Shown one piece after another: positions 1 through 64,000 of a DNA stretch of 64,000 bases. The notes beneath the pieces are model-generated. The model made no database searches, was not told the origin of the DNA, and saw only the letters and a list, made by a program, of their open reading frames with translations. How positions within the stretch are numbered: the stretch's first letter is position 1; every line of letters begins with the position of its first letter. The DNA comes from an uncultured Nitrososphaerota archaeon (GTDB taxonomy: Archaea; Thermoproteota; Methanomethylicia; Nezhaarchaeales; WYZ-LMO8): the NCBI GenBank assembly GCA_964586135.1, contig CAZPGS010000001.1:18761-82760 (forward strand), in the 5' to 3' direction. The position numbers and the translations under genes are program-made.

Positions 1-195
1 ATTTCTAAATGAGGCCTTAACTATGCGAATCGGATTTTCATAGTGGCCGTAAGTTTCTTCGACTTCGACTTTCTTTCGCTCTCGGAGTTTGGGGGGCATG
101 AGGCTTTCGACCGCTTTAATCACTTTGTCAAAGTCTTCAGTAACGTGTACGAAGACTGCGTATTCTACGGATACCGGCTTAGCCTCTAGATTCAT
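1..195 (-). CDS. Conserved hypothetical protein, 5' part only; the gene runs off the window start
   Basis: Reverse-strand ORF starting at ATG (complement of 193-195) reads MNLEAKPVSVEYAVFVHVTEDFDKVIKAVESLMPPKLRERKKVEVEETYGHYENPIRIVKASFRN with no stop before position 1. Resembles small archaeal UPF-type RNA-binding proteins, but the family is not certain. Confidence 0.35.
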   Translation of the reverse strand, partial: MNLEAKPVSVEYAVFVHVTEDFDKVIKAVESLMPPKLRERKKVEVEETYGHYENPIRIVKASFRN

Positions 196-212
196 AGCGC
201 GATCAATCCGAC

Positions 213-1004
213 TTAGGGGCTTGCGGGCTTGGCCCTCTCCCATCTTTGATTAAAGGCATCAATAAACACCTTTATCAGGCCCGGGTTTTCGGTGTAGTGT
301 GGCTTGTAGTAAGACAATTTCTTCTCAGTAGTCCAGATGAGGAAGACTAGCTTGCTCTCATCAACTAACGTGCCCCTGACTGGATACCACTCCTCAGCCG
401 CGCACCTGACCTCTGCTCCGTTCTCTGCAAGGTCTCTAGCAACACTCTTTGACCGCTCATCTATAACCCGCATTAAGACCCTCACTACGACTTTACGATG
501 GAGCGCGTCGAGTAATAGCTCCCTTACTTTGGGGTACCACTCAAACGACGCCGTGAATATGGAGATGTCACGTTGCGCCCTTGATATTATTTCAGCAGTC
601 TTGACCTCCATAGACCTTAAGTCGTCGAGGGGCTCTATTAAGAGCTCATCTCTAATGCCGTATCGCCTCTCCCAGTACTTGTCCTCCAAGTCGCTCTTCA
701 TTACATGCAGATGCTTCCTTAGATCTGCCAGCTCGGCTTCTATGGACCTCGTCTTGACCTCGAGAAGTATTTGAGCAGCCTTTGAAGGAGGAATAACATC
801 GTACTTCCCGCGCCCTAACGCCTTCACGAGGCCCTTTTGTAGGAGCGAAGCAATGGCGGTCTTAACATCGCTCACTGATGCATTCAGTGAGGTGCATAGA
901 TCACTTTCACTTGCTTGAGGATTTTCGACCAAGAAGAGATAAGCCTCAGCTTCGAGTTTCGTTAGGCCAGCTTTCTTGAGAGCCTCTATGGCTGTAGATG
1001 TCAT
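213..1004 (-). CDS. TrmB-family transcriptional regulator (N-terminal winged HTH plus C-terminal TrmB-like domain)
   Basis: 263 aa. N-terminus KLEAEAYLFLVENPQASESDLCTSLNASVSDVKTAIASLLQKGLVK is a typical TrmB/MarR-like wHTH. Length and C-terminal domain fit archaeal TrmB-like sugar regulators. Confidence 0.55.
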   Translation of the reverse strand: MTSTAIEALKKAGLTKLEAEAYLFLVENPQASESDLCTSLNASVSDVKTAIASLLQKGLVKALGRGKYDVIPPSKAAQILLEVKTRSIEAELADLRKHLHVMKSDLEDKYWERRYGIRDELLIEPLDDLRSMEVKTAEIISRAQRDISIFTASFEWYPKVRELLLDALHRKVVVRVLMRVIDERSKSVARDLAENGAEVRCAAEEWYPVRGTLVDESKLVFLIWTTEKKLSYYKPHYTENPGLIKVFIDAFNQRWERAKPASP

Positions 1005-1044
1005 GTCAAGGGTCCACCGCGAATTACTACTCGACCTCTCCTTA

Positions 1045-2034
1045 TTAACGCGCTGTAGACGATGTTTCGCGAAGCACCCTGTACACCTCTTCAGCTATTA
1101 TCAATGCAGCCGTCACCTGAGCTTCCCACGTCTGAGAAGCTATGTGAGGCGTCACGACTACGTTTGGTAGCCTTATGAGCTCCCATTCTTCTTCGGTTTT
1201 TGGAGGCTCATTCTCGAAGACGTCTAATGCTGCCCCTGCCAGTTTGCCCTTCTTCAACGCCTTCAAGAGGGCCTTTGTATCTATTATCCCCCCTCTTGAG
1301 GTGTTTACTATCATAGCACCTCTCTTCATGAGGGATATCTCTCTCATGCCTATCATGTGTCGCGTGCTCTCATTCAAAGGTACGTGGAGCGTTATTATGT
1401 CGCTCTCTCTCAAAAGCTCTTCGAGCGTTGCAGCAACCTTAACGCCCATGCTCTCGGCCTCCTCCCTTATGTCCCTTATGTCGTAGGCCATCGCCTTCAT
1501 GTCAAAGGCCAAGGCCCTCTTAGCAACAGCCTTGCCTATTCTACCGAAGCCTATTATGCCTAAGACCTTCCCCCTTAACTCGAGGCCCATGAACTTGCTC
1601 TTCAGCCACAGCCCTTCTTTTAGTGTCTTGTTGGCTTCAGGTATCATCCTAGCTAGCGCCAGAATAAGGGCCATCGTCGTCTCGGCTACCGCGACCGTCG
1701 ATGCTTGAGGTGATGCTATAACCCTTATCCCCTTCTCAGAGGCGGCCTCGAGGTCGACGTTGTCGAGTCCTACGCCAGCCCTCCCTATGACCTTTAGGCT
1801 CTGCGCCTCCATTATCACGTCCCTCGTGAACCTCGTCCTTCCTCTAATTATGATGGCATCGTACTCCTTAACTGCTCTAATCAGCTCGTTCCTCGTCAGC
1901 GAGGACTTAACAGTAACGTGGCAGCCCTTGGATCTGAGGACTTCCGCGCATGATTCATGGACGTCGTCGGTGATAAGCACTTTAAACTCTGCCACGAGTC
2001 CACCACCGTATTGCCGGAACGTCTTATACCTCAA
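1045..2034 (-). CDS. D-isomer-specific 2-hydroxyacid dehydrogenase (D-3-phosphoglycerate dehydrogenase / glyoxylate reductase-like)
   Basis: NAD-binding GIIGFGRIGKAVAKRA motif. Catalytic region ...NTSRGGIID... ALDVFENEP... VTPHIAS is typical of SerA/GyaR-family enzymes. The first Met probably lies upstream of the true start (LVAEFKVLITDD). Confidence 0.75.
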   Translation of the reverse strand: MRYKTFRQYGGGLVAEFKVLITDDVHESCAEVLRSKGCHVTVKSSLTRNELIRAVKEYDAIIIRGRTRFTRDVIMEAQSLKVIGRAGVGLDNVDLEAASEKGIRVIASPQASTVAVAETTMALILALARMIPEANKTLKEGLWLKSKFMGLELRGKVLGIIGFGRIGKAVAKRALAFDMKAMAYDIRDIREEAESMGVKVAATLEELLRESDIITLHVPLNESTRHMIGMREISLMKRGAMIVNTSRGGIIDTKALLKALKKGKLAGAALDVFENEPPKTEEEWELIRLPNVVVTPHIASQTWEAQVTAALIIAEEVYRVLRETSSTAR

Positions 2035-2117
2035 GGCTTTTATAGCTTATCGCCTTAAGTTCATGAAGCCTCGGCAAGAAATATACCTTCGGTGATATCA
2101 CTATATAGTGAGCTACG

Positions 2118-3338
2118 ATGCCAGAGGTGGCATTGATCGGGAAGACGAACGTTGGCAAGAGCACGCTCTTTAGCGCTTTAACCATGTTGCCTGTCAAGAT
2201 AGAGCCTAGGCCCTTCACAACCATAAAGCCCAACGTAGGAATCGCGTACCTGAAGGTCAGGTGCGTGTGCAAGGAGTTCGGCGTTAAGGACAACCCCCGG
2301 AATTCTGTATGTCGAGATGGCATAAGGTACATCCCCGTAAAGGTGATAGACCTCGCCGGGCTCATACCCGGAGCGCACGAGGGCAAGGGTCTTGGAAATA
2401 AATTTCTGGATGAAATGCGAGGGGCCGACGGGATAATACACGTAGTCGACGCCTCGGGCTCTACGGATGCCGAGGGAAGGCCCTGTCCTCCGGGCTCCCA
2501 CGACCCGCTCTTGGACGTCCAGATGATAGAGAACGAGGTCCATTTATGGATCTTGGGGATGCTGAAGCATGACTGGGCCAAGTTGTCGAGGTCCGTAGAG
2601 CACGGCAGGTTAAAGGCAGAGGAGGTCTTGGCCTCGAGGCTAAGCGGCCTGAAGATCTCCTTGAAACACGTGAGAGAGGTACTTGAGGGGCTCGACCTAA
2701 AGGAGAAGAGGCTCGGGGCGTGGAGCGAGGATGACCTGATTGCGTTCGTCAAGCACCTCTTTGAGAAGGCCAAGCCGTTCGTCATAGCCGCCAACAAGTG
2801 TGACATTCCTGAGAGCGTCGAGAACGTTAAGAGGCTCAAGAAGGCCTATGGCGATGAAGTTGTGGTTCCTTGTAGCGCCGAGGCGGAATTGGCCCTCCGA
2901 AGAGCAGCTGAAAGAGGGCTTGTCGAGTACACGCCCGGCGACAGCACCTTCAAGATAGTCGATCGCGAGAAGCTGACCTCAGAGCAGTTGAGAGCTTTGG
3001 AGGTCATAAAACGGCGAGTTTTAGACGTTTGGGGGTCTACAGGGGTCCAAGAAGTTTTAAACACGATGTACTTCAAGAGGCTAGACGTGATCCCCGTCTA
3101 CCCAGTCGCCGACCCCGACGACTTAACCGACACGGAGGGCAACGTGCTCCCAGATGTATACTTAGTCCCGCGCGGAACGACTGCTCGAGAACTGGCGTAC
3201 ATGATCCACACGGAGCTAGGCGAGAGCTTCATATACGCCCTTGATGCCAGGAAGAAGACCAAGCTTGGAGAGGATAGCATTTTAAAAGAGAACGACGTAA
3301 TATCAATTGTAGCCGCTAAGAGGCTGAAGAGGAAGTAG
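2118..3338 (+). CDS. Obg/YchF-like GTPase with C-terminal TGS domain
   Basis: G1 motif ALIGKTNVGKSTLFSALT and G3 DLAGL. C-terminal TGS-like ...DVISIVAAKR. 406 aa fits archaeal OLA1/YchF-related GTPases. Confidence 0.7.
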   Translation: MPEVALIGKTNVGKSTLFSALTMLPVKIEPRPFTTIKPNVGIAYLKVRCVCKEFGVKDNPRNSVCRDGIRYIPVKVIDLAGLIPGAHEGKGLGNKFLDEMRGADGIIHVVDASGSTDAEGRPCPPGSHDPLLDVQMIENEVHLWILGMLKHDWAKLSRSVEHGRLKAEEVLASRLSGLKISLKHVREVLEGLDLKEKRLGAWSEDDLIAFVKHLFEKAKPFVIAANKCDIPESVENVKRLKKAYGDEVVVPCSAEAELALRRAAERGLVEYTPGDSTFKIVDREKLTSEQLRALEVIKRRVLDVWGSTGVQEVLNTMYFKRLDVIPVYPVADPDDLTDTEGNVLPDVYLVPRGTTARELAYMIHTELGESFIYALDARKKTKLGEDSILKENDVISIVAAKRLKRK

Positions 3339-3339
3339 C

Positions 3340-3687
3340 ATGATAGAGATGGACATCGAAGAACTAAGGAGGAAGTACCCCAACCTCGCCAGAGAATTGG
3401 AGGAGAGGATCATGTGCGTTGAGGTCAGAGGCTCTAGAAAGAGCGACGAAGAATTTCAAGTCGGCATGCCTGACGCCGTTGATTACATAAGGCGTTGCAA
3501 GAGCGTTCAAGAGGCCGAGGAGGTCATAAATTTCTTAGAGAGGACCAACCAGATCTCGAGGACCAAGGCTGATGAGCTAAGGGAGCAGCTCTATAGTCAA
3601 GGGCTTGAGAGCTTCGGCCCTCGCAAGGAATTTGGCTATTATACGAAGAGGTATTACGCGAAGAGGATGAATGCCGAACCGGATTAA
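3340..3687 (+). CDS. Conserved small hypothetical protein, translationally coupled to the upstream GTPase
   Basis: The ATG overlaps the GTPase stop (TAGCATG). 115 aa, charged, no recognisable family motif. Confidence 0.4.
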   Translation: MIEMDIEELRRKYPNLARELEERIMCVEVRGSRKSDEEFQVGMPDAVDYIRRCKSVQEAEEVINFLERTNQISRTKADELREQLYSQGLESFGPRKEFGYYTKRYYAKRMNAEPD

Positions 3688-3724
3688 CGCTTAAAATCTT
3701 CCTCGGAGTTTAGAGTGTTAGGCT

Positions 3725-6142
3725 TTGGGTGAGAGCATGGAGGAGAAGGCAAAGACGTATGTACTATGGTTCGATGAGATAGACAAGGACGACCTAGCGC
3801 TCGTTGGTGGCAAGAGCGCTAATTTAGGAGAGATGACGAAGGCAGGGATATCAGTGCCACCTGGCTTTGCTGTAACTTCGTACGCATACAAAGAGTTCAT
3901 AGAGAGGACGGGCCTTAAGAGCAAGATAAGCGAGGCGTTGAAGGAGGTCGCGAACAGCAAGGATCCCAAGGCATTTGAAGACGTGAGCACGAAAATTAGG
4001 AGAATCATAGAGGAAGAGGAAATCCCAGAAGACATAGCGAGAGCCATCGTTGAAAACTACAGAAAGCTTTGTGAGAGAGTAGGAAGGGCGAACGCCCCCG
4101 TCGCCGTTAGAAGCTCTGCCACAGCCGAAGACTTGCCCGGGGCCAGCTTCGCTGGTCAGCAAGAAACTTTTCTGAATGTCGAGGGCGAGGAAGAGGTCTT
4201 GCTCAAAGTCAAAAAGTGCTGGTCGTCGCTCTTCACGCCACGGGCCATATTCTATCGCCAGGAGAAGGAGATAGACCACGATAAGGTGCTCATGAGCGTA
4301 GTCGTGCAGAAAATGGTCAACGCAAAGGCAGCAGGCGTGATGTTCACCATCCACCCAGTTACGGGAGAGGAGGACAAGATAGTGATAGAGGGAGGCTGGG
4401 GCCTAGGAGAGGCAGTCGTCAGCGGCTCCATAACTCCGGACACTTACGTCGTCGACAAAAGGACCCTCAAGATATTGGAGAAGAAAATAGCTGTGAAAAC
4501 TTACGAAGTCGTCAGAGACCCCTCTTCAGGACGGACCATAAAGGTCGAGGTTCCTCCCGAGAGGAGGAGTGCGCCCTGCCTGACCGATGAAGAAGTCGTA
4601 AAGCTGGCAGAGTTGGCCCTCAAGATAGAGCAACACTACAAGCACCCCCAAGACATTGAGTGGGCCATAGATAGGGACATGAAGTTCCCTGAGAACATAT
4701 TCATAGTTCAGTCTAGGCCCGAGACCGTGTGGTCATTGAGGAAGGAGGGGACAAGAGTGCGGCCCAGCGTCGAAGTCAGAGAAAGGAAGGTCGTAGCTAA
4801 GGGTCTGCCAGCTAGCCCAGGCGTGTGGACTGGCAAAGCCAAGGTGGCCAAGGGCCTCGAAGAGGCCTCGAAAATGATAAAGAAGGGCGACATACTGGTA
4901 ACCACAATGACCAACCCCGACTGGGTCCCGTACATGAGGCTTGCAGGTGCCATAGTGACCGATGAAGGCGGCATGACGTGCCATGCTGCTATAGTTAGCA
5001 GGGAGCTAGGGATCCCAGCTATAGTCGGTACGGGCAACGCAACCAAGGTCATGAAGAGCGAAGAGGAGTACACAGTTGACGCTACAACTGGCGTGGTCTA
5101 CGAGGGCATCGTTGGAGAACTGACAAAGAGGGAGGTCGAGGAAGTCACTAAGCAACAAATGATGCCAGTTACGGAACACTTCATACCCACGGGGACTAAG
5201 ATCTACATGAATTTAGGGGTTCCTGAGAAGATAGCAGAGTACGTCAACTTACCATTTGACGGGATAGGGTTGATGCGCATCGAGTTCATATTGTCGTCCT
5301 ACATAGGAGAACACCCGCTCTACTTACTGGAGATAGGTGAAGAGGATAAGTTCGTGGACAAACTTGCTGAGGGCATAGCGATGGTGGCTAGGCAGGTTCA
5401 GCCAAGGCCGGTCGTCGTCAGGCTTAGCGACCTCAAGTCGAACGAGTACAGAAAGCTGAAGGGCGGCGAGAAATATGAGCCCGAGGAACGCAATCCGATG
5501 CTCGGCTATCGTGGGGTCTCTCGCTACATAAGCCCGCAGTACGAGAAGGCGTTCAGGTTGGAGTGTAAGGCAATCAAGAAGGTCAGGGATGAGTGGGGCC
5601 TCAAGAACGTGTGGGTGATGCTACCATTCGTGAGAACTACTTGGGAAGCGGAGAGGGTCTTGCAGATCATGAAGGAGGAGGGGCTTGAGAGGGGAAGGGA
5701 CTTCAAATTATGGGCGATGGCAGAGGTCCCAAGCGTTATATTCATGGCCGACGAGTTCTGCAAGTACGTTGATGGCTTTAGCATAGGCAGTAACGATTTG
5801 ACTCAACTGGTACTCGGCGTTGACCGCGACTCGGAAATCATGTCGAAGCTAGACGCACGCTACTTCGACGAAAGAGAGCCAGCAGTGTTGAGAGCCATAG
5901 CTCACTTAATTAGGGTCGCGCACAAGCATGGAGTAACCGTAAGCATATGCGGTCAAGGGCCTTCGTACTTGGAGGACTTCGTGGAGTGGCTAGTGCGCCA
6001 AGGCGTAGATAGCATATCGGTTAACCCTGATGCGGTCGTCAGGGTGCGCCGCCTCGTCGCGCAGATTGAAAGGAGGATCATCCTTGAAAGAATGCTCAAA
6101 GGAGTAAAGAGGAGCACGAGAGGAACTCCTTCGCTCAGGTAA
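3725..6142 (+). CDS. ppsA: Phosphoenolpyruvate synthase (PEP synthase, pyruvate,water dikinase)
   Basis: 805 aa. N-terminal ATP-grasp GGKSANLGEM; phosphohistidine domain GGMTCHAAIVSRELGIPAIVGT; C-terminal PEP-utilising TIM barrel with ...CGQGPS.... Confidence 0.85.
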   Translation: MGESMEEKAKTYVLWFDEIDKDDLALVGGKSANLGEMTKAGISVPPGFAVTSYAYKEFIERTGLKSKISEALKEVANSKDPKAFEDVSTKIRRIIEEEEIPEDIARAIVENYRKLCERVGRANAPVAVRSSATAEDLPGASFAGQQETFLNVEGEEEVLLKVKKCWSSLFTPRAIFYRQEKEIDHDKVLMSVVVQKMVNAKAAGVMFTIHPVTGEEDKIVIEGGWGLGEAVVSGSITPDTYVVDKRTLKILEKKIAVKTYEVVRDPSSGRTIKVEVPPERRSAPCLTDEEVVKLAELALKIEQHYKHPQDIEWAIDRDMKFPENIFIVQSRPETVWSLRKEGTRVRPSVEVRERKVVAKGLPASPGVWTGKAKVAKGLEEASKMIKKGDILVTTMTNPDWVPYMRLAGAIVTDEGGMTCHAAIVSRELGIPAIVGTGNATKVMKSEEEYTVDATTGVVYEGIVGELTKREVEEVTKQQMMPVTEHFIPTGTKIYMNLGVPEKIAEYVNLPFDGIGLMRIEFILSSYIGEHPLYLLEIGEEDKFVDKLAEGIAMVARQVQPRPVVVRLSDLKSNEYRKLKGGEKYEPEERNPMLGYRGVSRYISPQYEKAFRLECKAIKKVRDEWGLKNVWVMLPFVRTTWEAERVLQIMKEEGLERGRDFKLWAMAEVPSVIFMADEFCKYVDGFSIGSNDLTQLVLGVDRDSEIMSKLDARYFDEREPAVLRAIAHLIRVAHKHGVTVSICGQGPSYLEDFVEWLVRQGVDSISVNPDAVVRVRRLVAQIERRIILERMLKGVKRSTRGTPSLR

Positions 6143-6231
6143 GGGGTTAAGTCCTTAGCCCTGAGCCACCTGTTTGAGCGATCATTAAAGGGGCATCTTA
6201 AGGCCTCAACGTCGTTTTAACGCAAGGTCCT

Positions 6232-6252
6232 CGTGAAAAGACGTTTTTCACG
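6232..6252 (+). terminator. Perfect 8-bp hairpin (CGTGAAAA-gacgt-TTTTCACG) with an embedded T5 run, ~90 nt downstream of ppsA
   Basis: Inverted repeat read directly. Archaeal terminators are usually oligo-T tracts, so a terminator role is an assumption. Confidence 0.2.
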
Positions 6253-6363
6253 CACAACATTTATTAGAACTCAGCTTAGTAGAGCGTCTTAAGGTGGTCC
6301 AAGACGTCCTCTAGAAAGAAGAAGACCGAGGGGCTTAACATACCGGATCACAAGCATTGTATA

Positions 6364-6534
6364 ATGTGCGGAGGGGTCGTGCCAGCTAGCAGAAACCCGC
6401 CTGTTTGTGAGGGGTTGTGTGAAGAAGAGCTCATTAAGAGGGAGAAGAGGTCTAGGATGTTCAGCTTGATGATATTTATGATAGTTGGACTGATGGCACT
6501 GATGATTGTGGCCTCCTTCTTAGTATCCCGATAG
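6364..6534 (+). CDS. Small predicted membrane-anchored zinc-ribbon protein (56 aa), below the ORF-track size cutoff
   Basis: Translation MCGGVVPASRNPPVCEGLCEEELIKREKRSRMFSLMIFMIVGLMALMIVASFLVSR has a Cys cluster (C-x..-C-x3-C) followed by one strongly hydrophobic helix. No other ORF covers this 400-nt gap between ppsA and L10e. Confidence 0.25.
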   Translation: MCGGVVPASRNPPVCEGLCEEELIKREKRSRMFSLMIFMIVGLMALMIVASFLVSR

Positions 6535-6551
6535 TATCCCGATAGGCTTCA

Positions 6552-7067
6552 CTAACTTTTAGTGACGTCCTTTGTGATTATTATCTCACAGGGCATGGGG
6601 AGCTTTGAGGCTGCTCTTCTTGCAGCTTCTTTCGCTACATCCTCTTTATCTACTGGAACCTTTATGGTGAGGACAACATCCCCGGTCTTCACTCTAGCTG
6701 CCGTTCCTATAGGGTCGCCGAAGGCGAGGCGCATCCCATCCTGGAGCCTGTCGGCTCCTGCGAAGGCCATCATCTTGTTCTCTCTAAGGATGTGATGAGG
6801 ATACGGGTGAATTTTGAGGAAATAATTATTCTCGCCGAGCCTCGAAGATAGGTATTTGCTACACGCAACCCTCATGGCCTCTAAGGCGTTCTGCCTTATC
6901 TGTGCTGGCTCTTTAGCCACCAATTGGACCGTTAAGAGGAAGTCGGCTTTTGCGTTCCCCATTGTGAACTTGACGATTTTAGGTGGTGGGACCCCATGCA
7001 CATATTCCTTCCTCGTGTAGGCTGGTCCCTTAACGAGTCTGTAGCAACGGGCCGGCCTCAAGGGCAT
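6552..7067 (-). CDS. rpl10e: 50S ribosomal protein L10e (uL16)
   Basis: MPLRPARCYRLVKGPAYTRKEYVHGVPPPKI... is the L10e signature N-terminus. 171 aa. Confidence 0.9.
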   Translation of the reverse strand: MPLRPARCYRLVKGPAYTRKEYVHGVPPPKIVKFTMGNAKADFLLTVQLVAKEPAQIRQNALEAMRVACSKYLSSRLGENNYFLKIHPYPHHILRENKMMAFAGADRLQDGMRLAFGDPIGTAARVKTGDVVLTIKVPVDKEDVAKEAARRAASKLPMPCEIIITKDVTKS

Positions 7068-7103
7068 ACGCTGTGCACCCCCTTTTAAAGGGCTGGGATC
7101 TTT

Positions 7104-7814
7104 TTAGCTTTTCCCCGCGACGAGGGAGCCGAGCCTCGTGTGCACTTTATTCAGGAAGGCCAGCAGGACGTGCATCTCCTTTTGAGAGATGAAGGCCTTG
7201 CCCAAAATCCTCTTGAAGACTAGCTTGGCCTTCGGCTCCTTTTCCTTTGGGAAGTCTACAAGCTCCAATATGGCAGAGAAGTACTTGAGTGCGACCTCTC
7301 TCAACTTAGCATTTGCCAGCTTCGCCTTGGGCCTTATGTGGGCTTTGGAGAGCTCGTAAAGTATCACAGCCATGGCGTGAGTGACGTTCATTACGGGGTA
7401 TTCCTCGCTCGTGGGTATGTTAACGAGGACGTCGCACATCGAGAGCTCTTGATTTGTTAATCCTATGTCCTCGCGGCCAAAGATCAACGCTACTCCACCC
7501 TTGCATTTAATCAACCCATGTAAGTGCCGAGGAGGGACAGCGCTCCTCAAGACGTTTCGAGGACCAGCCAGCTTGCCAGTTGTGCCTATCTTCAAGTCGA
7601 AGTCTCTTATGGCGTCTTCTAGGCTATCAACTACAATAGCAGACTCAAGGACGTCACAGGCCTTCGCAGCAAATATCCTCGAGGCCTCGGTGATGGAGGT
7701 CCTAGGTCTCACGAGGCACAGTTCCTTAAAGCCGAAGTTCTTCATGACCCTGCAGGCGAAGCCTATGTTGATCTCGTACAGCGGCTCTACGAGAACTACC
7801 CTGAAGCGAGGCAC
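7104..7814 (-). CDS. SPOUT-class (SpoU/TrmH/TrmJ-like) RNA 2'-O-methyltransferase
   Basis: N-terminus RVVLVEPLYEINIGFACRVMKNFG and ...GLIFGREDIGL...VNIP... trefoil-knot motifs of SpoU-family methyltransferases. 236 aa fits archaeal TrmJ-like enzymes. Confidence 0.6.
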   Translation of the reverse strand: MPRFRVVLVEPLYEINIGFACRVMKNFGFKELCLVRPRTSITEASRIFAAKACDVLESAIVVDSLEDAIRDFDLKIGTTGKLAGPRNVLRSAVPPRHLHGLIKCKGGVALIFGREDIGLTNQELSMCDVLVNIPTSEEYPVMNVTHAMAVILYELSKAHIRPKAKLANAKLREVALKYFSAILELVDFPKEKEPKAKLVFKRILGKAFISQKEMHVLLAFLNKVHTRLGSLVAGKS

Positions 7815-8401
7815 TTTTTCACCTCTATGAGGAAAAGTTCCTCAAACCACAGTCTCTTCTTAGCCAATATTATTGGGTTAAGACTAGCCACTTTAAGCTT
7901 AGAGATTATCTTCGCGAAGTCCGAGAGAGACGAGATAACGAAGTACAGCTTGCCGTTTTTATTCAACAACCTATCTAAGTCGTCGATTACTCTACTAATT
8001 AAAGAAGTACCATTGGGGCCGCCGTCCCACAACGGTTCGTCTATGCACGGATGCCCGGTCGAGGGTAAGTAGGGAGGGTTCATCATTATGACGTCGAAGT
8101 CGCACTTGTCTCTCAGGGCCGTCGTCGCGTCGCAACACAAGAAGCACGTCGAGTAGTCGACGTTGTTTATCTTGGCGTTGAACTTTGCGTTACAAATGGC
8201 TTTTCTGCTCACGTCTATGCCTACCACATAACAACCTCTCAGCGCGCACTTTATTGCCAAAATTCCCGTCCCGGTCCCTATGTCGAGCACGTACTCCCCG
8301 CCGCTCAAGTTCAAGTTATCTAACAACATGAACGTGTCATCAGAGGGGGGATAGACGTCTTTCCATACATATATGACCATGTTGTCAAAGACGAGCTTCA
8401 A
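7796..8401 (-). CDS. HemK/PrmC-like N5-glutamine (release factor) methyltransferase
   Basis: SAM motif VLDIGTGTGILAI and the NPPY catalytic motif (MMNPPYLPS). 201 aa. Confidence 0.6.
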   Translation of the reverse strand: MKLVFDNMVIYVWKDVYPPSDDTFMLLDNLNLSGGEYVLDIGTGTGILAIKCALRGCYVVGIDVSRKAICNAKFNAKINNVDYSTCFLCCDATTALRDKCDFDVIMMNPPYLPSTGHPCIDEPLWDGGPNGTSLISRVIDDLDRLLNKNGKLYFVISSLSDFAKIISKLKVASLNPIILAKKRLWFEELFLIEVKKCLASG

Positions 8402-8411
8402 ATATGCTCCC

Positions 8412-9248
8412 TCAGTGTATCAAGTAGTCCTTTAAGGCGTTTGATATATAAGCAAAATCTGATGGATTCAAGTCCCTGACCCTCTTGTTCATGTACTTCT
8501 GCAACCTTGCATCGGAGTACGCCTTTTCACTTAATTTTAGCGGTGAGAGCCTCGACACGACGATCCCCAGAGCCCTTCTCAACAATTTATTGCGCTGAGT
8601 GAAGAGCCACTTGACAACTTCTAAGTGCAAGTCTAGGTCTGCAACCTCATAGGGAGGCGGGCGTCTTTCAAGCGCAACCACAGCCGAGTCCACTTCGGGT
8701 TCGGGATAGAAATTCCTCTTCTTAATTAACATGAGGAGGCGAGAGGAGAAAAAGGCATCAAGAGAAACCGTCAGCCTTCCATAATCCTTTGCGCCGGGCT
8801 TCGAAGTTATGCGAAGAGCTAGCTCCTTCTGCAACGTCAGAACGGCTCTCTTGAAGGAGCACTCTCGTGCCAATTTGAAAAGCAAGGGCGTGGCGATACT
8901 GTAGGGGACGTTAGATGCCACGACATCGACTGAGGGGGGTGTGACCTCTAAGAAATCAGCTTCTATCAAAACGATATTATTGTAGTTCTTCAGAACTTCT
9001 TCTCGAAGGACCTTGCAGAGTAAGGGGTCGACCTCAATCGCGTAGACGAGGCTTGCCTTAGAGGCCAGTAGCTCGGTTAATGCCCCCAGACCCGCTCCTA
9101 TCTCTAAAACTACGAGCCCGTCCACCTGTGAAAGCTCCACTATTCGCTGTGCAATCCTTTTGCTCACTAAAAACGACTGGCCTAGCTCCTTCTTCGGCAC
9201 TATGGAGTACTTCTTGATGAGAGCCAAGGTGCGTTCTCGCAAATTCAT
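8412..9248 (-). CDS. rsmA: 16S rRNA (adenine1518/1519-N6)-dimethyltransferase KsgA/Dim1
   Basis: GQSFL motif (KsgA GQNFL), SAM pocket LEIGAGLGALT, 278 aa. Lies in the conserved KsgA–DUF655–RpoF–L21e neighbourhood. Confidence 0.85.
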   Translation of the reverse strand: MNLRERTLALIKKYSIVPKKELGQSFLVSKRIAQRIVELSQVDGLVVLEIGAGLGALTELLASKASLVYAIEVDPLLCKVLREEVLKNYNNIVLIEADFLEVTPPSVDVVASNVPYSIATPLLFKLARECSFKRAVLTLQKELALRITSKPGAKDYGRLTVSLDAFFSSRLLMLIKKRNFYPEPEVDSAVVALERRPPPYEVADLDLHLEVVKWLFTQRNKLLRRALGIVVSRLSPLKLSEKAYSDARLQKYMNKRVRDLNPSDFAYISNALKDYLIH

Positions 9249-9841
9249 GGTCCTATGGCCTTTTCTTTAGGGACAGGTGGTACAGTAAATAAATAGTACC
9301 TCTCGTTGCCCTTTAACTCTGTTAAGATCCTCTCAATTATGATACCAACTATGTTGTTGACCCCTGTTCTCTTCTCAAAATCTTCGTAACTGACGAAGGG
9401 GGCCTTCTCCCTCTCCTTTATTATCACCCACATAGTTTTCTTCCCTATCCTAGGCAAGAGCTCGAGGGAGTGCATCTTGGTGGTAAGAGGTGGGGCGCTG
9501 TTCAAAAACTGTACAAACCTGTTCTCGTGCTCCCTCACTATCCTCTCTATCAGTCGAGGCAATTCGTCTTTAGCAAAAGTCGTCAACTCTTCAAAGCTCA
9601 ACCTCCTCGTTATCCTATCTATTTTTTCTCTAAAGCCCTTTCCTATGAAGATCCTCTCTCCGGGGGTTAGGGAGACGTTAGGCTTCGGTACCAATTCCAG
9701 CAGCATGAAGAAGTCTTCGCCAATGGCTTGCGCTATCGGCTTGCCCATGAAATGAGGGCGAGTCTCCCTCATGTATCCTCGAGGAAGGAAATCCAGCGCA
9801 TATGCATATTCTTCAAATTTCTTCTTATCTTTAGCCCACAA
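9245..9841 (-). CDS. DUF655-family protein (predicted nucleotide/RNA-binding, conserved partner of KsgA in archaea)
   Basis: YALDFLPRGY N-terminal motif and size typical of DUF655. Its 4-nt overlap with ksgA matches the known archaeal operon. Confidence 0.6.
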   Translation of the reverse strand: MWAKDKKKFEEYAYALDFLPRGYMRETRPHFMGKPIAQAIGEDFFMLLELVPKPNVSLTPGERIFIGKGFREKIDRITRRLSFEELTTFAKDELPRLIERIVREHENRFVQFLNSAPPLTTKMHSLELLPRIGKKTMWVIIKEREKAPFVSYEDFEKRTGVNNIVGIIIERILTELKGNERYYLFTVPPVPKEKAIGP

Positions 9842-9880
9842 GTTTTGGCACCTATTCCCAGATAAAAATCGACAAGGGGC

Positions 9881-10210
9881 TTACCCAAGGTGTGCGCGAA
9901 TTAGCTCTAAGATCTTCTCAAGGTCCTCACTTAAAAAGACCTTGTCCTCTTTAACAAGTAAGGTTCTAAGCTCTTCTATAGACGTGGGCAAGACATTTAC
10001 TATCTGCACCGCGGCCGCCCTAGAGATCTTGAATTTTTCCGTGAGGGCCTTGACGAGCTCCTTGGCTTTCTCAGGAGAAAGCTTTGAGAACTTAGAGGCA
10101 TGGGAAAGGGTAGCCATTTGATATGGGTCTAGAGGGCCTCGTTTCTGCCTTAGCTCAAGTAAATCGCGCACTTCTGGTAACGAAATTTCCTCTAGCTTCA
10201 ATACCTTCAT
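9881..10210 (-). CDS. rpoF: DNA-directed RNA polymerase subunit F (Rpo4)
   Basis: MKVLKLEEISLPEVRDLLELRQKRGPLDPYQMATLSHASKFSKLSPEKAKELVKALTEKFK... is an Rpo4/RpoF-like helical protein of ~109 aa. The ORF-track 5' extension to 10405 is rejected as read-through. Confidence 0.65.
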   Translation of the reverse strand: MKVLKLEEISLPEVRDLLELRQKRGPLDPYQMATLSHASKFSKLSPEKAKELVKALTEKFKISRAAAVQIVNVLPTSIEELRTLLVKEDKVFLSEDLEKILELIRAHLG

Positions 10211-10338
10211 CTCTAAGCCCTCACAACAGCGCGAGGACTCAACGGGAAGAATTCTCTCGCGAGGAGAATAAATATATTTATGTCTATGTCTTGGTGTTAT
10301 GCTGTTCAAGCCGAGTCCTCGCAAGGCCCTGAAACTGG

Positions 10339-10647
10339 GTGGTGGAGGTGAAGCGTTCCAAAGGTCTGAGGAGCAGGAGTAGAAACTTGTTATCAAAGCA
10401 CCCACGCGAACGTGGCATGAGAGGGTTGAGTTACTTGCTCGCTAAGTATAAGATAGGCGACAGAGTTTGCTTTGATGTAGATCCTTCAAAGGTCAGGACA
10501 GCACCTCATAGAAGATATCACGGACTCACAGGGGTAATAATAGGTAAGAGGGGTAGGGCGTATATAATCGAGGCTAAGCTTGGTGATAAGCGCAAAGTAA
10601 TAATAACCACGCCAGAGCACATAAAACCCCTCGGCGCTACGGCTTAA
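10339..10647 (+). CDS. rpl21e: 50S ribosomal protein L21e
   Basis: MVEVKRSKGLRSRSRNLLSKHPRERGM...GDRVCFDVDPS...HRRYHGLTGVIIG is the L21e signature. 102 aa. Confidence 0.9.
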   Translation: MVEVKRSKGLRSRSRNLLSKHPRERGMRGLSYLLAKYKIGDRVCFDVDPSKVRTAPHRRYHGLTGVIIGKRGRAYIIEAKLGDKRKVIITTPEHIKPLGATA

Positions 10648-11981
10648 TCCTCGACGTCCAAGACGTCCAGCTCTAGAACCTTAAGCTTCGTACCCAGAAC
10701 CTCTTGAAAACTGGGAGCAGTCCTGCCCTCATCTCCATGGATGAGCTCCTTGACGTAGAGACCTCCTTGACACTTTATCAAAACCTCAAAGGTTTTGTCC
10801 TTAACGTCTATCACCCTTACTTCATAGACCTTCTTTGTCCGCAACTTGTCAGCACGACGATGTAAGACCCTCTTAGGGGTCCACTGCTTTATGATAGCCC
10901 CTTGAAAGTAGTTGTTTAGGGCTTTAAGCTTTTCTCTTTCTAGGGGCTCCTCCATCTCCACAAGCGCTCTATAGATCTTCTTCTTTACGTGGGCCGAGAG
11001 TTTCAGCTTCCCTATGATCGACCTGTCCGTGTATGAAAGGTTCAAAACCTCTACGATCCCTTGAGACCTCTCATTAATTTTCTGCTGCAACTCCCCTAAG
11101 TCAATGAACCTCTTCTTGGGCTCCACGACCTCTATGGCGAAGGGTCTCCCCGAACCTAAGACCCTCACATCTATGTCCTCTCTCCCTGCTCCATGAAATC
11201 GGGCTCCACGAGCCTTAAAGGCCTCAACGACGGGTTTAGTTATGAGCTCCTCGACTGAGAGCTCATATCGCTTTCCTGTCCAATTGCACTCAGGACATCC
11301 ACCCCCTTTACACTTAGAGCAGAACCACTTGGATTGGGGTATTCCGCGAACCAGCTTTCTATAACGCCCGTACATGAAGATCGGGCTCGGCTTTATCTCC
11401 ACCTTCATCTTATGAAAGTCTAGTATTACGAGGATGTCGGGCTTTCGAAGATCCGGCTTTTTTCCGGACTTAGACATTATGATCAAGCTGGCCTCTCGGT
11501 TTATCTCCCTCTTTATGGACTCACCCCAATTCACTTCAAGGTAAGATCTTAAGCTGTCCTCCTTCTCTACTACGTTACCAGGTACTCTGCACCCGACGAG
11601 GTAAGTGTTGAAGTCGTATTCGAGCAGACTGGCGGCTGCCTCTTCCGCGAGGCGCTCTAGTGGCTCGTAGAGAAGACCTCCGCATGCTTCGCATGGGGTC
11701 GTCTCAGGCACTTCAAGGCCATTCTTGGCTAGGAGCTCTCTCGCGACCTTGAAGCCCGTCCTCGCTATGTTTCGTAAAATGCTGACAGCTTCTTGGCTTC
11801 CCTCGTTCAGGAGGCTTGAGGCTATCATGCATATAACGGTCTTCAGGCTCGAGCCCCTCGCCTCATTGCTTAAAGCGAAGCCTAAGTTGGCGAAGAACCT
11901 GCCAAAGCACTTGTCACAAAGAGCGGCTCTCTCCGCTAGTTTCAGGGCCTTTTCGATTACCTTTGATGTAGCGCTCAGCAT
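10644..11981 (-). CDS. pus10: tRNA pseudouridine(54/55) synthase Pus10
   Basis: N-terminal CxxC zinc/THUMP-like region. Catalytic motif ...GAGREDIDVRVLGSGRPFAIEV... matches the Pus10 signature (REDxDVR plus GRPF). 445 aa. Confidence 0.75.
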   Translation of the reverse strand: MLSATSKVIEKALKLAERAALCDKCFGRFFANLGFALSNEARGSSLKTVICMIASSLLNEGSQEAVSILRNIARTGFKVARELLAKNGLEVPETTPCEACGGLLYEPLERLAEEAAASLLEYDFNTYLVGCRVPGNVVEKEDSLRSYLEVNWGESIKREINREASLIIMSKSGKKPDLRKPDILVILDFHKMKVEIKPSPIFMYGRYRKLVRGIPQSKWFCSKCKGGGCPECNWTGKRYELSVEELITKPVVEAFKARGARFHGAGREDIDVRVLGSGRPFAIEVVEPKKRFIDLGELQQKINERSQGIVEVLNLSYTDRSIIGKLKLSAHVKKKIYRALVEMEEPLEREKLKALNNYFQGAIIKQWTPKRVLHRRADKLRTKKVYEVRVIDVKDKTFEVLIKCQGGLYVKELIHGDEGRTAPSFQEVLGTKLKVLELDVLDVED

Positions 11982-12017
11982 GCATAGAGCCTCTGTTGCT
12001 CGATTGGAGCCTCTGCA

Positions 12018-13340
12018 TCAGAGATGGGGGAAGAGCCTCTTTTTTTGCTTTCTCAGCAAGGTCTTTACCATTCGTCTCATCGCTTCGTAGGCGTCCAGGA
12101 GCTCTTTAACCTCCTTAACCTTTACGCCGCTACCTCGGGCTATCCTCCTCATCCTGGACCTATTTATTATCTCGGGGCGTTCCAGTTCTTCTCGGGTCAT
12201 GGATTTGACTATGACGGTCCACTTTTCGAGCTTTTCTCTTGCCACATCTGCTATCTCGTCGGGCAAGCTCAAGCCGAAACCCGGTATCATCTCCAGGATT
12301 TTTTGCAAAGGACCTAGCTTTTTGAGTCCTTCGAGCTGGTTGATCATGTCCTCAAGCGTGAACTTGCCGCTGACTAAGCCTTTCATCTCCCTCTCTTTGA
12401 GCGACGCCTCCTTCACCTTCTCTGCCAGCGACTTGAGGTCTCCCATCCCTAAGAGGCGGCTCACGAAGCTTGACGGTTCAAAGACCTCAAGCTCCTTAAC
12501 ATCCTCACCGACTCCTACGAACTTGATCCGCGCGCCCGTAGCGACGACGGCCGAGAGGGCGCCTCCTCCCCTCGCGGCCCCGTCGAGCTTAGTGACTATT
12601 ATCGACCCGATCTTAGCCGCATTATTGAAAGCTTCTGCTTGGGATTTGGCCTGCTGACCTATCGTAGCATCTATCACAAGCATGACCTCATCTGGCCTTA
12701 TGGCCTCTGACAATTGCTTCATCTCCTCCATTAGAGCGTGTTCGTTCTTATGTCGCCCAGCCGTGTCGATTATTATGACGTTACAGCCCATGTCCTTAAG
12801 GACCTCAACACCTCTAAGAGCTATTTCCACGGGGTCCCCCGTCTTCTCGCCGTAAAACATGATCCCGGCCTCCATAGCCAATTGCTTTAACTGGTCATAG
12901 GCTCCTGGCCTGAACGTATCTGCGCAGAGTACACCGGGGTGATATCCTTTCCTTTTGTAGAACCACGCCAGTTTAGCGGCAGTAGTGGTCTTGCCGGACC
13001 CCTGTACCCCTACCAGCATAAGCACGATGGGCTTGTTCGTAGGGTATAGTACGTCAGGCTGCCTCTCCCCTCCCAAAAGTTCTACGAGGGAGTCGTAGAG
13101 GGCTTTTAACGTGACCTCCCTTCGAGTAAAGCCCGAGGGCACGGGCTCTTTGAGGGCCTTCTCCTCAACCTTTTGGGTAACCTTGAGGACTAGTTCGACG
13201 TTGACGTCTGCTAGTAGGAGTGCCCTCTGCACGTCCTTAATCAGCTCTTTAACTGCAAGCTCGTCTGCCACGGGCCTTCCCAAGAATTTCTTTATGGCCT
13301 CTCGAAGCGATGAACCTAGCTTACTTAACATCGATATCAA
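12018..13340 (-). CDS. srp54: Signal recognition particle protein SRP54 (Ffh)
   Basis: N domain, G domain with LVGVQGSGKTTTAAKLA P-loop, DTAGR, TKLDG, and a Met-rich M domain. 440 aa. Confidence 0.9.
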   Translation of the reverse strand: MISMLSKLGSSLREAIKKFLGRPVADELAVKELIKDVQRALLLADVNVELVLKVTQKVEEKALKEPVPSGFTRREVTLKALYDSLVELLGGERQPDVLYPTNKPIVLMLVGVQGSGKTTTAAKLAWFYKRKGYHPGVLCADTFRPGAYDQLKQLAMEAGIMFYGEKTGDPVEIALRGVEVLKDMGCNVIIIDTAGRHKNEHALMEEMKQLSEAIRPDEVMLVIDATIGQQAKSQAEAFNNAAKIGSIIVTKLDGAARGGGALSAVVATGARIKFVGVGEDVKELEVFEPSSFVSRLLGMGDLKSLAEKVKEASLKEREMKGLVSGKFTLEDMINQLEGLKKLGPLQKILEMIPGFGLSLPDEIADVAREKLEKWTVIVKSMTREELERPEIINRSRMRRIARGSGVKVKEVKELLDAYEAMRRMVKTLLRKQKKRLFPHL

Positions 13341-13346
13341 AATCCC

Positions 13347-14474
13347 TTGTTAGCGGATATGCTTAAATCTATAGCGCTGCTTTCAGTTCTTGCTTTGGAC
13401 ATGTATGAGTTAAAGATTGATGAGGTCTTGGACTTCGTGCGCAAAAAAGGCGCAAGGAGGCTGCTCTTGCAATTTGCCAATGGGTTAAAGCAGAATTCGT
13501 GCTCTGTCGTAGAAGAGCTAAGTAGAGAACTGCCTAGTGTTGAGGTCTTAGTCTCAGGCTCTAGTTGCTACGGCGCTTGCGATGTGGCGTTTGAGGAAGC
13601 AGTGAGGGTCGGCGCCGACACGATTGTCCACTATGGGCACACACCTTTCCCAGAGGCCTTCACCCACGCCAATAAGCTTGGCGTCGGAGTGTTCTTCGTG
13701 GAGGCCTTTTCGAGGACGGAGCTTCTGTTCAAGGCCGTCGATAGAGCTCTTGACGTTTTACGCTCGATGGAGAATGTCGCTAACGTAGGCATCACTGCAT
13801 CTCTCCAAGAAGTCCCCTATATAGAGCCAATTAAGCAACGCCTCGAGAGGGAGGGCTTTTGGGCCCACGTGGGCACAGGCTCCAAAAGGGTCAAATACGC
13901 TGGACAGGTTTTAGGTTGTGATTACACATCGGCCCTCTCCATTAGGGACAAGGTCGAGGGCTTCGTGCACTTGGGCGGAGGGCTTTTCCACGCCCTAGGC
14001 TTGGGGCTAGCAACCCAAAGTCCTGTAGTGCTGTGCGATCCCTACAGGGGTGAGGCTCAAGATATCGGGCATGTAGTGAGGAAAGTTAAGGCGACGAGGT
14101 TGTACTATGTGACCCAGGCCATGGAAGAGGCAAAGCGGTATTGCATAGTCATTGGATGTAAGTGGCGGCAAAGGCACTTGCACTCCGCAATGAAGGTAAA
14201 AGGATTACTCGAGAAAAAGGGGAAGAAGGTCTATCTCCTAACCTTGCATGAAGTATCACCGCAAGCCTTGGAGAACTTTCCGGAGCCCGACGCCTTCGTC
14301 ATAACTGCTTGCCCTAGAATCCCAATCGATGACTACATGAACTACAGAAGGCCCGTGCTGACGGTTCTTGAAGCGTTAATAGTGGCCGGAGAATTAAAGC
14401 TTGAGGAGTGGTCTTTGTGTGATTGGAAGCTTAACGAAAAAGCAACTCGCGATGTTGCTTTCGAAGGTAAATGA
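13347..14474 (+). CDS. dph2: Diphthamide biosynthesis enzyme Dph2 (2-(3-amino-3-carboxypropyl)histidine synthase)
   Basis: Three-domain Dph2 pattern with conserved Cys (…SSCYGACD…, …GCDYTS…, …ITACPRIP…). The true start is probably the internal MYELKIDEVL (~13401). Confidence 0.7.
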   Translation: MLADMLKSIALLSVLALDMYELKIDEVLDFVRKKGARRLLLQFANGLKQNSCSVVEELSRELPSVEVLVSGSSCYGACDVAFEEAVRVGADTIVHYGHTPFPEAFTHANKLGVGVFFVEAFSRTELLFKAVDRALDVLRSMENVANVGITASLQEVPYIEPIKQRLEREGFWAHVGTGSKRVKYAGQVLGCDYTSALSIRDKVEGFVHLGGGLFHALGLGLATQSPVVLCDPYRGEAQDIGHVVRKVKATRLYYVTQAMEEAKRYCIVIGCKWRQRHLHSAMKVKGLLEKKGKKVYLLTLHEVSPQALENFPEPDAFVITACPRIPIDDYMNYRRPVLTVLEALIVAGELKLEEWSLCDWKLNEKATRDVAFEGK

Positions 14475-15054
14475 GCATCCAGAGCCCAAGGTCTCGCTGG
14501 AGCAATACACATTAGTAAGCGAAGAAGTGAGCGACTTATTGTGGACCATAGAGACGGTATTCGGCGACATAAGCCGAAAGGTGCTCGTAGACTTGGGTTG
14601 CGGAACTGGGAGGTTGGCCATAGGCTCAGCGCTACTTGGCGCGAGCTACGTCATTGGTGTCGACATAGATGAAGTCGCGCTGAGGGTAGCCGCCAACTCT
14701 GCTAAAAAATTGGGGGTTGAGGACAGGACTTCGTGGATTTTGGGCTCGGTGAAAAACCTCAACCTGAGGGCTGACGTCGTGATCCAAAACCCTCCTTATG
14801 GTGTAAAAAGGGAGGGGGCTGACAGACCCTTCTTGGAGGCCGCCTTGAGAATAGCTCCAATAGTCTACAGTCTACATAAATCAGGTCAGAGGAACAGGCG
14901 GTTTCTGAAAAGGTTTATCAAGGACTTGGACGGTGTAATTGACAGAATCATACCTCTTAAAGTGACCATAAAGCCGATCTTCAAGTTTCACACGAAGAGA
15001 AGCTACAAGGTCGATGTGGACCTTTATAGGATAATAAGGGGTGAGAAGACGTGA
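14401..15054 (+). CDS. Predicted RNA (m6A-type) methyltransferase, COG2263 / METTL5-like
   Basis: SAM motif VLVDLGCGTGRLAI and the NPPYG amino-methyltransferase motif. About 200 aa. The likely start is the internal Met (~14452); the ORF overlaps the dph2 3' end. Confidence 0.55.
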   Translation: MRSGLCVIGSLTKKQLAMLLSKVNEHPEPKVSLEQYTLVSEEVSDLLWTIETVFGDISRKVLVDLGCGTGRLAIGSALLGASYVIGVDIDEVALRVAANSAKKLGVEDRTSWILGSVKNLNLRADVVIQNPPYGVKREGADRPFLEAALRIAPIVYSLHKSGQRNRRFLKRFIKDLDGVIDRIIPLKVTIKPIFKFHTKRSYKVDVDLYRIIRGEKT

Positions 15055-15629
15055 GCGAAAAAGTGTTGAAGGACGTCGTGGTCCCAGGAGAGGAAATAGG
15101 CATCATAGAGGAGTTCCTACCGGGGGAGGGCACATATGTAGAGGGCAACTCCGTAAGGTCGATGATTCTAGGCACGGCCGTTTTGGACATCGATGAGAGA
15201 AAAGCGAGGGTCTACTCATTGATTAAAAGAGGGCCCCTTGCTATAGAGAGGGGCGATGTAGTGCTAGGCGAGGTCACCGGAATGAGAAGGGATGTTGCGA
15301 TAGTACTAATAAAGAATGTCGAGGGCAAAAATTTGGTTTTAAAGGAGGCGCTTCACGGAATGCTTCACATAAGTCAAGTTAGTGACAAATTTGTGGAATT
15401 TTTGTCTGATGTAGTGAAAGTAACGGACATTCTGAGGGCTAAGGTAATAAACTCGAGGCCTCCCTACCAATTGTCGATTAAGGGAAGGGATTTAGGCGTC
15501 ATAGTGGCTTTTTGCTCTAATTGCCAAACCCCCATGATTATTAAGAATAGAAAACTTTATTGTCCAAGGTGTAAAGTGCAAGAGAAAAGGAAGCTCTCCA
15601 CGAAGTACTCGATCAACCTCAAGCTGTAG
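15051..15629 (+). CDS. csl4: Exosome complex RNA-binding subunit Csl4
   Basis: N-terminal domain, central S1 domain, C-terminal zinc ribbon (CSNCQTPMIIKNRKLYCPRCK). Followed directly by rpoL, as in other archaea. Confidence 0.75.
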   Translation: MSEKVLKDVVVPGEEIGIIEEFLPGEGTYVEGNSVRSMILGTAVLDIDERKARVYSLIKRGPLAIERGDVVLGEVTGMRRDVAIVLIKNVEGKNLVLKEALHGMLHISQVSDKFVEFLSDVVKVTDILRAKVINSRPPYQLSIKGRDLGVIVAFCSNCQTPMIIKNRKLYCPRCKVQEKRKLSTKYSINLKL

Positions 15630-15632
15630 TGG

Positions 15633-15935
15633 TTGATAGTAATGAAGATAAGGGTATTGGAAAAAAGCGAGAAAAGCCTGAAGATAGAGATAATAGGAGA
15701 GGGGCATACATTCTGCAATTTGTTGAGGGACTTCTTGCTGAGAAATCCTAATGTCGAATTCGCGGCCTATAAAATTGACCACCCATTAATTTCTAACCCG
15801 GTGTTTTACGTAAGGACTAAGGACGGGAAGCCTGATGAGGCGTTGAAAAAAGCGACCGAAGACATCATAGTTGCTCTTGAAGATTTCAAAAGGGTCTTTA
15901 GCTTTGCTTTAAACAAACAAAGGGCCATATCATGA
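15633..15935 (+). CDS. rpoL: DNA-directed RNA polymerase subunit L (Rpo11)
   Basis: ...LKIEIIGEGHTFCNLLRDFLLRNPNVEFAAYKIDHPL... is the Rpo11/RpoL dimerisation fold signature. 100 aa. Confidence 0.8.
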   Translation: MIVMKIRVLEKSEKSLKIEIIGEGHTFCNLLRDFLLRNPNVEFAAYKIDHPLISNPVFYVRTKDGKPDEALKKATEDIIVALEDFKRVFSFALNKQRAIS

Positions 15936-16333
15936 AGAGAGAGCGAAGAGTTCTGGCCATAGCCGGAGATGAGCGCGTCGTAGTCGGCGTCCTATATAGA
16001 GGGAAGCTTTGGTTTGAGAGCTTAGAAGTAAAGGTTTTAGATAAAAAAGGGGTTTGTGAGGTCTTTAAGTCGAGATACCTGGACCAAGCGAGGACCATTC
16101 TTATCGATGAAGAGCTCTTGAAGCACTTAAAGATCAATATCGAAGAGAACTTTTCGGCTTTAATTCCAAAAAGAGGAGGGGTCGAAGTAATAATAATTAG
16201 TGAGGAGGGCGCTTCCATTTCTCGTGAAAAGATCAAGAAGTTATGCGTCCAAGGTGACGTCCCAGAAGCCTTAAGAGTGGCAAGGAGGATTTTTAACGAA
16301 GTACGAAGCATAATCGGAGACTATTTGAGGTGA
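15932..16333 (+). CDS. Conserved hypothetical protein (possibly a short DUF99/UPF0215-like RNase-H-fold protein)
   Basis: The pattern VLAIAGDERVVVGVLYRGKLW...TILIDEELL loosely recalls DUF99 proteins found at this position (RpoL–x–TFS) in other archaea. The assignment is weak. Confidence 0.3.
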   Translation: MKRERRVLAIAGDERVVVGVLYRGKLWFESLEVKVLDKKGVCEVFKSRYLDQARTILIDEELLKHLKINIEENFSALIPKRGGVEVIIISEEGASISREKIKKLCVQGDVPEALRVARRIFNEVRSIIGDYLR

Positions 16334-16668
16334 GAGCTCTGCTACCACTATGTCCAAGATGCGGTACCCTCATGACCTTAAAGAGGGGGGGCGAGAAATC
16401 CCTTTGGACTTGCAAGCGCTGCGGCTATTCAGAAGAGAGAGTACAACTTGTGAAGAGGGAGCACATAGCCCACAGCGAGAAGGAGAGGGTAATAGTCGTT
16501 GAAGAGGGCAGCTCCTACAAGGCCATGCCCAAAACGACGGCGGCGTGCCCGGAGTGCGGACATAACGAGGCCTATTATTGGATGGTTCAAACGCGTAGAG
16601 GAGACGAGGGTATGACGAGGTTCTATCGGTGCACGAAGTGTGGGAGGACGTGGAGGGAGTACCATTAA
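16330..16668 (+). CDS. tfs: Transcription factor S / RNA polymerase subunit M (TFIIS-type zinc ribbon)
   Basis: N-terminal CPRCG...CKRCG ribbon and C-terminal CPECGHNEAYYWMVQTRRGDEGMTRFYRCTKCG (TFIIS C-terminal ribbon with the acidic RGDE-like hairpin). 112 aa. Confidence 0.8.
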   Translation: MRALLPLCPRCGTLMTLKRGGEKSLWTCKRCGYSEERVQLVKREHIAHSEKERVIVVEEGSSYKAMPKTTAACPECGHNEAYYWMVQTRRGDEGMTRFYRCTKCGRTWREYH

Positions 16669-16740
16669 TTAGGACGGGCATTAATTAGAGTTAAATAGTT
16701 AAATATCGAAATCTACCTCCTCTAGTTAGGAGGGCGGCTT

Positions 16741-17490
16741 ATGTTTAAAGCTGTGTTTAGAGACGCAAGGTTGTGGTACAGGATAATTGACGCACTGTCT
16801 TCGCTGATAAGCGAGGGCACCATCAAGATAAGCGAGGACGGGCTGAGGCTGAGGGCCATGGACCCATCGAAGATAGCGATGATAGATTTCGAGATGCCCC
16901 GAGACGCCTTTGACGAATATCAGTGCGAGGGAGAGCTCACCATAGGCCTCAACTTTGATGAGTTGAAGAATATGGTTAAGAGGGGAAGTGCTAAAGAAAA
17001 GGTCCAGCTCGAGGTGCCACCTACTGGCGGAAGGCTAAAGATAGTGCTGAAGGGCAAGGCTTCGAGGAGCTTCGCACTACCCCTGATAGATGTGGAGCAT
17101 GAAGAGTTACCCACGCCCTCGCTCTCATTTAACGTTAAGGCTACGGTGTTGGCTGACATATTTGAAGACGCTTTAAAGGATGTGGAGCTAGTTAGCGACT
17201 ATGTTAAGCTGGAGGGCCGGGGCAATGCAATCATAGTGAAGGGCCAAAGCGATAAGGGTGAGGTCGAGGCGACGTTGACCTCTGAGACCGGGGCCCTTTT
17301 AGAGCTAGAGGTCAAGGAGGAATCCGTTGCCTCCTATAGCTTGGAGTACTTAATGGACATGGTTAAGGCGAACAAGACTGCTGAAGTGACAACCCTCGAG
17401 TTCTCGACTGGGATGCCTCTAAGCCTGACATTTCCAATTCCGGGCGGAGGGACCATAAGATACTACTTGGCCCCTAGACTCGAGGAGTAA
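16741..17490 (+). CDS. pcn: DNA polymerase sliding clamp PCNA
   Basis: MFKAVFRDARLWYRIIDALSSLISEGTIKISEDGLRLRAMDPSKIAMIDFEM... is the canonical PCNA N-terminus. 249 aa. Confidence 0.9.
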   Translation: MFKAVFRDARLWYRIIDALSSLISEGTIKISEDGLRLRAMDPSKIAMIDFEMPRDAFDEYQCEGELTIGLNFDELKNMVKRGSAKEKVQLEVPPTGGRLKIVLKGKASRSFALPLIDVEHEELPTPSLSFNVKATVLADIFEDALKDVELVSDYVKLEGRGNAIIVKGQSDKGEVEATLTSETGALLELEVKEESVASYSLEYLMDMVKANKTAEVTTLEFSTGMPLSLTFPIPGGGTIRYYLAPRLEE

Positions 17491-17501
17491 AGAAGAGAGC
17501 T

Positions 17502-18530
17502 ATGATTTTTTCCAAAATAGATGCCGCAACGTATCCTTTCATAAATTTGGCCTCGCAATTAGTAAGAGAGCTCGAGAAGAACTTGGGAATAAGTGCCATA
17601 TTATCCCCTGACTCAGAAGTGCTTCGAAGAAGCATCGAGAGAATAAGGGAAGCCGTATATTCTCGCACGACTTCGGTCTACAAGAAGGACCTGGACATAG
17701 AGATCTTGTCACACCCCGTCGCGCTGTTGCTCATAAAGCACATGAACAATGCGAAACTGGTAAACATATACGCCGAGGCCGAGAAGAATAGGGCCTTAGT
17801 GAACCTTCTCAAGGAAGATTATGAGAAGCTAATGGCTCTGGCGGTCGACGGCTTTAATTGGCACGTCAGAAAGGAAGGGGGCTACCTCTTTATCAGGTTC
17901 GACGATTACCTCAAAACTTCTGTTAACATGTTAGACGCCTATTGGAAACTCGTGAATAGGAGGCTCGTGAATGGTTATGTCGAGCTACCTCGGAGGGACT
18001 TCTCTAGGCTCTTGGCCGAGGCCTACAGAGTAAGGATCTTGGAAAGGGCTGGTCAGGCAGAGGACGTCCAAGTACCCAGCGCTCTTAAGCTGGTAATTGA
18101 GGAACTTGACAAAGAGTTCCGAGCCGCCCTCCCAAAGGTCGACATGGATACAACATACGTTAACGAGTACAAGCCTTCAGCTTTCCCGCCTTGCGTTTCG
18201 AAATTACTAGAAGAGGCCGAGCAAGGCAAGAACCTCTCTCACATGGCCCGCTTTACTCTCGCCACGTTTTTAATATCTATAGGGAAGAGGCCCGAAGAGC
18301 TGCTTAACGTATTCCGTAAGATGCCCGACTTCGATGAAGGTAAGACACTTTATCACTTAAGACATATAGCAGGTGAGTTAGGATCTAGAACGAGGTACAC
18401 TCCACCTAGCTGCGCGACTTTAAGGACGTTCGGCCTCTGCGTGGCGAATGACAGCCTTTGTCAAAAGGTCAAGCACCCCCTAACTTACTACAGTAAAAAG
18501 CTCAAGCTGTTGAAGAGGGAGAGGACTTGA
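17502..18530 (+). CDS. priL: DNA primase large (regulatory) subunit PriL
   Basis: Helical N-terminal domain and C-terminal Fe-S domain with four Cys (PPCVSK..., PPSCATL..., GLCVANDSLCQKV). 342 aa. Confidence 0.8.
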   Translation: MIFSKIDAATYPFINLASQLVRELEKNLGISAILSPDSEVLRRSIERIREAVYSRTTSVYKKDLDIEILSHPVALLLIKHMNNAKLVNIYAEAEKNRALVNLLKEDYEKLMALAVDGFNWHVRKEGGYLFIRFDDYLKTSVNMLDAYWKLVNRRLVNGYVELPRRDFSRLLAEAYRVRILERAGQAEDVQVPSALKLVIEELDKEFRAALPKVDMDTTYVNEYKPSAFPPCVSKLLEEAEQGKNLSHMARFTLATFLISIGKRPEELLNVFRKMPDFDEGKTLYHLRHIAGELGSRTRYTPPSCATLRTFGLCVANDSLCQKVKHPLTYYSKKLKLLKRERT

Positions 18531-19750
18531 AAAAACTCGATAACGAGAGCTTCATAAAGAAAATGTCTAAAAGGTATTACATCGAGTGGAAAGAGGAGCC
18601 GCCTAAGGACTTCAGTAGAAGAGAGTTCGCTTTCGTGGTCTCGAGGAAAGGCGAGGTTATAAGGCATAAAGCCTTCGAGAAATGGAGTGATGTTAAGGAA
18701 TTCCTTTGCAAGAACTCTCCACTTCACGTCTATTACTCGTCAGCCTATTACGCACAGCCATCAGCTCCAGATATGGACGCTAAGGAGTGGATGGGCGCTG
18801 ACCTCGTCTTCGACATAGACGTAGACCACATATACACTCCATGTAAAGAGCAACACGATAAGTGGATGTGTCTAAATTGTGGTGCTATAGGTAATGGCAT
18901 GCCTCCCGAAGAGTGTCTTAAGTGTTCCAGCAAGAGAATAGAGGCGAAGACTTGGTTCTGTGAGAAGTGCCTCGAGATAGCCAAGGAAGAGACCATAAAG
19001 CTAGTCGAAGACTTCCTAATCCAAGACTTTGGCCTCTCGCCTCAAGAAATCTCCATCGTGTTCTCGGGGCGGAGGGGCTTCCACATCCACGTAGAAAGTG
19101 ATGTTGTGAGAGAATTGGACCAAAGAGCTAGGAGAGAGATAGTTGACTATGTAAGGGGCACTGGACTCATGGTACAGGACAAGAAAAGGAGGGCCCTTGC
19201 ACCTCCCTTGAACGCTGGAGGGTGGCCCGGAAGGATCGCTAAGGGGGTTTACGAGCTTCTCAATTCTGGCAATGTAGAGGGTCTTTTGAACATTAAAGGA
19301 GGGTCTAAAGCGGAGGAGGCGATAAGAGCCATAATTAAAAGGCTTGAGGAATCTCAAGACTATTGGCCTTTAGAGGGCGTCACGCGCAGAGTATGGCTCA
19401 AGGTCGTTGAGAAAGTTATAGCGCATAAGCATTGCGAGGTCGACGAGAGGGTGACGACGGACATAAAGAGGTTAATAAGATTACCTGGGACGTTACACGG
19501 GGGGACGGGACTCATAGCAGCCAAAGTCCGCTTGAGTGGCATAGAGTCCTTCGACCCCTACGTGCACGCCGTGGCCTTCCTAAAAGGCAACGTCAAAGTC
19601 AAGGTTTTAAACATGCCTGAGATAACCTTCCTCAACCAGACGTGGGGCCCGTACAACAATGAGGTCGTGGAGCTACCCATAGGACTGGCTGTGTATTTAA
19701 TATGCTCGGAAAACGCTATCCTGGTCAGCGAGGAGGTCGAAGTTGATTAA
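18527..19750 (+). CDS. priS: DNA primase small (catalytic) subunit PriS
   Basis: Catalytic DLVFDIDVDH motif, zinc knuckle (CKEQHDKWMCLNCG...CLKCS), ...SGRRGFHIH.... 407 aa. Confidence 0.85.
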   Translation: MKKLDNESFIKKMSKRYYIEWKEEPPKDFSRREFAFVVSRKGEVIRHKAFEKWSDVKEFLCKNSPLHVYYSSAYYAQPSAPDMDAKEWMGADLVFDIDVDHIYTPCKEQHDKWMCLNCGAIGNGMPPEECLKCSSKRIEAKTWFCEKCLEIAKEETIKLVEDFLIQDFGLSPQEISIVFSGRRGFHIHVESDVVRELDQRARREIVDYVRGTGLMVQDKKRRALAPPLNAGGWPGRIAKGVYELLNSGNVEGLLNIKGGSKAEEAIRAIIKRLEESQDYWPLEGVTRRVWLKVVEKVIAHKHCEVDERVTTDIKRLIRLPGTLHGGTGLIAAKVRLSGIESFDPYVHAVAFLKGNVKVKVLNMPEITFLNQTWGPYNNEVVELPIGLAVYLICSENAILVSEEVEVD

Positions 19751-20273
19751 GGAGTTACTCAAGGCCCTTCTTCAAGAGATAAGTAGCGAGAAGCTCCTGC
19801 CGCTACCCCAAAACTTCTACGACGCTGCTCTAAGCTACATTCACTCCTTGAAGTTGAGGAAGAACAACGAAGTCAGCGAACTGCAACGCAAGATATGGGA
19901 GGGAGAGATCGCGCTCTTAGAGAAAACACTCTCGATCATTAAGAGCATGAGGGCCCGAAAGATAATGCTTGAAGTTGTGGACGGTAAACCTCTAGAGAAG
20001 TTGCCCCCAGAGGAGGACATTTACTACGTCAATCTCCGAAGAGCCCTCGAGGTCGCTGAACTCGAGCATGTCAAGACCGACGCTGGTGCTGAGGAGACCG
20101 GACCTCAAGAAGGAGGCAATGTCCTGCTATTATTGAAGAAGGGCTTAGACGAGGCCCTTGCTAAAAGGCTGGGCCTGCCTAAGCTCGAGCCAGAAGATGT
20201 AATCTTTATAAATAAGCGGACCGGTAAAGTGCTCATCGACCTAGGGATTGCAGATGAAATAAGCATAAGGTGA
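19743..20273 (+). CDS. GINS subunit Gins15 (Gins51)-like protein
   Basis: 176-aa helical protein immediately downstream of, and overlapping, priS. In Sulfolobus the Gins15 gene is linked to priS. Sequence similarity itself was not verified. Confidence 0.4.
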
Positions 20274-20569
20274 TTGCAGTGAAAATGCCAAAGGAGATAA
20301 ACACCTATTGTCCTAGATGCAAAACCCACACGCTCCACAGCGTGGCTCTGTACAAAGCAGGAAAGAGGAGAGCCTTGGCCCAAGGTGAGAGGAGGTACGC
20401 GAGGAAGAAGAAAGGATATGGTAGCAAGAGGAAGCCAGAGCAGAAAAGGTTTGCCAAGGTCACCAAAAAGCAAGTCCTAAAGCTTACATGCAAGAAGTGC
20501 GGCTACATACTGCATAGAAGGGGAATGAGGTTGAAGAAGCTGGAAATGGTGGAAGTCGCCAAAAGGTGA
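20270..20569 (+). CDS. rpl44e: 50S ribosomal protein L44e (eL42)
   Basis: [20 protein letters not shown]...[22 protein letters not shown]...CKKCGY is the L44e zinc-ribbon signature. Confidence 0.9.
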
Positions 20570-20576
20570 TGATGGC

Positions 20577-20777
20577 GTGGTCAAGAGGAGAAAGGAGCTT
20601 GTTCCCACGCCCAAATCGAAGTTTTACAACGTTAGGTGTCCAGACTGTGGCAATACGCAGATAATCTTCAGCCACGCCTCAACTTACGTGCACTGCTTCG
20701 TTTGTGGTAAGCTGTTGGTGGCACCGACAGGCGGCAAAGCGAGGATAGAAGGGAAGAAGGTCAGCGAACTCGGATGA
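20577..20777 (+). CDS. rps27e: 30S ribosomal protein S27e
   Basis: ...FYNVRCPDCGNTQIIFSHASTYVHCFVCGKLL... is the S27e C4 zinc finger. 66 aa. Confidence 0.9.
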   Translation: MVKRRKELVPTPKSKFYNVRCPDCGNTQIIFSHASTYVHCFVCGKLLVAPTGGKARIEGKKVSELG

Positions 20778-20798
20778 GCCACGGAAAGGTGGAGGCAA

Positions 20799-21599
20799 TT
20801 GATAAAGAAGAAGAGGGAGTGGCCACAACAAGGAGAGGTAGTAATAGGGACGGTGGCGCAGGTATTTGATAAAGGAGCTTACATAACCCTCGACGAATAC
20901 GGAGGGAAGAGGGCTTACTTGTCATTAAGTGAGGTCTCTTCGTCTTGGTTTCACAACATTAGGGATGTCATACGCGAAGGCCAGAAGACGGCCTTTAAAG
21001 TCATTAGGGTCGATCCTTCGAAGGGACACGTAGACCTCTCGTTAAAGAGAGTAGCCGACGTGGAGAGGGACAGAAAGATCTTCGAGTGGAAGAGGGCCAA
21101 GAAGGCCGAAGTCATGCTAGACTTCGCGGCAAAGAAGTTAGGGAGGAAGCTCGATGAGGCTTATGAAGAAGCGGGATGGAAACTCGAAGACCATTACGGC
21201 GAGATCTATGCTGGGCTTGAAGAGGCCGCTCGAAGGGGTATAGAGGCTCTGCTCGCAGCCGGGGTCAGCGAAGAGTGGGCCAAGATCTTGGCCGAGCTAG
21301 CCAGAGAGCACATAGAGATACCCCAAGTGAAGATGTCGATGACCCTCGAGCTGAGGTGTCACGGACCTCTGGGCATCGAAGCGATAAAGAGGGCCCTCAT
21401 TGAGGCCTTAAACTACGCAAAGAGCAAAGGCTATCAAGTCAAGATCTACGCTGACGGGGCACCTAAGTACAGGATCGACGCCACGGCAGAGGAGTACAAA
21501 ACCCTCAAGAGCATATTGAAGGAGGTAGCCAACGTGGCTTTAAGCGTGATATCGAAAGAGGGAGGGCAAGGAAGGATACTCGAGGAACCGAAGAAGTAG
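20799..21599 (+). CDS. eif2a: Translation initiation factor 2 alpha subunit (aIF2-alpha)
   Basis: N-terminal S1 domain (EWPQQGEVVIGTVAQVFDKGAYITLDEYGGKRAYLSLSEVS) plus helical and alpha-beta domains. 266 aa. Conserved S27e–L44e–aIF2alpha–Nop10 order. Confidence 0.9.
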   Translation: MIKKKREWPQQGEVVIGTVAQVFDKGAYITLDEYGGKRAYLSLSEVSSSWFHNIRDVIREGQKTAFKVIRVDPSKGHVDLSLKRVADVERDRKIFEWKRAKKAEVMLDFAAKKLGRKLDEAYEEAGWKLEDHYGEIYAGLEEAARRGIEALLAAGVSEEWAKILAELAREHIEIPQVKMSMTLELRCHGPLGIEAIKRALIEALNYAKSKGYQVKIYADGAPKYRIDATAEEYKTLKSILKEVANVALSVISKEGGQGRILEEPKK

Positions 21600-21625
21600 G
21601 TGTTGAGGCTTGAAGAGCTTGTTGA

Positions 21626-21775
21626 TGAGGTGCAGAGAGTGCGGGAGGTACACGCTACAACGCGACAAGTGTCCCTACTGCGGAGGAGAGCTGAAGGTAC
21701 CGCACCCGCCTAGATACTCGCCTCATGATAAATATGTGACGTATAGACTTAAGGCCAAGCTCCTAAGAGAGTAAC
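21626..21775 (+). CDS. nop10: H/ACA ribonucleoprotein component Nop10 (49 aa), below the ORF-track cutoff
   Basis: Manual translation MRCRECGRYTLQRDKCPYCGGELKVPHPPRYSPHDKYVTYRLKAKLLRE matches the Nop10 pattern (CxxCG..TL...CP.CG...VAHPPRFSPEDKY). The canonical position is right after aIF2-alpha. Confidence 0.8.
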
Positions 21776-21859
21776 CAAGACTTCACGATGATCTCCATGC
21801 TATGTAATTCGCAATAGGGTTAGGTTGTCCAGCTAAACTCATGCAAACGCGGTACGGGG

Positions 21860-23782
21860 TCACCATATTACGCGATAGATTGCTATGTACTGTGAATCGC
21901 AGTAGACCTTTTCAAAGTGAGCTAAGCTAGCTACATATTCAGGCTGCCATATTCCTAGGACGAGCTTTGTTAAGAGGGCGTTAAAATTGCCTATGCCCCA
22001 CCCTTGTTGGGTCAGCTGAAATGACGGCGTTGGAGAGCCAGCTATCTTCGCTATGGCGTGGCTTTTAGGAACTTCTTCGAGTGAGACCAACACGTACACT
22101 TCTCTGCCCTCTAAGCCGAAGCTTCTCTTCAAAATCTTTAGTGACTCCTCTTCGCTTTCCGACATGAAGAACTTTGCTACCTCGACGTTCCTCCACTCAT
22201 GTACATTCCCGGGGTCTACGATTGTGGTCCTATTGGCGTAGTATTGTATTAAGTAGCCGTAGTCCCACCAAGAGATTACTATGGCGTTTTGATCCGTGTT
22301 TTCTCTCAGCCATAGAAGCGCCCCTAGCCAATAATTATGACCGCTCATGCCTATGTTTTCATATAGCATTGCATGGCTGACGACCGGGCCATATCCAGAA
22401 GAATACGTGGGAATGGCGAATAACGATAGGATGGCCAGTACTGCTAACGCCATTGAGAGGCCGAGGCCCATCACCGCTTCTCGATTGAGCCTCAAGCCTT
22501 TCTTCCACCTGACGAAGAGCCTAGAACCGTAATGATTTATGAGCCTTGACGTCACGTCCCCGGCCATCACCGCCACGGCCATCGACAAGAACATCAATAG
22601 TCTCGTCTCAGAGGACGCGAGGACGGCGGACACGCCGAAGAGCGACACCATGAATAGATAATTGTTCCTGTCCTTTGGATCCTTCAGGCTTCTCGGCACA
22701 AGCGCAAAGACCGCAAATATGAGTGGTAAGCCCACTTGGTTCCACACATCGTAAGCAACAGGTCTTTGGGACTCCGCGACCGTCGAGCGGACTAGCCCTT
22801 TGCTACCGAAGAGCCAGTCCACCAGCCTGAAGACGTAATTAAGCTCTGTCAACCAAAAGACCGCCGCTAAGACTATCAGTATGGCGACGACGTATCTCCT
22901 CTTGACTTTGCTCAGGGCCATTAGGGGGATGGCCGCGCCTACAGGAGCGAGGAACATTATCGACCTGAAGAAGTCCAGACCGCCGTGCCTGATTGTGAAG
23001 AGGGCAACAAAAACGCCTGACACCATCAACGCCAGTAGGTAGGGTATGGAAATGAGGCTGAGGCTCTTACCGTCCTTGCCGAAGAGCGCCATTAGCAGGG
23101 CGTAAGCCATTAGGACGAGGTACGCGAATAGAGAACCCACCCAGCCGATGGCCGCGACACCGATGAGCGCGCCGGACGCTACTGCAAGCGCTACTGACGC
23201 TATCAAGTTGCGCTTGCGCCCTTGGGCGGTCACGAGGTTAAATGACGAGAGGGCGAGGGCGAGGCCCGCGAACATCAAGGGCGTCGTGAAGGCCTCCTTG
23301 TCACAGAAGCCCTCGAAGGACCTCAGGAGGAAGGCTGGGGCGGCGGCTGACAGGAAGGCGGCTATTACGCCGGCGGTCATGGATCTCGTGAGCGCTCTAG
23401 TGATGAAGAACACCGGTATCACTATCAGGGGGGCGAAGAGGGCTGGCAACAGTATGGCCACGTCGATCGGTTGCAAGCCAGTCAGCCAAGAGAAGCCAGC
23501 TATGAACCACGAGACCAAGGGTAGCTCGTACTTGGTGTTGAACCCCTGAGGGTAGTACCTCAGGGTGTCGTTGGAGGGCATGGAGCCGCTCAAGAGCGCC
23601 TCGGCGTACCTTAGGTGCACGTAGGGGTCGTCGCCCGTCAGGACGTGCTGATCCGAAAACCGCGGCAGAGACCTCAGGTAACAGCCTAGGGCGTAGGCCA
23701 TTAAGAGCAAGGCCACGACTATGAGCGGCCTAAGTCTAAACAATTTCTCGTAAACCGCCCTCCAAACCTCTGGCTTATTCAA
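21860..23782 (-). CDS. aglB: Oligosaccharyltransferase AglB (STT3 homologue)
   Basis: 13-TM-like hydrophobic N-terminal region. Catalytic WWDYG motif (VISWWDYGYLIQ) and a DK-type motif. 640 aa. Confidence 0.8.
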   Translation of the reverse strand: MNKPEVWRAVYEKLFRLRPLIVVALLLMAYALGCYLRSLPRFSDQHVLTGDDPYVHLRYAEALLSGSMPSNDTLRYYPQGFNTKYELPLVSWFIAGFSWLTGLQPIDVAILLPALFAPLIVIPVFFITRALTRSMTAGVIAAFLSAAAPAFLLRSFEGFCDKEAFTTPLMFAGLALALSSFNLVTAQGRKRNLIASVALAVASGALIGVAAIGWVGSLFAYLVLMAYALLMALFGKDGKSLSLISIPYLLALMVSGVFVALFTIRHGGLDFFRSIMFLAPVGAAIPLMALSKVKRRYVVAILIVLAAVFWLTELNYVFRLVDWLFGSKGLVRSTVAESQRPVAYDVWNQVGLPLIFAVFALVPRSLKDPKDRNNYLFMVSLFGVSAVLASSETRLLMFLSMAVAVMAGDVTSRLINHYGSRLFVRWKKGLRLNREAVMGLGLSMALAVLAILSLFAIPTYSSGYGPVVSHAMLYENIGMSGHNYWLGALLWLRENTDQNAIVISWWDYGYLIQYYANRTTIVDPGNVHEWRNVEVAKFFMSESEEESLKILKRSFGLEGREVYVLVSLEEVPKSHAIAKIAGSPTPSFQLTQQGWGIGNFNALLTKLVLGIWQPEYVASLAHFEKVYCDSQYIAIYRVIW

Positions 23783-24033
23783 TGTACTTCACCACCTGAG
23801 GGACATGACATTAACGATGCCATCTTCGATCACGTTCCTCGCGCCGAGGGACGCTAAAATTGTCTTTGTCCTCCTATTAAAGCAACGCACGCAAAGGGCA
23901 TGAAAGGACCACCTAGCTGACAAGCCCAGTCCGTACTTTAAAGTTTAAAACTTTTGACGGCTCTAGTGTTGAGAGACGTAATCATAACATCTGAGCATGG
24001 TAAAGGACTTGAGCCGGCCTAGTAACGTGAGAG

Positions 24034-27000
24034 ATGATGGGCATGGAGATGAAGAGTTACGATCCGTTGAAGGTTGAGCATTGCGTGAGGGCTTTCTGGC
24101 ACGACAACGACGTAATAAACAAGTGCTTCGAGGCACGGAAGGGGAGAGGGCTCTTCAGCTTCTTGGAGGGTCCGCCCACAACAAATGGCTTCATGCACGT
24201 GGGTCATGCAAGAGGTAGGACGCTCAAGGACATAGTCATTAAGTTCAAGCTCATGCAGGGCTTTGACGTGTGGCACCGTGCCGGCTGGGACACCCAAGGC
24301 CTGCCAGTCGAGCTTGAGGTCGAGAAGAACTTGGGCCTGAGGTCAAAGAAGGACATAGAGGTCGTGGGCTACGAAAGGTTCGTGGAGGAGTGCAATAAGC
24401 TCGTGGACTACTACTTAGGCCATTGGAGGAAGGCCTCAGAGCTACTAGGCCTGTGGCTCGACTACGACAGCGCATATCAAACGAGGCGTAAAGAGTACAT
24501 AGAGTTCATATGGTGGGCCCTGAAGCAAACGTATGAAAGAGGGCTACTAGTCGAAGATCTTAAGGTAATAGCATTTTGCCCTCGTTGCGAGACCCCTCTC
24601 TCAGACCAAGAGGTCGCTTTGGGCTATGCGAGCATAGAAGATCCCTCGATCTACGTGAAGATCTCGTTGCTCGATAGGGAGTCCACGTACGTAGTCATTT
24701 GGACCACGACCCCCTGGACCCTGCCAGCTAACGAGGCCGTGTGTTTGCATCCGGACGAGTACTACGTCGAGGTCGAGGTGGGAGGCGAGAGGTGGATTTT
24801 GGCCGAGAAGCTCTTGGAGAAGGTCATGGTAGAGGTGGGGATAAAGGGGTACAAAATACTCAGGAAGTTCCTTGGATCGGAACTTGAGGGTACCAAGTAC
24901 CTACACCCGCTTCTAGACGAAGTGCCCGAGCACAAGGACCACCATGCCTCTCACATAATAACGTGTGATCAAGGAGTTAGCATGGAGGAAGGTAGTGGAT
25001 GTGTGCACATAGCCCCAGCTCATGGACCCGAGGACTTCGAAATAGGCAAGAGGTATTCGTTACCTGTGTTCTGCCCGGTGGAGGTCAACGGATTCTATTC
25101 GGACAAAGCTGGCAAATACAGGGGCATGTACGTAAGGGAGGCCAACAGGGTCATCATTGAAGACTTGAGGAAGAAGGGGCTGTTGGCCTACGAGGAGACG
25201 ATACTTCACGAGTACCCTCGTTGCTGGAGGTGCGACACCCCCTTAATCTACAGAGCCGACAGGCAGTGGTTCTTGCGCATAGAGCCCATAAAGAGCTTGA
25301 TCTTGGAGGAGAACGAGAAGGTGAGGTGGGCCCCGCCGTGGGCAGGTAAGGCTAGGTTCCACGACTGGATCGTCAACGCTAGGGATTGGTGCATTTCGCG
25401 CTTAAGGGTGTGGGGCTCGCCCTTGAACATCTGGACGTGCACAAAGTGCGGGCACAGGGTCTGCGTGGGCTCAATTGAAGAGCTCAAGAGCTTGGCCTTA
25501 ACCCGCCTCGAGGACGTGGAGCTTCATAGGCCGTGGATCGACGCCGTCAGGCTCAGATGCCCGAATTGCAGGGGCGAGATGAGGAGAGAGCCGCATGTGC
25601 TTGATTGCTGGCTAGACTCTGGAGTAGCGCACGCTGCAAGCATTGACTACCTGGAAGACAAAGCGCTGTTTGAGAAGTTGTTTCCCTACGACTTCATAAC
25701 CGAGGCGGTTGACCAGACAAGAGGGTGGTTCTTCTCGCTGATCTTCACGAGCGTGATGTTGTTCGGTAAAGCTCCTTACAAGAGCGTGTTATGTCAAGGC
25801 CACGTGCTCGATAAACTAGGCCAGAAGATGTCGAAGAGCAGAGGAAATGTCATTTGGGCTCGCGACGTCATAGAAGCCGAAGGAGCTGATCCCTTGCGCT
25901 TGTACTTAGTCATGAAAGCGGCTCCTTGGGAATCGTTGAACTTCGACATCGAAGAGTTGAAGTCGGTCAAACGCACCTTGAATATAATCTTCAACGTATT
26001 CAAATTTGCCAATACATACATGGATCTCGATAAATTTGATTACAAAAAATACCCAATAGATTTGTTTATCAACAAGCTTTATCCAGAAGACCAGTGGATC
26101 CTCTCGAAGATTCAGACCACCATCGAAGAAGTGACCTCAAACATCGAGACGTATAACATACACGAAGCGGCGAAGGCCATAGTCAACTTCTTTGTCGAGG
26201 ACCTGAGCCATGGCTACATAAGGTTCATTAGGAGGAGGGTTTGGCTAGAAGAGGAGAACGTCGAGAAGCTCATGACTTATAGCGTATTGTACTATGTGCT
26301 CGATAAGGCTCTCAGACTCATGGCCCCCTTCGTCCCACACTTAGCTGAATGGTTGTACCAGGCGTTCTTGAAGAAGTTCGGCGGCTTAAAGGAAGAAAGC
26401 TTGTTCATGCTTAATTGGCCCTCGACCGAGGCCAAGTTCATCAAGAAAGAGCTTGAAGAAGGCGCATCGCTACTCATGGAGGCGCTAACGCTTGTGGCAA
26501 GCGCGAGGCAGAAAGCCAAGCTCAAGGGTAGATGGCCAGTCTCCGACGTCGTCGTTGTGGTATTCGATGAGGGACAGGCCGCGAAGCTAGGCGCGTTTCA
26601 TAAAGCGCTACGCGAGCAAGCCAACGCCCGAAACGTCGTTATCACAACTGCCATACCCAATAACATGAGGTTAAAGGTAATGGTTCAGGAAGGTAAGGTC
26701 AAGAGGGCTCTGAGGCCTAAGATGGCAAAGCTCCTCGAACAGCTGGATAAGGCCGATGTCAAGAAGATGGTAAAAGAACTTTGTGTTCACGGTAAGGTAA
26801 ATGTTAACGTAGAAGTCGAGGAGATATCGCTGAACAACGAGGACGTAAAAGTGATCGGAGTCGAGGACTATGAGAGTTGGGCTTTCACCTTGGGCAAACG
26901 CATGTTAGTATGCATGAACACGACGCGAGACAGAGAGCTTGAGGCCGAGGCCTTAACTAGGGAGCTCGTCCGTAGAATACAGTACATGCGCAAGGAGCTT

Positions 27001-27237
27001 AACTTAAACATCGAAGATTACATAGATCTAGCAATCGAGGCGGACGAGGGCGTTCTAAACATCTTGAGCACAAAGAACGTAGATTACTTGAAGAGTGAAG
27101 TCAGGGCTAGGGAGTTAAAGATGGGTAGTAAAGTGGACGTGACCGGAGAAGGCTGGTACGCAAAGGAGTGGGACGTAGATGGACTGGGGGTCAAAATACA
27201 CTTACGAAAGAGTGGAGAAGGAAGACAAAGTTTTTAG
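24034..27237 (+). CDS. ileS: Isoleucyl-tRNA synthetase
   Basis: Class I HIGH motif (PPTTNGFMHVGHARG), KMSKS (GQKMSKSRGNV), CP1 editing insertion, zinc knuckles (CPRCE..., CTKCGH..., CPNCRG). 1067 aa fits archaeal IleRS. Confidence 0.85.
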   Translation: MMGMEMKSYDPLKVEHCVRAFWHDNDVINKCFEARKGRGLFSFLEGPPTTNGFMHVGHARGRTLKDIVIKFKLMQGFDVWHRAGWDTQGLPVELEVEKNLGLRSKKDIEVVGYERFVEECNKLVDYYLGHWRKASELLGLWLDYDSAYQTRRKEYIEFIWWALKQTYERGLLVEDLKVIAFCPRCETPLSDQEVALGYASIEDPSIYVKISLLDRESTYVVIWTTTPWTLPANEAVCLHPDEYYVEVEVGGERWILAEKLLEKVMVEVGIKGYKILRKFLGSELEGTKYLHPLLDEVPEHKDHHASHIITCDQGVSMEEGSGCVHIAPAHGPEDFEIGKRYSLPVFCPVEVNGFYSDKAGKYRGMYVREANRVIIEDLRKKGLLAYEETILHEYPRCWRCDTPLIYRADRQWFLRIEPIKSLILEENEKVRWAPPWAGKARFHDWIVNARDWCISRLRVWGSPLNIWTCTKCGHRVCVGSIEELKSLALTRLEDVELHRPWIDAVRLRCPNCRGEMRREPHVLDCWLDSGVAHAASIDYLEDKALFEKLFPYDFITEAVDQTRGWFFSLIFTSVMLFGKAPYKSVLCQGHVLDKLGQKMSKSRGNVIWARDVIEAEGADPLRLYLVMKAAPWESLNFDIEELKSVKRTLNIIFNVFKFANTYMDLDKFDYKKYPIDLFINKLYPEDQWILSKIQTTIEEVTSNIETYNIHEAAKAIVNFFVEDLSHGYIRFIRRRVWLEEENVEKLMTYSVLYYVLDKALRLMAPFVPHLAEWLYQAFLKKFGGLKEESLFMLNWPSTEAKFIKKELEEGASLLMEALTLVASARQKAKLKGRWPVSDVVVVVFDEGQAAKLGAFHKALREQANARNVVITTAIPNNMRLKVMVQEGKVKRALRPKMAKLLEQLDKADVKKMVKELCVHGKVNVNVEVEEISLNNEDVKVIGVEDYESWAFTLGKRMLVCMNTTRDRELEAEALTRELVRRIQYMRKELNLNIEDYIDLAIEADEGVLNILSTKNVDYLKSEVRARELKMGSKVDVTGEGWYAKEWDVDGLGVKIHLRKSGEGRQSF

Positions 27238-27263
27238 TTGAGCGAAGAGCCGAGTAATTTTGG

Positions 27264-27348
27264 GCCGGGATGGCCGAGCGGACCAAGGCGCCAGCCTTGA
27301 GAGCTGGTGCCCCATTGGGGCGCGCGGGTTCGAATCCCGCTCCCGGCG
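27264..27348 (+). tRNA. tRNA-Ser (anticodon UGA), type II with long variable arm
   Basis: Acceptor GCCGGGA/TCCCGGC. D arm GCC-GAGCGGACCAA-GGC. Anticodon stem CCAGC/GCTGG with loop CTTGAGA (UGA). Variable arm TGCCCCATTGGGGCGC. T arm GCGGG-TTCGAAT-CCCGC. Discriminator G. No intron, CCA not encoded. Coordinates are ±1 nt. Confidence 0.8.
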
Positions 27349-27381
27349 TCACAACAAGTGTTACTCGACGAAGGGATCGGT

Positions 27382-27807
27382 ATGAGCATAAAGTTCTTAG
27401 ACCATCCATCTGACGTCTACGTCGAGGTTAGGGCCAAGAGCTTAGAGGAGGCCTTTGCTCTCAGCGGAATGGCAGTTTATGAGGTCATGACCGACGTGAG
27501 CCGTGTTAAAGAGCAGGAGAGGGTGGAGGTCGCGGTCGAAGGTTTCGACTTATACTCCTTGCTCTACAATTGGCTCGAGGGATTGATATACCTCTTTGAC
27601 TCAAGAGGGTTCTTGGGCTCAGAAATAAAGGTTGAGAAAGTGAGCAGAAACGAGAACGGCTTTAAACTAAAAGCAGTAGTACTCGGCGAAAAATACGATG
27701 CCAAGCGTCATGAGTCGAAGACAGCCATAAAAGCTGCAACGTATCACTTAATGGAGATAAAAAAGGAGGGCGACGAATACGTAATTAAGTTCGTCTTGGA
27801 CATCTGA
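27382..27807 (+). CDS. Archease (activator of RtcB tRNA ligase)
   Basis: MSIKFLDHPSDVYVEVRAKSLEEAFALSGMAVYEVM...VEVAVEGFDLYSLLYNWLEGLIYLFDSRGFL...KLKAVVLGEKYDAKRHESKTAIKAATYHLMEIKKEGDEYVIKFVLDI aligns with the archease family along its length. The ORF-track 5' extension (27307) runs through the tRNA and is rejected. Confidence 0.8.
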   Translation: MSIKFLDHPSDVYVEVRAKSLEEAFALSGMAVYEVMTDVSRVKEQERVEVAVEGFDLYSLLYNWLEGLIYLFDSRGFLGSEIKVEKVSRNENGFKLKAVVLGEKYDAKRHESKTAIKAATYHLMEIKKEGDEYVIKFVLDI

Positions 27808-27820
27808 TGCGCTCAGCTTT

Positions 27821-28540
27821 TCAGATCGACTTGAGGTACTCCTCCCTCTTCCTCAAGAAGTCACCCATTTCGCTGAAAGGCTTGGCAGGGCTCCCCCTTA
27901 CGGCGACGCCTTCTGGAACGTCCTTCGTCACTACGCTGCCAGCCGCGACAAATGAGTTGGGCCCCACCTTTACCCCTGCAATGATTACGGCGTTGGCGGC
28001 GATAATAGCTCCCTTACATATTCTAGTCATGACTATTTTACCGCTTGGGGGATACTTGTCGTTCGTTATGACCACTCCAGGGCCTAAGAAGACGTCGTCC
28101 TCTACCACGGTACGCCTGGGTATAAAGACGTTCGATTGGACGTTAACCTGAGAGCCTATGCAAGCTTCACCCTCTATTATGGTATAAGACCCAATACTTG
28201 AGCCGTCGCCTATCTCGGTATCTTCACGAACGAGCACGTTATGCCCGAGCTGGACTCGATTACCTATCTTGACCCGCTCATAGATGATGCAACCGCTACG
28301 TATCATGCAACTCTCTCCAATGATGCAACCCTCGCTCACTTTGTCAAAGGCCTGGTCTAAGTCTTGAGGTCGCACCCTCATCTCTAAGACTTTAGCCAAG
28401 TTCTTACGAGTAGGGTAGCCCAACACCACCATATCATCGACTATCGTGTTGCTACTTACTACCGTCCTACCGTAAATCCTAATTAAAGACCCTAAAAATG
28501 GCGTGTTTACTGAGGCCTTATGAGAAACAAAGCGCCACAA
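27821..28540 (-). CDS. Hexapeptide-repeat (left-handed beta-helix) acyl/acetyltransferase
   Basis: Repeated [LIV]-G-x-x-x-x hexads throughout (IGESCMIRSGCIIYERVKIGNRVQLGHNVLVREDTEIGDGSSIGSYTIIEGEACIGSQVNV...). Confidence 0.6.
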   Translation of the reverse strand: MWRFVSHKASVNTPFLGSLIRIYGRTVVSSNTIVDDMVVLGYPTRKNLAKVLEMRVRPQDLDQAFDKVSEGCIIGESCMIRSGCIIYERVKIGNRVQLGHNVLVREDTEIGDGSSIGSYTIIEGEACIGSQVNVQSNVFIPRRTVVEDDVFLGPGVVITNDKYPPSGKIVMTRICKGAIIAANAVIIAGVKVGPNSFVAAGSVVTKDVPEGVAVRGSPAKPFSEMGDFLRKREEYLKSI

Positions 28541-28671
28541 TGTTGATCACCAGCTCAGGGCCTCAGCTCATGAATGGCCTTTCATTTTCAGTTTCAACAC
28601 TCGGCAAGCTCTTCATCGGCCAGTTAAACTTGTGAGAGGGGGGCTATAAACTCTCTCGAGGGGACTATTAA

Positions 28672-29547
28672 TTGAGGATAGCAGTCGCATTGCCATCGAC
28701 GGCCTTAGCTGAGGCAAACTCTCTACTTGAGAAGACTATCAAAGTCGGATTCATGGCCAGGGCCCTAGCCATATTTAAGGTTGAGCAACTAATCATATAC
28801 TGCGATGAGGCCGAGGGCGTCGATGAGAGGGCCCTCTTGGGAAAGCTCTTCAACTACTTAACCTGTCCGCAGTACTTCAGGAAGAGAGTCTTCTCCCTTG
28901 ATCCTAGCCTAAAATACGTAGGCCTGCTGCCACCTCTAAACACCCCTAACCATCCAATAGAAAAGAGCGTAAAGGACTTGCCCGAGATCTGCTATCGAGA
29001 AGGGCTCGTGATAGGCAGTGCTAGAGGAAGGTATTTGGCCGATGTGGGGGTCGAGGTCCCTCTTGCATTTCAAAGCTCGAGAAAGTTGAGGAGGGGTGAT
29101 AGGGTAATCTTGAGGATCATTAAAAGGGGCAACGAAGTTGCTGAAGTTAAAGAAGTCGAGAGGGGCGAGGTGCCTCATTACTTCGGATTCACGGTCGACG
29201 TGACGAATTTAAACCTCAAGGGGATGATATCTTCGTTTAAGGGAGATGCTCTAGTCATAGCGACTTCTAGATATGGTAGAGAAGTGCACAGAGAAGTGCA
29301 AAATCTCCTAGAGTTAATGAGGAAGTACGAGAAGATGCTCTTGATATTCGGCTCGCCGCTTAGGGGGCTCTACGAGATAGCAAAGAGAGAGGGATTTGAT
29401 CTAGACGAGGAGGTTCACATGACCCTGAACTTCGTGCCTGGGCAGGGAACTAAAACCGTGAGGGTCGAAGAAGCGCTGTACTCGACGCTTGCGATAATCA
29501 ACTTACTTCGCTACGAGGTCGAAGGACTGTCCGTCTTAAGGAAATAA
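28672..29547 (+). CDS. SPOUT-superfamily methyltransferase, DUF171 / SPOUT1(C9orf114)-like
   Basis: N-terminal MRIAVALPSTALAEANSLLEKTIKVGFMARALAIFKVEQLIIY resembles the DUF171 signature (S[VI]A[IL]P.S.L...Q...L.T...GQIARA.AIF.VDEI.V). 291 aa. Confidence 0.5.
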   Translation: MRIAVALPSTALAEANSLLEKTIKVGFMARALAIFKVEQLIIYCDEAEGVDERALLGKLFNYLTCPQYFRKRVFSLDPSLKYVGLLPPLNTPNHPIEKSVKDLPEICYREGLVIGSARGRYLADVGVEVPLAFQSSRKLRRGDRVILRIIKRGNEVAEVKEVERGEVPHYFGFTVDVTNLNLKGMISSFKGDALVIATSRYGREVHREVQNLLELMRKYEKMLLIFGSPLRGLYEIAKREGFDLDEEVHMTLNFVPGQGTKTVRVEEALYSTLAIINLLRYEVEGLSVLRK

Positions 29548-29618
29548 AAGATTAAATAGGGGGCTGGGGGATTTTACTCTTCAACGCCGTTGAGCTGAAA
29601 ACTCCGAGGGATTAGGAA

Positions 29619-30632
29619 TTGGGGAGAAGCGTTCATCAGCCTCGTCGCGGATCTCTGGGCTTCTACCCACGGGTGAGAGCTAAGAGTGTCGTCGCTAGGA
29701 TAAGAAATTGGCCTCAGGTCGAAGTCGAGAAACCGCAATTGCTGGGCTTCGCCGCGTACAAGGCGGGCATGACTCACGGTGTCGTAATCGAGGACAGACC
29801 AACGAGCCCGTTTTACGGTAGAGAGGTTGTGAAGGCGATCACCATACTCGATGCCCCGCCCCTCTTCGTGTGCGGAATAAGGCTCTACTCTTCAACTCCC
29901 TATGGGCTTAGGAGCGTTTTCGAGGTCTTAGCAGACAACCTCCCGAAAGACTTGGAGAGGAAAACGTCGCTCTCCAAGAACTACAACAAAGAAGAGAAGA
30001 TAGCGAGGGCCCAACAGTTATTGAACGAGGTCGCAGAGGTCAGGGTCCTCGCGTGTACTCAACCAAGATTATCTGGACTGAAGAAGAAGACCCCCGAAAT
30101 TATGGAGATAAAGGTCGCAGCCAAGAACGTCGAAGAAGCTTGGGATTACGCGCTATCGATACTTGGGAAAGAGGTAAGGGCCCCAGATATATTTAAGGAA
30201 GGACAATACGTCGATGTCATCAGCATAACCAAGGGCAAGGGCTTTCAAGGCGTGGTGAAGAGATACGGAGTGAAAATTATGCCCCGATGGCACAAGCACC
30301 GCAAAGGCCATCGAAGAACCGGTACGGCGAGCCCCCAGAAGCCCGACATGATGTATAGCATACCAAGGCCTGGACAGCTGGGATTCCACCAGCGAACCGA
30401 GTACAACAAGCGCATAATAAAAATGGGAGAAGATGGATTAAGTGTGACGGTCAAGGGGGGTTTTGTCGGCTACGGCATTGTTAGAGGGCCTTACATAGTG
30501 TTATTGGGCTCGGTACCAGGGCCTAGAGGTAGGCTCGTGAGGTTGAGGTTCCCTATAAGGCCTCTGAAGGACGCGCCCACGAGCCCTCCTAAAATAGTGA
30601 GCATAAACATAGACTCTAAACAGGGTGGTTAG
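29619..30632 (+). CDS. rpl3: 50S ribosomal protein L3 (uL3)
   Basis: ...GFAAYKAGMTHGVVIEDRP...FKEGQYVDVISITKGKGFQGVVKRYGVK... is the canonical L3. 337 aa. Confidence 0.95.
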   Translation: MGRSVHQPRRGSLGFYPRVRAKSVVARIRNWPQVEVEKPQLLGFAAYKAGMTHGVVIEDRPTSPFYGREVVKAITILDAPPLFVCGIRLYSSTPYGLRSVFEVLADNLPKDLERKTSLSKNYNKEEKIARAQQLLNEVAEVRVLACTQPRLSGLKKKTPEIMEIKVAAKNVEEAWDYALSILGKEVRAPDIFKEGQYVDVISITKGKGFQGVVKRYGVKIMPRWHKHRKGHRRTGTASPQKPDMMYSIPRPGQLGFHQRTEYNKRIIKMGEDGLSVTVKGGFVGYGIVRGPYIVLLGSVPGPRGRLVRLRFPIRPLKDAPTSPPKIVSINIDSKQGG

Positions 30633-30634
30633 CG

Positions 30635-31435
30635 GTGCAAGGACCAGTCAAGGTAGCTACGGTTTATGACCTCGAAGGAAGAGAGGCAGGGAAAATAGAG
30701 CTACCGGAGGTCTTCGGCTATGAGGTCAGGGAGGACGTGATAAAGCGGGCTTACTTGGCGGCGCTCACGGCAAGGATACAGCCTCAAGGCAGGGACCCCA
30801 TGGCTGGTAAGAGGACTTCGGCTGAAAGTTGGGGGGTGGGCTATGGCATTGCTAGGGTCCCCAGGGTCAAGGGAGGGAGGTACCCACGCGCAGCGAGCGC
30901 TGCCTTCGTGACGATGGCCGTCGGAGGGAGGAGGGCCCATGCACCAACAGTCGAGAAGAAAATACGCGAAAGGATAAACAAGAAAGAAAAGCGACTCGCC
31001 ATCAAATCCGCGATAGCCGCGACTGCCATCAGGGAGCTCGTGGAAAAGAGAGGCCATATACTTCCACCAGAAATCTCCTTGCCGATAGTGGTGAAGGCAG
31101 AGATAGAGGGGATGGAGACTGTCAAGCAGGCCAAAGAGTTCTTGGCGAAGATGGGGCTATGGAGCGATGTAGAGAGAGTGCGCAAAAGGACCAAGATAAG
31201 AGCGGGCAAGGGGAAGATGAGAGGGAGGAGGTATAAGGAGGGCAAGAGCTTGCTCGTGGTTTTCTCCGGAAAGTGCGAGGCCGTGAAGGCCTTTAGGAAC
31301 CTCCCAGGGGTCACCGTTGCCTACGTCAAAAATCTATCGGTCCTGCACTTAGCCCCGGGAGGAGTTCCGGGACGCTTGACCTTATGGAGTGAGGGCGCCA
31401 TAGAGGCATTAGCTGAAATGGTGTGTGAAAAGTGA
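30635..31435 (+). CDS. rpl4: 50S ribosomal protein L4 (uL4, L1e)
   Basis: ...[47 protein letters not shown]... is the L4/L1e signature. 266 aa. Confidence 0.95.
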
Positions 31436-31722
31436 GTAGCGAAAAAGTCAGTGAAAAAACCTTGAAGTACTATGACGTTGTCCTGAGGCCTGTGGTCTCA
31501 GAGAAAGCTCTATCGTTGATTGAGAAGAGCAACACCTTGACCTTCATCGTCGACTTAAGGGCTAACAAGCTCCGCATAAAAGAGGCCGTCGAAAAGCTCT
31601 TTGACGTCAAGGTCGAAAAGGTCAACACCTCTATAGTCCCGAAAGGGGAGAAGAAGGCCTTCGTGAAATTAAAGCCTGAGCACAAGGCTTCAGACGTAGC
31701 AGTTAAGCTGGGCATCTTGTAG
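31432..31722 (+). CDS. rpl23: 50S ribosomal protein L23 (uL23)
   Basis: ...[53 protein letters not shown]... 96 aa. Confidence 0.9.
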
Positions 31723-31723
31723 G

Positions 31724-32452
31724 GTGGTCGTTATGGGCAAGCGCATATTAGCTCAACGCAAAGGCCGTGGAGGCTCCGTCTTCAGATCCCCAAGGTGGTT
31801 ACACAAAGGCCCTGCCAAGTATCCTAACTTAAGTAAGAGGGAGTGTGAGGGCCTGATTGAGGGGAGGGTAGAGGCGATAATTCATGATCCAGGCAGAGGG
31901 GCGCCGTTGGCGTTAATTAGTCTGCCACACGAAGTGAAGTTCTTCAACGTCGCTGCCGAGGGGATCAAGGTAGGACAGAGGGTACAAATAGGGGACAAGG
32001 CCGAGATAGCTCCGGGCAACATACTGCCCCTGAGGAGCATACCTGATGGGACCAAGGTCTTCAACGTGGAGCTCTCCTACGGCGATGGCGGACGCTTAGT
32101 CAGGGGCTCGGGGTGCTATGCCATCGTATTAAGCCATTCGACCGAGGGCGTGTACATTAGCTTGCCCTCAGGGGAGACAAAGCTCGTCAACGGCTTAGCA
32201 AGAGCAACCATAGGAGCCGTAGCCGGCGCCGGGAGGACAGAGAAGCCCTTCGTGAAGGCTGGCGCTAAATACCACTTGTCAAAAGTTAAGGCGTGGAAGT
32301 ACCCCGAGGTCCGTGGCAAAGCGATGGGCGCTTATGCGCATCCTCACGGCGGAGGAGCCCATCCAAAGGGTAGCTCGCCCGTGAGCCACGGAACGCCTCC
32401 GGGAGCGAAGGTTGGACACATATCTAGCAAGAGGACCGGTAAAAGAGAGTGA
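31724..32452 (+). CDS. rpl2: 50S ribosomal protein L2 (uL2)
   Basis: GKRILAQRKGRGGSVFRSP... GDGGRLVRGSGCYAIV... AMGAYAHPHGGG is canonical L2. 242 aa. Confidence 0.95.
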   Translation: MVVMGKRILAQRKGRGGSVFRSPRWLHKGPAKYPNLSKRECEGLIEGRVEAIIHDPGRGAPLALISLPHEVKFFNVAAEGIKVGQRVQIGDKAEIAPGNILPLRSIPDGTKVFNVELSYGDGGRLVRGSGCYAIVLSHSTEGVYISLPSGETKLVNGLARATIGAVAGAGRTEKPFVKAGAKYHLSKVKAWKYPEVRGKAMGAYAHPHGGGAHPKGSSPVSHGTPPGAKVGHISSKRTGKRE

Positions 32453-32529
32453 AATGAACTAGGTCTCTTAATCGCCGACTTCGGGCCCTTTGTGCCTTAA
32501 GGCTAGGCCTTATCTCCCTTACGACGTTC

Positions 32530-32922
32530 CTACTTCAGGGGCACGTACATCGAGCTTCGCGTCGCTCTCAGCCCAGGCTCGCCATGCTCCACCTTCTTGC
32601 ACGTAGGAGCGAACTCTCCTAGGTAATGTCCTATCATCTCTTCAGTTATCGTGACAGGAACGAACTCTTTACCATTATAGACATGGATGGTCGTATCAAC
32701 CATTTCAGGCAATATTATCATGTCCCTGATGTGCGTTCTAACCGTAGATCTCTTGCCGCTTTTAAGCTCTCTCATTTTCTCGAGGAGCTTCCTCTTCTCC
32801 TCGTTCAGGCCCCTTAAAAGAGATCTCCTTTGCCTCGCTGGGAGTAACTTTATGAACTCGTCCATGGGCATCTCTAGCAACCGCTCTAAGGTATAGCCCC
32901 TATACGTAAACTTGCTCGACAT
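32530..32922 (-). CDS. rps19: 30S ribosomal protein S19 (uS19, eukaryotic S15 family), on the opposite strand to the rest of the cluster
   Basis: [36 protein letters not shown]...[68 protein letters not shown] is unmistakably S19p/S15e but is encoded on the minus strand. Confidence 0.9.
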
Positions 32923-32989
32923 AGACCTCTCGCTTCTTTTTGAGCTACTCCAGTTATAAGAATTACTTTTTAAAGCGGAAACCTAATAG

Positions 32990-33505
32990 GTGAGAGTCCT
33001 CTTTTTCCCAGCGCTAACAGTATTGAAGAGAGAAGGTAGCTCTATGCCGGAATTTGGCTACTCTCTTCAAGTCTACGAGCCTGAGAAAATGGCCATAGCC
33101 AGTGGAAGAGACTTGAGGATAAGTTGGAAGAAGGCGGTGGAGGTTTGCCGGTTCATAAAGGGTAGAAAGCTCGACGAAGCCAAGAAGCTACTAGAGGGGG
33201 TTTTAAAGAGGGAGGTCATGATTCCCTTTACCACTTTCAACAGAAAGCGCGCACATCATGGTAATATAAACAAGCATCCAAGCGGTGGCTATCCCATAAG
33301 AGTTGTGAAAGAAGTATTGAAGATATTGAGGAATGTGGAGTCCAATGCTGAGAACAAAGGCCTCGATGTCGAGAGGCTAGTCATAGTGCACGCCGCCGCG
33401 CACAAGGGACCTGTCATCAGGAAGTACATACCGAGGGCGTTCGGCAGGGCCACTCCGTTCTTCCAGCAGTTGGTTCATATAGAGGTAGCGGTCAAAGAGG
33501 TCTAG
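32990..33505 (+). CDS. rpl22: 50S ribosomal protein L22 (uL22)
   Basis: ...ASGRDLRISWKKAVEVCRFIKGRKLDEAKKLLEGVLKREVMIPF...HHGNI...GYPIRVVKEV... The likely true start is the internal MPEFGYS (~33044). Confidence 0.9.
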   Translation: MRVLFFPALTVLKREGSSMPEFGYSLQVYEPEKMAIASGRDLRISWKKAVEVCRFIKGRKLDEAKKLLEGVLKREVMIPFTTFNRKRAHHGNINKHPSGGYPIRVVKEVLKILRNVESNAENKGLDVERLVIVHAAAHKGPVIRKYIPRAFGRATPFFQQLVHIEVAVKEV

Positions 33506-33529
33506 AAAATCGCGAGCAAAGGGGGTTTC

Positions 33530-34174
33530 ATGCCGGACATAGAGAAAGGCTTCATCACTAAAGCGTTAAAAAGGCTTGACGTAGACTCCTTTCTAAAACG
33601 CGAGCTGGAGAGGGCTGGCTACGTTAAAGTGGACTTACAGAAGACGCCTCTCGGCACTAACGTGACCATTTATGCAGAAAAGCCGGGAATGGTCATAGGA
33701 AAACATGGCTCTACAGTCCATGAATTAACGCAGAAGTTAGAGAAGACTTTCGGGATCGAGAGGCCCCAAATCGCGGTAGCACCAATTGAAGTCCCAGAGC
33801 TTAACGCTAGGATAATGGCTCAAAGAATCAAGAACGCTCTCGAAAGGGGCATACACTTTCGAAGGGCTGCCTACATAGCTTTAAACCAAATAATGGAGGC
33901 CGGTGCTCTCGGCGCTGAGATAAGGATCAAAGGCAAGCTCAGGACTGAACGAGCTAGGTATGAGAAGCTTCGGTCAGGGATAGTCTTAAAAGCTGGCCAG
34001 TTATCGCAAGAGCACGTGGACGTAGCCGTCGAGCACGCACTCTTAAAGCAGGGCAAAATAGGCATAAAGGTCGAGATATTCTTGCCTTCGGCGGTTAAGG
34101 CCACAGAGGAGTTAGACAAGAGCAAGGTCTTCGTAAAAAGCGAGAGCGAGGGTTGTGGCGATACTCAAGGTTAA
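33530..34174 (+). CDS. rps3: 30S ribosomal protein S3 (uS3)
   Basis: KH domain (...GMVIGKHGSTVHELTQKLEKTFG...) plus the S3 C-terminal domain. 214 aa. Confidence 0.95.
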   Translation: MPDIEKGFITKALKRLDVDSFLKRELERAGYVKVDLQKTPLGTNVTIYAEKPGMVIGKHGSTVHELTQKLEKTFGIERPQIAVAPIEVPELNARIMAQRIKNALERGIHFRRAAYIALNQIMEAGALGAEIRIKGKLRTERARYEKLRSGIVLKAGQLSQEHVDVAVEHALLKQGKIGIKVEIFLPSAVKATEELDKSKVFVKSESEGCGDTQG

Positions 34175-34370
34175 GGATATAGGGAAAATGTCTAAAGAAG
34201 AGAGGCTTGCCAAACTCAGAGAACTAAAAGCAGAGCTCCTGAGGCTTAGGACCCAACAGGCTTCAGGGGCTCCGCTCGAAAACCCCGGCAGAGTGAGGAT
34301 TATAAAAAAGACCATAGCCAGGATCTTGACGGTCATAAATGAAGAGAAGAAGGGTTCTAAACGTGCCTGA
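34155..34370 (+). CDS. rpl29: 50S ribosomal protein L29 (uL29)
   Basis: ...MSKEERLAKLRELKAELLRLRTQQASGAPLENPGRVRIIKKTIARILTV... 71 aa, overlaps the rps3 end. Confidence 0.85.
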   Translation: MAILKVKDIGKMSKEERLAKLRELKAELLRLRTQQASGAPLENPGRVRIIKKTIARILTVINEEKKGSKRA

Positions 34371-35475
34371 ACCTGTCCTTAAGCTTCACCAATATCTTGG
34401 GTAATGTCGTGTACTCTAGTTCTTCAGGTCCGACCCTAGCCGGCATGAACTCTCCCATCCTCCTCATGTAGTCAGCTATCTGCATCGCGATAGTCCTTGC
34501 CACGTCAAAGGCCGGGTCATCGAATAGGTCGGCGGGCTCAGAGCCCGTAAGGCCTATTAACTCGCCGTTTGTCAGCTGGAAGCCAAGAGCTACGACTCGA
34601 GGCGGGCCGTCGAAGAAAGTGCAACGCGCATGCTTCAGACTTACTGGCATCAATGGACCATAGTGCGAGCCCCTCATCCAACCTGCCACGAGGTGGGGGT
34701 ACGCGAAAGGCGCTAGTATTTCACCGACGGCTGGAAAGCCGTGCTGGGCCCTGATTATTAAGGCGGGGTCATCCTTGCCGACGTACTTGCCAGCTATTAA
34801 GCTGAGCCTCGTCGTGGTGGCCACGGCAGCAATCTCTCTATCCACTTTTCTCAGAACCTTCTCGACGACGTACCTCCCCGTCGTGCCCAAGAGCGCCACT
34901 AAGCTGTAAAGCTCTTCAGGGCAACTGAGGTCGACAACCTTTCCCTCTACGACGTCCATGACCCTAAATATGAAGCCTTCGTGCATGCTGGGATCTATTA
35001 CTAAACCAGCGGTGTTATCTGGTGACGCGAAGATCTTGTAAAGGGGGTAGTTCCAAGCTCCGGGCTCAGTCTTATCGGCTGCGAACACTACTATTGGCTC
35101 GCTGAGCCTCTCGGTTATCTCCATCTCGGCAACTCCAGGGCCCATCCCCTTCACATTGCCTGAGAAGGTGTCTGAGAGGAGGTCCTGTCCGGCCGCGTAG
35201 AGCTTTAGAGGTTTTGAAACCTTCTCTGTGACCTCCTTGAATGTGTTCCAAGCTAAGCCATGGATCTCCGGGTCGCCTTCTCCCTTAGTGTGGGTCATCA
35301 ACAATTCCAAGTCGTCGCCACAATTGAAGACGTAGTAGTCCATAATGATTCCATTTTTCTTGGCCTCTTCAAGCCGTTTGCGGGCCACTTCTAGTTGTTT
35401 GGGATGGACGACGTGGTGTCCGCAAAGAGAGCCCACATCGGCTTTTATCAAGCTAATGGTGACTTTTTGCGGCAC
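34357..35475 (-). CDS. fbp: Bifunctional fructose-1,6-bisphosphate aldolase/phosphatase (class V FBPase)
   Basis: MPQKVTISLIKADVGSLCGHHVVHP... N-terminus and overall 372-aa architecture are characteristic of archaeal FBPA/P. Confidence 0.9.
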   Translation of the reverse strand: MPQKVTISLIKADVGSLCGHHVVHPKQLEVARKRLEEAKKNGIIMDYYVFNCGDDLELLMTHTKGEGDPEIHGLAWNTFKEVTEKVSKPLKLYAAGQDLLSDTFSGNVKGMGPGVAEMEITERLSEPIVVFAADKTEPGAWNYPLYKIFASPDNTAGLVIDPSMHEGFIFRVMDVVEGKVVDLSCPEELYSLVALLGTTGRYVVEKVLRKVDREIAAVATTTRLSLIAGKYVGKDDPALIIRAQHGFPAVGEILAPFAYPHLVAGWMRGSHYGPLMPVSLKHARCTFFDGPPRVVALGFQLTNGELIGLTGSEPADLFDDPAFDVARTIAMQIADYMRRMGEFMPARVGPEELEYTTLPKILVKLKDRFRHV

Positions 35476-35539
35476 GAAAGGTCACCCAGTTAAAAAACTG
35501 TGAGATGACCATATAAACCTTTAGCCTTGATCATGTAAT

Positions 35540-37363
35540 TCATGGTCCCTCCTTTTCCTCTGCCTCCTCCCTCTCAGGTATGTAATAGTACTCTCCTATG
35601 CTCTTCTGCTTCCTGTGGAGATAGGAGTCCGGCTTGTTTATCCTAACCCTCCCGCTGTGAAGGTCTCTCCTAAAGGTCACGTCGACTTCTCTCAAGAAGG
35701 CGTTGAAGCCACTCCTCAAGTCCATGGGGCTCGAAGCAACACCGTAGACTCCGGGCTTACCGCTAAAGACCATTATCGAATCAGCGACGGCGTCCATTAC
35801 GACGAGGTCATGCTCAACGACGAAGGCCGCGGCCTTCCTCTCGTCGACGATCTTCCTGACGAGCTTTGCCATCATCAAGCGTTGTTCTACGTCTAAGTAA
35901 GCCGAGGGCTCGTCTAACAGGTAAATGTCCGCCTCTCTGGCCAATGCACACGCTATGCTAACTCGTTGGAGTTCTCCGCCGCTTAGGGATGATAGCTTAC
36001 GATCGAAGAGGTGTTCGAGCATGAACGGCTGGCATATCTCGCTCTTGAACCAAGAAGAAGATAACACGCTCCCTAAATTCCTCGACAAGTAGTCGTATAC
36101 AACTTCGTCGCTCTCAGGTGTCAAGTATTGTGGTTTGTAACTCAGCCTTATCTCGCTCTTTCCTTCCTTCGATATGCCCTCCAAGAGGGACCTCACGAAC
36201 GTAGTCTTGCCGATTCCATTAGGACCCAGTATACCGATAACCTCCCCCTCGTGCACGACCCCTTGATTTACGGTGAGCTCGAAGACCCCTCCCACTTCGA
36301 CTTTGAAGGAGGGCCACGAGAAGAGCTCGTTGACGGCAAGTGATTCCCTAGGCCTAGGTCTTAGCCTGAATTTTACGGGCTCGCTCCTGAATCTCACGTT
36401 CTCGCCGGGTATGTAGCCATCGAGGTATATGTTTATGCCCACTCGGACCCCGTATGGCTGAGAGGCTATGCCATAGGCCCCTGGCTTGCCGTACATGATG
36501 CACACCTTGTCCGAGGCGTAGTCTAGTATCGCAAGGTCATGCTCGGCCACGACGACGGCCTTTCCCTCTTGCGAGAGTGACCTTATGACCTTTGAGACTC
36601 TGAGCCTCTGCATTACGTCGAGATAGCTTGCCGGTTCGTCAAATATGTAGACGTCGGCTTCTCGGCTACACGCGGCTATTATGGCCAACCTCTGCAACTC
36701 CCCGCCGCACAGGGCTGAGACCTCTCTATCAGCTATGTCAATTAAGTCGAGCTCCTTCGCTAAATCCCTCCACGAGCCCTTCTCATCAACTTTAGTGAGG
36801 AGGTCTTTGACGGTGCCCTTAACATATCTAGATATTAGGTCAACATGTTGTATTTTATGTACAATGCGTAATTTCCCGGAATACAAATCTCGAAAGTATG
36901 GCTGAAGCTCGGTGCCTGCAAAAAAGCGCACTACGTCGTCCCTCGTTAGTCGAAGCTCTATGTTTCCGAGGTTCGGCACGAGGTCGCCAGCTAAAATGCG
37001 AAGTATCGTGGTCTTTCCCGTGCCGTTGGGGCCTATCAAACCTAAGACTTGGCCTCTTCTAGGCGGGGGGAGCCTGTATAGCCTAAAGCCATTGGCTCCG
37101 TACTGATGAACACACTCACGCCCTATCTCCTCTGGCAAGTTGACTATAGTTATAGCCGAGAATGGGCATTTCTTGACGCAAATACCGCACCCTACACAAA
37201 GGTTCTCCTTTATCATCGGCCTTTGAGATTCCTCGCTCATCTCGATGGCCATCACTTTATTTTTGACCAGTGGGCAGAAGCGGAGGCACTCCTTGTAACA
37301 CTCTTTCGGTTTACAGAGGTCTTTGTCTATGACGGCTATTCGGGGCATGGTATTCCCCTCCAT
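35540..37363 (-). CDS. abcE1: ABCE1 / RNase L inhibitor homologue (ribosome-recycling ATPase)
   Basis: N-terminal 2x[4Fe-4S] domain (CKPKECYKECLRFCP..., CVGCGICVKKCP). Two ABC cassettes (GLIGPNGTGKTT, GILGPNGIGKTT; LSGGELQR x2). 607 aa. Confidence 0.9.
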   Translation of the reverse strand: MEGNTMPRIAVIDKDLCKPKECYKECLRFCPLVKNKVMAIEMSEESQRPMIKENLCVGCGICVKKCPFSAITIVNLPEEIGRECVHQYGANGFRLYRLPPPRRGQVLGLIGPNGTGKTTILRILAGDLVPNLGNIELRLTRDDVVRFFAGTELQPYFRDLYSGKLRIVHKIQHVDLISRYVKGTVKDLLTKVDEKGSWRDLAKELDLIDIADREVSALCGGELQRLAIIAACSREADVYIFDEPASYLDVMQRLRVSKVIRSLSQEGKAVVVAEHDLAILDYASDKVCIMYGKPGAYGIASQPYGVRVGINIYLDGYIPGENVRFRSEPVKFRLRPRPRESLAVNELFSWPSFKVEVGGVFELTVNQGVVHEGEVIGILGPNGIGKTTFVRSLLEGISKEGKSEIRLSYKPQYLTPESDEVVYDYLSRNLGSVLSSSWFKSEICQPFMLEHLFDRKLSSLSGGELQRVSIACALAREADIYLLDEPSAYLDVEQRLMMAKLVRKIVDERKAAAFVVEHDLVVMDAVADSIMVFSGKPGVYGVASSPMDLRSGFNAFLREVDVTFRRDLHSGRVRINKPDSYLHRKQKSIGEYYYIPEREEAEEKEGP

Positions 37364-37565
37364 CGGACTTCAGAATCGTTTTAGCAAAATTGAGCTACAC
37401 GACGACTCAATAAATCATTCACCTACTTCATGGTCGCCTACAATACGTTTGCTTTTACAGACCTCTTCATCTTATTATCATAATTAACAAAGCGTTTCCC
37501 GATAACTAAGCAAATCGGGGGTCGCGTGTCGTCAGGGTTCAAGACTTAAATCAAAAATGAATGGG

Positions 37566-37640
37566 GGTCATCACCACTCCTCTTCCCATTCCTCCTCTTC
37601 CCATTCCTCCTCCTCTTCCCATTCCTCCCATTCTTCCTCC
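37566..37640 (+). repeat. Polypyrimidine microsatellite-like tract (imperfect CATTCCTCCTCTTCC units) encoding H/S-rich low complexity at the 5' end of the THUMP ORF
   Basis: Plus strand reads catcaccactcctcttcccattcctcctcttcccattcctcctcctcttcccattcctcccattcttcctccatttcc, almost purely C/T. In the ORF frame it translates to HHHSSSHSSSSHSSSSSHSSHSSS. Confidence 0.6.
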
Positions 37641-37760
37641 ATTTCCACGCCCCCTGAAGCGCTTTCTGAAGAGTTATGGCTTTATTTAAAGTTACCGATC
37701 AAATTCTTTAGGGAAGCTTTTAAAGGTCTTCCTTATAAAACACACACGAAGGTGTCGTCG

Positions 37761-38282
37761 GTGAAGTTCAACTTGTTAGTGTCGACGTATCGAAATAGGG
37801 AGGACGACTGTATCAGTGAGCTGTGGTACCTCTTTCGAGAGCTAGGCGACGACCAAGTAGAGGTGCGTAGGGCTCTAGTCCCCGGCCTCTTATTGGTGAA
37901 GACTAAGCTGGACGCCTACGAGGCCTCTAAGAAAATAGGAGAGATAGCTAAGGAAAGGCCGTGGGACGTTAGGTATACGCTTAAGCTCACCCCGATAGAT
38001 GCTGTCACAAGCGATGATATTGAGGAGATAAAGAGGGTTGCCGTCTCGTTTGCCAATAAGAAGATAAGCGAGGGCGAGACTTATCGAATAACCGTAAATA
38101 AGAGGGTCTCCGGTATAAGTAGCCGAAGGCTTATAGAAGAGATAGCCGAAGAAGTCAATAGAAAGGTCAACCTGAAAAATCCTGATAAAATTCTGCAAAT
38201 AGAGATCATCGGCAAAGACGTGGGGATAGCAATATTGAGGCCAGAAGACATAGTTTCTATAGTGAAGATAACTACCTCCTAA
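37761..38282 (+). CDS. Stand-alone THUMP-domain RNA-binding protein (COG1818-like)
   Basis: From the in-frame GTG at 37761 the product (V/M)KFNLLVSTYRNREDDCISELWYLFRELGDD... (173 aa) matches the size and N-terminal FNLLVTT motif of archaeal THUMP-only proteins. The track ORF starts at ATG 37557 with the His/Ser-rich extension and has no internal Met, so the true start is ambiguous. Confidence 0.55.
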   Translation: MKFNLLVSTYRNREDDCISELWYLFRELGDDQVEVRRALVPGLLLVKTKLDAYEASKKIGEIAKERPWDVRYTLKLTPIDAVTSDDIEEIKRVAVSFANKKISEGETYRITVNKRVSGISSRRLIEEIAEEVNRKVNLKNPDKILQIEIIGKDVGIAILRPEDIVSIVKITTS

Positions 38283-39214
38283 GTATTCAATAGGGACGTC
38301 CTCGTCAAAACGCTCTTCAGCTCAGGGCTTAAGGCCGAGGATTTATAGCTAGTCGTGCGTAGCTCTTCGTCGCTTATACGGAGGATTTTAAGTAAGGGCC
38401 TTGCTTCGCATGGTCGAGAGAAGTCGAGCTGCTCTACCTCCTTTATGAAGGGGGTAGAGAACAGGAGCTTAAGCCTCTCGTCGGAGGTCCCTCTACTTAG
38501 TGACAATATGTAAAGGTAAAACTCCCTAGCTCTATCGCCCATCCCTGCGATTTCTAGCGCGCAGACTATTTGATTCTCGCAGGCAAGACGCAAGAGGAAC
38601 TCTATGTTGAATTTGTTGCTTATGTTCTTCCCCAAGGCGAAGGCCTTAATCGTATGATAGAAGACAAAAAATACATGAAGCGGCGATAGAGCTAGTCCAG
38701 GTCGTGACGCTGCCCACACGACGTCGGTACCCTCAAAAGTTCTCTCAAGCAGTCGAATAACTTCTCGTGATGGCAACTCCTCTTTCAACCTTATGTGCAA
38801 TACCCTTAAATCCATTTCACCCCCTTTTTCACTCATCATAAGGGTTAGCAACTTTTTTGCTTTGTCCGCTGTGGCCGAGGTCGTAGACCCCCCGTGAACT
38901 GAAGGTATTAGCGTGATCTCGTTAATGTTGTCCGCTGAAGAATATAAGCCGCCCATTAAATTTACGTCAACGCCATCAACTAAGACTATTATGTCGCTCC
39001 TAATCTTTTCTCCGCTAGACTCAAAGACCCTCTTGAAGAGGATTTCATTGTCTTTACACGCTAAATAAATCACATCTCTTATACTTAGCCCTTGACGAAC
39101 CTCGACCTCGACAGAGCTCGTCTTAGCCAAACCCCTAAGAACGGCTAAGAAGTTCACTTTAACCTTCACGCTAGCGAGCCTCCTATTGAGGTCGGTTGAG
39201 GTACATTTTTTCAC
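38279..39214 (-). CDS. MoaD/ThiS/SAMP-like beta-grasp domain (ends ...IPSVHGG at ~aa 97) fused to an uncharacterised ~210-aa C-terminal domain
   Basis: Residues ~15-97 (VKVKVNFLAVLRGLAKTSSVEVEV...IRSDIIVLVDGVDVNLMGGLYSSADNINEITLIPSVHGG) align position by position with MoaD/SAMP (…VLVNG…GDE..L.PPVSGG). The remaining 210 aa have no recognisable motif (no P-loop, no JAMM HxH, no E1 Rossmann). Confidence 0.5.
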   Translation of the reverse strand: MKKCTSTDLNRRLASVKVKVNFLAVLRGLAKTSSVEVEVRQGLSIRDVIYLACKDNEILFKRVFESSGEKIRSDIIVLVDGVDVNLMGGLYSSADNINEITLIPSVHGGSTTSATADKAKKLLTLMMSEKGGEMDLRVLHIRLKEELPSREVIRLLERTFEGTDVVWAASRPGLALSPLHVFFVFYHTIKAFALGKNISNKFNIEFLLRLACENQIVCALEIAGMGDRAREFYLYILSLSRGTSDERLKLLFSTPFIKEVEQLDFSRPCEARPLLKILRISDEELRTTSYKSSALSPELKSVLTRTSLLNT

Positions 39215-39293
39215 CCCTCAGAGTAGGTCAGCCTCGTCATCCCTCGCTCCTAAGAGAGACGACAAATGTATTTAAACGTTAAAGAGAGGTTAT

Positions 39294-40502
39294 GTGCAGG
39301 AAGCTATGACGGCACTTACTGGCAACAGTAATCCTGTGTGGCTAAAAAAGGAGCTACTTAAGGCAGTCCAAGAAAGGTTGAAAGATGAGGAGCTTAAGGT
39401 GGCAAAGAACGATTGGCACTCGAGGCGAAAGCCTATAGGTTGCGGCCTGACGATACATCCGGGCATCGGCTGTCCAATGCAATGCAGTTACTGCTACATC
39501 TACGACATGGGCTTTAGTAAGCACGTCACCCCCTACTCTCTTAGCGGGCTTCAGCTCGTAACCGCCCTCCTCTTCAACAAGTACTTCTACCCAACTAGGT
39601 GGGGTACCTACTTAGCATTTGGTAGCGTAACAGAGCCCTTTCTTCCAAGCGTATTGCCAAAGACTCTTGAGTACCTAAAGGCTATAAGAGAGTACTTGGG
39701 CAATCCTTGCCAAGTCTCAACCAAAATGGTCATAAATGATGAAAGCATCGATGAACTTGCAAGAGCCAGTAACTCTAAGCTCTCGATCTTGGTTACGGTG
39801 ACGACTCTGAGCCAGTATGTGGACTTAGAAAGGAGAGCTCCACATCCCTTTAAGAGGTTAGAGCTCGTAGGTAGGCTCAGGAGCAAAGGGTTTAAGCCAT
39901 TCATTTTCATGAGGCCCCTATTGCCAGGTTTAAAAGTTGAAGAAATAGACGAGATCGTAGAGCAAGCGAAAGCTTCAGGAGCTTATGGCGTGGTCGTCGG
40001 AAACTTGAGGTTGTCATCAAGTATAATAAGAAGGTTGATGAGTGAGGGCGTTGATGTTGTCCGGTACTTAAAGGTCGACCCCGACAAGTTGCAAAGCACG
40101 TTTGTCAACGTGAGGGTTAACCACTTTGTGCAATCCCTCATTAAGGAGAGGGCTTTGAACAAAGGGCTCATATTCTTAAAGAGAGCATGTTGCGCCAACA
40201 CTGTTTCGCAACTACTTAGCGGATACAATGATGTCATATGCCCTTCTCTATGCTTTTTAAACGAAGACTCATGTGAAAAATCTTGTCCCTCTCGATGTAG
40301 GGCAAAAGCGAGAGGCGAGCCCAAGCATCTCAACTTCAACGAATTAATAAGAGAGGTTCTCGGATCTGACGACTACGAAATGGAAGTGGAGGACTACACG
40401 GTGTACATCAAGCTGAAGAAGCCTTTGAGGTATGAAGGGGTAGCGGGCTTCGCGCTATCGTACTTATTCCGTAGAAGAGTTCGCTTTGTGAGGCGTTTTT
40501 AG
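39294..40502 (+). CDS. Radical SAM protein, SplB-like (COG1533 'DNA repair photolyase' family), with C-terminal Cys-rich extension
   Basis: CPMQCSYCY (CxxxCxxC variant typical of COG1533). 402 aa. Extra C-terminal cluster CPSLCFLNEDSCEKSCPSRC. Confidence 0.65.
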   Translation: MQEAMTALTGNSNPVWLKKELLKAVQERLKDEELKVAKNDWHSRRKPIGCGLTIHPGIGCPMQCSYCYIYDMGFSKHVTPYSLSGLQLVTALLFNKYFYPTRWGTYLAFGSVTEPFLPSVLPKTLEYLKAIREYLGNPCQVSTKMVINDESIDELARASNSKLSILVTVTTLSQYVDLERRAPHPFKRLELVGRLRSKGFKPFIFMRPLLPGLKVEEIDEIVEQAKASGAYGVVVGNLRLSSSIIRRLMSEGVDVVRYLKVDPDKLQSTFVNVRVNHFVQSLIKERALNKGLIFLKRACCANTVSQLLSGYNDVICPSLCFLNEDSCEKSCPSRCRAKARGEPKHLNFNELIREVLGSDDYEMEVEDYTVYIKLKKPLRYEGVAGFALSYLFRRRVRFVRRF

Positions 40503-40718
40503 GTCTTGGCTTTGTGCGACCGCTCCGGGGGCCTTGTACCGCTTAGCGAGCCTGGTCAAATATCCGCTCACTCTGTTCAGCAAGTGCTTGGCCCTGATCG
40601 TGGATACTTCCAAGACCAGTTTTTTGTTCTGCCTGTAATCCAGGCTCACTTTGTCGTAGTACTGTTGGAATATCTGACGAGCTAGCCTTTTAACGGATGC
40701 AGGCCTAACCTTGCCCAT
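40464..40718 (-). CDS. rps17e: 30S ribosomal protein S17e
   Basis: MGKVRPASVKRLARQIFQQYYDKVSLDYRQNKKLVLEVSTIRAKHLLNRVSGYLTRL is the S17e signature. The 3' end of the ORF as drawn overlaps the radical SAM gene end. Confidence 0.85.
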   Translation of the reverse strand: MGKVRPASVKRLARQIFQQYYDKVSLDYRQNKKLVLEVSTIRAKHLLNRVSGYLTRLAKRYKAPGAVAQSQDLKTPHKANSSTE

Positions 40719-40792
40719 GTCTCTTCAACCTGTCTTTGTCTTCTTCTGCTCTAACAAGGTTTAGTTTTTAAATTTTCTCGATTGGGGGCTTT

Positions 40793-40830
40793 CAGGGGGT
40801 AGCTGGTAGCTTAATACCTCAGGGGGTAGT
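40793..40830 (+). promoter_or_regulatory. Two direct TCAGGGGGTAG repeats (27-nt spacing) plus additional G5/GGTGGTGG tracts in the histone 5' region; TTTTTAAAT TATA-like box at ~40766
   Basis: Read directly from sequence (gattgggggctttcagggggtagctggtagcttaatacctcagggggtagtagtactaggtggtggcg), immediately upstream of the histone ATG (40853). Confidence 0.3.
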
Positions 40831-40852
40831 AGTACTAGGTGGTGGCGATAGT

Positions 40853-41089
40853 ATGGCTGAGCTACCGTTAGCCCCTATAGACAGGATAATCAGGAGAGCC
40901 GGTGCTGAGCGCGTCGGAGACGATGCCGTCAAAGCCTTGTGCAAGATTCTCGAGGACGTCGCCCTTGACATCGCACGAGAGGCCGTAGAACTGGCTCGCC
41001 ATGCGGGTAGGAAGACCGTTACTGCCGAAGACATAAATCTAGCAGTAAAACACGTACTTCGCTGGCTCAGTGCAAGCCTATACAAGTGA
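40853..41089 (+). CDS. Archaeal histone (HMfB-like histone fold)
   Basis: [68 protein letters not shown] is near-identical in pattern to HMfA/B ([25 protein letters not shown]...KHAGRKTIKAEDIELA). 78 aa. Confidence 0.85.
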
Positions 41090-41171
41090 AATTCGAAATA
41101 ATTAATCCTCTTCCATTAGAAAAGATTATATAGAAGCCTTTTCTCATAACTGTCCGAAAAAGTATAGGCTA

Positions 41172-42845
41172 ATGTTAGGTGATGATGCCATGGCCGCTGT
41201 TAGCGGAATTCCCGTCCTAATATTGAAAGAGGGCGCAACAAGGACTCATGGTAGAGAAGCTCAAAGGGCTAACATAGCCGCTGCAAGAGCAGTAGCCGAG
41301 ACGCTAAAGACGACCTTGGGTCCACGAGGCATGGACAAAATGCTTGTGGACAGCCTAGGAGACGTCACCATAACAAATGATGGCGCGACGATACTCGACG
41401 AAATGGATGTTCAGCACGCCGCGGCCAAGATGCTCGTGGAGATAGCCAAGGCCCAAGACGAGGAAGTCGGCGACGGAACAACTACCGTTGTAGTCTTGGC
41501 GGGCGAGTTACTGAAGAAAGCAGAAGAGCTCATGGTCAAGAACATCCACCCGACTGTCATAATAGACGGCTACGGCAAAGCGCTTGAGTTCTGCCAAAAA
41601 GAGCTTGAGAAGCTAAGCTTGCCCGTCGGCCTCCAAAATGAAGACCTCTTGAAATTGATAGCCCAGACGTCGATGCACGCTAAGGTGGTGAGCGCCGCGA
41701 GGGATTACTTGGCGGAGCTGGCCGTCAAGGCCGTTAAGCAGATAATTGAGGAGAGGGACGGCAAGCTTGTTGCTGACGTCGACCAGGTGCAATTAATTAA
41801 GAAACAAGGCGGCAGCGTCATGGACACTAAGCTGGTTCAAGGAATTATAGTAGACAAGGAGGTCGTTCACACTGGCATGCCAAAGCGCATAGAGAACGCG
41901 AAGATCGCGCTCCTTGATTGTCCATTAGAGGTGGAGAAGACCGAGATCGATGCAGAAATAAGGATAAGCGACCCCGCTCAAATGAAGGCCTTCATAGAGG
42001 AAGAGGAGAAGATGTTAAAGGGGATGGTAGAGAAGATTAGGAGCATCGGCGCAAACGTCGTGTTTTGCCAGAAGGGCATTGATGACGTAGCTCAGCACTA
42101 CCTAGCCAAAGCCGGAATTTTAGCAGCTCGAAGAGTGAAGAAGTCAGACATGGAAAAACTAGCTCGAGCCACTGGCGCTAGGATCGTCACCAACATCGAG
42201 GACTTAACGCCAAACGACCTAGGATATGCCGAGCTCGTCGAAGAGAGGAAGATAGCCGACGAGAAGTTAATATTCGTTGAGAACTGCAAGAACCCGAGGT
42301 CCGTGGCCATACTGATAAGGGGAGGGCTGGAGAAGTTTGTAGAAGAGGCCGAGAGAGCGCTAAAGGACGCTCTGAGCTCAGTCGCTAGGGCAATCGAATG
42401 GGGGCGCTACGTACCCGGCGGCGGAGCCATCGAGGTAGAGCTGGCTAAGAGGTTGCGCGAGTACGCGGCTAAGGTGGGAGGAAAAGAGCAACTAGCAATA
42501 GAGGCCTTTGCCAGCGCTCTAGAGGCGATACCGAGAACGCTAGCGGAGAACGGAGGGCACGATCCGATAGACGTGATGATGGCCTTACGCGCAGAGCATG
42601 AAAAGGAAGGCAACTACTACGTGGGTGTGGACGTTTACACAGGAAAACCCGTCGACATGCTTAAGATGGGCGTCATAGAGCCTCTAGCAGTTAAGGCGAC
42701 TGCTCTGAAGGCTGCTACCGAAGCAGCTGCCATGATATTGCGCATAGACGATGTAATAGCAGCTGCTAGGAGCGAGGCAACGAAGGAGAAAGGAGGAGTA
42801 GGGACTAAAGAGAAGGAGGAGGGCGAAGAGAAGGAGAAAGACTAA
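41172..42845 (+). CDS. ths: Thermosome subunit (group II chaperonin, CCT/TCP-1 family)
   Basis: ...[27 protein letters not shown]... [15 protein letters not shown]... and a C-terminal GGM-like/charged tail. 557 aa. Confidence 0.95.
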
Positions 42846-42884
42846 AACGCCGCTTTCTTTTTAAACAAATAGCCGTGAAAGAAC

Positions 42885-43499
42885 TTGAGGTTGTTAATAA
42901 CTGGGACGCCTTCTACTGGCAAGACGACTATAGCAAAGAGGTTGGCCGAGGTCCTAAATTATCGGCACGTCGAGGTTGCAAAGGTAGTAGTCGAGGAGAA
43001 ATTGTATAAAGGTTTGGACAAAGCGAGGGGTAGCCTCATTGTAGATGTTAAGAGAGCTAGAAAATTTTTTGCGGCATATTTCGTAAAGCACCGCGATGTC
43101 ATCCTCGACAGCCACGTTGTTGAGATATTTCCAAGAAATTTCATAGATAAGGTGCTAGTTCTAAGAGCGCATCCTCTCCTCATCTTAAAGAGAGGAGTCG
43201 AAAGAGGGTGGCCCTTGGAAAAATGCTTGGAAAATGCGCAAGCAGAGCTATTAGGGGTATGTCTTTTTGATGCCTTACGATTTTATGGGAGAAAGAAGGT
43301 CTGGCAAATCGACTGCACGTGTCGCTCGGTAGAGGAGGCTGTCTCAGAGATCCTAGACATACTCCGAAATAGGAGGAGAAGGAATATAGATTGGCTTACA
43401 GAACTTGAGAAGGAGAGGAGGCTCGACTTATTACTGGAGCTGGAAAAAGCTCGTGATCTTCCTGTAGATCTCTTCAAACTTCTGAGCGATTGTAGATAG
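42885..43499 (+). CDS. Fap7/AK6-like adenylate (nucleoside) kinase, P-loop NTPase
   Basis: MRLLITGTPSTGKTTIAKRLAE resembles archaeal Fap7/AdkA-like kinases (MLIAITGTPGVGKTT...). The 204-aa ORF is longer than typical; its 3' end overlaps the convergent pilin-like ORF. Confidence 0.6.
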   Translation: MRLLITGTPSTGKTTIAKRLAEVLNYRHVEVAKVVVEEKLYKGLDKARGSLIVDVKRARKFFAAYFVKHRDVILDSHVVEIFPRNFIDKVLVLRAHPLLILKRGVERGWPLEKCLENAQAELLGVCLFDALRFYGRKKVWQIDCTCRSVEEAVSEILDILRNRRRRNIDWLTELEKERRLDLLLELEKARDLPVDLFKLLSDCR

Positions 43500-43676
43500 G
43501 AAGTCTCCTGTGGCTTTGCCCGCGCTATTCAAGGTCGTGCTGACCCCTCCTAAAAGTCCTATGACCATAGATAAAATTATCGAGAGAAGCACAACTGAGA
43601 TGCCTATAAGCATGCCCTCCTCTAAGAGCAATGACCCTCTAACGCTTTTCCTGCAATTTTTATACACGCTTCTCAC
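43431..43676 (-). CDS. Flp/type-IV-pilin-like small protein (class III signal peptide, Glu at +5)
   Basis: MRSVYKNCRKSVRG|SLLLEEGMLIGISVVLLSIILSMVIGLLGG... has a basic n-region, a putative prepilin cleavage site after RG, E at +5/+6, then a ~25-aa hydrophobic helix. 81 aa. Lies immediately downstream of the TadB/TadC-like genes. Confidence 0.4.
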   Translation of the reverse strand: MRSVYKNCRKSVRGSLLLEEGMLIGISVVLLSIILSMVIGLLGGVSTTLNSAGKATGDFLSTIAQKFEEIYRKITSFFQLQ

Positions 43677-43700
43677 GACCTCTTCTAAGACAAAGGGCTC

Positions 43701-44519
43701 TTAAACATATCCATAGGGTGGTAAGAATATTATCACGGCTAGAATTATGAAGCAAATGGCCAAGTCTTTGAATGAGGGATAACGAAGTTGAATTATGCAG
43801 GTGAAAACTGTGAAGATCGTTATAGACAATGAAGCAAATGATATAAAGACGAGAGCGCTGGGGATGGGGTTCACGAACGAAAACTTTGCAAACGCGAAGA
43901 ACGTCTTCATAACAAGGCCCAAGGTCATGGACGAGGCCATTTGCAACACCCTATACTTTAACTTCTCCACGACTATGAACTCTCTGAGCTTTTTAGCGTT
44001 AAGATGAAGTGAAAAACTCAAGTCATGCAGTGAGGTTACGAGGTTCCTCAAAGAGGCTTCGTCTACGAGGTTAAGCTTTTCTAGTAGCGAAAAAGCCAGC
44101 CTCGTTAGAGGAGACGAAATCTTCGTAGCACTTGAAGGATTTGTCCTCTTGGCCCCTGAGGTCCTCCTGTAAAGCAGGTCCCTTACAATCCCCTTCGTCT
44201 TCAGTTGGGCTTCGGATTCCTTGTGGGACATTTTATATGTCTCTTTTAGTAGAGAGAGCAAATTCCTTTGACGGCCTAAGGACTCTATAGACTTCGTAGT
44301 GAATGAATAGAAGGCTTCGTAGTCAGTAAAGCAATTATTTAGTTCTGTTACCACTTCGATGCAATCCTTTATGACCGTATATACGAAGAAGGCCACAGTA
44401 AGAGAACAAGAGGAAGAGAGGAGGAAGTTTGAGGTCATCGAGAAGAAGAATAAGAAGGAGTTCGAAGCAAAGACAAGCGCTAAGAAGACGGCTTTGATGA
44501 TTAAAGCCACAACGATCAC
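43701..44519 (-). CDS. TadC/GspF-like type IV pilus platform membrane protein (C-terminal half-size paralogue)
   Basis: Multi-TM protein, 272 aa. It begins with GTG directly after the TAG stop of the upstream TadB-like gene, in the same reading frame. Confidence 0.5.
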   Translation of the reverse strand: MIVVALIIKAVFLALVFASNSFLFFFSMTSNFLLSSSCSLTVAFFVYTVIKDCIEVVTELNNCFTDYEAFYSFTTKSIESLGRQRNLLSLLKETYKMSHKESEAQLKTKGIVRDLLYRRTSGAKRTNPSSATKISSPLTRLAFSLLEKLNLVDEASLRNLVTSLHDLSFSLHLNAKKLREFIVVEKLKYRVLQMASSMTLGLVMKTFFAFAKFSFVNPIPSALVFISFASLSITIFTVFTCIIQLRYPSFKDLAICFIILAVIIFLPPYGYV

Positions 44520-45170
44520 CTAAATGAGGATTGAGGCGTAACGCTTTAAGACCACGATTATCAGTTGCAGGGTGATACCGTAAAATAGCGATGCTATGAT
44601 TGGTAGTAGTGCGAGAACTCCTTCTTGGTGAAAAAGCGCTGAAATGATTATCACTACAGGGGCCATAGTGATGCTAGTAAGCACTATTGTGACGATGTTT
44701 CTAACGTTGGACGTGAACAATCTCTTTCTCAGGTCTTTTACGAGCTCTTGAAACAGAAGCTCATTGATCTTCTGCTCATTTCGAGTATATAGGTCGGAAA
44801 GACTCAGATTGAGGAAGGGGGTGTTAAAAGACATGGTCTCTGCGCTACGCCCCAAAGAGAGGTTCTGAGCAAGCAATTTCAGTTGCGAGGACAGTATTTG
44901 ACGCGAGCTCTCAAGCCTCGCTAAGGCTATAAATGACGACAAATTGTTGCGATATATGTGACGCATTATCGACAGCATCTTAAGCAACAGAGGATTAGGC
45001 TCTGCCACAAAGCCGCGTCTCTTTAAGCCCTTTAGCTGATGACTAAAAATCAAGCTAAAAAACACTATTAAGAGCAACGATAACATGACAGTGTGCTCAG
45101 GTAACATATGCACCCTCCTTTGCGAGTCTTTGAATAAGGTCGTCAAACGCTTTGGTGAAGCGCTCGACAT
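44520..45170 (-). CDS. TadB/GspF-like type IV pilus platform membrane protein (N-terminal half-size paralogue)
   Basis: 216 aa, TM helices at both ends with a cytoplasmic helical domain between, as in TadB/TadC/FlaJ halves. Its 5' end overlaps the ATPase gene 3' end. Confidence 0.5.
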   Translation of the reverse strand: MSSASPKRLTTLFKDSQRRVHMLPEHTVMLSLLLIVFFSLIFSHQLKGLKRRGFVAEPNPLLLKMLSIMRHIYRNNLSSFIALARLESSRQILSSQLKLLAQNLSLGRSAETMSFNTPFLNLSLSDLYTRNEQKINELLFQELVKDLRKRLFTSNVRNIVTIVLTSITMAPVVIIISALFHQEGVLALLPIIASLFYGITLQLIIVVLKRYASILI

Positions 45171-47241
45171 CGGGTGGAGGGCTTAATGCTAATGAGTTTA
45201 ATAGCACCTTTAGCTCTTCGTATTCTTTCTCTAGCATAGCGCGGCTATTTCCTAGCTCTAATAGCTTGAGTATCGAAAGCGACTTAAAAACGTCGTCTAA
45301 GACGATATCGTGTAAGTCTCTTTCCGGGTCCCACTTATATATCAAACTTAGAGGGACGTCGAATAGATCGATGGAAGCCGACTTTGGCGAGCCGACGGCC
45401 CACACCTCCGCAACTCGCCTTAGAATTCTAGAGCCTTGATAGCACTTCACCATGTGGACTATCAAGTCTATGCCGCTCAAATCCTCCTTAGAGATGCCAC
45501 AATGTAATACTAGGCGTCTTATTAGACCAAAGACTGACGAGGCATGACATGTGTGTATCCCTCGAAGACCTGCCGCAATGGCATGGAATAGAGCTTTAAA
45601 GTGTTCCCTCGACTGTAACTCTCCTAGGCAGATCCAGTCTGGAGTCCTATGTAAGAGTTTAATTATCTCCACGGATTTTTTCCGGGTTTTCTCTTCCACT
45701 TCAAAGGGCTCCACATAAAGTCTAAGTTGGTGGCGACCTTGACCTCTTTGGTCCAGGCTCTCGATAATGTCTTCTATGTAGACTTTACGCCAGTTCTTAG
45801 GAGTACATAAATCAAGAGCATTCATTAACGTGGTTTTCCCTGTTCCGGGCTCGCCACATATTATGATGTTCCTTCTATTTATGACGTGTAGAATCAAGAA
45901 GGCCGCTTCCTCTCGTGAGAGCACATTGTTGAGAAAAAGGTCTACTATCGTGTACACTCTGTGCCTCATCTTTCGAAGGTCAAGAGAGGGACCTTCATGA
46001 GAAAGAGGGGGTATGTCTATTGACGCTCTGACGATAAAATCGCCCATTTTCATGTTCCACTTCAAGGATGGATTTAAGTAATTTAGCGGTAGCCTGCTTT
46101 CAAGTAATACATGATTTATAAAGCGCTCTACATCTCTGTCACGTAAAGCCACATTACTTACACATCTTCCAAATTCCTCGTGGTCTACGTATACTCTTGT
46201 CCCAGGCCTGTCAAGATAGATCTCATCAACATGCTTATCCAATAAGAAGGGCATTAACTTGTGCACCCCCAAAGCTTTGTACGCCGAGAAGCATGCAACT
46301 TTCTTGGCTAAGCGGTCATCTCCAGGGGCTAAGTTCTTGCTTTTTATGATGTCCTCGAAAGTATCCTTTAAAAAGCATATTTTATCCCATAGAGAGTCCT
46401 GTTTTATCATCTCGTCGAAGACCTTCTCGTCAATGCTTTCAATCAACACATAGGATAGGTACTTTAATGCGAGGGGCAAATTTTGTGACACATAATAGAA
46501 ATAATCAGACGACTCTGAGCAGCGTATCTCCACATTGAATATGTCAAACTCGTAAGTTTTGATTTGTAATTTTTTGAAATGAGAATCAGAGAAAACCGAT
46601 TTCTTGACTTTCTGTGGGCGAAATACATCCTTATAAATTTCATTTCCAAGGACTCCTTGACCCTTCTCTATAAGTAGCGAGATCAATTGCGACCCTTCAA
46701 TCTCTTTTAGAGAAAGCGCCAAGAGGGATTTAAGGCCCTCAACGCACCTCTTGTCTCTACACCGCGCTTTATTGGCCTCTAGAAAAGCTAGACGCAGGGA
46801 GTTGTAGAAGGCAAGAGGGTCAATATAGGCAACGCCTAAATCTTTGAAGAAGGATAGGTTATCCTTACAATCGGCGACGCTCCTATATAACACACAGGAC
46901 TGAGAGCATTGGTGTTGCAAGGACCGAGAATTGCTGACGCAATATTTTGCCCAAACCCTCATGAAGGCTTTTCTAAGCTTGGAAAGCCTAAAAGAGTAGT
47001 CCCTCAACAACTCTACGGTTGAGGGGCTGTATTCTAAGAGGGAGTCCCCTTCTTGTACCAAAAGGGAAATCCCCTTCACACTCTCGCTTAATAGCGATAA
47101 CCTTAAGAGTAACTTGCCCCTGCATACTTCATTGTTTACCATATCGGGTTTGTCCTGACGACATTTCACAGCAATCATCGTCCTTCCATCTCTAAACAAT
47201 ATTTTGATGCAGTTTTCGCTGAGGCAATGGGGTATCATCAT
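45097..47241 (-). CDS. Type II/IV secretion-system ATPase (TadA/FlaI/VirB11 family) with a long Cys-containing N-terminal extension
   Basis: Walker A IICGEPGTGKTTLMNAL at ~aa 470. Downstream Asp/His boxes (…ELQSREH…HTCHASS…). 714 aa versus ~420-540 for typical TadA/FlaI. Confidence 0.8.
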   Translation of the reverse strand: MMIPHCLSENCIKILFRDGRTMIAVKCRQDKPDMVNNEVCRGKLLLRLSLLSESVKGISLLVQEGDSLLEYSPSTVELLRDYSFRLSKLRKAFMRVWAKYCVSNSRSLQHQCSQSCVLYRSVADCKDNLSFFKDLGVAYIDPLAFYNSLRLAFLEANKARCRDKRCVEGLKSLLALSLKEIEGSQLISLLIEKGQGVLGNEIYKDVFRPQKVKKSVFSDSHFKKLQIKTYEFDIFNVEIRCSESSDYFYYVSQNLPLALKYLSYVLIESIDEKVFDEMIKQDSLWDKICFLKDTFEDIIKSKNLAPGDDRLAKKVACFSAYKALGVHKLMPFLLDKHVDEIYLDRPGTRVYVDHEEFGRCVSNVALRDRDVERFINHVLLESRLPLNYLNPSLKWNMKMGDFIVRASIDIPPLSHEGPSLDLRKMRHRVYTIVDLFLNNVLSREEAAFLILHVINRRNIIICGEPGTGKTTLMNALDLCTPKNWRKVYIEDIIESLDQRGQGRHQLRLYVEPFEVEEKTRKKSVEIIKLLHRTPDWICLGELQSREHFKALFHAIAAGLRGIHTCHASSVFGLIRRLVLHCGISKEDLSGIDLIVHMVKCYQGSRILRRVAEVWAVGSPKSASIDLFDVPLSLIYKWDPERDLHDIVLDDVFKSLSILKLLELGNSRAMLEKEYEELKVLLNSLALSPPPDVERFTKAFDDLIQRLAKEGAYVT

Positions 47242-47325
47242 TGTATTGATTTTGACTTAAGTATTTTATAGACCAACATCGCTAGGTAACGAGAACACGC
47301 AATAGCATGAGGCTATGCACATCTG

Positions 47326-47368
47326 GTTTCTGGTTTTAGGTTTTAGCGGACCCGAAAGGTTTTAGTCT
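47326..47368 (+). promoter_or_regulatory. Three copies of GGTTTTAG (two tandem, one 20 nt away) in the divergent intergenic region between the secretion ATPase and PAC2-like gene
   Basis: ctggttttaggttttagcggacccgaaaggttttagtc read directly. No assigned function. Confidence 0.25.
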
Positions 47369-47436
47369 ATGCTTGAGGGACTATCCTTAAGTTCGACTTC
47401 GCACTTCGATATGCGGTAAAAAAGAGGGTACGTTAC

Positions 47437-48150
47437 ATGGCGATAGATATCATATTAAAAGAAGGCATACCCAAGGATTCCGTGTTCGTCACTGGTTTTC
47501 AAGGAATGGGCATCGCAGGATACATAGCTGTTAGGCATTTAATCCACACATTGAAGGCTAAGCCATTGGGTTTTGTGACTTTGAAAAGAATGCCCCCATA
47601 TGTATGGATGGAGGAGAGCAGGCTTGCGACTCCCATACAGCTCTTTGGATATCAGAGCTTCGTCTTCATGCTAGTAGAGTTCATGCCCCCCATGCCAGAT
47701 CTATATGCATTCATAGATAAGCTCTGTAAATGGGCTTCTAAAACATTTGTTGAGGCGTTTCTCATAGGTGGCCTTGACATAAGAGTAAGAAAAGAGGGAG
47801 AGAGCGAAAAAGCAAAGTTCGCCGCCACGACTAAGGCCGTGGACAAGGTGCTCAAGTTAGGGTATAAGATATTGGATAGAGGTTTATACATAACAGGCCC
47901 TCTAGCACTAATGCTCATGAAATTTGAGCAACTGGACTACCCAGCTCTAGCTGTATTAGCTTACGCGAACGCTTCAAGGCCTGACCCTATGGCCGCTGCG
48001 GTAGCCGTTCAATATTTTAGTGAGATGTATGGAGTTAAAGTGGATACCGATCAACTCATAAGAGATGCGCAGAGGATAGAGGCAGAAATCGAAGAAAGCC
48101 TAAGGAGAAAGCAGGAAAGGGTGACCGAGGTAAGCGCGCTGTACATCTAA
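47437..48150 (+). CDS. PAC2-family proteasome assembly chaperone (PbaA/PbaB-like) with C-terminal HbYX-like motif
   Basis: N-terminal ...VFVTGFQGMGIAGYIAVRHLIHTLKAKPLGFV... is typical of PAC2/DUF75 proteins. The C-terminus ...EVSALYI ends in hydrophobic-Tyr-X. Confidence 0.55.
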   Translation: MAIDIILKEGIPKDSVFVTGFQGMGIAGYIAVRHLIHTLKAKPLGFVTLKRMPPYVWMEESRLATPIQLFGYQSFVFMLVEFMPPMPDLYAFIDKLCKWASKTFVEAFLIGGLDIRVRKEGESEKAKFAATTKAVDKVLKLGYKILDRGLYITGPLALMLMKFEQLDYPALAVLAYANASRPDPMAAAVAVQYFSEMYGVKVDTDQLIRDAQRIEAEIEESLRRKQERVTEVSALYI

Positions 48151-48187
48151 AGGTTCTAAGGGGTATGAAAGGTTAGACGGCACATTG

Positions 48188-49786
48188 CTAGCCTTCGACT
48201 AATTCTCTCAATAAGTGGATTAAGTTTTCTAAATCCTCCATCGCGTAGAGTTCTTTTGATCGAAGGACTTTGACGATGTTACACGATTTTTTACATGCGA
48301 CCTCCAAGTGCTCGCCCCATCGCTCGACGTCATTGTAAAGGAGTATGGTCTTGGGTTTGAGGATTTTTAAAAGCCTCGCCACCCTAGAGCTGACATAGAC
48401 TTTAGATAGGGCGTCAAGTTTGCTAGGCGCTTCGTACTGCGATAGAGGAAAGAAACCGTCAAGCTCTATAGGAATTAAGCAGAAAGGATAATCATAAAGG
48501 AGCACCTTGATTTCCTTGTCGTCTTTGAAGGTGTCGTAGATTTTCTTAACCAATTCTTCAACAAAGTTTTCAAACGGCTGGCCATCATTCCTAGGTATTA
48601 GAACTAAGGTCCTTTCATGAAGGTTGCTTAAACAGTTCTTAAGCCTCTTAAAGTGCCTTGTAACCTTAGGCCTGAATATGTCATGGTAATCATAGAAGAA
48701 GAGGCCTGATATTAAGGGTTTAGTACTAGGGTCAAGGCGTTCAAGGAATGAGTTATATTTTCTGAACTTTAAGAATGCTGAGAAAAGACGCGAGTGGGCC
48801 CTCGATCTTAAAGAGACGTATTCCCATAAAGATCCTTCTTTTATTGATTGCTTAATTCTCTTGATCTCGCTGACAAGCGCATAGAGGTTGTGCAATGCTA
48901 TTAGTCTCACTCGCAAGTTTGACGGCATTTCGTTGAATTCTTGAGGCGCGTACTTCGAACATATGGAGCAAGAACATGGGAAGTACTCTAAATCCTGTAA
49001 TCTGTAGGTCCCGTAGGGTGTCATGTATCTATTTTCTTTAGCATAAATTATGTAAGAGGCTGAATCGAAGAGGTCGCAACCTAGCGCTACAGCCATTGGA
49101 AGCATCATCGGATGGCCAGCGCCGAAGAGATGGACAGGCTTCCCTAGTGGCAATATTGTCTTAGAAACATATATGATGTCGACCAACGCTTCATAGTTAT
49201 ACGTTTCCATGATCGTTGTTGGACTTCCTATAGCATAGATATCGAAGTCTAGCGTCGAGAGCTGTTTAGCGCAGTGCCGCACTATATCTATATAAGGTGC
49301 CCCCTGGACCGGCCCGACCCATAAAATGGTTTCATCATTCTTAATGAGCTGCAAGGCCCTTGCTCTCTCTATGGTCTCGCCAACTCTGCGCAAGGCCTCG
49401 TCATAAGACGTCATGCCCGTAGGATAGTCGAGTATTACCGCTATGTCGCTACCGCACCTTTCTTGTAGGGCTACGGCCTCTTCCGGGGTAATGTCAACTT
49501 CCCCATAGACCAACAATTGATAAGCCCCTGAGTCGGTCATCACGGGCCCGGAAAAGCCCAATAAGTCATGCACGTCGACCACATCGAGCTCCCGTAGGGC
49601 TCTTCGCACATGCAGTATGTTCGTTATAAATGCGTTAAACCCTAGTCCCTCGATGTCCTTAACTGTTATCGTGGCGTCAAACGGATTTATGACTGGAAAA
49701 AGGTAGGGGGTCTCTATCGTACCCCTTCTCGTTTTAAGCCTCCCTATCCTTCCTGCTAAGTCCTTGTCTAGAACTTCGAAGCTCAT
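48188..49786 (-). CDS. tgtA: Archaeosine tRNA-guanine transglycosylase (ArcTGT)
   Basis: TGT catalytic (beta/alpha)8 domain (...TPYLFPVINP..., zinc site CSCSICS...H) followed by C-terminal C2/PUA-type extensions. 532 aa. Confidence 0.8.
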   Translation of the reverse strand: MSFEVLDKDLAGRIGRLKTRRGTIETPYLFPVINPFDATITVKDIEGLGFNAFITNILHVRRALRELDVVDVHDLLGFSGPVMTDSGAYQLLVYGEVDITPEEAVALQERCGSDIAVILDYPTGMTSYDEALRRVGETIERARALQLIKNDETILWVGPVQGAPYIDIVRHCAKQLSTLDFDIYAIGSPTTIMETYNYEALVDIIYVSKTILPLGKPVHLFGAGHPMMLPMAVALGCDLFDSASYIIYAKENRYMTPYGTYRLQDLEYFPCSCSICSKYAPQEFNEMPSNLRVRLIALHNLYALVSEIKRIKQSIKEGSLWEYVSLRSRAHSRLFSAFLKFRKYNSFLERLDPSTKPLISGLFFYDYHDIFRPKVTRHFKRLKNCLSNLHERTLVLIPRNDGQPFENFVEELVKKIYDTFKDDKEIKVLLYDYPFCLIPIELDGFFPLSQYEAPSKLDALSKVYVSSRVARLLKILKPKTILLYNDVERWGEHLEVACKKSCNIVKVLRSKELYAMEDLENLIHLLRELVEG

Positions 49787-49787
49787 A

Positions 49788-50246
49788 TCACGCCTTGCTC
49801 TGTAATTGCTTTGAAGCCACGAACTCTTCGAATATTCTCTTAACTCTTTCGGCTATCGGCCCCGAGCCCTCGACCACGCCTGATTCCGTTACTCGAACTC
49901 TATCCATTACTGTTATGACGCCTGCATCTTCGTGTAAAGTTACCATGTTTGGAAAGGCCTTTTCGAGGGCTTCGGCCAAGCCCTTGAGGTCGAAGGGCTC
50001 CTCCAACCTCAAAAGCTGAGCCACATAATTACCATTGATGAGTACCCTTGCATACGCGTCTCCCTTATCGTCCTTAGCGTTTGCTAAGATGAGCGTTAGG
50101 GTGTTTTGGTCGTAAGCTATGAGCTTGCCCTCATAAGATGAGCCACTTGCTGTGATGACTTTCACCTTTTTGTCTAAGAGGGAGGACAATTCCGTTAAAA
50201 ATCTCCGTGCGGCTAGGGGTTGAAAACTACTCATCTTACATGACAC
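49788..50246 (-). CDS. Sm-like (Lsm) domain protein with C-terminal extension (SmAP3-like)
   Basis: KKVKVITASGSSYEGKLIAYDQNTLTLILANAKD...ARVLINGNYVAQL fits Sm1/Sm2 motif spacing. An extra ~70 aa follows. One nt upstream of tgtA on the same strand. Confidence 0.4.
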   Translation of the reverse strand: MSCKMSSFQPLAARRFLTELSSLLDKKVKVITASGSSYEGKLIAYDQNTLTLILANAKDDKGDAYARVLINGNYVAQLLRLEEPFDLKGLAEALEKAFPNMVTLHEDAGVITVMDRVRVTESGVVEGSGPIAERVKRIFEEFVASKQLQSKA

Positions 50247-50333
50247 CTCGCCGTTTCTATCAGGCCTAGAGTTGTAAGAGCTTGCAGATTAATTTATATT
50301 CTCGAGGGGTCCATCTTTGCTAGGTGTATTTAA

Positions 50334-50711
50334 ATGACAACCGACATATTGATGGACATAGAGGCTGAAATCAGCAAAATAGAGAAGAGCGAGCTAAAAA
50401 ACCTAAGCGTTGTTAAGTTCGTTGCTTCAGAGACCGTTAACGTCAGTTTAGAAATCCCTCGTTCTCTACTTCAAGTAAAAGAGGGAGGGAAGGCGCGCTT
50501 AGTCATAAGTACCAATCCCAGCATCGAGCAGGATGTGAATGCTTTGTTTCTATTTATGATATACAATATCGAAAAGGTCAAAAGCGGGAAAGAAGAAAGG
50601 ACCCTCATATATGGATCCATCGGAGGGCTTCAAGTTAGAATAGAAGGCAAGGGGCTTCATAAAAAATTCAAGGCCGGAGACGAAGTTTACTTAGGAATTA
50701 AGTTACTGTAA
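50334..50711 (+). CDS. Hypothetical protein; possibly RNA polymerase subunit Rpo8 (RpoG)-like OB-fold protein
   Basis: 125 aa. Faint resemblance to crenarchaeal Rpo8 (SLKNLS.., ..IYGSIGGLQVRIEG.., AGDEVYLGIK). Not secure. Confidence 0.25.
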   Translation: MTTDILMDIEAEISKIEKSELKNLSVVKFVASETVNVSLEIPRSLLQVKEGGKARLVISTNPSIEQDVNALFLFMIYNIEKVKSGKEERTLIYGSIGGLQVRIEGKGLHKKFKAGDEVYLGIKLL

Positions 50712-50864
50712 GTATACTTTCACTGACCCCTCTCTGCCTACAACTCTAGAAAATCATTGCCACGTACATACCCTTGTTCTAGTACTTATTGCAATCGCTC
50801 ATTTAACAAGTACAAGATAAGCTTTAACTTTTAGCTTTTTGGCGATAAGCCTTGGTGATCATGG

Positions 50865-51860
50865 TTGCATGGAACTGCTTGCAAAGAGTGTGGCGGGGTA
50901 CTAGTACTCTCAAAAAATGGTGAGTATGTCTGCGAAAGTTGTGGACTCGTTCATGAGGAGGCTGGAACAGCCTTATTCAGTTGTTTGAAGACCAATGACA
51001 AGAGAAGGATGCAACACTTCGAAGTTCTTGACAAAACGCCTTTCAAAGTGCCGAGACTCTGGCGCAATATAGATAGCAACAGTATTGAGAAGGCCGAGGT
51101 AATGAAGTACTTTAGTAGATTAGATTTCGTCCAGCGGTATTACATTGATAAGCTCTCAATAAGGGCTATTCGAAGGGCTTACGCTGTTTTATTGTCCCTA
51201 TGTTCGCTTCTTCCGACGCAATTATCATCAACTATTAAGAGGAGGGCTCTAGAAATGTACTACAGCGCTATCTTGAGATTAAGGAGTGTCAGAAAAAACC
51301 ACGTAGCACTGATGACTGCTAGTTTTTATGTAGCTACAAGGGAAAGGTATAGAAAATGTGATCTGACCTTAAAGCAGATAATCATTCACTTGAGAAAGAT
51401 GAGCATTAACGTATCATTTAGCGATGTCTTCAAGGCTATCTTCTTATTAAGGAAAGTCGTAGGCGTTGCTTTGAGGCCTAGAAGCCCTGAAGAGTTGTTA
51501 TCCGTCGCGGTAAGAAAGGTTATGTGTGACGAAAGGGTCAAGAAAAGACTGCTAAAGAATAACATAGACTTCCTCAAATATTCAAAAGAGCTTTACGCAG
51601 AAACCTCTATGTTACTTAAAAAAGTTAAGTGCAGCAAAAGCCCCTTATCGCTTGTAGCCACAGCTCTATACACCGCTGACAAGATTTTGGTTTTGAAACA
51701 TGGGTGGAAGGACGTGTTGACTCAGAAGTCTTTAAGTTCTGTACTAAACGTGAGCCCTTTCACTATTAGAGAGCTATACTATAAAACATTTAGAAAGCAC
51801 ATTTTTGGTGATCAAAATGAGGAGCAAGACTGTAAAGCTGACCTTAGAGGACTTGCTTGA
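50865..51860 (+). CDS. TFIIB-like transcription factor (divergent TFB paralogue): N-terminal zinc ribbon plus cyclin-like repeats
   Basis: CKECGGVLVLSKNGEYVCESCGLVHEE is a TFB-type C-x2-C-x15-C-x2-C ribbon. The ~330-aa length and helical repeats fit TFB, but B-reader and cyclin-core motifs are poorly conserved. Confidence 0.45.
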   Translation: MHGTACKECGGVLVLSKNGEYVCESCGLVHEEAGTALFSCLKTNDKRRMQHFEVLDKTPFKVPRLWRNIDSNSIEKAEVMKYFSRLDFVQRYYIDKLSIRAIRRAYAVLLSLCSLLPTQLSSTIKRRALEMYYSAILRLRSVRKNHVALMTASFYVATRERYRKCDLTLKQIIIHLRKMSINVSFSDVFKAIFLLRKVVGVALRPRSPEELLSVAVRKVMCDERVKKRLLKNNIDFLKYSKELYAETSMLLKKVKCSKSPLSLVATALYTADKILVLKHGWKDVLTQKSLSSVLNVSPFTIRELYYKTFRKHIFGDQNEEQDCKADLRGLA

Positions 51861-52041
51861 GGTATTGTTAGGTCATGGAATTCAACCTAGGAAAATAGAG
51901 GCAATAATGGCCAGCTTGGGCATCCCTCAAGAATGCGTTAAAAGAGCATTAGCAAACATTATGGCAACATCTTCTCAAAGAGGGGTTAAGGAGAGCGGCT
52001 TAAAGGGAGAAGATCTACGACTGAATGGAGCTAACAACTAA
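51817..52041 (+). CDS. Small hypothetical helical protein overlapping the TFB-like gene 3' end
   Basis: MRSKTVKLTLEDLLEVLLGHGIQPRKIEAIMASLGIPQECVKRALANIMATSS..., 74 aa from the internal Met. No family assigned; may not be expressed. Confidence 0.2.
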   Translation: MRSKTVKLTLEDLLEVLLGHGIQPRKIEAIMASLGIPQECVKRALANIMATSSQRGVKESGLKGEDLRLNGANN

Positions 52042-52094
52042 GTAGTTGAATGAAAAGGGTCTACAAAGCGGGTTGTTTAGAATGATGAAAGTAA

Positions 52095-52168
52095 TGGGCC
52101 GGCCCGGACTCGAACCGGGGACCTCCCGCGTGTGAGGCGGGCGTTCTAACCAGCTGAACTACCGGCCC
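52095..52168 (-). tRNA. tRNA-Val (anticodon CAC)
   Basis: Reverse complement GGGCCGGTAGTTCAGCTGGTTAGAACGCCCGCCTCACACGCGGGAGGTCCCCGGTTCGAGTCCGGGCCGGCCCA. Acceptor GGGCCGG/CCGGCCC. Anticodon loop CTCACAC (CAC). T loop TTCGAGT. 74 nt, no intron. Confidence 0.8.
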
Positions 52169-52199
52169 TTCAAAGAGAGAGTCAGTCTCAGATTAAAGG

Positions 52200-52361
52200 C
52201 TACTTCTGGATTGAGCGCTTCTTCCATCTCAAGTTATAGGAGCGACATCTCCTACACCTTTCAGCGGTAGGAGCGTTTCGGGCACCGCACTTTCGACAAA
52301 TCTTCACCATTAATAACTTCTTCTGGGCCATTTGCAACTTAAGCGGGTCGGTTATCGGCAT
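52200..52361 (-). CDS. rpl40e: 50S ribosomal protein L40e (53 aa), below the ORF-track cutoff
   Basis: Manual translation MPITDPLKLQMAQKKLLMVKICRKCGARNAPTAERCRRCRSYNLRWKKRSIQK matches L40e (MPLTDP.KLQ...KKICR.CGA.N...A..CR.C.S.NLR.KKK). Confidence 0.8.
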   Translation of the reverse strand: MPITDPLKLQMAQKKLLMVKICRKCGARNAPTAERCRRCRSYNLRWKKRSIQK

Positions 52362-52489
52362 AGGACTTCCTAAACTCTCCTTAAGAGTCTGTCAAATAAA
52401 ACTTATCCTTGACTTTACTCGAGGTAGACCCGAGAAGCGATATAACTCCCAAGCCATGGTATAAAGAAAGCGAAACTAAGGGAGGAGAC

Positions 52490-52762
52490 ATGAAGGAGAA
52501 CATCGTAATAATTGGACGAAAGCCCGTTATGAATTACGTCCTCGCATGCCTCACATTATTTCACCAAGGCTCTGGTGAGGTGACCATAAGAGCCAGAGGA
52601 AAGGCCATATCAAAGGCAGTTGACGTCGCGAATATTGTTAAGGAAAAGTTTATCCCCACAGCTAAAGTTAAGAGTTTAGAACTTGGCAACGAAAGAATCG
52701 TGACGGAAAGGGGGGAAGTTGTCAACTTAAGCACCATAGCAATAACATTAACAAAAGAGTGA
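52490..52762 (+). CDS. albA: DNA/RNA-binding protein Alba
   Basis: From the internal Met: MKENIVIIGRKPVMNYVLACLTLFHQGSGEVTIRARGKAISKAVDVANIVKEKF...VTERGEVVNLSTIAITL is the Alba signature. The track ORF start (52409) is an upstream extension. Confidence 0.85.
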   Translation: MKENIVIIGRKPVMNYVLACLTLFHQGSGEVTIRARGKAISKAVDVANIVKEKFIPTAKVKSLELGNERIVTERGEVVNLSTIAITLTKE

Positions 52763-52772
52763 GGGGTGCAAA

Positions 52773-53273
52773 GTGCAGTTTCCGATATGTTACTTCTGCC
52801 TAAAGACAGGTCTTCTCTGTAAGACTTGCTATGAAAAGTTGAAGAAAGGCGAGATAAGTAAGCTCGATATAGAAGTCGCTAAGTGGTTTCTAGACAACGA
52901 AGAGAAATACCCGCAGCTCAAGGACTGCACGTTCTATAAGGCTGTCCAAAAAGACGATTTTTTAGTAGTGCTTATTGGATGTAAGAACAAGAGGCTCACA
53001 GCACTTTGGAGGAAGTTAGGCAAGGTGTTGAGTGACGAAAAAGGAGTTAATGTCAGGATTATCGAAAAGACCTCTTCTTTAAGGGGGCTCTTAAGTCAGT
53101 TATTCTTTCCAGCTAAAGTTATCTCACTAAATACGATTTGGTTGCCTGACGGCTCTTGTGAGAGCACGATCAAGGTAGCACCAGAGGACTTAAAGAAGCT
53201 GCCTACTGATGTAAAGGCACTAGAAGAAGTGATACGAGAGTTGGTAGGAGAGACAGTTTATATTGCTACCTGA
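52773..53273 (+). CDS. Hypothetical zinc-ribbon protein (N-terminal CxxC...CxxC) with possible KH-like region
   Basis: CYFCLKTGLLCKTCYEK ribbon, then ...VVLIGCKNKRLTALWRKLGKVL.... 166 aa. No confident family. Confidence 0.3.
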   Translation: MQFPICYFCLKTGLLCKTCYEKLKKGEISKLDIEVAKWFLDNEEKYPQLKDCTFYKAVQKDDFLVVLIGCKNKRLTALWRKLGKVLSDEKGVNVRIIEKTSSLRGLLSQLFFPAKVISLNTIWLPDGSCESTIKVAPEDLKKLPTDVKALEEVIRELVGETVYIAT

Positions 53274-54615
53274 TAAATGTATTCTGGTAATGATGCCAAC
53301 CATAGACCTCATGGAGACGTGGAGGAAGACTCACAGAAACTCTGAAGTTGCACAGCTGCCTGACGGATCTGAGGTAGTGCTGATTGGCTGGCTTCATGAG
53401 ATAAGAGACCTGGGCAATATTAAGTTCTTACTTCTACGGGATGCATCGGGCATCGTCCAAGTAACGATTAAGAGAGGAGCTGTTGATCAAAGTCTACTGG
53501 AGAGGGTCTCCCAAATAACTCGTGAGAGCGTCATAGCGGTTAGGGGCGTAGTCAAGAAGAGTGAAAAGAGCAGGCTCGGAGTAGAAGTGTTGCCTCATGA
53601 AATTAAGGTGCTCAATATATCTAAAGCCCCTTTACCTTTGGAAGTTACGGGCAAGGTCCCGGCAGACTTCGAGACCCGTATGAGTTCTAGGTTCATGGAC
53701 CTGCGAAGGCCGAGTGAAGTCTTCGTCTTCAAGCTGCAACACGAGGTTTTAAAGGCCATAAGGGCTTTTTTGGACGAGAAAGGGTTTATTGAAGTCGTAA
53801 CGCCAAAGATACTTGTCTCTGCGACCGAGGGTGGCGCGGAGCTATTTAAAGTGCAATACTTCGAAAAGACGGTCTATCTAGCTCAGAGCCCCCAGCTCTA
53901 CAAAGAGGTTCTAACAAGCTGTTTTGAAAGAGTATATGAAATAGGAGTTTACTTTAGAGCCGAGGAAGTCAATACCCCTTACCATCTCAATGAGTTCGTG
54001 TCGGTAGACATAGAAGCTGCATTCATGGACTATAAGGATGTCATGGAGATCTTAGAGGAGTGCATAATCCACGTGTATCGATATTTAAGAGAAAAACACT
54101 ACGATGAGTTAAAGAGAATTCATGGTGAGTTCAGGGAGCCCGAGACACCCTTCCCAATAATCACGTACTCTGAAGTTATAGAGCTTTTGCAAAGAAGAGG
54201 AGTAAACGTAAAGTGGGGCGACGATCTAACGACGCCTGCTCTAAGAGTGTTGGGCAAGGAATACGATGGTTACTATTTTATAATTGACTGGCCGAGCGAG
54301 GTGAAGCCCTTCTACATAAAGCCCCGCCGAGGCAATGAAAAAATATGTGAGAGCTTCGACCTCATGTGGCATCACATAGAGATCGCAAGCGGTGGGAGTA
54401 GGATATACCTTCGAGAAGAACTAGAGGAAAGCATCAAGCGCAAGGGGCTTAACGTTGAGAGCTTTAAAGAGCATTTGAGGACCTTTGACTACGGAATGCC
54501 GCCTCACGCCGGTTGGGGGTTGGGGCTTTCAAGGTTCCTCATGGTGTTGACCGGTAGGCAAAACATAAGAGAAGTGGTGCTCTTCCCGCGCGACAGAACG
54601 AGGTTGACTCCCTAA
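53263..54615 (+). CDS. aspS: Aspartyl-tRNA synthetase (archaeal/eukaryotic type)
   Basis: N-terminal OB anticodon-binding domain (…VVLIGWLHEIRDLGNIKFLLLRDASGIVQVTIK…). Class II motifs (…FRAEE…, …GSGGSRI…, …GLGLSR…). 450 aa. Confidence 0.9.
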   Translation: MLPDKCILVMMPTIDLMETWRKTHRNSEVAQLPDGSEVVLIGWLHEIRDLGNIKFLLLRDASGIVQVTIKRGAVDQSLLERVSQITRESVIAVRGVVKKSEKSRLGVEVLPHEIKVLNISKAPLPLEVTGKVPADFETRMSSRFMDLRRPSEVFVFKLQHEVLKAIRAFLDEKGFIEVVTPKILVSATEGGAELFKVQYFEKTVYLAQSPQLYKEVLTSCFERVYEIGVYFRAEEVNTPYHLNEFVSVDIEAAFMDYKDVMEILEECIIHVYRYLREKHYDELKRIHGEFREPETPFPIITYSEVIELLQRRGVNVKWGDDLTTPALRVLGKEYDGYYFIIDWPSEVKPFYIKPRRGNEKICESFDLMWHHIEIASGGSRIYLREELEESIKRKGLNVESFKEHLRTFDYGMPPHAGWGLGLSRFLMVLTGRQNIREVVLFPRDRTRLTP

Positions 54616-54639
54616 GTCAGCAAGGTTGTTAAGAAATGG

Positions 54640-55480
54640 CAGGAGGTCCTTTCTATTGGTGCATGAGGTACAACGTTCCTCTTCTCTCTAAGAAGTGCGA
54701 TGTGTACGAAGACAAGGTAGGAGCCCTTGGACAAGAGGTTTTACGTATTATTCACGGACACTGGGAATAGAATATCCTGAGACGATAAGCTATAGAGAGG
54801 GTTCTAAGACGGCTGAAGCTTGAAGACAAGACTATGAAGACAAGCTCGCTTACAGGCTTTTTTAAGGCTCTTGAGCTCTTCGGTCCTCTAGCTCGAGACT
54901 TTAGGTGGTGTTGCAAGACTTGCGAGTTAGCGCCTATAGCCTATGCCATAAAGAACTTGGGAGGAAGATGCTTAACGTTCATCGGTTTACGTGGAGTAGA
55001 GTCAGCAAAGAGGAAGAAACAGGCTCCATGTGGAAGGGCATATGGATCAAGGGGCAATTGGGTGTCTCTCCGATACACGATTGGAGCACGCTCACCGTGT
55101 GGTTATACTTGTTCAAGGAGGGGATGGAGTTGAACCCTCTCTATTACAAGGGGCTTGGGAGAATAGGCTGTTGGGTCTGTCCCAGCATGGACTTAGCTGA
55201 AACGCGCATAGCCGAGGAGGTGATGGGCCCTTTATGGCAGGGATATTTGAGGAAAGTATCTGATGTGCTCTCCTTGGGCGAAAGAGAAGTGAAATTGGGT
55301 CTTTGGAGGTGGCGTTTCAAGTTCCCTAAATGGTTAAATGTCGAGGAAGTGAGCAAAGGCCCGATGCAGTGCTTGTTCGAGAAGAAAGAGGTCTGGATCG
55401 AGCGTGAAGGCGATTTCGAGAAAATACTTAGCGTGTTAAAAACCATGTACGAAGTGCGTAAAGAAGACGAGGAAAAATAG
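54640..55480 (+). pseudogene. Fragmented, probably degraded PAPS-reductase-family (COG0175-like) gene: three frame-shifted pieces, PP-loop region absent
   Basis: Piece 1 (54640-54790) is MAGGPFYWCMRYNVPLLSKKCDVYEDK... (N-terminal ribbon-like). Piece 2 (54834..55133) carries ...FRWCCKTCELAPIAYAIKNLGG.... Piece 3 (54905..55480) carries ...GRIGCWVCPSMD.... The CC and CWxCP motifs are hallmarks of PAPS-reductase-like proteins. The SGGKDS PP-loop is not found, and the total span is too short for an intact gene. Confidence 0.4.
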
Positions 55481-55629
55481 CATTGATGGACGAAAGGAGA
55501 AGAATCGCGAGCTTAGTGAAAGAGGTAAGGAGGTAAGAAAGAGGTAATAAGATAATCGTAGAGGCACAAAATAGAGATCGAGTTAAAGTCTTTAGAGGCA
55601 TAGCTCGCGCTTTACTACGTGTGAAGTGC

Positions 55630-55794
55630 ATGCTATGTTACGCGACGTGCCCCAACGAAGCCATAATGATAAGACAAAACAACATTGAGATCCTGACAGA
55701 GAAATGCATGGCTTGCGGCGAGTGCAATTACACATGCCCAATATGGGCTTACAGCCTGAAAAGCCCTCATATTGCGAAAAGGTTATTAGCCTAA
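55630..55794 (+). CDS. Small 2x[4Fe-4S] ferredoxin-like protein (~54 aa), or C-terminal Fe-S domain remnant of the degraded upstream gene
   Basis: Manual translation ...VKCMLCYATCPNEAIMIRQNNIEILTEKCMACGECNYTCPIWAYSLKSPHIAKRLLA carries CxxCxxxCP and CxxCxxCxxxCP motifs. Confidence 0.4.
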   Translation: MLCYATCPNEAIMIRQNNIEILTEKCMACGECNYTCPIWAYSLKSPHIAKRLLA

Positions 55795-55831
55795 ATACAT
55801 TATCTTAGGCTGAGTTTTTAACGACGCGGAG

Positions 55832-56572
55832 ATGACTAATATGTTTACGCCACCAAGCTTGGGGTATGACAGAGCGATAACGGTCTTCTCGCCGGAGGGG
55901 AGATTGTACCAAGTCGAGTATGCGTTGGAGGCAGTTAAAAGAGGATGGACGACTTTGGGCATAAGATGCAGAGACGGCGTAGTGGTTGCCGTGGAGAAGA
56001 AGAGGATCTCACCCCTCGTAGACCCCGAGACCATGGAGAAGATATGGAAAGTGGACGATCATATAGGAATCGCGTATGCTGGGTTGGCCTCTGACGGAAG
56101 GGTCTTAATTGATAGAGCTAGGATAGAGGCGCAAATATACAGGTTGATATACGACGAACCCATAGACGTCGAAGTTATAACTCGTAGGATAAGTGATCTC
56201 AAACAATTATATACACAGCATGCAGGGGTTAGGCCGTTTGGTGTCTCGTTCATAATAGCAGGAGTCGATAGAAGTGGAGCTAGACTGTACATGACGGAGC
56301 CCAGCGGCGCGTATGCAGGTTATCACGCTGTAGTCATAGGTGCTGGCTCACAGACAGCTCTCGAGATCCTCGAAAAACATTACAACCAAAGGATGAGCAT
56401 GGAAGAGGGCATAATGTTAGCACTTAAGTGCATGGAGGCTGTGGTCGAAGGAGGGCTAAGCGTCGAGAAAATAGAAATAGCAGTAGCCGAAGTTAAGACT
56501 GGACGCTTCGACAAGCTAAAGGCTCAAGAGGTCAGGGAGTTGATAGAGAAATTTAGAGAACAGATGAAATAG
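55832..56572 (+). CDS. psmA: Proteasome alpha subunit
   Basis: MFTPPSLGYDRAITVFSPEGRLYQVEYALEAVKRG... is the canonical alpha-subunit N-terminus. 246 aa. Confidence 0.95.
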   Translation: MTNMFTPPSLGYDRAITVFSPEGRLYQVEYALEAVKRGWTTLGIRCRDGVVVAVEKKRISPLVDPETMEKIWKVDDHIGIAYAGLASDGRVLIDRARIEAQIYRLIYDEPIDVEVITRRISDLKQLYTQHAGVRPFGVSFIIAGVDRSGARLYMTEPSGAYAGYHAVVIGAGSQTALEILEKHYNQRMSMEEGIMLALKCMEAVVEGGLSVEKIEIAVAEVKTGRFDKLKAQEVRELIEKFREQMK

Positions 56573-56574
56573 TT

Positions 56575-57273
56575 ATGAGTAAAGGCGAGCATTCTATAGC
56601 AAGGCTCGTCCTCGGGCCAGAGAAGTTCGAAATACTCATAGACCCTGAGAAGGCTTGGCAGATAAAACAAGGAGCTAGGGTCGACATTAGAGAGGCCATG
56701 ATAAGTGACGTGATATACAAGGATGTTAAGAAGGGGTTGAGGGCTTCGCGCGAGACTCTTCAGAAGGCCTTTAAGACCCTCGACCCCTACGAGGTGGGAA
56801 AAACTATAATTCAACGAGGAGAAATTCAGCTAACAGCTAAGCAGAGAAAGGAGCTTATAGAGAGCAAGCGCAAACAAATAGTAGCATACATATCAAAGAA
56901 CTGCATTGACTCGAAAACTGGCTTGCCGTTGCCTTCGACTAGGGTAGAGCTGTTACTAAATGAGGCCAAGGTCCCCATAGACCCCTTCAAAGATGCCAAA
57001 GAGCAAGCATTAGAGGTAATCAAAGTATTGAGGACCAAGATTCCCATAAAAATCTCGAAGACATTGCTGGAGATAAGAGCTTTTCCTCAGCACGCCAGCA
57101 AAGTCTACTCCTTAGTACCCCGCTACGGTGAAGTGCTAAAAAGTCAATGGCTAGAAGATGGCTCTTGGAAAGGTGAAGTGGAGGTTCCTGCTGGATTGCA
57201 ATTGGAATTAATCGATAAGCTTAACGCGATGACGCAAGGGAACATTGAAATAAAGGTTATAAGCAAGGGCTGA
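56575..57273 (+). CDS. sbds: Ribosome maturation protein SBDS (Sdo1 homologue)
   Basis: ...ARLVLGPEKFEILIDPEKAWQIKQG...ISDVIYKDVKKG... FYSH domain plus central and C-terminal domains. 232 aa. Conserved psmA–SBDS–Rrp4–Rrp41–Rrp42 order. Confidence 0.9.
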   Translation: MSKGEHSIARLVLGPEKFEILIDPEKAWQIKQGARVDIREAMISDVIYKDVKKGLRASRETLQKAFKTLDPYEVGKTIIQRGEIQLTAKQRKELIESKRKQIVAYISKNCIDSKTGLPLPSTRVELLLNEAKVPIDPFKDAKEQALEVIKVLRTKIPIKISKTLLEIRAFPQHASKVYSLVPRYGEVLKSQWLEDGSWKGEVEVPAGLQLELIDKLNAMTQGNIEIKVISKG

Positions 57274-57279
57274 GACCCT

Positions 57280-57975
57280 ATGCCCATTTACGTTAAGGAT
57301 TGGGATCTCGTAGTTCCCGGAGAAGTCTTGGCAGAAGGGGATTATGTCGCTGGTCCTTACGTGTATAAAGAAGGCAACAAACTATTTGCTACTGTTATCG
57401 GGATAGCGGAAATTAAGAGAGGAGTCATAAGGGTAGTACCATTGCAGGGGCCTTACATACCTAAGGTGGGCGACGTGGTCATAGGGATAGTCGTAGACTA
57501 CTTGCCCACGGCCTACGTCCTTGATATAAACTCCTCCTACAAGGCCATATTACAAGTAGCGGAGATATTACCTCCTCAAAAAGAGGTAAACGCCTTAGCC
57601 GAAGACTTATCTAAGTACTTAGATGTAGGAGACGTTGTTGTGTGCAAGGTTGTGAGGTTTGACAAATACTCAGACGTTGTAGTTTCTTGCAAAGGTAAAG
57701 AACTAGGTAAGATAGCTGATGGAAGGCTAATTAAAGTTAGCCCGGCTAAAATACCAAGGCTCATAGGTAGGAAGGGGTCCATGATTAACTTGATCAAGAG
57801 AGAGACCGGGTGTAAAATGATGATAGGACAAAACGGCTTCATATGGATAAAAGGCAAGGACCCAGCGTCCGAAGTTTTAACAGAAAAGGTCATACGAAAA
57901 ATTGATGAAGAGGCCCACATAAGTGGGCTTACGCAACGAGTTCAGGTCATGTTACAATCGGAGAAGAGAGGCTGA
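57280..57975 (+). CDS. rrp4: Exosome complex RNA-binding subunit Rrp4
   Basis: N-terminal domain, S1 domain (…GDVVIGIVVDY…), KH domain (…LIGRKGSMINLIKRETGCKMMIGQNG…). 231 aa. Confidence 0.9.
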   Translation: MPIYVKDWDLVVPGEVLAEGDYVAGPYVYKEGNKLFATVIGIAEIKRGVIRVVPLQGPYIPKVGDVVIGIVVDYLPTAYVLDINSSYKAILQVAEILPPQKEVNALAEDLSKYLDVGDVVVCKVVRFDKYSDVVVSCKGKELGKIADGRLIKVSPAKIPRLIGRKGSMINLIKRETGCKMMIGQNGFIWIKGKDPASEVLTEKVIRKIDEEAHISGLTQRVQVMLQSEKRG

Positions 57976-57981
57976 TGTTTA

Positions 57982-58737
57982 GTGAGCGTAAAGGGCAAGG
58001 AACTCACGTTGATAAGTCCTGATGGTAGGAGGCTCGACGGCAGGAGGCCAGACGATATAAGGGAGCTCAAAATAAAGGCCGGGATATTGGAGAACGCCGG
58101 CGGCTCTGCTTACGTCGAATTGGGCAACACCAAGATCTATGCAGCCGTTTACGGGCCGCGTGAGGTGCATCCTAGGCACTTGGCCCTGCCCAACAGAGCC
58201 GTCATAAGATGCAGGTACCACATGACGCCCTTTTCGGTCGAGGAGAGAAAATCGCCTGCGCCTACTAGGAGAGAGATAGAGCTATCGAAGGTGATAAGGG
58301 AGTCTTTGACTCCAGCAATAATCGTGGAGCAATTCCCATTTTCGGCAATCGATATCTTCATAGAAGTGATTAATGCGGATGGGAGCACTCGTTGTGCAAG
58401 CATAATCGCGGCGTCCGTCGCATTGGCATCTGCAGGCATACCTATGAAGGACCTCGTGGCGGCGTGTTCTGTAGGCAAGATAAATGGCGTGCTTGTCCTC
58501 GACGTCACTGACGTCGAGGATAAAAACGGAGAAGTCGACATGTCTTTTGCCATGATGCCCAATAGAAATGAGATAACCTTGCTCCAGCTAGATGGAGTGT
58601 TAAGCCTCGAGGAGATAGAAAGAGCGATTTCTATGACCAGTAAAGCTTGCAAGGAGATATACGAGAAGCAAAAAAGTGCTCTAAAGGAGAAGTACATCGA
58701 GCTACGAAAAGCCGTTGAAGAGGGCGCTAGAACATGA
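57982..58737 (+). CDS. rrp41: Exosome complex exonuclease Rrp41 (RNase PH-like)
   Basis: ...RLDGRRPDDIRELKIKAGILENAGGSAYVELGNTKIYAAVYGPRE... RNase PH fold with a phosphate-binding site. 251 aa. Confidence 0.9.
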   Translation: MSVKGKELTLISPDGRRLDGRRPDDIRELKIKAGILENAGGSAYVELGNTKIYAAVYGPREVHPRHLALPNRAVIRCRYHMTPFSVEERKSPAPTRREIELSKVIRESLTPAIIVEQFPFSAIDIFIEVINADGSTRCASIIAASVALASAGIPMKDLVAACSVGKINGVLVLDVTDVEDKNGEVDMSFAMMPNRNEITLLQLDGVLSLEEIERAISMTSKACKEIYEKQKSALKEKYIELRKAVEEGART

Positions 58738-59534
58738 TGCCAAAGCTAAAGAGGCAAGAAATAGTGGACCTCCTTTCATCTGGGAGGAGGATCGACGGGA
58801 GAGGGCTAGAGGAGCTGAGGGCTTTGGAGATTAGATGTCGAACTGTGAAGAACGCTGAAGGCTCAGCTGAGGTTCGGCTTGGCAAGACTTTAGCGATAGC
58901 AGGAGTGAAGACGAGCGTGGGGACGCCCTTTGCAGACACTCCTAACATGGGGGTGATGATAGTCAACGCAGAGTTCCTTCCAATAGCGTCGCCTACTTTC
59001 GAGCCTGGTCCCCCCGATGAGAACGCCATAGAGTTGGCAAGGGTCATCGACAGAGGACTAAGAAGAGCCGGGATGATAGACTTAGAGCAACTTTGTATAG
59101 TTCCCGGCAAAGCCGTGTGGGAAGTGTGGATCGACATATATGCCCTGAACCACGACGGCAACCTCATGGATGCCTCGGCTTTAGCGGCCGTTGCGTCTAT
59201 CTTAACAGCAGAGATGCCCAAAGCCATGGTAAACGAAAAGGGCGAAGTGATGATAAACAAAAGCGAAAAACAGAAGCTACCAATAAAGAGCATACCGATC
59301 ACGGTCACGATAGCCAAGATAGGTGATAAACTGGTGGCCGATCCAAGCCTGGACGAGGAGGAGGTCGCGGACGCGTTTCTGACAGCAACCTTTGTGAAGG
59401 ACAACGTCTGCGCCATTCAAAAGAGGGGAGAGAAAAGCTTAACTGCAGAGGAGACTTTGAGGGCTCTTCAAATAGCAAGGCAAAGGGCTCGTGAGCTCCT
59501 CAAAATAGTTAAGGAGGTCGTGGGCAGTGGGTAG
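58734..59534 (+). CDS. rrp42: Exosome complex subunit Rrp42
   Basis: ...RIDGRGLEELRALEIRCRTVKNAEGSAEVRLGKTLAIAGVK... Inactive RNase PH-like partner. 266 aa, overlaps the rrp41 end. Confidence 0.9.
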   Translation: MMPKLKRQEIVDLLSSGRRIDGRGLEELRALEIRCRTVKNAEGSAEVRLGKTLAIAGVKTSVGTPFADTPNMGVMIVNAEFLPIASPTFEPGPPDENAIELARVIDRGLRRAGMIDLEQLCIVPGKAVWEVWIDIYALNHDGNLMDASALAAVASILTAEMPKAMVNEKGEVMINKSEKQKLPIKSIPITVTIAKIGDKLVADPSLDEEEVADAFLTATFVKDNVCAIQKRGEKSLTAEETLRALQIARQRARELLKIVKEVVGSG

Positions 59535-59754
59535 AATGAAGAAGGTCAAAACTACTGGCAGGTTCGAGGCGAGGTATGGGGCGACGATAAGGAAGAAGGT
59601 GGCAGAAATAGAGGTGATGATGAGGGGCCCTCACAGGTGTCCTTACTGCTATTCAGTGGGCAAGGTAAAACGTAAAGCCGTGGGCATATGGTATTGCAGG
59701 AAGTGCGGGACGATTTTCACCGGAGGGGCTTACGTACCGAAGACTGGGCTATGA
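59527..59754 (+). CDS. rpl37ae: 50S ribosomal protein L37Ae (eL43)
   Basis: MGRMKKVKTTGRFEARYGATIRKKVAEIEVMMRGPHRCPYCYSVGKVKRKAVGIWYCRKCGTIFTGGAYVP is the L37ae C4 zinc ribbon. Confidence 0.9.
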   Translation: MGRMKKVKTTGRFEARYGATIRKKVAEIEVMMRGPHRCPYCYSVGKVKRKAVGIWYCRKCGTIFTGGAYVPKTGL

Positions 59755-60314
59755 TCGAGCCCCCGTCTAGCGTCAAGTACGTGATATCGACATGTCTTAG
59801 ACCTTCGAGAAGGCTGCGCACTTTTGGACGAGATCTGGCACACGCTTTAATTAGCGGTCATTTCATAACTCGAGGCAAGAAGAGGATACTGGACCTAAAG
59901 GGCCTAGCCTTAAACTTTAAAGCCTCTAGATTGATCATAATTCAAGCCAGGAAAGGCAACCCCAGCAGGTTGAATTTTTACGACGCAACTCTCAAGGAGG
60001 TACCACTCTTAGGCTTGCTACTTGTGTCAGGCGTAAAGCTGGTTAGGGAGCAAAAACACACTACATGGGCTCCTCAGCAAGCGAAGCTCGTCGTCGATTA
60101 CGACCTAGAAGCTGTCCCCTCAGAGGTAAGGCGAGAAATAATGTTGATTCCTACATTATTTGACTTGGAGGTCAGCACGACGGAAGATGATAGGTGGGTT
60201 ATGAAAGTTTCATGGACTGAAAAGGGCCTTGAGATTTCATTTATGGACAGGGGACGGGCTCTGTCGTTTGGCCCAGTCATAAGGGTGAAACGGGTTGTGC
60301 TATCGACAACATAG
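59751..60314 (+). CDS. Brix-domain ribosome biogenesis protein (Imp4/Brix family)
   Basis: From the internal Met (ATGA overlap with the L37ae stop): MIEPPSSVKYVISTCLRPSRRLRTFGRDLAHAL... resembles the Brix N-terminus (…ITTSR.PS.R.R.F.K.L…). 187 aa. Confidence 0.7.
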   Translation: MIEPPSSVKYVISTCLRPSRRLRTFGRDLAHALISGHFITRGKKRILDLKGLALNFKASRLIIIQARKGNPSRLNFYDATLKEVPLLGLLLVSGVKLVREQKHTTWAPQQAKLVVDYDLEAVPSEVRREIMLIPTLFDLEVSTTEDDRWVMKVSWTEKGLEISFMDRGRALSFGPVIRVKRVVLSTT

Positions 60315-60579
60315 CGCAAAGATAATCATCGAAGGCGAAGAACACAAACTCGGCGTGTTGTTCTCGGCCCTCAAGCCTGAGAGTGAAGACAGGGGTAGGG
60401 GGTTTTCGGCTGAGATATCCATCGACGAGGAAAAGTTAATAATAAGATTGAGTGCTAAAAGCTTAAGTAGGTTAAGAGCGGTAACGAATTCGTATTTGAG
60501 GTGGATAAAGTCGATATTTGAAGTCATTGAGAGTGGTGATGTAGTTGCAGGCGCAAATCCCACCAGAAGTGCAGCATAA
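60295..60579 (+). CDS. pcc1: KEOPS complex subunit Pcc1-like protein
   Basis: ...LSAKSLSRLRAVTNSYLRWIKSIFEVIES matches the Pcc1 C-terminal signature (L.ALRA..NS.LRWI). 94 aa. The position after Brix and before prefoldin beta fits the conserved neighbourhood. Confidence 0.55.
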   Translation: MCYRQHSAKIIIEGEEHKLGVLFSALKPESEDRGRGFSAEISIDEEKLIIRLSAKSLSRLRAVTNSYLRWIKSIFEVIESGDVVAGANPTRSAA

Positions 60580-60898
60580 GATAATGCAACTACAGGAGTT
60601 GCAAGAAAGGATTAGGACACTTACCTTGCGAAGACAACAGCTTGAAGTGGAGCTAAGAGACGTCGAAAGCGCATTAGACGAGCTCAAAAACGTCGGCGAG
60701 GATGCTTCCATCTTTAAGTTTGCTGGGAGGGTTTTGATGCGCGTGAGCAAGGATGCTATGGTCAAGGAGTTGACGGAGAAGAAGGAGACTCTGGAACTGC
60801 ACATAAAGACATTAGAGAAACAAGAAGTCCACGCTCGGAAGAGATTAGAGGAGTTAAGACAAGACTTGAGCCAGAGCCTAGTGAGCGTATCGATGTAA
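60545..60898 (+). CDS. pfdB: Prefoldin beta subunit
   Basis: MQAQIPPEVQHKIMQLQELQERIRTLTLRRQQLEVELRDVESALDELKNV... Coiled coil – beta hairpin – coiled coil. 117 aa. Confidence 0.85.
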   Translation: MQAQIPPEVQHKIMQLQELQERIRTLTLRRQQLEVELRDVESALDELKNVGEDASIFKFAGRVLMRVSKDAMVKELTEKKETLELHIKTLEKQEVHARKRLEELRQDLSQSLVSVSM

Positions 60899-60921
60899 AT
60901 GAAGTGTTCCACGAGATATAA

Positions 60922-61236
60922 ATGCCCAATGTCGAGGAAATGCTTAAAAAAGTCCAAGAAGCAACTATAAATTACTTAATGGGCCTAGTACAACCCAAGG
61001 AGCTCATAGATGCGTGCGTCTCCCTATCCTTTGAGGACGGCGTCCTAAACGTCGAGGTTGAAGTGTCTTTACATGAAACAAGCTTGAAGAAACCTACCGA
61101 AATAGCTAAGAAAGTTGCACAATATGCGCTCGATCTATTCGATAACATATGGAGGGAGGGCCTTGAGAGAGGTTCTCTTAACAAAGATGGTAAAAAAGGC
61201 CGAGAAAATAGTCATAACCAGCCACCAGAACAGTGA
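60922..61236 (+). CDS. Hypothetical small protein (3' end overlaps the DHH gene start)
   Basis: 104 aa, no recognisable motif. The C-terminal ~20 aa are likely read-through into the next gene. Confidence 0.3.
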   Translation: MPNVEEMLKKVQEATINYLMGLVQPKELIDACVSLSFEDGVLNVEVEVSLHETSLKKPTEIAKKVAQYALDLFDNIWREGLERGSLNKDGKKGRENSHNQPPEQ

Positions 61237-62158
61237 CGTTGACGCTGTGTTGAGCTGTTACGTTGCGAAGAAGATTATCAATAAACTTAATCCACGAGCT
61301 ATAGTCAGCATAATAACGCCCGGAATGAACCTTCAAGCGAGAAAGGTAGCTGAAAGCTTGGAGATCGCGACTGAGATCGTTGAAGGGGATGACCTTCCCC
61401 CATATGATCTATGCCTACTGGTAGACGTCAATAATTTAGCGCACATAGGTGCGTTGAAGGACCACGTAGCGAAGGACAAGCCAGTAATAATAATAGATCA
61501 CCACCGACCTTCGAGTGGCATGCCTTCTAACGCTTTTTCAATAATAGATGATGGGGCTGTGGCGACGGCGGAGGTCATATGCGACATTCTGATGAATTTA
61601 AATTTAAAACCAACGAGAGAAGAAGCGCGGTGCCTATTGATCGGCATACTTTCGGATTCTAGGAGGTTAATGATGGGGACCGAGAAGACGCTACGAGATG
61701 TAGCCTTTTTACTATCTCACGGTGCCTCGCTACCTGAAGCCGTCACTGTCCTCAGCATGCCGATGAGCTATTCCGAGAAGATAGCGAGGCTTAAGGCTTC
61801 GCAAAGGGCATCGTTGTACTCCTTAGGCCAATGGGTTGTGGCCGTTTCAAGCGTAGGTTCACATGAGGCTTCAGCGGCGAGGGCGCTAATTGATTTAGGC
61901 GCTGATCTGGCTGCTGTTTGTAATGAAGTTGACGGTGAAGTTAGGCTATGTGCTAGGGCCAGCGAGGAGTTCGTTAAGAACACGAATGTGCACCTCGGAG
62001 AAGAGTTGGAAAAGCTGGGTTCGATTATGTCTGGCTCAGGAGGGGGCCACGCCAGCGCCGCTTGCGTCACCGTCCCAAGACGGTGTAGCGAAGTTATAGA
62101 CGGATTTCTCACACTTGTGAGTAGCAAGCTAAAATTGCCCACCAAGAAGATAGACTAA
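61187..62158 (+). CDS. DHH-family phosphoesterase (DHH + DHHA1; NrnA/nanoRNase-like)
   Basis: Motifs ...ITSHQNSDVDAVLS... (motif I), ...LLVDVNN... , ...IIIDHHRP... (DHH), and DHHA1 ...GSGGGHASAA.... The track ORF starts earlier (61115); the internal Met MVKKAEK is more plausible. Confidence 0.7.
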   Translation: MVKKAEKIVITSHQNSDVDAVLSCYVAKKIINKLNPRAIVSIITPGMNLQARKVAESLEIATEIVEGDDLPPYDLCLLVDVNNLAHIGALKDHVAKDKPVIIIDHHRPSSGMPSNAFSIIDDGAVATAEVICDILMNLNLKPTREEARCLLIGILSDSRRLMMGTEKTLRDVAFLLSHGASLPEAVTVLSMPMSYSEKIARLKASQRASLYSLGQWVVAVSSVGSHEASAARALIDLGADLAAVCNEVDGEVRLCARASEEFVKNTNVHLGEELEKLGSIMSGSGGGHASAACVTVPRRCSEVIDGFLTLVSSKLKLPTKKID

Positions 62159-62206
62159 GACGGCATATGGAGTGAGAGAGTAAGAGGTCACAAGCGCAAA
62201 TATCGC

Positions 62207-63757
62207 TTAATTCTCAAGCATCTTCATTGCTTCCTCAAAACTTCTTGTTACAATCTTCTTGTCGTAACCAACGTCGACTACATCCCATGGGGCCTCTTCT
62301 TTCGGCTTAAGGAAGTCCTTCGGCAAAAGTCTCATCATAGCGGCCCACGACTTTAACTCGAGCTCTGCCAACTTCACTAAATAGGGGCCCAGCTCGTCAT
62401 CGCCGAGAGAGAGTATGGCCTGGAAAGCGGCCCTATAAGGATTTAGAGTCTCAAGCTTCACCCTAGGACCTCTCAAAAGCTTTGAGTAGAGTTTGTAGCT
62501 CCTCTTCACCTCATCTGGCTTGGGCGGAGGAAGCCATTGGAAGGGCGTGTGCGCTTTAGGTATCAAGGGGTTCATAGATATGTGAAGCGCTGTTCTGCCC
62601 TTAGACATGATTTTAAGGATCTTCTTGATTAGTTGAGCGCTGCTTTCTAAGTCTTCTTTGGGCAGACATGTGATTAAGTAAAACTTTATCTCCGCAAGGC
62701 CTTTGTCCACAATCATTTGCACGACATTTTCCAACACTTCATCGTCGTAGGTCTTGCCCAGAAAAGCTCTGTTCGCTTCAGACAGCGACTCTACTCCGAG
62801 CGCTATGGTCCTTTGGCCCCCTCTCTTAGTGAGCTCTAAGAGTTCTTCGTCAATGACTTCAGGTCTAAGAGATGGTATGGATAGGCTGAGGTTCCTCGAC
62901 AACACCTCTACGCATATGTCCTTAAGCCACGGGACGTCAAAGATGCCCGCGCCGATGAGGACTACGCTATTGGCTCTGCTTCTCAAGGGGCCTTCGTCCA
63001 GCAAGTCCCTTATCTTGCTTAAGCTCCTATACCTAAGGGGGCCGTTGGTCCAAGACACGAGGCAGAATCTACACCTTCTATTACATGATCGAGAAACCTC
63101 AAGGCAAAAGGCATTTGCGAAAAGAGGGTCGATGAGCGCATCAGTGCTCGCAGCGGTGAGCTGAGCTAATATGTGAGGGGCCTGGTCGAGGTCCAGAGCT
63201 AGACATCTCTCCGCCCTATCCTTGCCGTGGCGATAAACAAACTTTAAGTTGCCGACGTCCTCTATCTTCCTTCTCTTGCTCGATTTCGACTTCAATACCT
63301 CTAATAGGTCACTGAGGCAAGGCTCCAAGTCGCCTACGAAGACGCAGTCCACTATTTTTGAGACTGGCAACGGGTTGGCTGACACAGCCTGGCCGCCAGC
63401 AATTACTATGGGATCGGCCTCACCGCGCTCGTCTGCAATAGGGTTTAGGCCAGCATCTAAGAGCATTCTCACCATGTTCACGTAGTCCTCTTCGTATTGA
63501 AGCGTAAAGGCGATGACGTCGAAGTCCCTCAGTTCTGCTCCACTCTCAACGGTCCTGAGAGGTTTTGTGAGGAAACACCGCTCGCACAGCACTTCGTCGT
63601 CTAGGTTAAACAGGTAATAGAGCTGTTGAACCGTCAGGCCAGTCATTCCAGCTTTATAGACGTTTGGATAGCAAAGGGCTATCTTCAACTTGCTCCTCTG
63701 CCAGTTCTTCCTCACCACGTTGTACTCTAGGAAGCTAACTTTTTTCGCTAAGTCCAT
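62207..63757 (-). CDS. Radical SAM protein with N-terminal B12-binding-like domain (COG1032-type Fe-S oxidoreductase)
   Basis: N-terminal Rossmann-like B12-binding-like region (…IALCYPNVYKAGMTGLTVQQLY…DVIAFTLQYE…). Radical SAM core CNRRCRFC (CxxxCxxC). 516 aa. Confidence 0.7.
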   Translation of the reverse strand: MDLAKKVSFLEYNVVRKNWQRSKLKIALCYPNVYKAGMTGLTVQQLYYLFNLDDEVLCERCFLTKPLRTVESGAELRDFDVIAFTLQYEEDYVNMVRMLLDAGLNPIADERGEADPIVIAGGQAVSANPLPVSKIVDCVFVGDLEPCLSDLLEVLKSKSSKRRKIEDVGNLKFVYRHGKDRAERCLALDLDQAPHILAQLTAASTDALIDPLFANAFCLEVSRSCNRRCRFCLVSWTNGPLRYRSLSKIRDLLDEGPLRSRANSVVLIGAGIFDVPWLKDICVEVLSRNLSLSIPSLRPEVIDEELLELTKRGGQRTIALGVESLSEANRAFLGKTYDDEVLENVVQMIVDKGLAEIKFYLITCLPKEDLESSAQLIKKILKIMSKGRTALHISMNPLIPKAHTPFQWLPPPKPDEVKRSYKLYSKLLRGPRVKLETLNPYRAAFQAILSLGDDELGPYLVKLAELELKSWAAMMRLLPKDFLKPKEEAPWDVVDVGYDKKIVTRSFEEAMKMLEN

Positions 63758-63867
63758 TTTTGAGGCTCTCCCAGCTTAAACGAAGAGCAGGCCGACACTT
63801 AACTTAAACATACTTAAACATAAAAATGAGGCACACTACTAGATCATGAGGTTGAAATCGGGAAAGC

Positions 63868-64000
63868 CTAAGCTGGTTGCTGGAGGGCCTTTGCCTCTTC
63901 GCTTTCGAGCGGTACTTGAAGGAGCTTGCTCTTCATCGCTTCGACTTTTCTTAGTGGGTATATCTTCTTAGCCTTGTTGTAGGCATCGGACGAAATCTTT
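63868..64000 (-). CDS. 3' end of an unidentified CDS entering from beyond the window end
   Basis: Reverse-strand frame reads ...KISSDAYNKAKKIYPLRKVEAMKSKLLQVPLESEEAKALQQPA* with the stop at 63868-63870. Not identifiable from 43 aa. Confidence 0.2.
   Translation of the reverse strand, partial: KISSDAYNKAKKIYPLRKVEAMKSKLLQVPLESEEAKALQQPA

Follow-up and report, generated by a model that had tools for sequence, protein, structure and literature searches.

An ancient, lineage-typical in-place inversion of the uS19 gene within the S10-like ribosomal protein cluster of Nezhaarchaeia

In the present study we observed that the gene of ribosomal protein uS19 of Nezhaarchaeia (hot-spring archaea of the phylum Thermoproteota, also referred to as Methanonezhaarchaeia) lies on the opposite strand within an otherwise co-directional ribosomal protein cluster. 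The inversion is real, ancient and typical of this lineage. Very probably, an old event turned S19 around in its slot between uL2 and uL22, and the gene has been inherited in this orientation ever since, with the cluster divided into three transcription units and with a promoter of L22 that is older than the flip.

The open reading frame list and a Pfam scan of the window (i.e. the whole 64-kb stretch of DNA that was analysed) revealed eight contiguous genes, uL3-uL4-uL23-uL2-uS19-uL22-uS3-uL29, with no other gene interposed; all eight pass the curated Pfam cut-offs (Table 1). Seven of them are located on the plus strand and S19 alone on the minus strand, so the single-strand character of the canonical cluster is lost. 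This arrangement, with S19 in its canonical slot and flanked by spacers of 77 and approximately 120 nt, is the one that had originally been predicted, and the measured spacer lengths (77 and 121 nt) agree with it. Within each of the plus-strand blocks the neighbouring genes overlap or are separated by 1–24 nt. The uL29 gene overlaps S3 by 20 nt, and its other end overlaps the convergent gene of a class V fructose-1,6-bisphosphatase (FBPase) by 14 nt.

Table 1. Genes, spacers and candidate regulatory elements of the inverted-S19 region (positions in the window)
Feature	Coordinates	Strand	Evidence and remarks
uL3 gene	29619..30632	+	first of the L3-L4-L23-L2 unit; PF00297, E = 3.6e-77
uL4 gene	30635..31435	+	2 nt past L3; PF00573, E = 4.1e-39
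uL23 gene	31432..31722	+	4-nt overlap with L4; PF00276, E = 2.3e-20
uL2 gene	31724..32452	+	end of the upstream plus-strand unit; PF03947 + PF00181
L2/S19 spacer	32453..32529	.	convergent (tail-to-tail), 77 nt; GC 0.49
uS19 gene	32530..32922	-	inverted in place, 130 aa; PF00203, E = 2.8e-33
S19/L22 spacer	32923..33043	.	divergent (head-to-head), 121 nt; GC 0.42; two back-to-back promoter candidates
Candidate S19 promoter, AGTTATAAGAATTAC on the plus strand = GTAATTCTTATAACT in S19 sense	32952..32966	-	BRE-like + TATA
Candidate L22 promoter, GCGGAAACCTAATAGG	32975..32990	+	BRE-like GGAAA + TATA-like CCTAATAG
Conserved CTAACAG	33014..33020	+	25 nt past the L22 TATA-like box; likely L22-S3-L29 start region
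Shine-Dalgarno-like GAGAAGGTAG upstream of L22	33030..33039	+	GGAAGG or AAGG conserved
uL22 gene	33044..33505	+	153 aa, heads the L22-S3-L29 unit; PF00237, E = 2.2e-29
uS3 gene	33530..34174	+	PF07650 + PF00189
uL29 gene	34155..34370	+	closes the ribosomal cluster in this lineage; PF00831, E = 2.3e-21
Class V FBPase gene, after L29	34357-35475	-	overlaps the L29 3' end

Some of the gene starts deserve comment. The uL3 protein is 337 or 319 aa long, depending on the gene caller used for other assemblies. Translation of uL2 likely starts at ATG 31733, which yields a protein of 239 aa, as given by gene callers. The start codon of uL22 is ATG 33044, since its homologues begin with MP.(F/W)GYS. The upstream GTG (32990) was rejected as a start, because the stretch that follows it contains between-species indels whose lengths are not divisible by three.

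The window shares with the canonical archaeal S10-like cluster (surveyed in PMC10833476) the same eight genes, their linear order, and the tight or overlapping spacing within L3-L2 and L22-L29. The differences are that S19 lies on the opposite strand between two spacers, and that the cluster stops after L29, whereas the canonical one runs on into Rpp29-uS17-uL14. There is no direct run into the spc-like part (Rpp29/uS17/uL14/uL24) and, in a tblastn search, the genes of Rpp29, S17, L14, L24, S4e and L5 had no match in the whole 64-kb window. The series uS19-uL22...uL15 has been described as a universal 14-gene core on the basis of Asgard and reference archaea (PMC10833476). This core is broken in the window, and the "universal" archaeal uS19-uL22 linkage fails in this part of Thermoproteota.

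Relatives of the locus were identified by a scan of species-representative genomes and metagenomes and mapped with tblastn, by which the window falls among Nezhaarchaeota/Nezhaarchaeales MAGs; further ones were added by look-ups of L2 and L22 homologues. The flip was detected in about eight other lineages of Nezhaarchaeia (L2 identity 77–91%), as well as in a deep relative, L169 (58%). All loci with an S19 identity of at least 89% (L007, the WYZ-LMO8 locus L008, L009, L010, L087 and L088) have the flipped layout. The same layout, with the FBPase gene placed after L29, was found in L167 (L2 77% identical, 1.02-Mb contig) and in L176 (82%). The inversion had been regarded as unusual in the original prediction; the comparison with relatives, all the close ones being flipped, makes it lineage-typical instead. 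Among the loci compared, an in-place flip with both neighbours kept occurs only in Nezhaarchaeia.

The deeper branches of this group are more varied. L169, assigned to 'Nezhaarchaeales' and examined as one of 12 similar places, has the order L2(+) S19(-) L22(+), with spacers of 1148 and 378 nt. In L168, L170 and L173, L2 is followed by proteasome-SBDS-exosome genes. S19(+) and L22(+) are adjacent in L174, where L2 is absent upstream, and lie approximately 3.9 kb apart in L177 and L178, while in L175 S19 is missing from the 4 kb around L22. The matching tree positions suggest that L174/L175/L177 (representing the S19/L22 side) and L168/L170/L173 (representing the L2 side) are parts of the same lineage.

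Phylogenetic relationships were analysed by neighbour-joining (200 bootstraps) using L3+L4+L23+L2 (879 columns) and L22+S3 (332 columns). These are simple distance trees built from few markers, and the branch leading to the core clade is long. The core clade was monophyletic in 200/200 replicates with both data sets, and the broad Nezhaarchaeia group in 171/200 (L3+L4+L23+L2) and 200/200 (L22+S3). L169 grouped with L168 and L170 in 197/200 replicates of the former tree and with L174 and L175 in 200/200 replicates of the latter, and gamma-corrected distances produced the same groupings. Shared derived residues, although few, agree with the trees: there were none for L169 plus the core, and for L169 plus L174/L175 there were three in L22+S3 and none in L3-L2. 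Since L169 groups with lineages in which S19 and L22 are co-directional (L174, L177/L178), the trees imply that the orientation of S19 relative to L22 would have changed at least twice within Nezhaarchaeia. How many such rearrangements took place, and in which order, is read from the trees; a pair of parallel flips and a single flip with a reversal are equally parsimonious. The topology ((core, L169), rest), which would need one flip, was without support in the distance trees.

Both spacers had been described as AT-rich and TATA-bearing. This proved correct for the 121-nt divergent spacer, which is relatively poor in GC and contains both motifs in question, TTATAAG (32954-32960) and TTTTTAAAG (32967-32975), but not for the 77-nt convergent spacer, whose GC content is close to the window mean (0.489) and which contains neither. 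The sequence of the L2/S19 spacer is not conserved between Nezhaarchaeia species, and its length varies from 70 to 111 nt. In the window, this spacer contains no stable fold in comparison with shuffled sequence (z = +0.7 to +1.2), no intrinsic-terminator-like site, and no clear oligo-T terminator for L2 or S19. We infer that the transcripts of both L2 and S19 must end within it. The S19/L22 spacer contains blocks conserved across eight Nezhaarchaeia lineages, and it folds no better than shuffled sequence. A hidden small RNA or a riboswitch-like leader in the spacers was also considered and rejected, given the lack of a better-than-shuffled fold and of any match at E ≤ 1 in an Rfam search of both spacers.

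Archaeal promoters comprise an AT-rich TATA box, located about 25 nt upstream of the transcription start, and a purine-rich BRE just upstream of it. Two candidates of this kind are present in the divergent spacer, and their assignment as promoters, like that of the places where transcription starts and ends, is based on sequence comparison. On the S19 side, 30 nt separate the end of the TATA-like box from the S19 ATG in the window (30–48 nt across species). TTATAA is conserved in seven of the eight core lineages, the remaining one (L167) having the variant TTATATAA. This block is the putative S19 promoter, for which transcription is predicted to start at approximately 32927-32932, with a very short leader. 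The AT-rich TTTTTAAAG, which is absent from L009, could be an alternative TATA box of S19. When the S19-side promoters of the Nezhaarchaeia core, L169 and Culexarchaeia were compared, only generic TATA likeness and similar spacing were found.

On the other side of the spacer, the GCGGAAACCTAATAGG element precedes the L22 ATG by 54 nt; it is conserved in all core lineages and is the probable promoter of L22. A similar TATA-like motif, AAAAGATTAAATAGGGG, is present 58 nt before the start of L3. The heptamer CTAACAG downstream of the L22 element is identical in five aligned Nezhaarchaeia species (the window with L001/L003, L007, L008, L009 and L010), and L087, L167 and L176 deviate from it. It is likely to be the transcription start region of L22-S3-L29, because its spacing fits the usual archaeal distance between the TATA box and the start. 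GGAAGG or AAGG is found 5–10 nt before the L22 ATG across the Nezhaarchaeia species. In the window, this Shine-Dalgarno-like site pairs with codons 5–9 of L22 to form a hairpin (-20.1 kcal/mol, z = -2.6). A scan for sigma-70 promoters and intrinsic terminators, using bacterial-type models that are inapplicable to archaea, showed no enrichment, with 2 sites (2.4 expected) and 3 sites (3.3 expected), respectively.

It had been proposed that the inversion gave both S19 and L22 their own promoters. This view is in agreement with the conserved TATA-like element upstream of S19, but not with the situation of L22, whose motif also occurs in canonical relatives. Methanomethylicales (Verstraetearchaeota; L060, L065, L075, L080, L084, L148) have the same gene order as the window and a homologous L22 motif. 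They differ in that S19 reads in the same direction as L2 and L22; it is placed 38–58 nt after L2 and is separated from L22 by a spacer of 125–133 nt. Their BRE/TATA-like motif (..AAAC TTTTTATAG / GGAAACCTAATAG) was observed 54–60 nt upstream of L22, including GTGAAAAACTTTTTATAG 59 nt upstream of the L22 ATG. In Culexarchaeia, AAGCAAA(A/C)TTTTTATAG is present about 57 nt upstream of L22, and related boxes precede L22 in L174 and L175. Judging from these sequences, the L22 promoter motif predates the S19 flip, since relatives with S19 in the normal orientation carry it at the same distance; the S19/L22 boundary would thus already have had a promoter motif. Probably, this junction was a transcription-unit boundary before the flip, which fits the idea that operon boundaries are cost-free break points in conserved clusters.

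In the scenario that we favour, S19 would probably already have been the last gene of its transcription unit before the flip. The two breakpoints of the inversion would have fallen within existing inter-unit spacers, and only S19 would have been in need of a new promoter afterwards. The inverted gene lies outside both of the flanking plus-strand transcripts and consequently requires a promoter of its own; the idea that a local inversion uncoupled S19 from the polycistronic transcript is therefore upheld. At present, the cluster would be expressed as (i) L3-L4-L23-L2, transcribed from a promoter upstream of L3 and ending in the tail-to-tail spacer, (ii) S19 alone, as a monocistronic unit of the other strand, driven by the TTATAA box 30 nt before the ATG and probably yielding a near-leaderless mRNA, and (iii) L22-S3-L29, transcribed from the BRE/TATA element that lies 54 nt before L22, its leader of about 30 nt containing the Shine-Dalgarno site. 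An essential ribosomal gene would thus be made from its own small promoter and not from a long operon, which constitutes a natural experiment in protein balancing and implies no new mechanism.

The neighbourhood of S19 was also surveyed in 67 species-representative loci with enough flanking sequence. The order of the cluster had been assumed to be among the most conserved gene arrangements, and the survey contradicted this assumption for related genomes: the tight order L2>S19>L22 was found in just 6 of the 67 loci. In the others we observed (i) L2 adjacent to S19, with L22 missing from the fetched flank of up to 5 kb (21 loci), (ii) S19 adjacent to L22, with L2 not nearby (7 loci), (iii) S19 with neither L2 nor L22 nearby (7 loci), (iv) S19 divergent from L22, with L2 not nearby, in the Culexarchaeia clade (8 loci), (v) L2 itself on the opposite strand (3 loci), and (vi) other layouts, including 3 Nezhaarchaeia loci with the in-place flip (15 loci). 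L172 was considered as a candidate for an L22-lacking cluster. This was rejected, because tblastn showed that an antisense ORF had been annotated in place of L22, and the layout of L172 is canonical. Both flanks of S19 are common breakpoints in these Thermoproteota.

Parallels to the window also come from two other lineages. In five Culexarchaeia loci (L038, L048, L057, L071, L124) S19 is oriented head-to-head with L22-S3-L29, as in the window, across a spacer of 150–230 nt that carries a separate TATA-like element on each side. However, L2 does not adjoin S19 in these loci, an MFS transporter gene follows S19, and the cluster continues into Rpp29-S17-L14. In the Culexarchaeia loci L011, L023, L029 and L035, S19 and L22 lie apart, with 2–4 kb of other genes in between. 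According to a published phylogeny, Culexarchaeia are the sister group of Methanomethylicia and not of Nezhaarchaeia (PMC9723716), so a shared origin with the flip of Nezhaarchaeia is not favoured. The three loci with an inverted L2 (L041, L056, L076) are Desulfurococcales MAGs, in which one cluster gene is likewise flipped between its usual neighbours, in this case L23 and S19. They represent a different lineage; the flipped block comprises L2 and a gene of 162 aa, and about 1.1 kb with other ORFs precedes S19. A tentative and rather doubtful extension of these observations is that S19, which is head-to-head with L22 throughout Culexarchaeia as well, is a free-standing, self-transcribed module that has been flipped repeatedly, its flanks forming a recurrent breakpoint hot spot in a cluster that is generally regarded as frozen. 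If this were true, the flip could be used as a rare-genomic-change marker to order the branches of Nezhaarchaeia, Culexarchaeia and Methanomethylicia.

A limited literature search revealed no description of an S19 inversion. The flip is readable in any annotation of Nezhaarchaeia MAGs, and for a cultured representative, Ca. Methanonezhaarchaeum fastidiosum YNP3N, both RNA-seq and a closed genome (Nanopore+Illumina) are available (PMC12700198). The flip is a clean and easily scored character, which appears to mark Methanonezhaarchaeaceae, if not the whole class, and it could help to place fragmentary MAGs and to test the disputed branching of Nezhaarchaeia, Culexarchaeia and Methanomethylicia.

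The layout might have arisen not by a single 0.5-kb flip, but by two nested inversions of larger size, each with one end at a different flank of S19. Prokaryotic genomes commonly undergo large inversions, and both flanks of S19 have been reused as breakpoints in related lineages. In addition, the core clade, including the window, has lost the link between L29 and the Rpp29/S17 part, which is kept in L169, L174 and L175, so that more than one rearrangement must have hit this region. We nevertheless consider this course of events unlikely, since it requires two events with coinciding far breakpoints. Moreover, the genes to the left of the cluster (those of IleRS, tRNA-Ser, archease, a hexapeptide-repeat protein and a methyltransferase, followed by L3) have the same order in the core and in deep relatives, and thus show no trace of a large inversion on this side.

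S19 is present in a single copy in the window and, as originally predicted, is full length and free of frameshifts: it covers the PF00203 profile from position 1 to 81 of 81, with a score of 114 bits against a cut-off of 27. Comparison with seven Nezhaarchaeia lineages gave dN values of 0.03–0.09 and dS values ranging from 0.8 to saturation, and the dN/dS ratio of about 0.02–0.04 relative to other Nezhaarchaeia species reflects strong purifying selection. The inverted S19 is therefore an intact, functional gene. There are known examples of ribosomal protein genes that were replaced horizontally, and in principle the native S19 could have been lost and a foreign one inserted backwards at the same spot. 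The S19 identities among Nezhaarchaeia species (85–94%), however, are in step with those of the flanking genes. The nearest S19 proteins outside the core clade (L171 and L012, 78%, for L012 as a best-segment identity; L174, 77%; L169, 73%) all belong to neighbouring Thermoproteota, which are also the nearest ones for L2, L22 and S3. An exact hit on the canonical slot would, in addition, have to be a coincidence, and we regard such a replacement as very improbable.

Native S19 might still alternate between two orientations within the population, as part of a programmed invertible segment (inverton). The segment is short, S19 is its only gene, and one of its two spacers bears a promoter candidate, all of which would suit such a system. 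However, the best inverted pair that brackets S19 (32438-32447 / 32999-33008) is 10 nt long with 90% complementarity, which is the chance level, and no recombinase or integrase was found among the Pfam families of the neighbouring genes, within about 5–6 kb on each side. More generally, neither inverted nor direct repeats of any significance were detected at the junctions, where no trace of a recombination mechanism is left. A single orientation is present in all same-species assemblies and in all core relatives, and switching off an essential ribosomal gene would probably be lethal. Such switching thus seems even less credible than the acquisition of a foreign gene.

An assembly artefact, i.e. 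a short contig or a repeat-bounded segment placed in the wrong orientation, has a negligible probability: the segment, of approximately 590 nt, is short and comes from metagenomic data, but nothing speaks positively for such an error, there are no flanking repeats to mislead an assembler, and about nine further lineages, some of them on contigs as long as 1.02 Mb and 375 kb, are organized alike. An identical S19 protein in the same L2(+) S19(-) L22(+) layout was found in six independent assemblies (three from JGI, one from ENA and two from Logan), obtained with different pipelines from different samples, which also share the neighbouring genes around S19; misassembly is thereby excluded at the assembly level. 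Finally, in both junction spacers the sequence divergence keeps pace with that of the species.

The ribosomal cluster in the window stops abruptly after L29, its last gene, where it meets a convergent class V fructose-1,6-bisphosphatase gene; the two genes together span 34155-35475 (the feature coordinates are collected in the table below; L followed by three digits denotes a locus of a relative, as distinct from ribosomal proteins such as L2 or L22). No genes for Rpp29, S17, L14, L24, S4e or L5 were found within the 64-kb window. The L29/fructose-1,6-bisphosphatase junction is common to all core Nezha lineages (the close relatives sharing the S19 flip) whose flank at this site was fetched. 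It is missing from L169, the deep Nezhaarchaeales relative with a flipped S19, and from L174 and L175, which group with it; there the cluster continues into Rpp29-S17-L14.

Unusually long non-coding spacers surround S19 and L22 in L169, and these contained neither convincing ORFs nor matches to Rfam. In a deep sublineage of the Nezhaarchaeales (L168, L170 and L173), L3-L4-L23-L2 is followed directly, in place of S19, by the exosome superoperon with the genes for proteasome-alpha, SBDS, Rrp4, Rrp41, Rrp42 and L37ae.

Coordinates of features in the window and in the loci of relatives
Feature	Locus	Position	Strand	Remarks
Class V fructose-1,6-bisphosphatase gene	window	34357-35475	minus	convergent with L29; 14-nt overlap at the L29 3' end
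Hairpin at L22 start	window	within 33014-33075		Shine-Dalgarno region TTGAAGAGAGAAG (33023-33035) paired with L22 codons 5-9 (33058-33070)
tRNA-Ser(TGA) gene	window	27264-27348		flanked by the genes for isoleucyl-tRNA synthetase (24034-27237) and archease
tRNA-Val(CAC) gene	window	52095-52168	minus	
L2 into exosome superoperon	L168	4001-5517		
L2 into exosome superoperon	L170	4001-8723		
L2 into exosome superoperon	L173	1559-6281		
Spacer	L169	4721-5868		1148 nt
Spacer	L169	6268-6644		378 nt
Spacer	L169	7113-7715		about 600 nt
L2 on opposite strand	L041	2551-3891		
L22 absent from gene call	L172	5181-5636		

Throughout a clade to which the named Culexarchaeia MAGs belong, S19 is oriented head-to-head with L22-S3-L29-Rpp29-S17-L14 and shows no linkage to L2 (loci L038, L048, L057, L071 and L124, with S19 at approximately 5001-5405 or 2501-2902, as well as L011, L023, L029 and L035). 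S19 and L22 are adjacent (150-230 nt) in some of these loci, where the gene after S19 encodes an MFS transporter; in the rest, other genes occupy 2-4 kb between them.

The L2 gene between L23 and S19 is reversed in strand in three Desulfurococcales-type MAGs (L041, L056, L076), a further case of a small segment of this cluster inverted in place; the ORFs listed for L041 place a 162-aa gene upstream of L2 that is flipped together with it. S19 and L22 are co-directional and approximately 1 kb apart in a group of Thermoprotei MAGs (B15_G2 type; L012, L017, L089, L171), and in L171 this stretch contains an opposite-strand gene for a UbiA-family prenyltransferase. The corresponding gaps in two Methanomethylicales loci, L028 and L033, measure 2.2 kb and 0.4 kb. 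An apparent loss of L22 in L172, where the public gene call has an opposite-strand 119-aa ORF without a Pfam family instead, was rejected as an annotation artefact, since tblastn recovered a normal plus-strand L22. This artefact could pass for gene loss or inversion.

The Shine-Dalgarno region of L22 in the window is enclosed in a hairpin (-20.1 kcal/mol, z = -2.6), which might damp L22 translation. This structure is poorly conserved among the Nezha lineages compared, being weaker in L008 and L010 and absent from L007 and L176.

Identical sequences received different start-codon calls in the window and in other assemblies of the same species (L001-L005), giving 291 or 264 aa for the methyltransferase (28672), 337 or 319 aa for L3 (29619) and 171 or 153 aa for L22 (32990); among these, the start was resolved for L22 only. 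The window also carries genes for tRNA-Ser(TGA) and tRNA-Val(CAC).

Follow-up and report, generated by a model that had tools for sequence, protein, structure and literature searches.

Two questions are raised by an ORF whose product carries a ubiquitin-like (Ubl) sulfur-carrier domain with Gly-Gly placed internally: what lies beyond the Gly-Gly, and do the flanking genes belong to the same system? The ORF lies in a 64-kb stretch of DNA (64,000 nucleotides, hereafter the window) from an uncultured Nitrososphaerota archaeon. An earlier note had described it as a MoaD/SAMP-like domain joined to an unknown domain, situated between a convergent THUMP gene and a divergent radical SAM gene, and all three ORFs were found at the coordinates claimed and in the orientations described. 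The features of the locus, with the evidence for each in parentheses, are as follows.

34357..35475, minus strand: FBP aldolase/phosphatase, after ABCE1 (ORF; locus comparison)
35540..37363, minus strand: ABCE1/RLI, downstream flank of the array (ORF; locus comparison)
37761..38282, plus strand: stand-alone THUMP protein, Tan1-like, 173 aa (Pfam; start inferred)
38279..39214, minus strand: fused Ubl-Cgi121 ORF, 311 codons from GTG 39214
38888..39169, minus strand: Urm1/SAMP1/MoaD-type beta-grasp Ubl domain, residues 16-109, ending ...LIPSVHGG (Pfam, PDB profile matches, AF2/Foldseek)
38864..38887, minus strand: Ser/Thr-rich variable linker STTSATAD, residues 110-117 (alignment; AF2)
38282..38863, minus strand: Cgi121 (KEOPS subunit) domain, residues 118-311 (NCBIfam, Foldseek, PDB profile, CCA residues)
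39294..40502, plus strand: radical SAM protein, Thermoproteota-wide (Pfam, NCBIfam, conservation, AF2 and fold comparison)
40464..40718, minus strand: ribosomal protein eS17 (S17e) (ORF; locus comparison; PMC2948915)
41172..42845, plus strand: thermosome subunit, divergent flank of the array (ORF; locus comparison)

The ORF at 38279..39214 is, with near certainty, a Urm1/SAMP-type Ubl ending in HGG and cgi121, two neighbours of a conserved gene array that have been joined in-frame. It is a further example of a fusion architecture, of putative function, which was published for Thaumarchaeota by Makarova and Koonin in 2010 (PMC2948915); IMG already labels such proteins Cgi121 plus molybdopterin converting factor. 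The ORF ends with TAG at 38279-38281 on the minus strand. GTG 39169 is the likely start of the gene, which would give a protein of 296 aa, and is preferred because AGGAGG is located 7 nt upstream and the relatives P0003, P0006, P0008, and P0009 begin at the equivalent position.

The N-terminal domain matched Pfam Urm1 at 25.3 bits (cutoff 21.8, E 2e-5) and NCBIfam SAMP1 with an E-value of 1e-10, while the NCBIfam SAMP1, moaD_arch, and Urm1_like models all matched below their equivalog cutoffs. By sequence the domain is thus classed as Urm1/SAMP/MoaD-type, since it matches Urm1, SAMP1, and MoaD models alike and none at the equivalog level. A profile of the domain and its relatives matched archaeal MoaD/SAMP1 and eukaryotic Urm1 structures in the PDB with E-values down to 2e-18; most of these alignments extend through the free carrier's final residue, and the internal GG therefore corresponds to the C-terminal GG of the carriers. 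The AlphaFold2 model of the domain was a beta-grasp (pLDDT 78-94 for residues 13-80), for which Foldseek retrieved SAMP1, Urm1, and MoaD (target-normalised TM 0.65-0.90, probability 1.0), the SAMP1/Urm1 matches reaching 0.8-0.9. Thus, the assignment of the N-terminus to this type of carrier, its internal Gly-Gly, and its beta-grasp fold all withstood examination. The Gly-Gly codons (38888..38893) fall within the run CAC-GGGGGG-TCT. Although GG is terminal in the relatives L009, L010, L014, and L029-L034, a free C-terminal Gly-Gly is not present in the window protein, in which 202 residues follow. The first of these residues form the linker, which aligns with the N-terminus of the free-standing Cgi121 of relatives, and the model falls to pLDDT <50 around the GG and linker (residues 106-111).

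The region beyond GG, which had been described as a domain of ~210 aa with no known identity, proved to be Cgi121 on profile search and structure prediction. NCBIfam NF011465 matched across residues 177-291 at 47 bits (cutoff 40), and Pfam CGI-121 is recorded for the relatives P0008, P0012, and P0019-P0023. The top PDB matches of the alignment profile belonged exclusively to the Cgi121/TPRKB family, with a weak E-value of 0.004. The AlphaFold2 model was of moderate confidence (pLDDT 40-90), and its Foldseek matches included human TPRKB and yeast Cgi121 (probability 0.96-0.99, TM only ~0.45-0.53), the model being of low confidence at residues 197-224 and 267-274. Within KEOPS, Cgi121 is the subunit that grips the 3′ CCA end of the tRNA while t6A37 is made, and in M. 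jannaschii Cgi121 (MJ0187) the CCA contacts are K56, M60, Q71, I72, and G80 (PMC7718258). In the profile alignment, Q215, I216, and G224 correspond to M. jannaschii Q71, I72, and G80, are identical to them, and are invariant across 25 sequences, while I204 aligns to M60 and N200 to K56, with the invariant K201 adjoining. Since the C-terminal part is Cgi121, the tRNA link of the locus runs through KEOPS. The link to tRNA modification that had been suggested for this locus is therefore real, but not by way of the THUMP protein or the radical SAM enzyme.

The relatives were found in three states, with HGG followed by (i) a stop codon, (ii) 1-13 extra residues, or (iii) a fused Cgi121. In L009 and L010 a stop codon follows HGG directly and the ATG of Cgi121 comes 1-4 nt later; in L007 and L008 the stop and start codons overlap, leaving tails of 5 and 4 residues; and L001, L038, and L039 have 13-residue tails. 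Ubl and cgi121 are thus tightly packed in the split relatives, where the stop and start codons overlap or are separated by 1-4 nt, whereas they form a single stop-free ORF on four contigs (the window, L004, L005, and L006). The sequences indicate that the stop after GG was lost in the window lineage, so that translation runs on from the Ubl into Cgi121, which becomes its C-terminal extension. On a neighbour-joining tree of Cgi121 that has no branch support, the fused forms are interspersed with the split ones.

The long continuation past GG would be an artefact if the G run that encodes Gly-Gly contained a sequencing or assembly error and the true gene ended shortly after GG. The run itself invites this suspicion, as the window has six G (CAC GGGGGG TCT) and the corresponding run is a single base shorter, five G, in the split L001, L038, and L039. 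However, L004 and L006 (GGAGGG) and L005 (GGGGGA) are fused with no long homopolymer, nine distinct fused clusters at 90% identity come from JGI, ENA, and Logan assemblies, the linker residues are kept in frame in the alignment, and the one assembly ERZ27245638 holds both a fused and a split contig. We consider an error of this kind extremely improbable; the fusion stands on nine clusters and four independent contigs, three of them without a long G run.

The fused gene belongs to a gene array of long standing in Thermoproteota (thermosome / eS17-Ubl-Cgi121 / ABCE1-FBPase), which was also found in Desulfurococcaceae/Sulfolobales-type and metagenome loci (L019-L034) and agrees with the published Sulfolobales and Thaumarchaeota neighbourhoods (PMC2948915). 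In several other lineages S17e is the first gene of an S17e-Ubl-Cgi121 operon, and it directly adjoins Ubl in L019-L034; in the window it lies 1.25 kb upstream of the fused gene on the same strand, and the radical SAM gene intervenes. A conserved Glu/Trp-rich micro-ORF (37571..37642, minus strand) is present upstream of ABCE1.

On the other side of the fused gene, the stand-alone THUMP protein matched Pfam THUMP at 38.1 bits (cutoff 20.6). Its stop codon, TAA at 38280-38282, gives the convergent 4-nt overlap with the fused ORF (38279..38282) that had been noted before. The most likely start is GTG 37761, giving 173 aa: the first 68 codons of the ORF that opens at 37557 are His/Ser-rich, are the antisense reading of a conserved minus-strand micro-ORF, and are interrupted by stops or frame changes in relatives, and THUMP homologues are ~173 aa long, some being named tRNA acetyltransferase TAN1 by IMG.

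The radical SAM gene is divergent from the fused gene, as described earlier, and overlaps S17e at its 3′ end; the spacer, given before as 80 nt, is 79 nt (39215..39293) between the longest ORFs and ~125-136 nt with the likelier starts. The protein matched Pfam PF04055 (Radical_SAM) at 49.6 bits (cutoff 29.5), and its CxxxCxxC cysteines (C60, C64, and C67) are all invariant. The extra C-terminal Cys cluster was supported, with C299 and C327 invariant and C331 in at least 90% of sequences, and C50 is invariant as well. The AlphaFold2 model (pLDDT 91) was nearest in fold to lipoyl synthase, spore photoproduct lyase, and HydE. Orthology with SplB was not upheld: no SplB model matched, the protein was far under every NCBIfam cutoff (best, the PA0069 family, 52 bits vs 360), and the spore photoproduct lyase structures (TM 0.47-0.57) were no better than lipoyl synthase or HydE.

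The earlier proposal was that the Ubl fusion, THUMP, and radical SAM genes form one uncharacterised RNA-modification or sulfur-transfer module. The gene order does recur, with the radical SAM gene divergent from Ubl/Cgi121 and THUMP convergent on it throughout L001-L009, nine relatives whose Cgi121 is 42-77% identical to that of the window. In the same relatives, however, a nine-gene block that includes FBPase, ABCE1, histone, and thermosome is syntenic, so the triad is linked no more tightly than synteny in general would give. Recognition of the tRNA acceptor/CCA end is common to THUMP and Cgi121, and the additional conserved Cys of the radical SAM protein, with a fold near that of lipoyl synthase, a sulfur inserter, would also suit such a module. 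Outside the close relatives, a radical SAM, S17e, and Ubl cluster is found in L014 (a MAG labelled Methanomethylicia), and the convergent THUMP/Cgi121 pair in L017 (labelled Methanomethylicota) and L015/16 (labelled Thermoproteota), this pair alone recurring at that distance. Against these, L019-L034 keep S17e-Ubl-Cgi121-ABCE1 with neither THUMP nor the radical SAM gene, the radical SAM homologues of Ignicoccus and Pyrobaculum are located elsewhere, away from the array, and the THUMP homologue of L018 has no recognisable Cgi121 beside it. The alternating strands also mean that the three genes cannot form one transcript. A single module is thus improbable: only some lineages have the radical SAM and THUMP genes beside the fused unit, to which they do not belong, and the three genes do not make up a conserved module.

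What remains is the role of the internal GG, for which both options offered earlier, processing at GG or a built-in carrier domain, are still in contention. We infer that cleavage after GG is the likeliest mechanism, with close to an even chance of being correct. The fused product would be a precursor that a Ubl-specific protease (JAMM/MPN+ type or other) cuts after Gly109. The cut would free a Ubl with HGG-COOH, which an E1-like enzyme could activate for protein urmylation and possibly sulfur transfer, and would also free a normal Cgi121 to join Bud32-Kae1-Pcc1; the fusion would then serve 1:1 co-production, like the eukaryotic ubiquitin-ribosomal-protein fusions and the JAMM-cut MoaD-MoaE fusions. 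Processing is favoured because (i) HGG is invariant whatever follows it, as [LF]xPxxHGG is kept with 0, 1, 4, 5, 13, or 158-202 residues after it and also in ten diverged Ubl-Cgi121 fusions of other lineages; (ii) the residues after GG are unconserved and modelled as flexible; and (iii) Ubl shows higher conservation than Cgi121, at 74% vs 66% identity among fused forms and 58% vs 47% among split ones. There is precedent for the parts: HvJAMM1 has been reported in connection with SAMP1-MoaE fusions (PMC4443979), DRJAMM is reported to cleave MoaD-MoaE (PMC8832034), and the HGG-terminated Urm1 of crenarchaea becomes conjugated to proteins, of which thermosomes are the most heavily modified (PMC4569737; PMC12625751).

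The alternative is a permanent domain, in which the uncleaved Ubl is a built-in KEOPS module on Cgi121; its role could be to tether KEOPS to an E1-like enzyme, sulfurtransferase, proteasome, or ribosome, or to regulate the CCA-binding surface in cis. A scan of ORFs of at least 90 codons in the 64-kb window found no JAMM motif (HxH...S..D), and hence no protease gene of this type near the fused ORF, which counts against processing, as does the lack of Jab proteases in many crenarchaea (PMC2948915); no E1-type GxGGxG motif was found in the same ORFs. At least ten diverged fused clusters share the order with Ubl ahead of Cgi121, and all Thaumarchaeota carry the fusion (PMC2948915), so the physical linkage itself could be useful. 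Taken at face value, the interleaving on the unsupported tree implies several independent fusions in one clade, which would suggest that linkage is tolerated or favoured, and HGG may be retained for some purpose unrelated to a free C-terminus, e.g., docking to an E1-like partner. However, even in old fusions HGG has not changed while the sequence behind it has drifted, the linker is short and, by prediction, flexible, and close relatives function with separate proteins or short tails, from which it follows that the covalent link is not required. We regard a permanent domain as doubtful. Overall, the joining of Ubl to cgi121 together with processing of a precursor is the best explanation of the locus, with a chance slightly better than even. 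Tentatively, these archaea may have a ubiquitin-style precursor-processing protease, with Urm1-Cgi121 as the archaeal counterpart of the ubiquitin-ribosomal-protein fusions. If so, a protein modifier or sulfur carrier (urmylation, possibly s2U34) would be made one-to-one with a KEOPS subunit (t6A37). More speculatively, −1 ribosomal slippage on the G run of the diglycine codons may yield a fraction of fused protein in the split forms.

In eukaryotic Ub-eL40 and Ub-eS31, a Ubl is N-terminal on a translation component and is freed by a cut after GG. The window protein resembles them in its N-terminal Ubl fused to a partner and in the linkage of its gene to a ribosomal protein gene, an analogy that implies no homology of the fusion event, and differs in having a KEOPS subunit, not a ribosomal protein, as that partner. 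The Ubl profile matches PDB 4wwm, deposited as 'Uncharacterized protein' (E 5e-7) and presumably Sulfolobus Urm1, but scores archaeal MoaD/SAMP1 structures above it. Crenarchaeal Urm1 (Saci_0669, S. islandicus; PMC4569737, PMC12625751) is likewise a beta-grasp with HGG, and its gene adjoins S17e and a thermosome gene in divergent orientation; the Sulfolobus carrier stands alone and has its GG at the C-terminus, whereas that of the window Ubl is internal, and conjugation is known from experiment in Sulfolobales only. In the MoaD-MoaE and SAMP1-MoaE fusions, an internal-GG carrier domain also precedes its partner, and a JAMM/MPN+ cut after GG frees both parts (PMC4443979, PMC8832034); the partner of MoaD is the carrier's own synthase, whereas in the window it is a tRNA-modification subunit and cleavage is putative. 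Cgi121/TPRKB (MJ0187; PMC7718258) shares with the window protein its family profile, the CCA contacts Q71, I72, and G80, and probably its fold, while sequence similarity to the solved structures is weak (profile E 0.004), the N-terminal Ubl extension is added, and binding of Bud32 and tRNA is putative. Similar in architecture is the thaumarchaeal Ubl-Cgi121 (PMC2948915), a single S17e-linked ORF with a beta-grasp Ubl and Cgi121, in which a coupling of Ubl pathways with the modification of tRNA has been seen. Among other fused proteins, the AT-rich representatives P0194, P0196, and P0198 place Ubl first, with an internal HGG. The window lineage is related instead to Nezhaarchaeota and Methanomethylicia and has a radical SAM gene inserted between S17e and Ubl; because its close relatives are unfused, the window fusion is probably recent and independent of the thaumarchaeal one.

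The ORF that fuses a ubiquitin-like (Ubl) domain to a second domain, the THUMP gene converging on it and the divergent radical SAM gene were each found where the earlier note had placed them. The 4-nt overlap claimed between the fused and THUMP ORFs was likewise present, with the two stop codons sharing positions 38279..38282.

38279..39214, minus strand: fused ORF (Ubl-Cgi121), 311 codons
39294..40502, plus strand: radical SAM ORF, divergent from the fused ORF

Housekeeping genes of the archaeon surround the locus: one flank carries FBP aldolase/phosphatase and ABCE1, and the opposite flank ribosomal protein eS17 (S17e) together with a histone, a thermosome subunit and an NTPase resembling adenylate kinase. 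As called, the radical SAM (+) and S17e (−) ORFs share 39 nt at their 3′ ends (window 40464..40502); S17e is shorter in relatives (72 aa), and the true overlap may be smaller. Rfam and ARAGORN scans of the window gave no matches besides a tRNA-Ser(TGA) at 27264..27348 (+) and a tRNA-Val(CAC) at 52095..52168 (−), both far from the locus.

The N-terminal region was found to be a Urm1/SAMP1/MoaD-type domain (residues 16-109) by both profiles and structural model, in agreement with the MoaD/SAMP-type beta-grasp fold proposed for it. The Pfam Urm1 match exceeded the gathering score, and the NCBIfam models SAMP1, moaD_arch and Urm1_like all matched below their equivalog cutoffs. When the fused protein was compared with the PDB by plain sequence search, only weak Ubl matches resulted and profiles were needed; a profile built from the window domain and 22 relatives matched Pyrococcus furiosus MoaD, Ta0895, SAMP1 homologues, yeast and mouse Urm1, and PDB 4wwm, which we take to be Sulfolobus Urm1 (E-values for these PDB carriers, 2e-18 to 5e-7). 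Since most of these alignments finish on the final residue of the solved free carrier, the internal GG is homologous to the GG with which the carriers end. AlphaFold2 predicted a confident beta-grasp, for which Foldseek returned SAMP1 and Urm1. The C-terminal part, previously described as an unknown domain of about 210 aa, was instead identified as the KEOPS subunit Cgi121 on the basis of profiles and CCA-contact residues, together with a modest fold match: (i) NCBIfam NF011465 (KEOPS complex subunit Cgi121) scored 47 bits (cutoff, 40), Pfam CGI-121 was present in relatives, and unfused relatives are named Cgi121 by NCBI; (ii) the C-terminal half of the model retrieved human TPRKB and yeast Cgi121 by Foldseek at a probability of 0.96-0.99 but modest TM; and (iii) the best PDB matches of a 25-relative profile all belonged to the Cgi121/TPRKB family, with Methanocaldococcus jannaschii Cgi121 at the top. 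In the M. jannaschii protein the tRNA CCA tail is contacted by K56, M60, Q71, I72 and G80 (PMC7718258). These residues align to N200 (with K201 adjacent), I204, Q215, I216 and G224, the last three of which are identical to their M. jannaschii counterparts and invariant in 25/25 sequences.

The fusion itself, which the earlier note had read from a single sequence, is real, as it was detected in-frame in 9 clusters at 90% identity and in 4 independent contigs. The diglycine is encoded by GGAGGG or GGGGGA in three of the four fused contigs, and the reading frame is therefore independent of homopolymer length. A Ubl-Cgi121 fusion co-transcribed with S17e has been reported in all Thaumarchaeota, and the Sulfolobales Urm1 neighborhood was described as including S17e and a divergent thermosome gene (Makarova and Koonin 2010, PMC2948915); thus, the window protein adds an example of an already reported fusion type, in an uncultured Thermoproteota archaeon. 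The nearest species-representative genomes were MAGs labelled Nitrososphaerota and Methanomethylicota, followed by Nezhaarchaeota MAGs. Among 1.8 billion representative proteins searched, ten further diverged fusions were recovered, in all of which (10/10) the Ubl comes first and xHGG is internal; one cluster was labelled Sulfolobales/Desulfurococcaceae and carried the IMG annotation "Cgi121 subunit/molybdopterin converting factor". No experimental characterisation of the Ubl-Cgi121 fusion was found in the literature, and the KEOPS papers checked do not mention it. A search of representative proteins also yielded P0152 (291 aa), in which the same type of Ubl ends in ...VHGG and is followed by a phosphoribosyltransferase (PRTase) domain. 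A free PRTase gene lies directly upstream of Cgi121 in L017, a locus labelled Methanomethylicota (5137..5769, −), where it occupies the place held by the Ubl in the window.

The most useful new point is a natural series of junction forms. The Ubl was found directly upstream of Cgi121 in every related locus, and the two are joined in different ways after HGG:

Junctions between Ubl and Cgi121 in the window and related loci (L-numbers)
L009: GGT GGC TAG c ATG; 0 residues after HGG
L010: GG-TGA, with ATG 4 nt later; 0 residues after HGG
L008: stop and start overlapping; 4 residues after HGG
L007: stop and start overlapping; 5 residues after HGG
L001 to L003, L038 and L039: separate ORFs in different frames; 13 residues after HGG
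Window and L004 to L006: in-frame fusion; 202 residues after HGG

Among the more diverged loci of a metagenome scan, HGG was followed by a stop, a 1-residue tail or a fusion, and [LF]xPxxHGG was invariant in all of them. HGG is thus conserved, and a variety of sequences is tolerated after it. Identity was higher for the Ubl than for Cgi121 in both fused (74% vs 66%) and split (58% vs 47%) forms. In a neighbor-joining tree of the Cgi121 part, a distance tree without support values, fused and split forms were interleaved with at least four state changes, and one assembly (ERZ27245638) yielded both a fused and a split contig. The identities of the two domains and the origin of the fusion from adjacent genes are established. 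Compared with three lineages of 13-residue tail, which read CAC-GGGGG-TCG, the window reads CAC-GGGGGG-TCT and has one additional G at the Gly-Gly codons (G-run sites: L001 5985..6000; L038 and L039 about 1484..1500; window 38885..38896). Recurrent indels at a mutable homopolymer may account for this one-G difference; slippage of the ribosome is a much less likely source. A −1 shift at the G run of the split forms would restore the fused reading frame. Programmed −1 frameshifting in these forms was considered and retained as no more than a low-probability idea, CAC GGG GGU not being a canonical slippery heptamer.

The neighboring genes were examined for the proposal that the Ubl fusion, THUMP and radical SAM genes form a three-gene module. 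This proposal did not hold, as loci L019 to L034 (Desulfurococcaceae/Sulfolobales-type and unnamed metagenome loci) retain the array thermosome(−), divergent from S17e, then Ubl-Cgi121, ABCE1 and FBPase, with no radical SAM gene and no space for a THUMP gene. In 9/9 close relatives of the window a block was kept that runs NTPase, thermosome, histone, S17e, radical SAM, divergent Ubl/Cgi121, convergent THUMP, ABCE1 and FBPase; this linkage is block synteny that takes in unrelated housekeeping genes. THUMP was also found to converge on Cgi121 in one Methanomethylicota-labelled contig and in Thermoproteota-labelled contigs (one YNP-named), and it was present in L018 without a convergent Cgi121; the 154-aa gene converging on THUMP there was rejected as a Cgi121 (no similarity, hhalign probability 0.2%). 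Only in the window's relatives and L014 did a radical SAM gene separate S17e from the Ubl, a position in which it breaks the operon. Because the radical SAM and THUMP contexts vary between lineages, S17e-Ubl-Cgi121 is the firm unit, and the pairing of THUMP with Cgi121 is weaker and conserved in part. Homologues of the radical SAM protein occur across Thermoproteota (Ignicoccus, Stetteria, Pyrobaculum, Thermoproteus, Acidilobaceae and Methanomethylicia among named members), with other gene contexts in Ignicoccus and Pyrobaculum; in a Methanomethylicia-labelled MAG the gene still adjoins S17e, histone and a free Ubl. Three candidates for further linkage were discarded: (i) a 275-aa gene beside the L014 homologue, which is a SerK/ParB-like protein rather than Cgi121 or THUMP; (ii) a 267-aa gene likewise placed in L012, which matches no family; and (iii) a Pyrobaculum Ubl 3 kb from the homologue, which is an ordinary archaeal MoaD (88 bits). 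In a Pyrobaculum MAG (L013 4460..6056) the homologue shares 17 nt with the ASCH-domain gene upstream of it, and NurA and a HerA-like ATPase gene come next; a HerA-like ATPase is listed in the Sulfolobales Urm1 neighborhood (Makarova and Koonin 2010). The extra Cys residues noted in the radical SAM protein were corroborated, with Cys50, Cys299 and Cys327 invariant and Cys331 nearly so, beyond the SAM cluster. Its confident AlphaFold2 model (pLDDT 91) had lipoyl synthase, spore photoproduct lyase and HydE as its nearest folds, with modest TM throughout. The protein scored far below every NCBIfam cutoff, no characterised relative was found, and sequence searches of it and the THUMP protein against the PDB gave nothing useful.

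The start assigned to the THUMP ORF in the earlier note had to be revised, as its His/Ser-rich N-terminus is spurious and represents the antisense of an unannotated micro-ORF:

37571..37642, minus strand: Glu/Trp-rich micro-ORF of 23 codons, encoding MEEEWEEWEEEEEWEEEEWEEEW (23 aa)

The micro-ORF comes with a TATA-like box of its own; its ATG is preceded by a GGGGG run and its stop followed by a T5 run. In 23 related loci, including every locus with fetched ABCE1-upstream sequence except L017, a comparable Glu-rich, Trp/Phe/Leu-periodic micro-ORF was found just upstream of the ABCE1 gene and on its strand, at a gap of about 40 to 440 nt from the ABCE1 ORF (e.g., L001 7228..7296; L015 3469..3546, −; L022 3128..3217; L023 5812..5898; L030 2144..2245). 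Conservation is at the peptide level: indels are in multiples of 3, and Trp is replaced by Phe or Leu in an AT-rich lineage, whose micro-ORF uses different codons to encode MEEEFEELEEFEELEELEELEEFEE. Nothing was retrieved for the micro-ORF by exact look-up, from NCBIfam or the PDB, or from the literature. Its product could act alone as an acidic microprotein, or the ORF could serve as a leader/attenuator for ABCE1, the ribosome-splitting factor. In two lineages the gene immediately preceding ABCE1 encodes a small Zn-ribbon protein (CxxC...CxxC) whose C-terminal tail is acidic/aromatic (L015 3176..3403, −; L017 1708..1968, −), in L015 between the micro-ORF and ABCE1; the window lacks a counterpart.

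Overall, the observation made in the earlier note is confirmed and its interpretation partly supported. Activation of the Ubl would need an exposed GG. Where a tail of 1 to 13 residues or a whole Cgi121 follows the GG, a lineage would therefore need a protease that cuts at this point, and the fusion would act as a precursor giving equal amounts of Ubl and Cgi121. We regard such processing of the fused protein as about an even prospect at best. The Ubl could alternatively be a permanent, uncleaved domain on Cgi121, which we consider possible though doubtful. Against processing, the fusions persist and the physical link itself could be useful, many crenarchaea are said to lack Jab proteases, and the window has no protease or E1-like gene: motif scans of its ORFs of at least 80-90 codons detected no E1, JAMM or PP-loop motifs. 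One ORF ending in ...SGG (9470..9670, +) was dismissed as antisense to a real gene. As fused, tailed and free forms occur among close relatives, the question is directly testable. Were the Ubl uncleaved, KEOPS in these lineages would bear a built-in Ubl domain. Cleavage after GG would mean ubiquitin-like precursor processing in archaea whose only modifier is Urm1-type, and would offer a concrete handle on Urm1 genes adjoining translation genes (eS17, Cgi121, ABCE1 and thermosome). Eukaryotic fusions of ubiquitin to ribosomal proteins are a second precedent for such processing, beside fusions of the MoaD/SAMP1-MoaE type. JAMM enzymes have been studied on the latter (PMC4443979; PMC8832034), and crenarchaeal Urm1, which ends in HGG, is conjugated to many proteins, thermosomes above all (PMC12625751; PMC4569737).

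Follow-up and report, generated by a model that had tools for sequence, protein, structure and literature searches.

The archaeal system published as 'subclade 4D' comprises Pyrobaculum and Thermoproteus only, where an ATPase of 335-343 aa (arCOG05558, PAE2119-like) is accompanied by one membrane protein (Makarova, Koonin & Albers 2016, PMC4858521; Sivabalasarma & Albers 2026 preprint). According to the same two sources 'no pilin is ever found', and the system is possibly a repurposed remnant that perhaps makes no pilus. The module reported here lies in a window of 64,000 nt (the whole stretch of DNA analysed) from an uncultured Nitrososphaerota archaeon (Nezhaarchaeales; WYZ-LMO8; contig CAZPGS010000001.1, positions 18,761-82,760), and by its context, compared with the published description, it corresponds to subclade 4D or to a sister of it. 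As in 4D, its ATPase has an extra Cys-rich N-terminal region and diverged membrane partners of 4-5 TM helices, suspected to be TadC derivatives, while a TFIIB paralog and RPB8/RpoG are encoded nearby and a peptidase and a classical pilin are absent from the surroundings. It differs in that the ATPase is 500-750 aa long, the membrane proteins are two, a Flp-like small gene is conserved, most relatives carry a CedD-like ATPase and members of the family occur in Nezhaarchaeales, Nitrososphaeria and Asgard archaea.

Other systems resemble the module in part. Tad/Flp loci (CpaF/TadA, TadB, TadC, Flp) share with it the order of an ATPase, two single-domain platform halves and a tiny pilin with G/xxxxE (the slash marks the putative cleavage site) and a helix; moreover, the membrane proteins of sister lineages match TadB/TadC and the ORF4 profile retrieves Flp. 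However, the ATPase falls outside the CpaF clade, no TadV, TadZ, RcpA or TadE/F gene was found in the window, and ORF4 shows EE[GSA] instead of E[YF] and does not reach the Pfam Flp_Fap model. The Ups, Ced and TFB3 set of Sulfolobales similarly brings a machine of the T4P type into functional connection with a CedD-type membrane ATPase and a TFB paralog, components which are physically clustered in the sister lineages of the module. DNA import does not proceed without CedD, which is under TFB3 control (PMC11868833, PMC11823120). According to reference 31, as cited in PMC11868833, TFB3 and the Zn-ribbon-plus-cyclin protein at this locus are distinct TFB paralogs. In contrast to the Ced system, no CedA, CedA1 or CedB was detected in the sister loci, and the window itself lacks the combination of a CedD/CedB-type ATPase with CedA/CedA1 that defines Ced DNA import, with no DUF87/CedD-like gene at all. 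Finally, the euryarchaeal Epd-type pili, too, have archaeal pilins of very small size that carry Glu at +5, but the ORF4 family members do not match the corresponding Class_IIIsignal model (PF04021), neither an EppA-like peptidase nor the Epd gene set accompanies them and their ATPase is of another clade. This archaeal model matches the motif G-Q-x-T-x-E-Y, and Glu at +5, which had been taken for a bacterial hallmark uncommon in archaeal pilins, does belong to the archaeal repertoire.

Gene organization of the module

Table 1. Coordinates within the window of the module genes and of linked features
Feature	Position	Strand	Remarks
Secretion ATPase, 714 aa	45097..47241	-	T2SSE core plus Cys-rich variable N-terminal region of ~320 aa
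ORF2, membrane protein A, 195 aa	44520..45107	-	putative half-platform
ORF3, membrane protein B, 272 aa	43701..44519	-	~4-5 TM helices; putative second half-platform
ORF4, Flp-like putative prepilin, 81 aa	43431..43676	-	starts MRSVYKNCRKSVRG/SLLLEEGMLIGISVVLLSIILSMVIGLLGG
Candidate archaeal TATA box TATAAAATA	47262..47270	-	20 nt upstream of ATPase ATG; read from sequence
RNA polymerase subunit G (Rpb8-like)	50334..50711	+	PF16992, 1.8e-10
Divergent TFIIB/TFB paralog, 331 aa	50865..51860	+	synteny-linked to module
74-aa ORF	51817..52041	+	short homolog of a UBA-like accessory protein (146-174 aa) preceding the ATPase in L006, L100 and L104

The four minus-strand ORFs of the original prediction are all intact and lie where it had placed them (Table 1), with the exception of the start of ORF2: this ORF had been read as 216 aa at 44520-45170 and is present, but homologs and gene callers put its start at 45107, which generates an 11-nt overlap with the ATPase stop. 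ORF2 and ORF3 are directly adjacent and ORF3 is separated from ORF4 by 24 nt, a tight packing that fits an operon. ORF4 does overlap the convergent Fap7-like kinase gene (42885-43499) by 69 nt, and an ORF4/kinase-type convergent overlap, of 66 nt, also occurs in L005 and L007. The same gene order was found in many independent contigs, the ATPase being followed downstream by an ORF4 homolog in 10 of the 11 independent loci anchored on it and, reciprocally, being present in 16 of the 19 metagenome loci anchored on ORF4 that extend far enough upstream; in the latter the gap between both genes (~1.6 kb) is filled by two 4-5-TM proteins. ORF4 occurs without the ATPase in three loci, which we count against a pseudopilus reading. 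Comparison with the orthologs in L090 and L094 yielded dN/dS values of 0.11-0.13 for ORF4, 0.12-0.16 for the ATPase, 0.14-0.20 for ORF3 and 0.14-0.24 for ORF2, conservation being highest in ORF4. The four-gene set is a real operon under purifying selection, far beyond what chance would produce. As predicted, there are neither archaellum genes nor a further pilin-like gene nearby, no other class-III-like N-terminus being found among the window ORFs; an A24-type prepilin peptidase was likewise absent from the window and from every related locus.

A secretion ATPase of its own clade

The sequence of the ATPase places it in the T2SSE superfamily (Pfam PF00437, 55.1 bits against a cut-off of 24.9), as neither a TadA/CpaF nor a FlaI. 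The expected Walker A motif GEPGTGKTT is located at residues 463-471 and, as RKVYIED, HQLR, LHRxPD, GELQ and TCHASS, is invariant or nearly so across the family, which counts 873 clusters (50% identity) with E<=1e-30. Its matches among PDB entries were AfGspE2 (1.5e-19), FlaI (2.8e-17), CpaF (8e-13) and VirB11 (7e-8), the VirB11 and TrbB models were also matched (2e-21 and 3e-17), and a word-indexed protein search retrieved outside the family mainly bacterial CpaF at ~29% identity. In neighbour-joining (NJ) phylogenies the family, with members in Nezhaarchaeales, Thermoprotei, Nitrososphaeria and Thor-, Hermod- and Heimdallarchaeota, formed a separate clade in 60/60 bootstraps, CpaF being likewise monophyletic (60/60), and this clade is approximately equidistant from CpaF and from FlaI/AfGspE2.

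Two specific identities were considered and rejected. The protein scored 70 bits with the TadA model TIGR03819, whose cut-off is 373, and lies outside the CpaF clade, so that the Tad-type ATPase originally proposed does not hold. Archaellum FlaI was discarded on account of 90.6 bits with NF058587 (cut-off 550), of the position of FlaI in another clade and of the lack of fla genes in the window; the view that this is not an archaellum locus thus withstood the phylogenetic comparison.

Putative platform proteins

ORF2 is conserved in Nezhaarchaeales and has a helical cytoplasmic part between a single N-terminal TM helix and a C-terminal pair of such helices, while the ORF3 orthologs are 45-67% identical. 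Neither window protein matched T2SSF (PF00482) directly in Pfam, NCBIfam or PDB profile searches, hmmsearch found nothing for them either, and their AF2 models were poor (pLDDT 47 for ORF2 and 63 for ORF3) and returned nothing in Foldseek. Profile alignments (hhalign) linked them weakly to their positional counterparts in sister lineages, ORF2 to protein A (42.8%, 142 columns, collinear; ~1% for protein B) and ORF3 to protein B (33%; ~1% for cross pairs). These sister-lineage orthologs scored 25.7, 23.8 and 16.8 bits with T2SSF (cut-off 25.2), one of them (P0074) with a full-length match at E 0.0068, and T2SSF was the sole recurrent Pfam family among them. In hhalign, sister-lineage protein B reached 92.6% with real TadC and 91.8% with TadB, protein A reached 72.9% with TadB, and A and B matched each other at 81%. 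It is the sister-lineage counterparts that match TadB and TadC; for ORF2 and ORF3, whose own sequences do not confirm the TadB- and TadC-like labels, a platform function is suggested by position and remote similarity. No platform gene was found beside the ATPase in the Asgard loci, a further point counted against a pseudopilus reading.

A conserved Flp-like small protein

ORF4 combines a basic leader, RG/SLLLEE, a hydrophobic helix of ~25 aa and then an amphipathic helix at the C terminus, and the motif [KR][GA]/xxxxEE[GSA]xL is kept in Nezhaarchaeales, Thermoprotei, Nitrososphaeria and Thor- and Hermodarchaeota. When the family profile was run against 16,002 six-frame segments, each of the 14 best non-family matches was a Flp pilin encoded in a genuine Tad locus, archaeal pilins coming next, and hhalign against Flp gave 69% (E 4e-5) with G(-1) and E(+5) in register. 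FlaFind-type prediction demands [KR] at -2, [GA] at -1 and a permitted +1 residue followed by a hydrophobic stretch; most ORF4 members fit this rule at -2, -1 and in the helix, their +1 residue (S, G or A) falling partly outside the permitted set. The prediction of a Flp-like, pilin-type protein of 81 aa is borne out by size, RG/SLLLEEG, helix and profile likeness; Pfam Flp_Fap (PF04964), in contrast, gave no match at E<=10 for five family members as compared with 20-34 bits for bacterial references. Judged by its sequence features ORF4 is Flp-like, and its cleavage and polymerisation are putative. This conserved Flp-like subunit gene of the archaeal family is previously unreported.

Three extra ORFs with class-III-like N-termini (e.g. 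KKG/FLVAIATLL) were noticed in L009, and are counted for the pseudopilus reading.

Genes linked to the module

The module had been described as embedded among housekeeping genes. This is true for the synteny with thermosome, Fap7 and histone genes, but overlooked an old link to a TFB paralog, to RpoG and, in relatives, to a CedD-like ATPase. The TFB paralog and RpoG both lie 3 kb from the module in the window. The former matches Zn_Ribbon_TF (4.7e-6) and the TFIIB repeat (4e-4), both below the Pfam cut-offs, and is homologous over its full length to TFB-like genes adjoining the ATPase in L006, L009, L011 and L013; in L008, L009, L011 and L115 the paralog is directly upstream of the ATPase with operonic spacing, and the TFB paralogs of the module are orthologous across phyla. 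RpoG near the module recurs in L004-L008 and L011, and the similarity of the 74-aa ORF to the UBA-like accessory protein covers its N-terminal 45 residues (pairwise BLASTP, 3e-7 to 2e-6). The two-gene form occurs in L010, beside a gene whose N-terminus, judged by eye, resembles RNA polymerase subunit B. In 15 sister loci a CedD-like ATPase directly follows ORF4, with 240 bits against a CedD cut-off of 600 and 72 bits for the next best model. This gene is terminal in most sister lineages and has been lost by the window lineage.

Discussion

We read the locus as the version, in Nezhaarchaeales, of a type-IV-filament-like module of TACK/Asgard archaea that is old and has been inherited vertically, and whose family is widespread and uncharacterised. 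The cluster type originally recognized, an ATPase with a platform-like pair and a small pilin-like gene of the type IV filament superfamily, has stood, and the explanation that we favour is that of a minimal (pseudo)pilus machine of the Flp type, which may serve DNA uptake; we consider it about evenly balanced between right and wrong. Points against it are also that ORF2 and ORF3 give no direct T2SSF signal, that ORF4 falls short of the Flp_Fap and Class_IIIsignal models, that no prepilin peptidase turned up, that the surveys cited above doubt that 4D is a pilus, and that no filament of this kind is known. In such a machine the hexameric secretion ATPase would dock on a heterodimer of the fast-evolving half-platforms ORF2 and ORF3, a prepilin peptidase encoded elsewhere would trim the 14-residue leader of ORF4 at RG/S, and the ATPase would then extrude the processed ORF4 from the membrane to build up a pilus or pseudopilus of short length. 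The dedicated TFB paralog and RpoG are co-inherited with the module.

The idea already put forward for subclade 4D (Makarova et al. 2016 and the 2026 preprint) can be applied to this locus too, namely that a repurposed remnant makes no filament and serves, with the TFB paralog and RpoG, a membrane-linked transcription-related pathway in which ORF4 would act as a small subunit in the membrane or as a regulator. The linkage to TFB paralog and RpoG kept across phyla, with operonic spacing in four loci, would be well accommodated by this proposal, as would the lack of a nearby peptidase in the window, the Asgard versions without platform genes and the housekeeping-like inheritance implied by the thermosome/Fap7/histone synteny. 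Nevertheless, the strongest constraint in the operon acts on a protein with a pilin-type N-terminus ([KR][GA]/xxxxEE and hydrophobic helix) whose profile is closest to Flp pilins, all catalytic motifs of the ATPase are kept, further pilin-like genes exist in L009 and the neighbouring TFB paralog may be a mere regulator, in the way that TFB3 controls ups and ced. We thus hold a remnant to be rather unlikely, although it deserves more credit than the two explanations that follow.

It could also be argued that the genes derive from a T4SS/Ced-like DNA translocon, in which a VirB11-like ATPase acts with CedD (VirD4/VirB4-like) and channel proteins, ORF4 contributes a small subunit of channel or pilin type and the window copy is degenerate for want of CedD. 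The CedD-like gene that follows ORF4 in sister loci, the VirB11 and TrbB matches of the window ATPase and the conjugal transfer annotation carried by Pyrobaculum 4D ATPases all speak for it; yet the membrane proteins resemble T2SSF/TadB/TadC filament platforms and not VirB6 or CedA, ORF4 has one hydrophobic helix with G-x4-E as opposed to the two-helix VirB2/CedA1/TedC pilins, the described Ced and Ted loci have no T2SSE ATPase and the window has no CedD-like gene, which makes this translocon distinctly improbable. A genuine Tad/Flp system obtained from bacteria, to which the preponderance of CpaF among the non-family matches and the Flp-like ORF4 might point, appears extremely improbable given an ATPase that is set apart from CpaF and equally far from archaeal ATPases, its low score with the TadA model, the absence of TadZ, RcpA, TadE/F and TadV, and the vertical synteny across archaeal phyla among archaeal housekeeping neighbours.

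Returning to the (pseudo)pilus machine, the terminal CedD-like ATPase of most sister lineages and the co-inherited TFB suggest that its ancestral role may be DNA uptake or exchange, in a mode that would be like that of a competence pseudopilus or of Ups, Ced and TFB3 in Sulfolobales; any DNA-related role of the module is proposed on this genomic association. With the loss of the CedD-like gene, the machine of the window lineage would be reduced to its filament-assembly core. It is tempting to speculate further on an ancient TACK/Asgard apparatus for DNA uptake or exchange, a hybrid of a Flp-type pseudopilus, made up of secretion ATPase, split platform and mini-pilin, and a CedD-type translocase, with its own TFB paralog in control, and we regard this broader proposal as unlikely but worth stating. 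If true, the 4D system published as a pilin-less remnant would have a filament subunit after all, and the module would be a physically clustered counterpart or an evolutionary precursor of the Ups/Ced/TFB3 DNA-damage regulon, which is dispersed in Sulfolobales, and would reach the Asgard archaea.

Operon layout and gene content

Reading of the window bore out the four minus-strand genes of the original prediction (table). For ORF2, homologs and gene callers favour a start at position 45107 (195 aa), giving an 11-nt overlap with the ATPase stop codon; ORF2 and ORF3 abut, and 24 nt separate ORF3 from ORF4. The convergent overlap of 69 nt (window 43431-43499) between ORF4 and the Fap7-like kinase gene was likewise found, and it is also seen in relatives. 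The genes of the operon are real, with dN/dS values against orthologs, at dS of about 1, of 0.11-0.13 for ORF4, the best-conserved of the four, 0.12-0.16 for the ATPase, 0.14-0.20 for ORF3 and 0.14-0.24 for ORF2. ORF3 is missing from two public gene calls of the same contig (L001 and L002, 12719-13447, corresponding to window 43795-44523), which place two short opposite-strand ORFs (54 and 70 aa) where it lies; it has 15 homologs, 11 of them at 45-67% identity, and it, not these short ORFs, is clearly the conserved gene. The absence of prepilin peptidase, archaellum and additional pilin genes, noted for the vicinity of the operon, extends to the window, in which we found no A24-type peptidase, no archaellum genes and no further pilin-like N-terminus. 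Elsewhere, the longest ORF at 37557-38282 (plus strand) opens with a His/Ser-rich low-complexity stretch (HHHSSSHSSSSHSSSSSHSSHSSS) lying 5' of a publicly annotated 173-aa THUMP-domain gene, and this start is probably a spurious 5' extension.

Features of the operon and its associated genes (window positions unless a locus is named)
Feature	Coordinates	Strand	Remarks
ATPase	45097-47241	minus	714 aa; Walker A GEPGTGKTT at residues 463-471
TATAAAATA box			20 nt 5' of the ATPase ATG
ORF2	44520-45170	minus	216 aa in the longest reading
ORF3	43701-44519	minus	272 aa
ORF4	43431-43676	minus	81 aa
RpoG	50334-50711		accompanies the TFIIB paralog
TFIIB paralog	50865-51860		Zn ribbon and cyclin repeat, below Pfam cut-offs
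Relic of UBA-like accessory protein	51817-52041		74 aa; the protein itself precedes the ATPase in L006, L100 and L104
CedD-like gene	L100:5237-7117; L104:6058-7224; L120:5235-7070		between the small gene and Fap7

Affiliation of the ATPase

With 55 bits against a Pfam cut-off of 24.9, the ATPase is a member of the T2SSE superfamily. It scores far below the cut-offs of the specific models for FlaI (90.6 against 550), VirB11 (76 against 250) and the TadA family (70 against 373). Among solved structures it matched AfGspE2 best (1.5e-19), followed by FlaI (2.8e-17), CpaF (8e-13) and VirB11 (7e-8). In an alignment of ten family sequences the catalytic motifs are all invariant, and the N-terminal stretch of about 230 residues is variable and Cys-rich. 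Cys clusters in residues 1-320 (given as window 45097-46280), namely C-x4-C near residue 6, C-x3-C-x8-C near 123 and C-x4-C near 170, are kept in Nezhaarchaeales, and Asgard members show something similar in a CxxC-rich N-terminus; the clusters could serve in metal binding.

A genome-contig scan with the single ATPase as query gave no matches; a second one returned five loci of the family together with about 75 generic CpaF or archaeal loci, none of them from Pyrobaculum or Thermoproteus. An exhaustive profile search retrieved 873 clusters (at 50% identity) with E<=1e-30, the best 150 matches all exceeding 340 bits and all falling within the family. Close homologs bear the name Candidatus Nezhaarchaeales, other named members come from Thermoprotei and Thor-, Heimdall- and Hodarchaeota, and genome loci add Hermodarchaeota and Nitrososphaeria. 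A neighbour-joining tree (BLOSUM62 distances, 219 core columns, 60 bootstraps), a crude one that supports the separateness of clades only and not their rooting, recovered both the family and bacterial CpaF as monophyletic in 60 of 60 replicates, and grouped FlaI, AfGspE2 and other archaeal ATPases in 49. The mean distance from the family was about equal to CpaF (0.775) and to other archaeal ATPases (0.806). By its separate clade and these near-equal distances the ATPase is neither Tad-type nor archaellar and represents a deep lineage of its own. A Tad-like affiliation of the ATPase was not sustained, given the TadA score and the separation from CpaF. There was likewise no grouping with FlaI; an archaellum was rejected on the absence of fla genes from the window and the missed FlaI cut-off.

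The Flp-like small protein

Across lineages ORF4 keeps the register [KR][GA]/xxxxEE[GSA]xL[LI] (slash, putative cleavage site), with a hydrophobic helix some 22 aa long and then an amphipathic tail behind it. The motif reads RG/SLLLEE in the window, KA/GPLIEE in another Nezhaarchaeales locus (L006), KG/SQMIEE in Thermoprotei, YA/VQLVEE in Nitrososphaeria, RA/AQLIEE in a high-GC archaeon (L014) and KG/GPLVEE in Thor-/Hermodarchaeota. ORF4 itself had no match in Pfam, NCBIfam or PDB profile searches, and no member of its family reached Pfam Flp_Fap or Class_IIIsignal, whereas reference Flp genes of Tad loci did. When a profile of ten family members was run against 16,002 six-frame segments of the collected loci, the family itself was followed by 14 consecutive matches all carrying the Flp motif (E 0.0026-0.56), which occurs in 82 of the 16,002 segments, the best match in the reversed database having an E of 0.049; DPANN archaeal pilins came next. 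Alignment with hhalign to an Flp alignment gave 69% probability (E 4e-5), with G(-1) and E(+5) in register. This ranking and this register uphold the Flp-like features originally noticed, albeit without a Pfam Flp_Fap match. The accompanying statement that Glu at +5 is uncommon in archaea needs qualifying, as the archaeal Class_IIIsignal model matches the same G-Q-x-T-x-E-Y motif. A CedA1/VirB2-like pilin identity was rejected because ORF4 has a single hydrophobic helix and the G-x4-E motif.

The two membrane proteins

ORF2 and ORF3 had no match in Pfam, NCBIfam or PDB profile searches; their AF2 models were poor (pLDDT 47 and 63, respectively) and Foldseek searches of the PDB with them returned noise only. 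Their topology fits that of half-platforms, with a helical cytoplasmic segment between one or more N-terminal TM helices and the C-terminal ones, and the same two positions are occupied in all TACK relatives by 4-5-TM proteins of 243-294 aa. Among these sister-lineage proteins, hereafter A (counterpart of ORF2) and B (of ORF3), the sole recurrent Pfam family is T2SSF, with scores of 25.7 (cut-off 25.2) and 23.8 bits for A, and 16.8 bits over the full length for one B and an E of 0.0027 for a second. Compared by hhalign with alignments of genuine TadB and TadC from bacterial Tad loci, merged protein B reached 92.6% probability with TadC and 91.8% with TadB (E 5e-7) and protein A 73% and 62% with TadB/TadC; A against B gave 81%. 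The window proteins connect weakly to their counterparts, ORF2 to A at 42.8% over 142 collinear columns and ORF3 to B at 33%, and with merged profiles the cross pairs stayed at about 1%, so that the link is weak but specific; hmmsearch with window-type ORF2 and ORF3 profiles found no match among the sister-lineage proteins. The TadB- and TadC-like labels first given to ORF2 and ORF3 therefore draw on position, topology and a weak profile signal, which make a TadB/TadC-like pair probable, but not on any direct match of the window's own proteins.

Gene neighbourhood

Of 11 independent loci anchored on the ATPase, 10 (all but L010) have an ORF4 homolog following it. In metagenomes, scanned with a five-sequence ORF4 alignment since the ten-sequence one was too diverse, ORF4 alone led to 19 loci having 3.7 kb or more of upstream sequence, and in 16 of these the ATPase stands at a fixed distance. 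The small gene can also persist without the ATPase in cis: L106 (4977-5246), L107 and L108 (4926-5213) carry the ORF4 homolog with no ATPase within 5 kb, next to a radical-SAM-like gene and, in L108, a thermosome gene. The Asgard loci consist of TFB-like gene, ATPase and ORF4 only, and this order without an adjacent polytopic platform gene is found in L008, L011 and L012 (Thor-/Hermodarchaeota) and in the unassigned locus L115; L011 and L012 have, convergently downstream, the gene for a secreted-looking protein of 639-653 aa. In the Thermoprotei locus L009 (4130-5768), three further ORFs of 109, 134 and 282 aa, whose N-termini resemble class III signals (e.g. MKDKKG/FLVAIATLLIAIIAIS), sit between the gene for a 7-TM protein of 407 aa, which may be a fused platform, and the ORF4 homolog; these three may encode minor pilins.

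In the Thor, Hermod, Thermoprotei and L115 loci the gene directly 5' of the ATPase is a divergent TFIIB paralog, which in other loci lies nearby; these paralogs are homologous to one another over their full length. With the UBA-like relic and RpoG the window's copy makes up one block. In relatives this block is directly 5' of the ATPase; in the window Lsm, archaeosine tRNA-guanine transglycosylase and PAC2 genes intervene between it and the operon, suggesting a local rearrangement.

In 15 loci ORF4 is immediately followed by the gene for a DUF87 ATPase of 600-640 aa that has two TM helices at its N-terminus. In NCBIfam this ATPase matches CedD far better than any other model (240 bits, against 72 for the next; cut-off 600). 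Three sister-lineage loci (L100, L104 and L120) share the wider synteny of the window, in the order ATPase, A, B, ORF4, CedD-like gene, convergent Fap7, thermosome and histone. No CedD-like gene occurs anywhere in the window; by comparison with these loci the window lineage has therefore deleted it, and this is why ORF4 now overlaps the 3' end of Fap7.

Discussion

The observation behind the original prediction is confirmed, and its interpretation holds in part. Strictly speaking, the locus is no Tad system; its best-supported reading, to which we give an even chance, is a minimal Flp-type (pseudo)pilus machine. A hexamer of the ATPase would act on a heterodimeric ORF2/ORF3 platform, and ORF4 would be polymerised after removal of its leader by a peptidase encoded elsewhere, the window lineage having presumably kept the assembly core only. 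The data establish that the genes are real, that the ATPase is a T2SSE member in a separate clade, the synteny, and that ORF4 has Flp-like sequence features; platform function, processing and polymerisation of ORF4 and any role with DNA are inferred. A horizontally acquired bacterial Tad system was rejected on the vertical synteny and the separate ATPase clade, and we regard it as very improbable.

The closest published description is that of 'subclade 4D' in Pyrobaculum and Thermoproteus (Makarova, Koonin & Albers, 2016), comprising an ATPase whose N-terminus bears an additional Cys-rich domain, a protein of 4-5 TM helices that 'might be a highly diverged TadC', and a TFIIB homolog and RPB8 within or adjoining the operon. 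According to its authors, 'no potential pilins ... are ever found'; they suggest that the system acts in connection with transcription rather than as a pilus. The only other mention of 4D in the literature, a preprint by Sivabalasarma & Albers (2026), takes the same view ('remnant ... repurposed') and describes Asgard archaea as having hardly any type IV filament systems. In gene context the window locus agrees with the published description of 4D; it differs in the length of its ATPase (714 aa against 335-343 aa), in having two membrane proteins and in the presence of ORF4. A membrane complex that has been repurposed, builds no filament and is linked to transcription, a reading favoured by the TFIIB/RpoG context, is a possibility to be kept in mind, if an unlikely one. 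CedD is essential for DNA import and is induced with Ups pili under the TFB paralog TFB3 (PMC11868833, PMC11823120), and the CedD-like neighbours could point to a Ced/T4SS-like translocon; Ced and Ted loci, however, are without a T2SSE ATPase and ORF4 is not CedA1-like, and we hold this explanation to be distinctly improbable. For the pseudopilus machine itself, the grouping of its genes in relatives with those of a CedD-type translocase and of a dedicated TFB paralog would hint at an ancestral role in DNA uptake or exchange, a doubtful proposition for the present.

Neither a conserved pilin candidate nor the CedD/TFB linkage across TACK and Asgard lineages is in the literature. In contrast to the published surveys, which picture a system confined to Pyrobaculum and Thermoproteus, without pilin and possibly a repurposed relic, our findings point to a large, vertically inherited ATPase family of Thermoproteota and Asgard archaea with a strongly conserved Flp-like subunit candidate, and with genes for a CedD-type DNA translocase and a TFB paralog physically linked to it. 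Should this hold, it would give cryo-ET and proteomics a concrete subunit to seek, would bear on how bacterial Tad pili originated in archaea, and would provide a testable DNA-uptake candidate for lineages without any known system of this kind.
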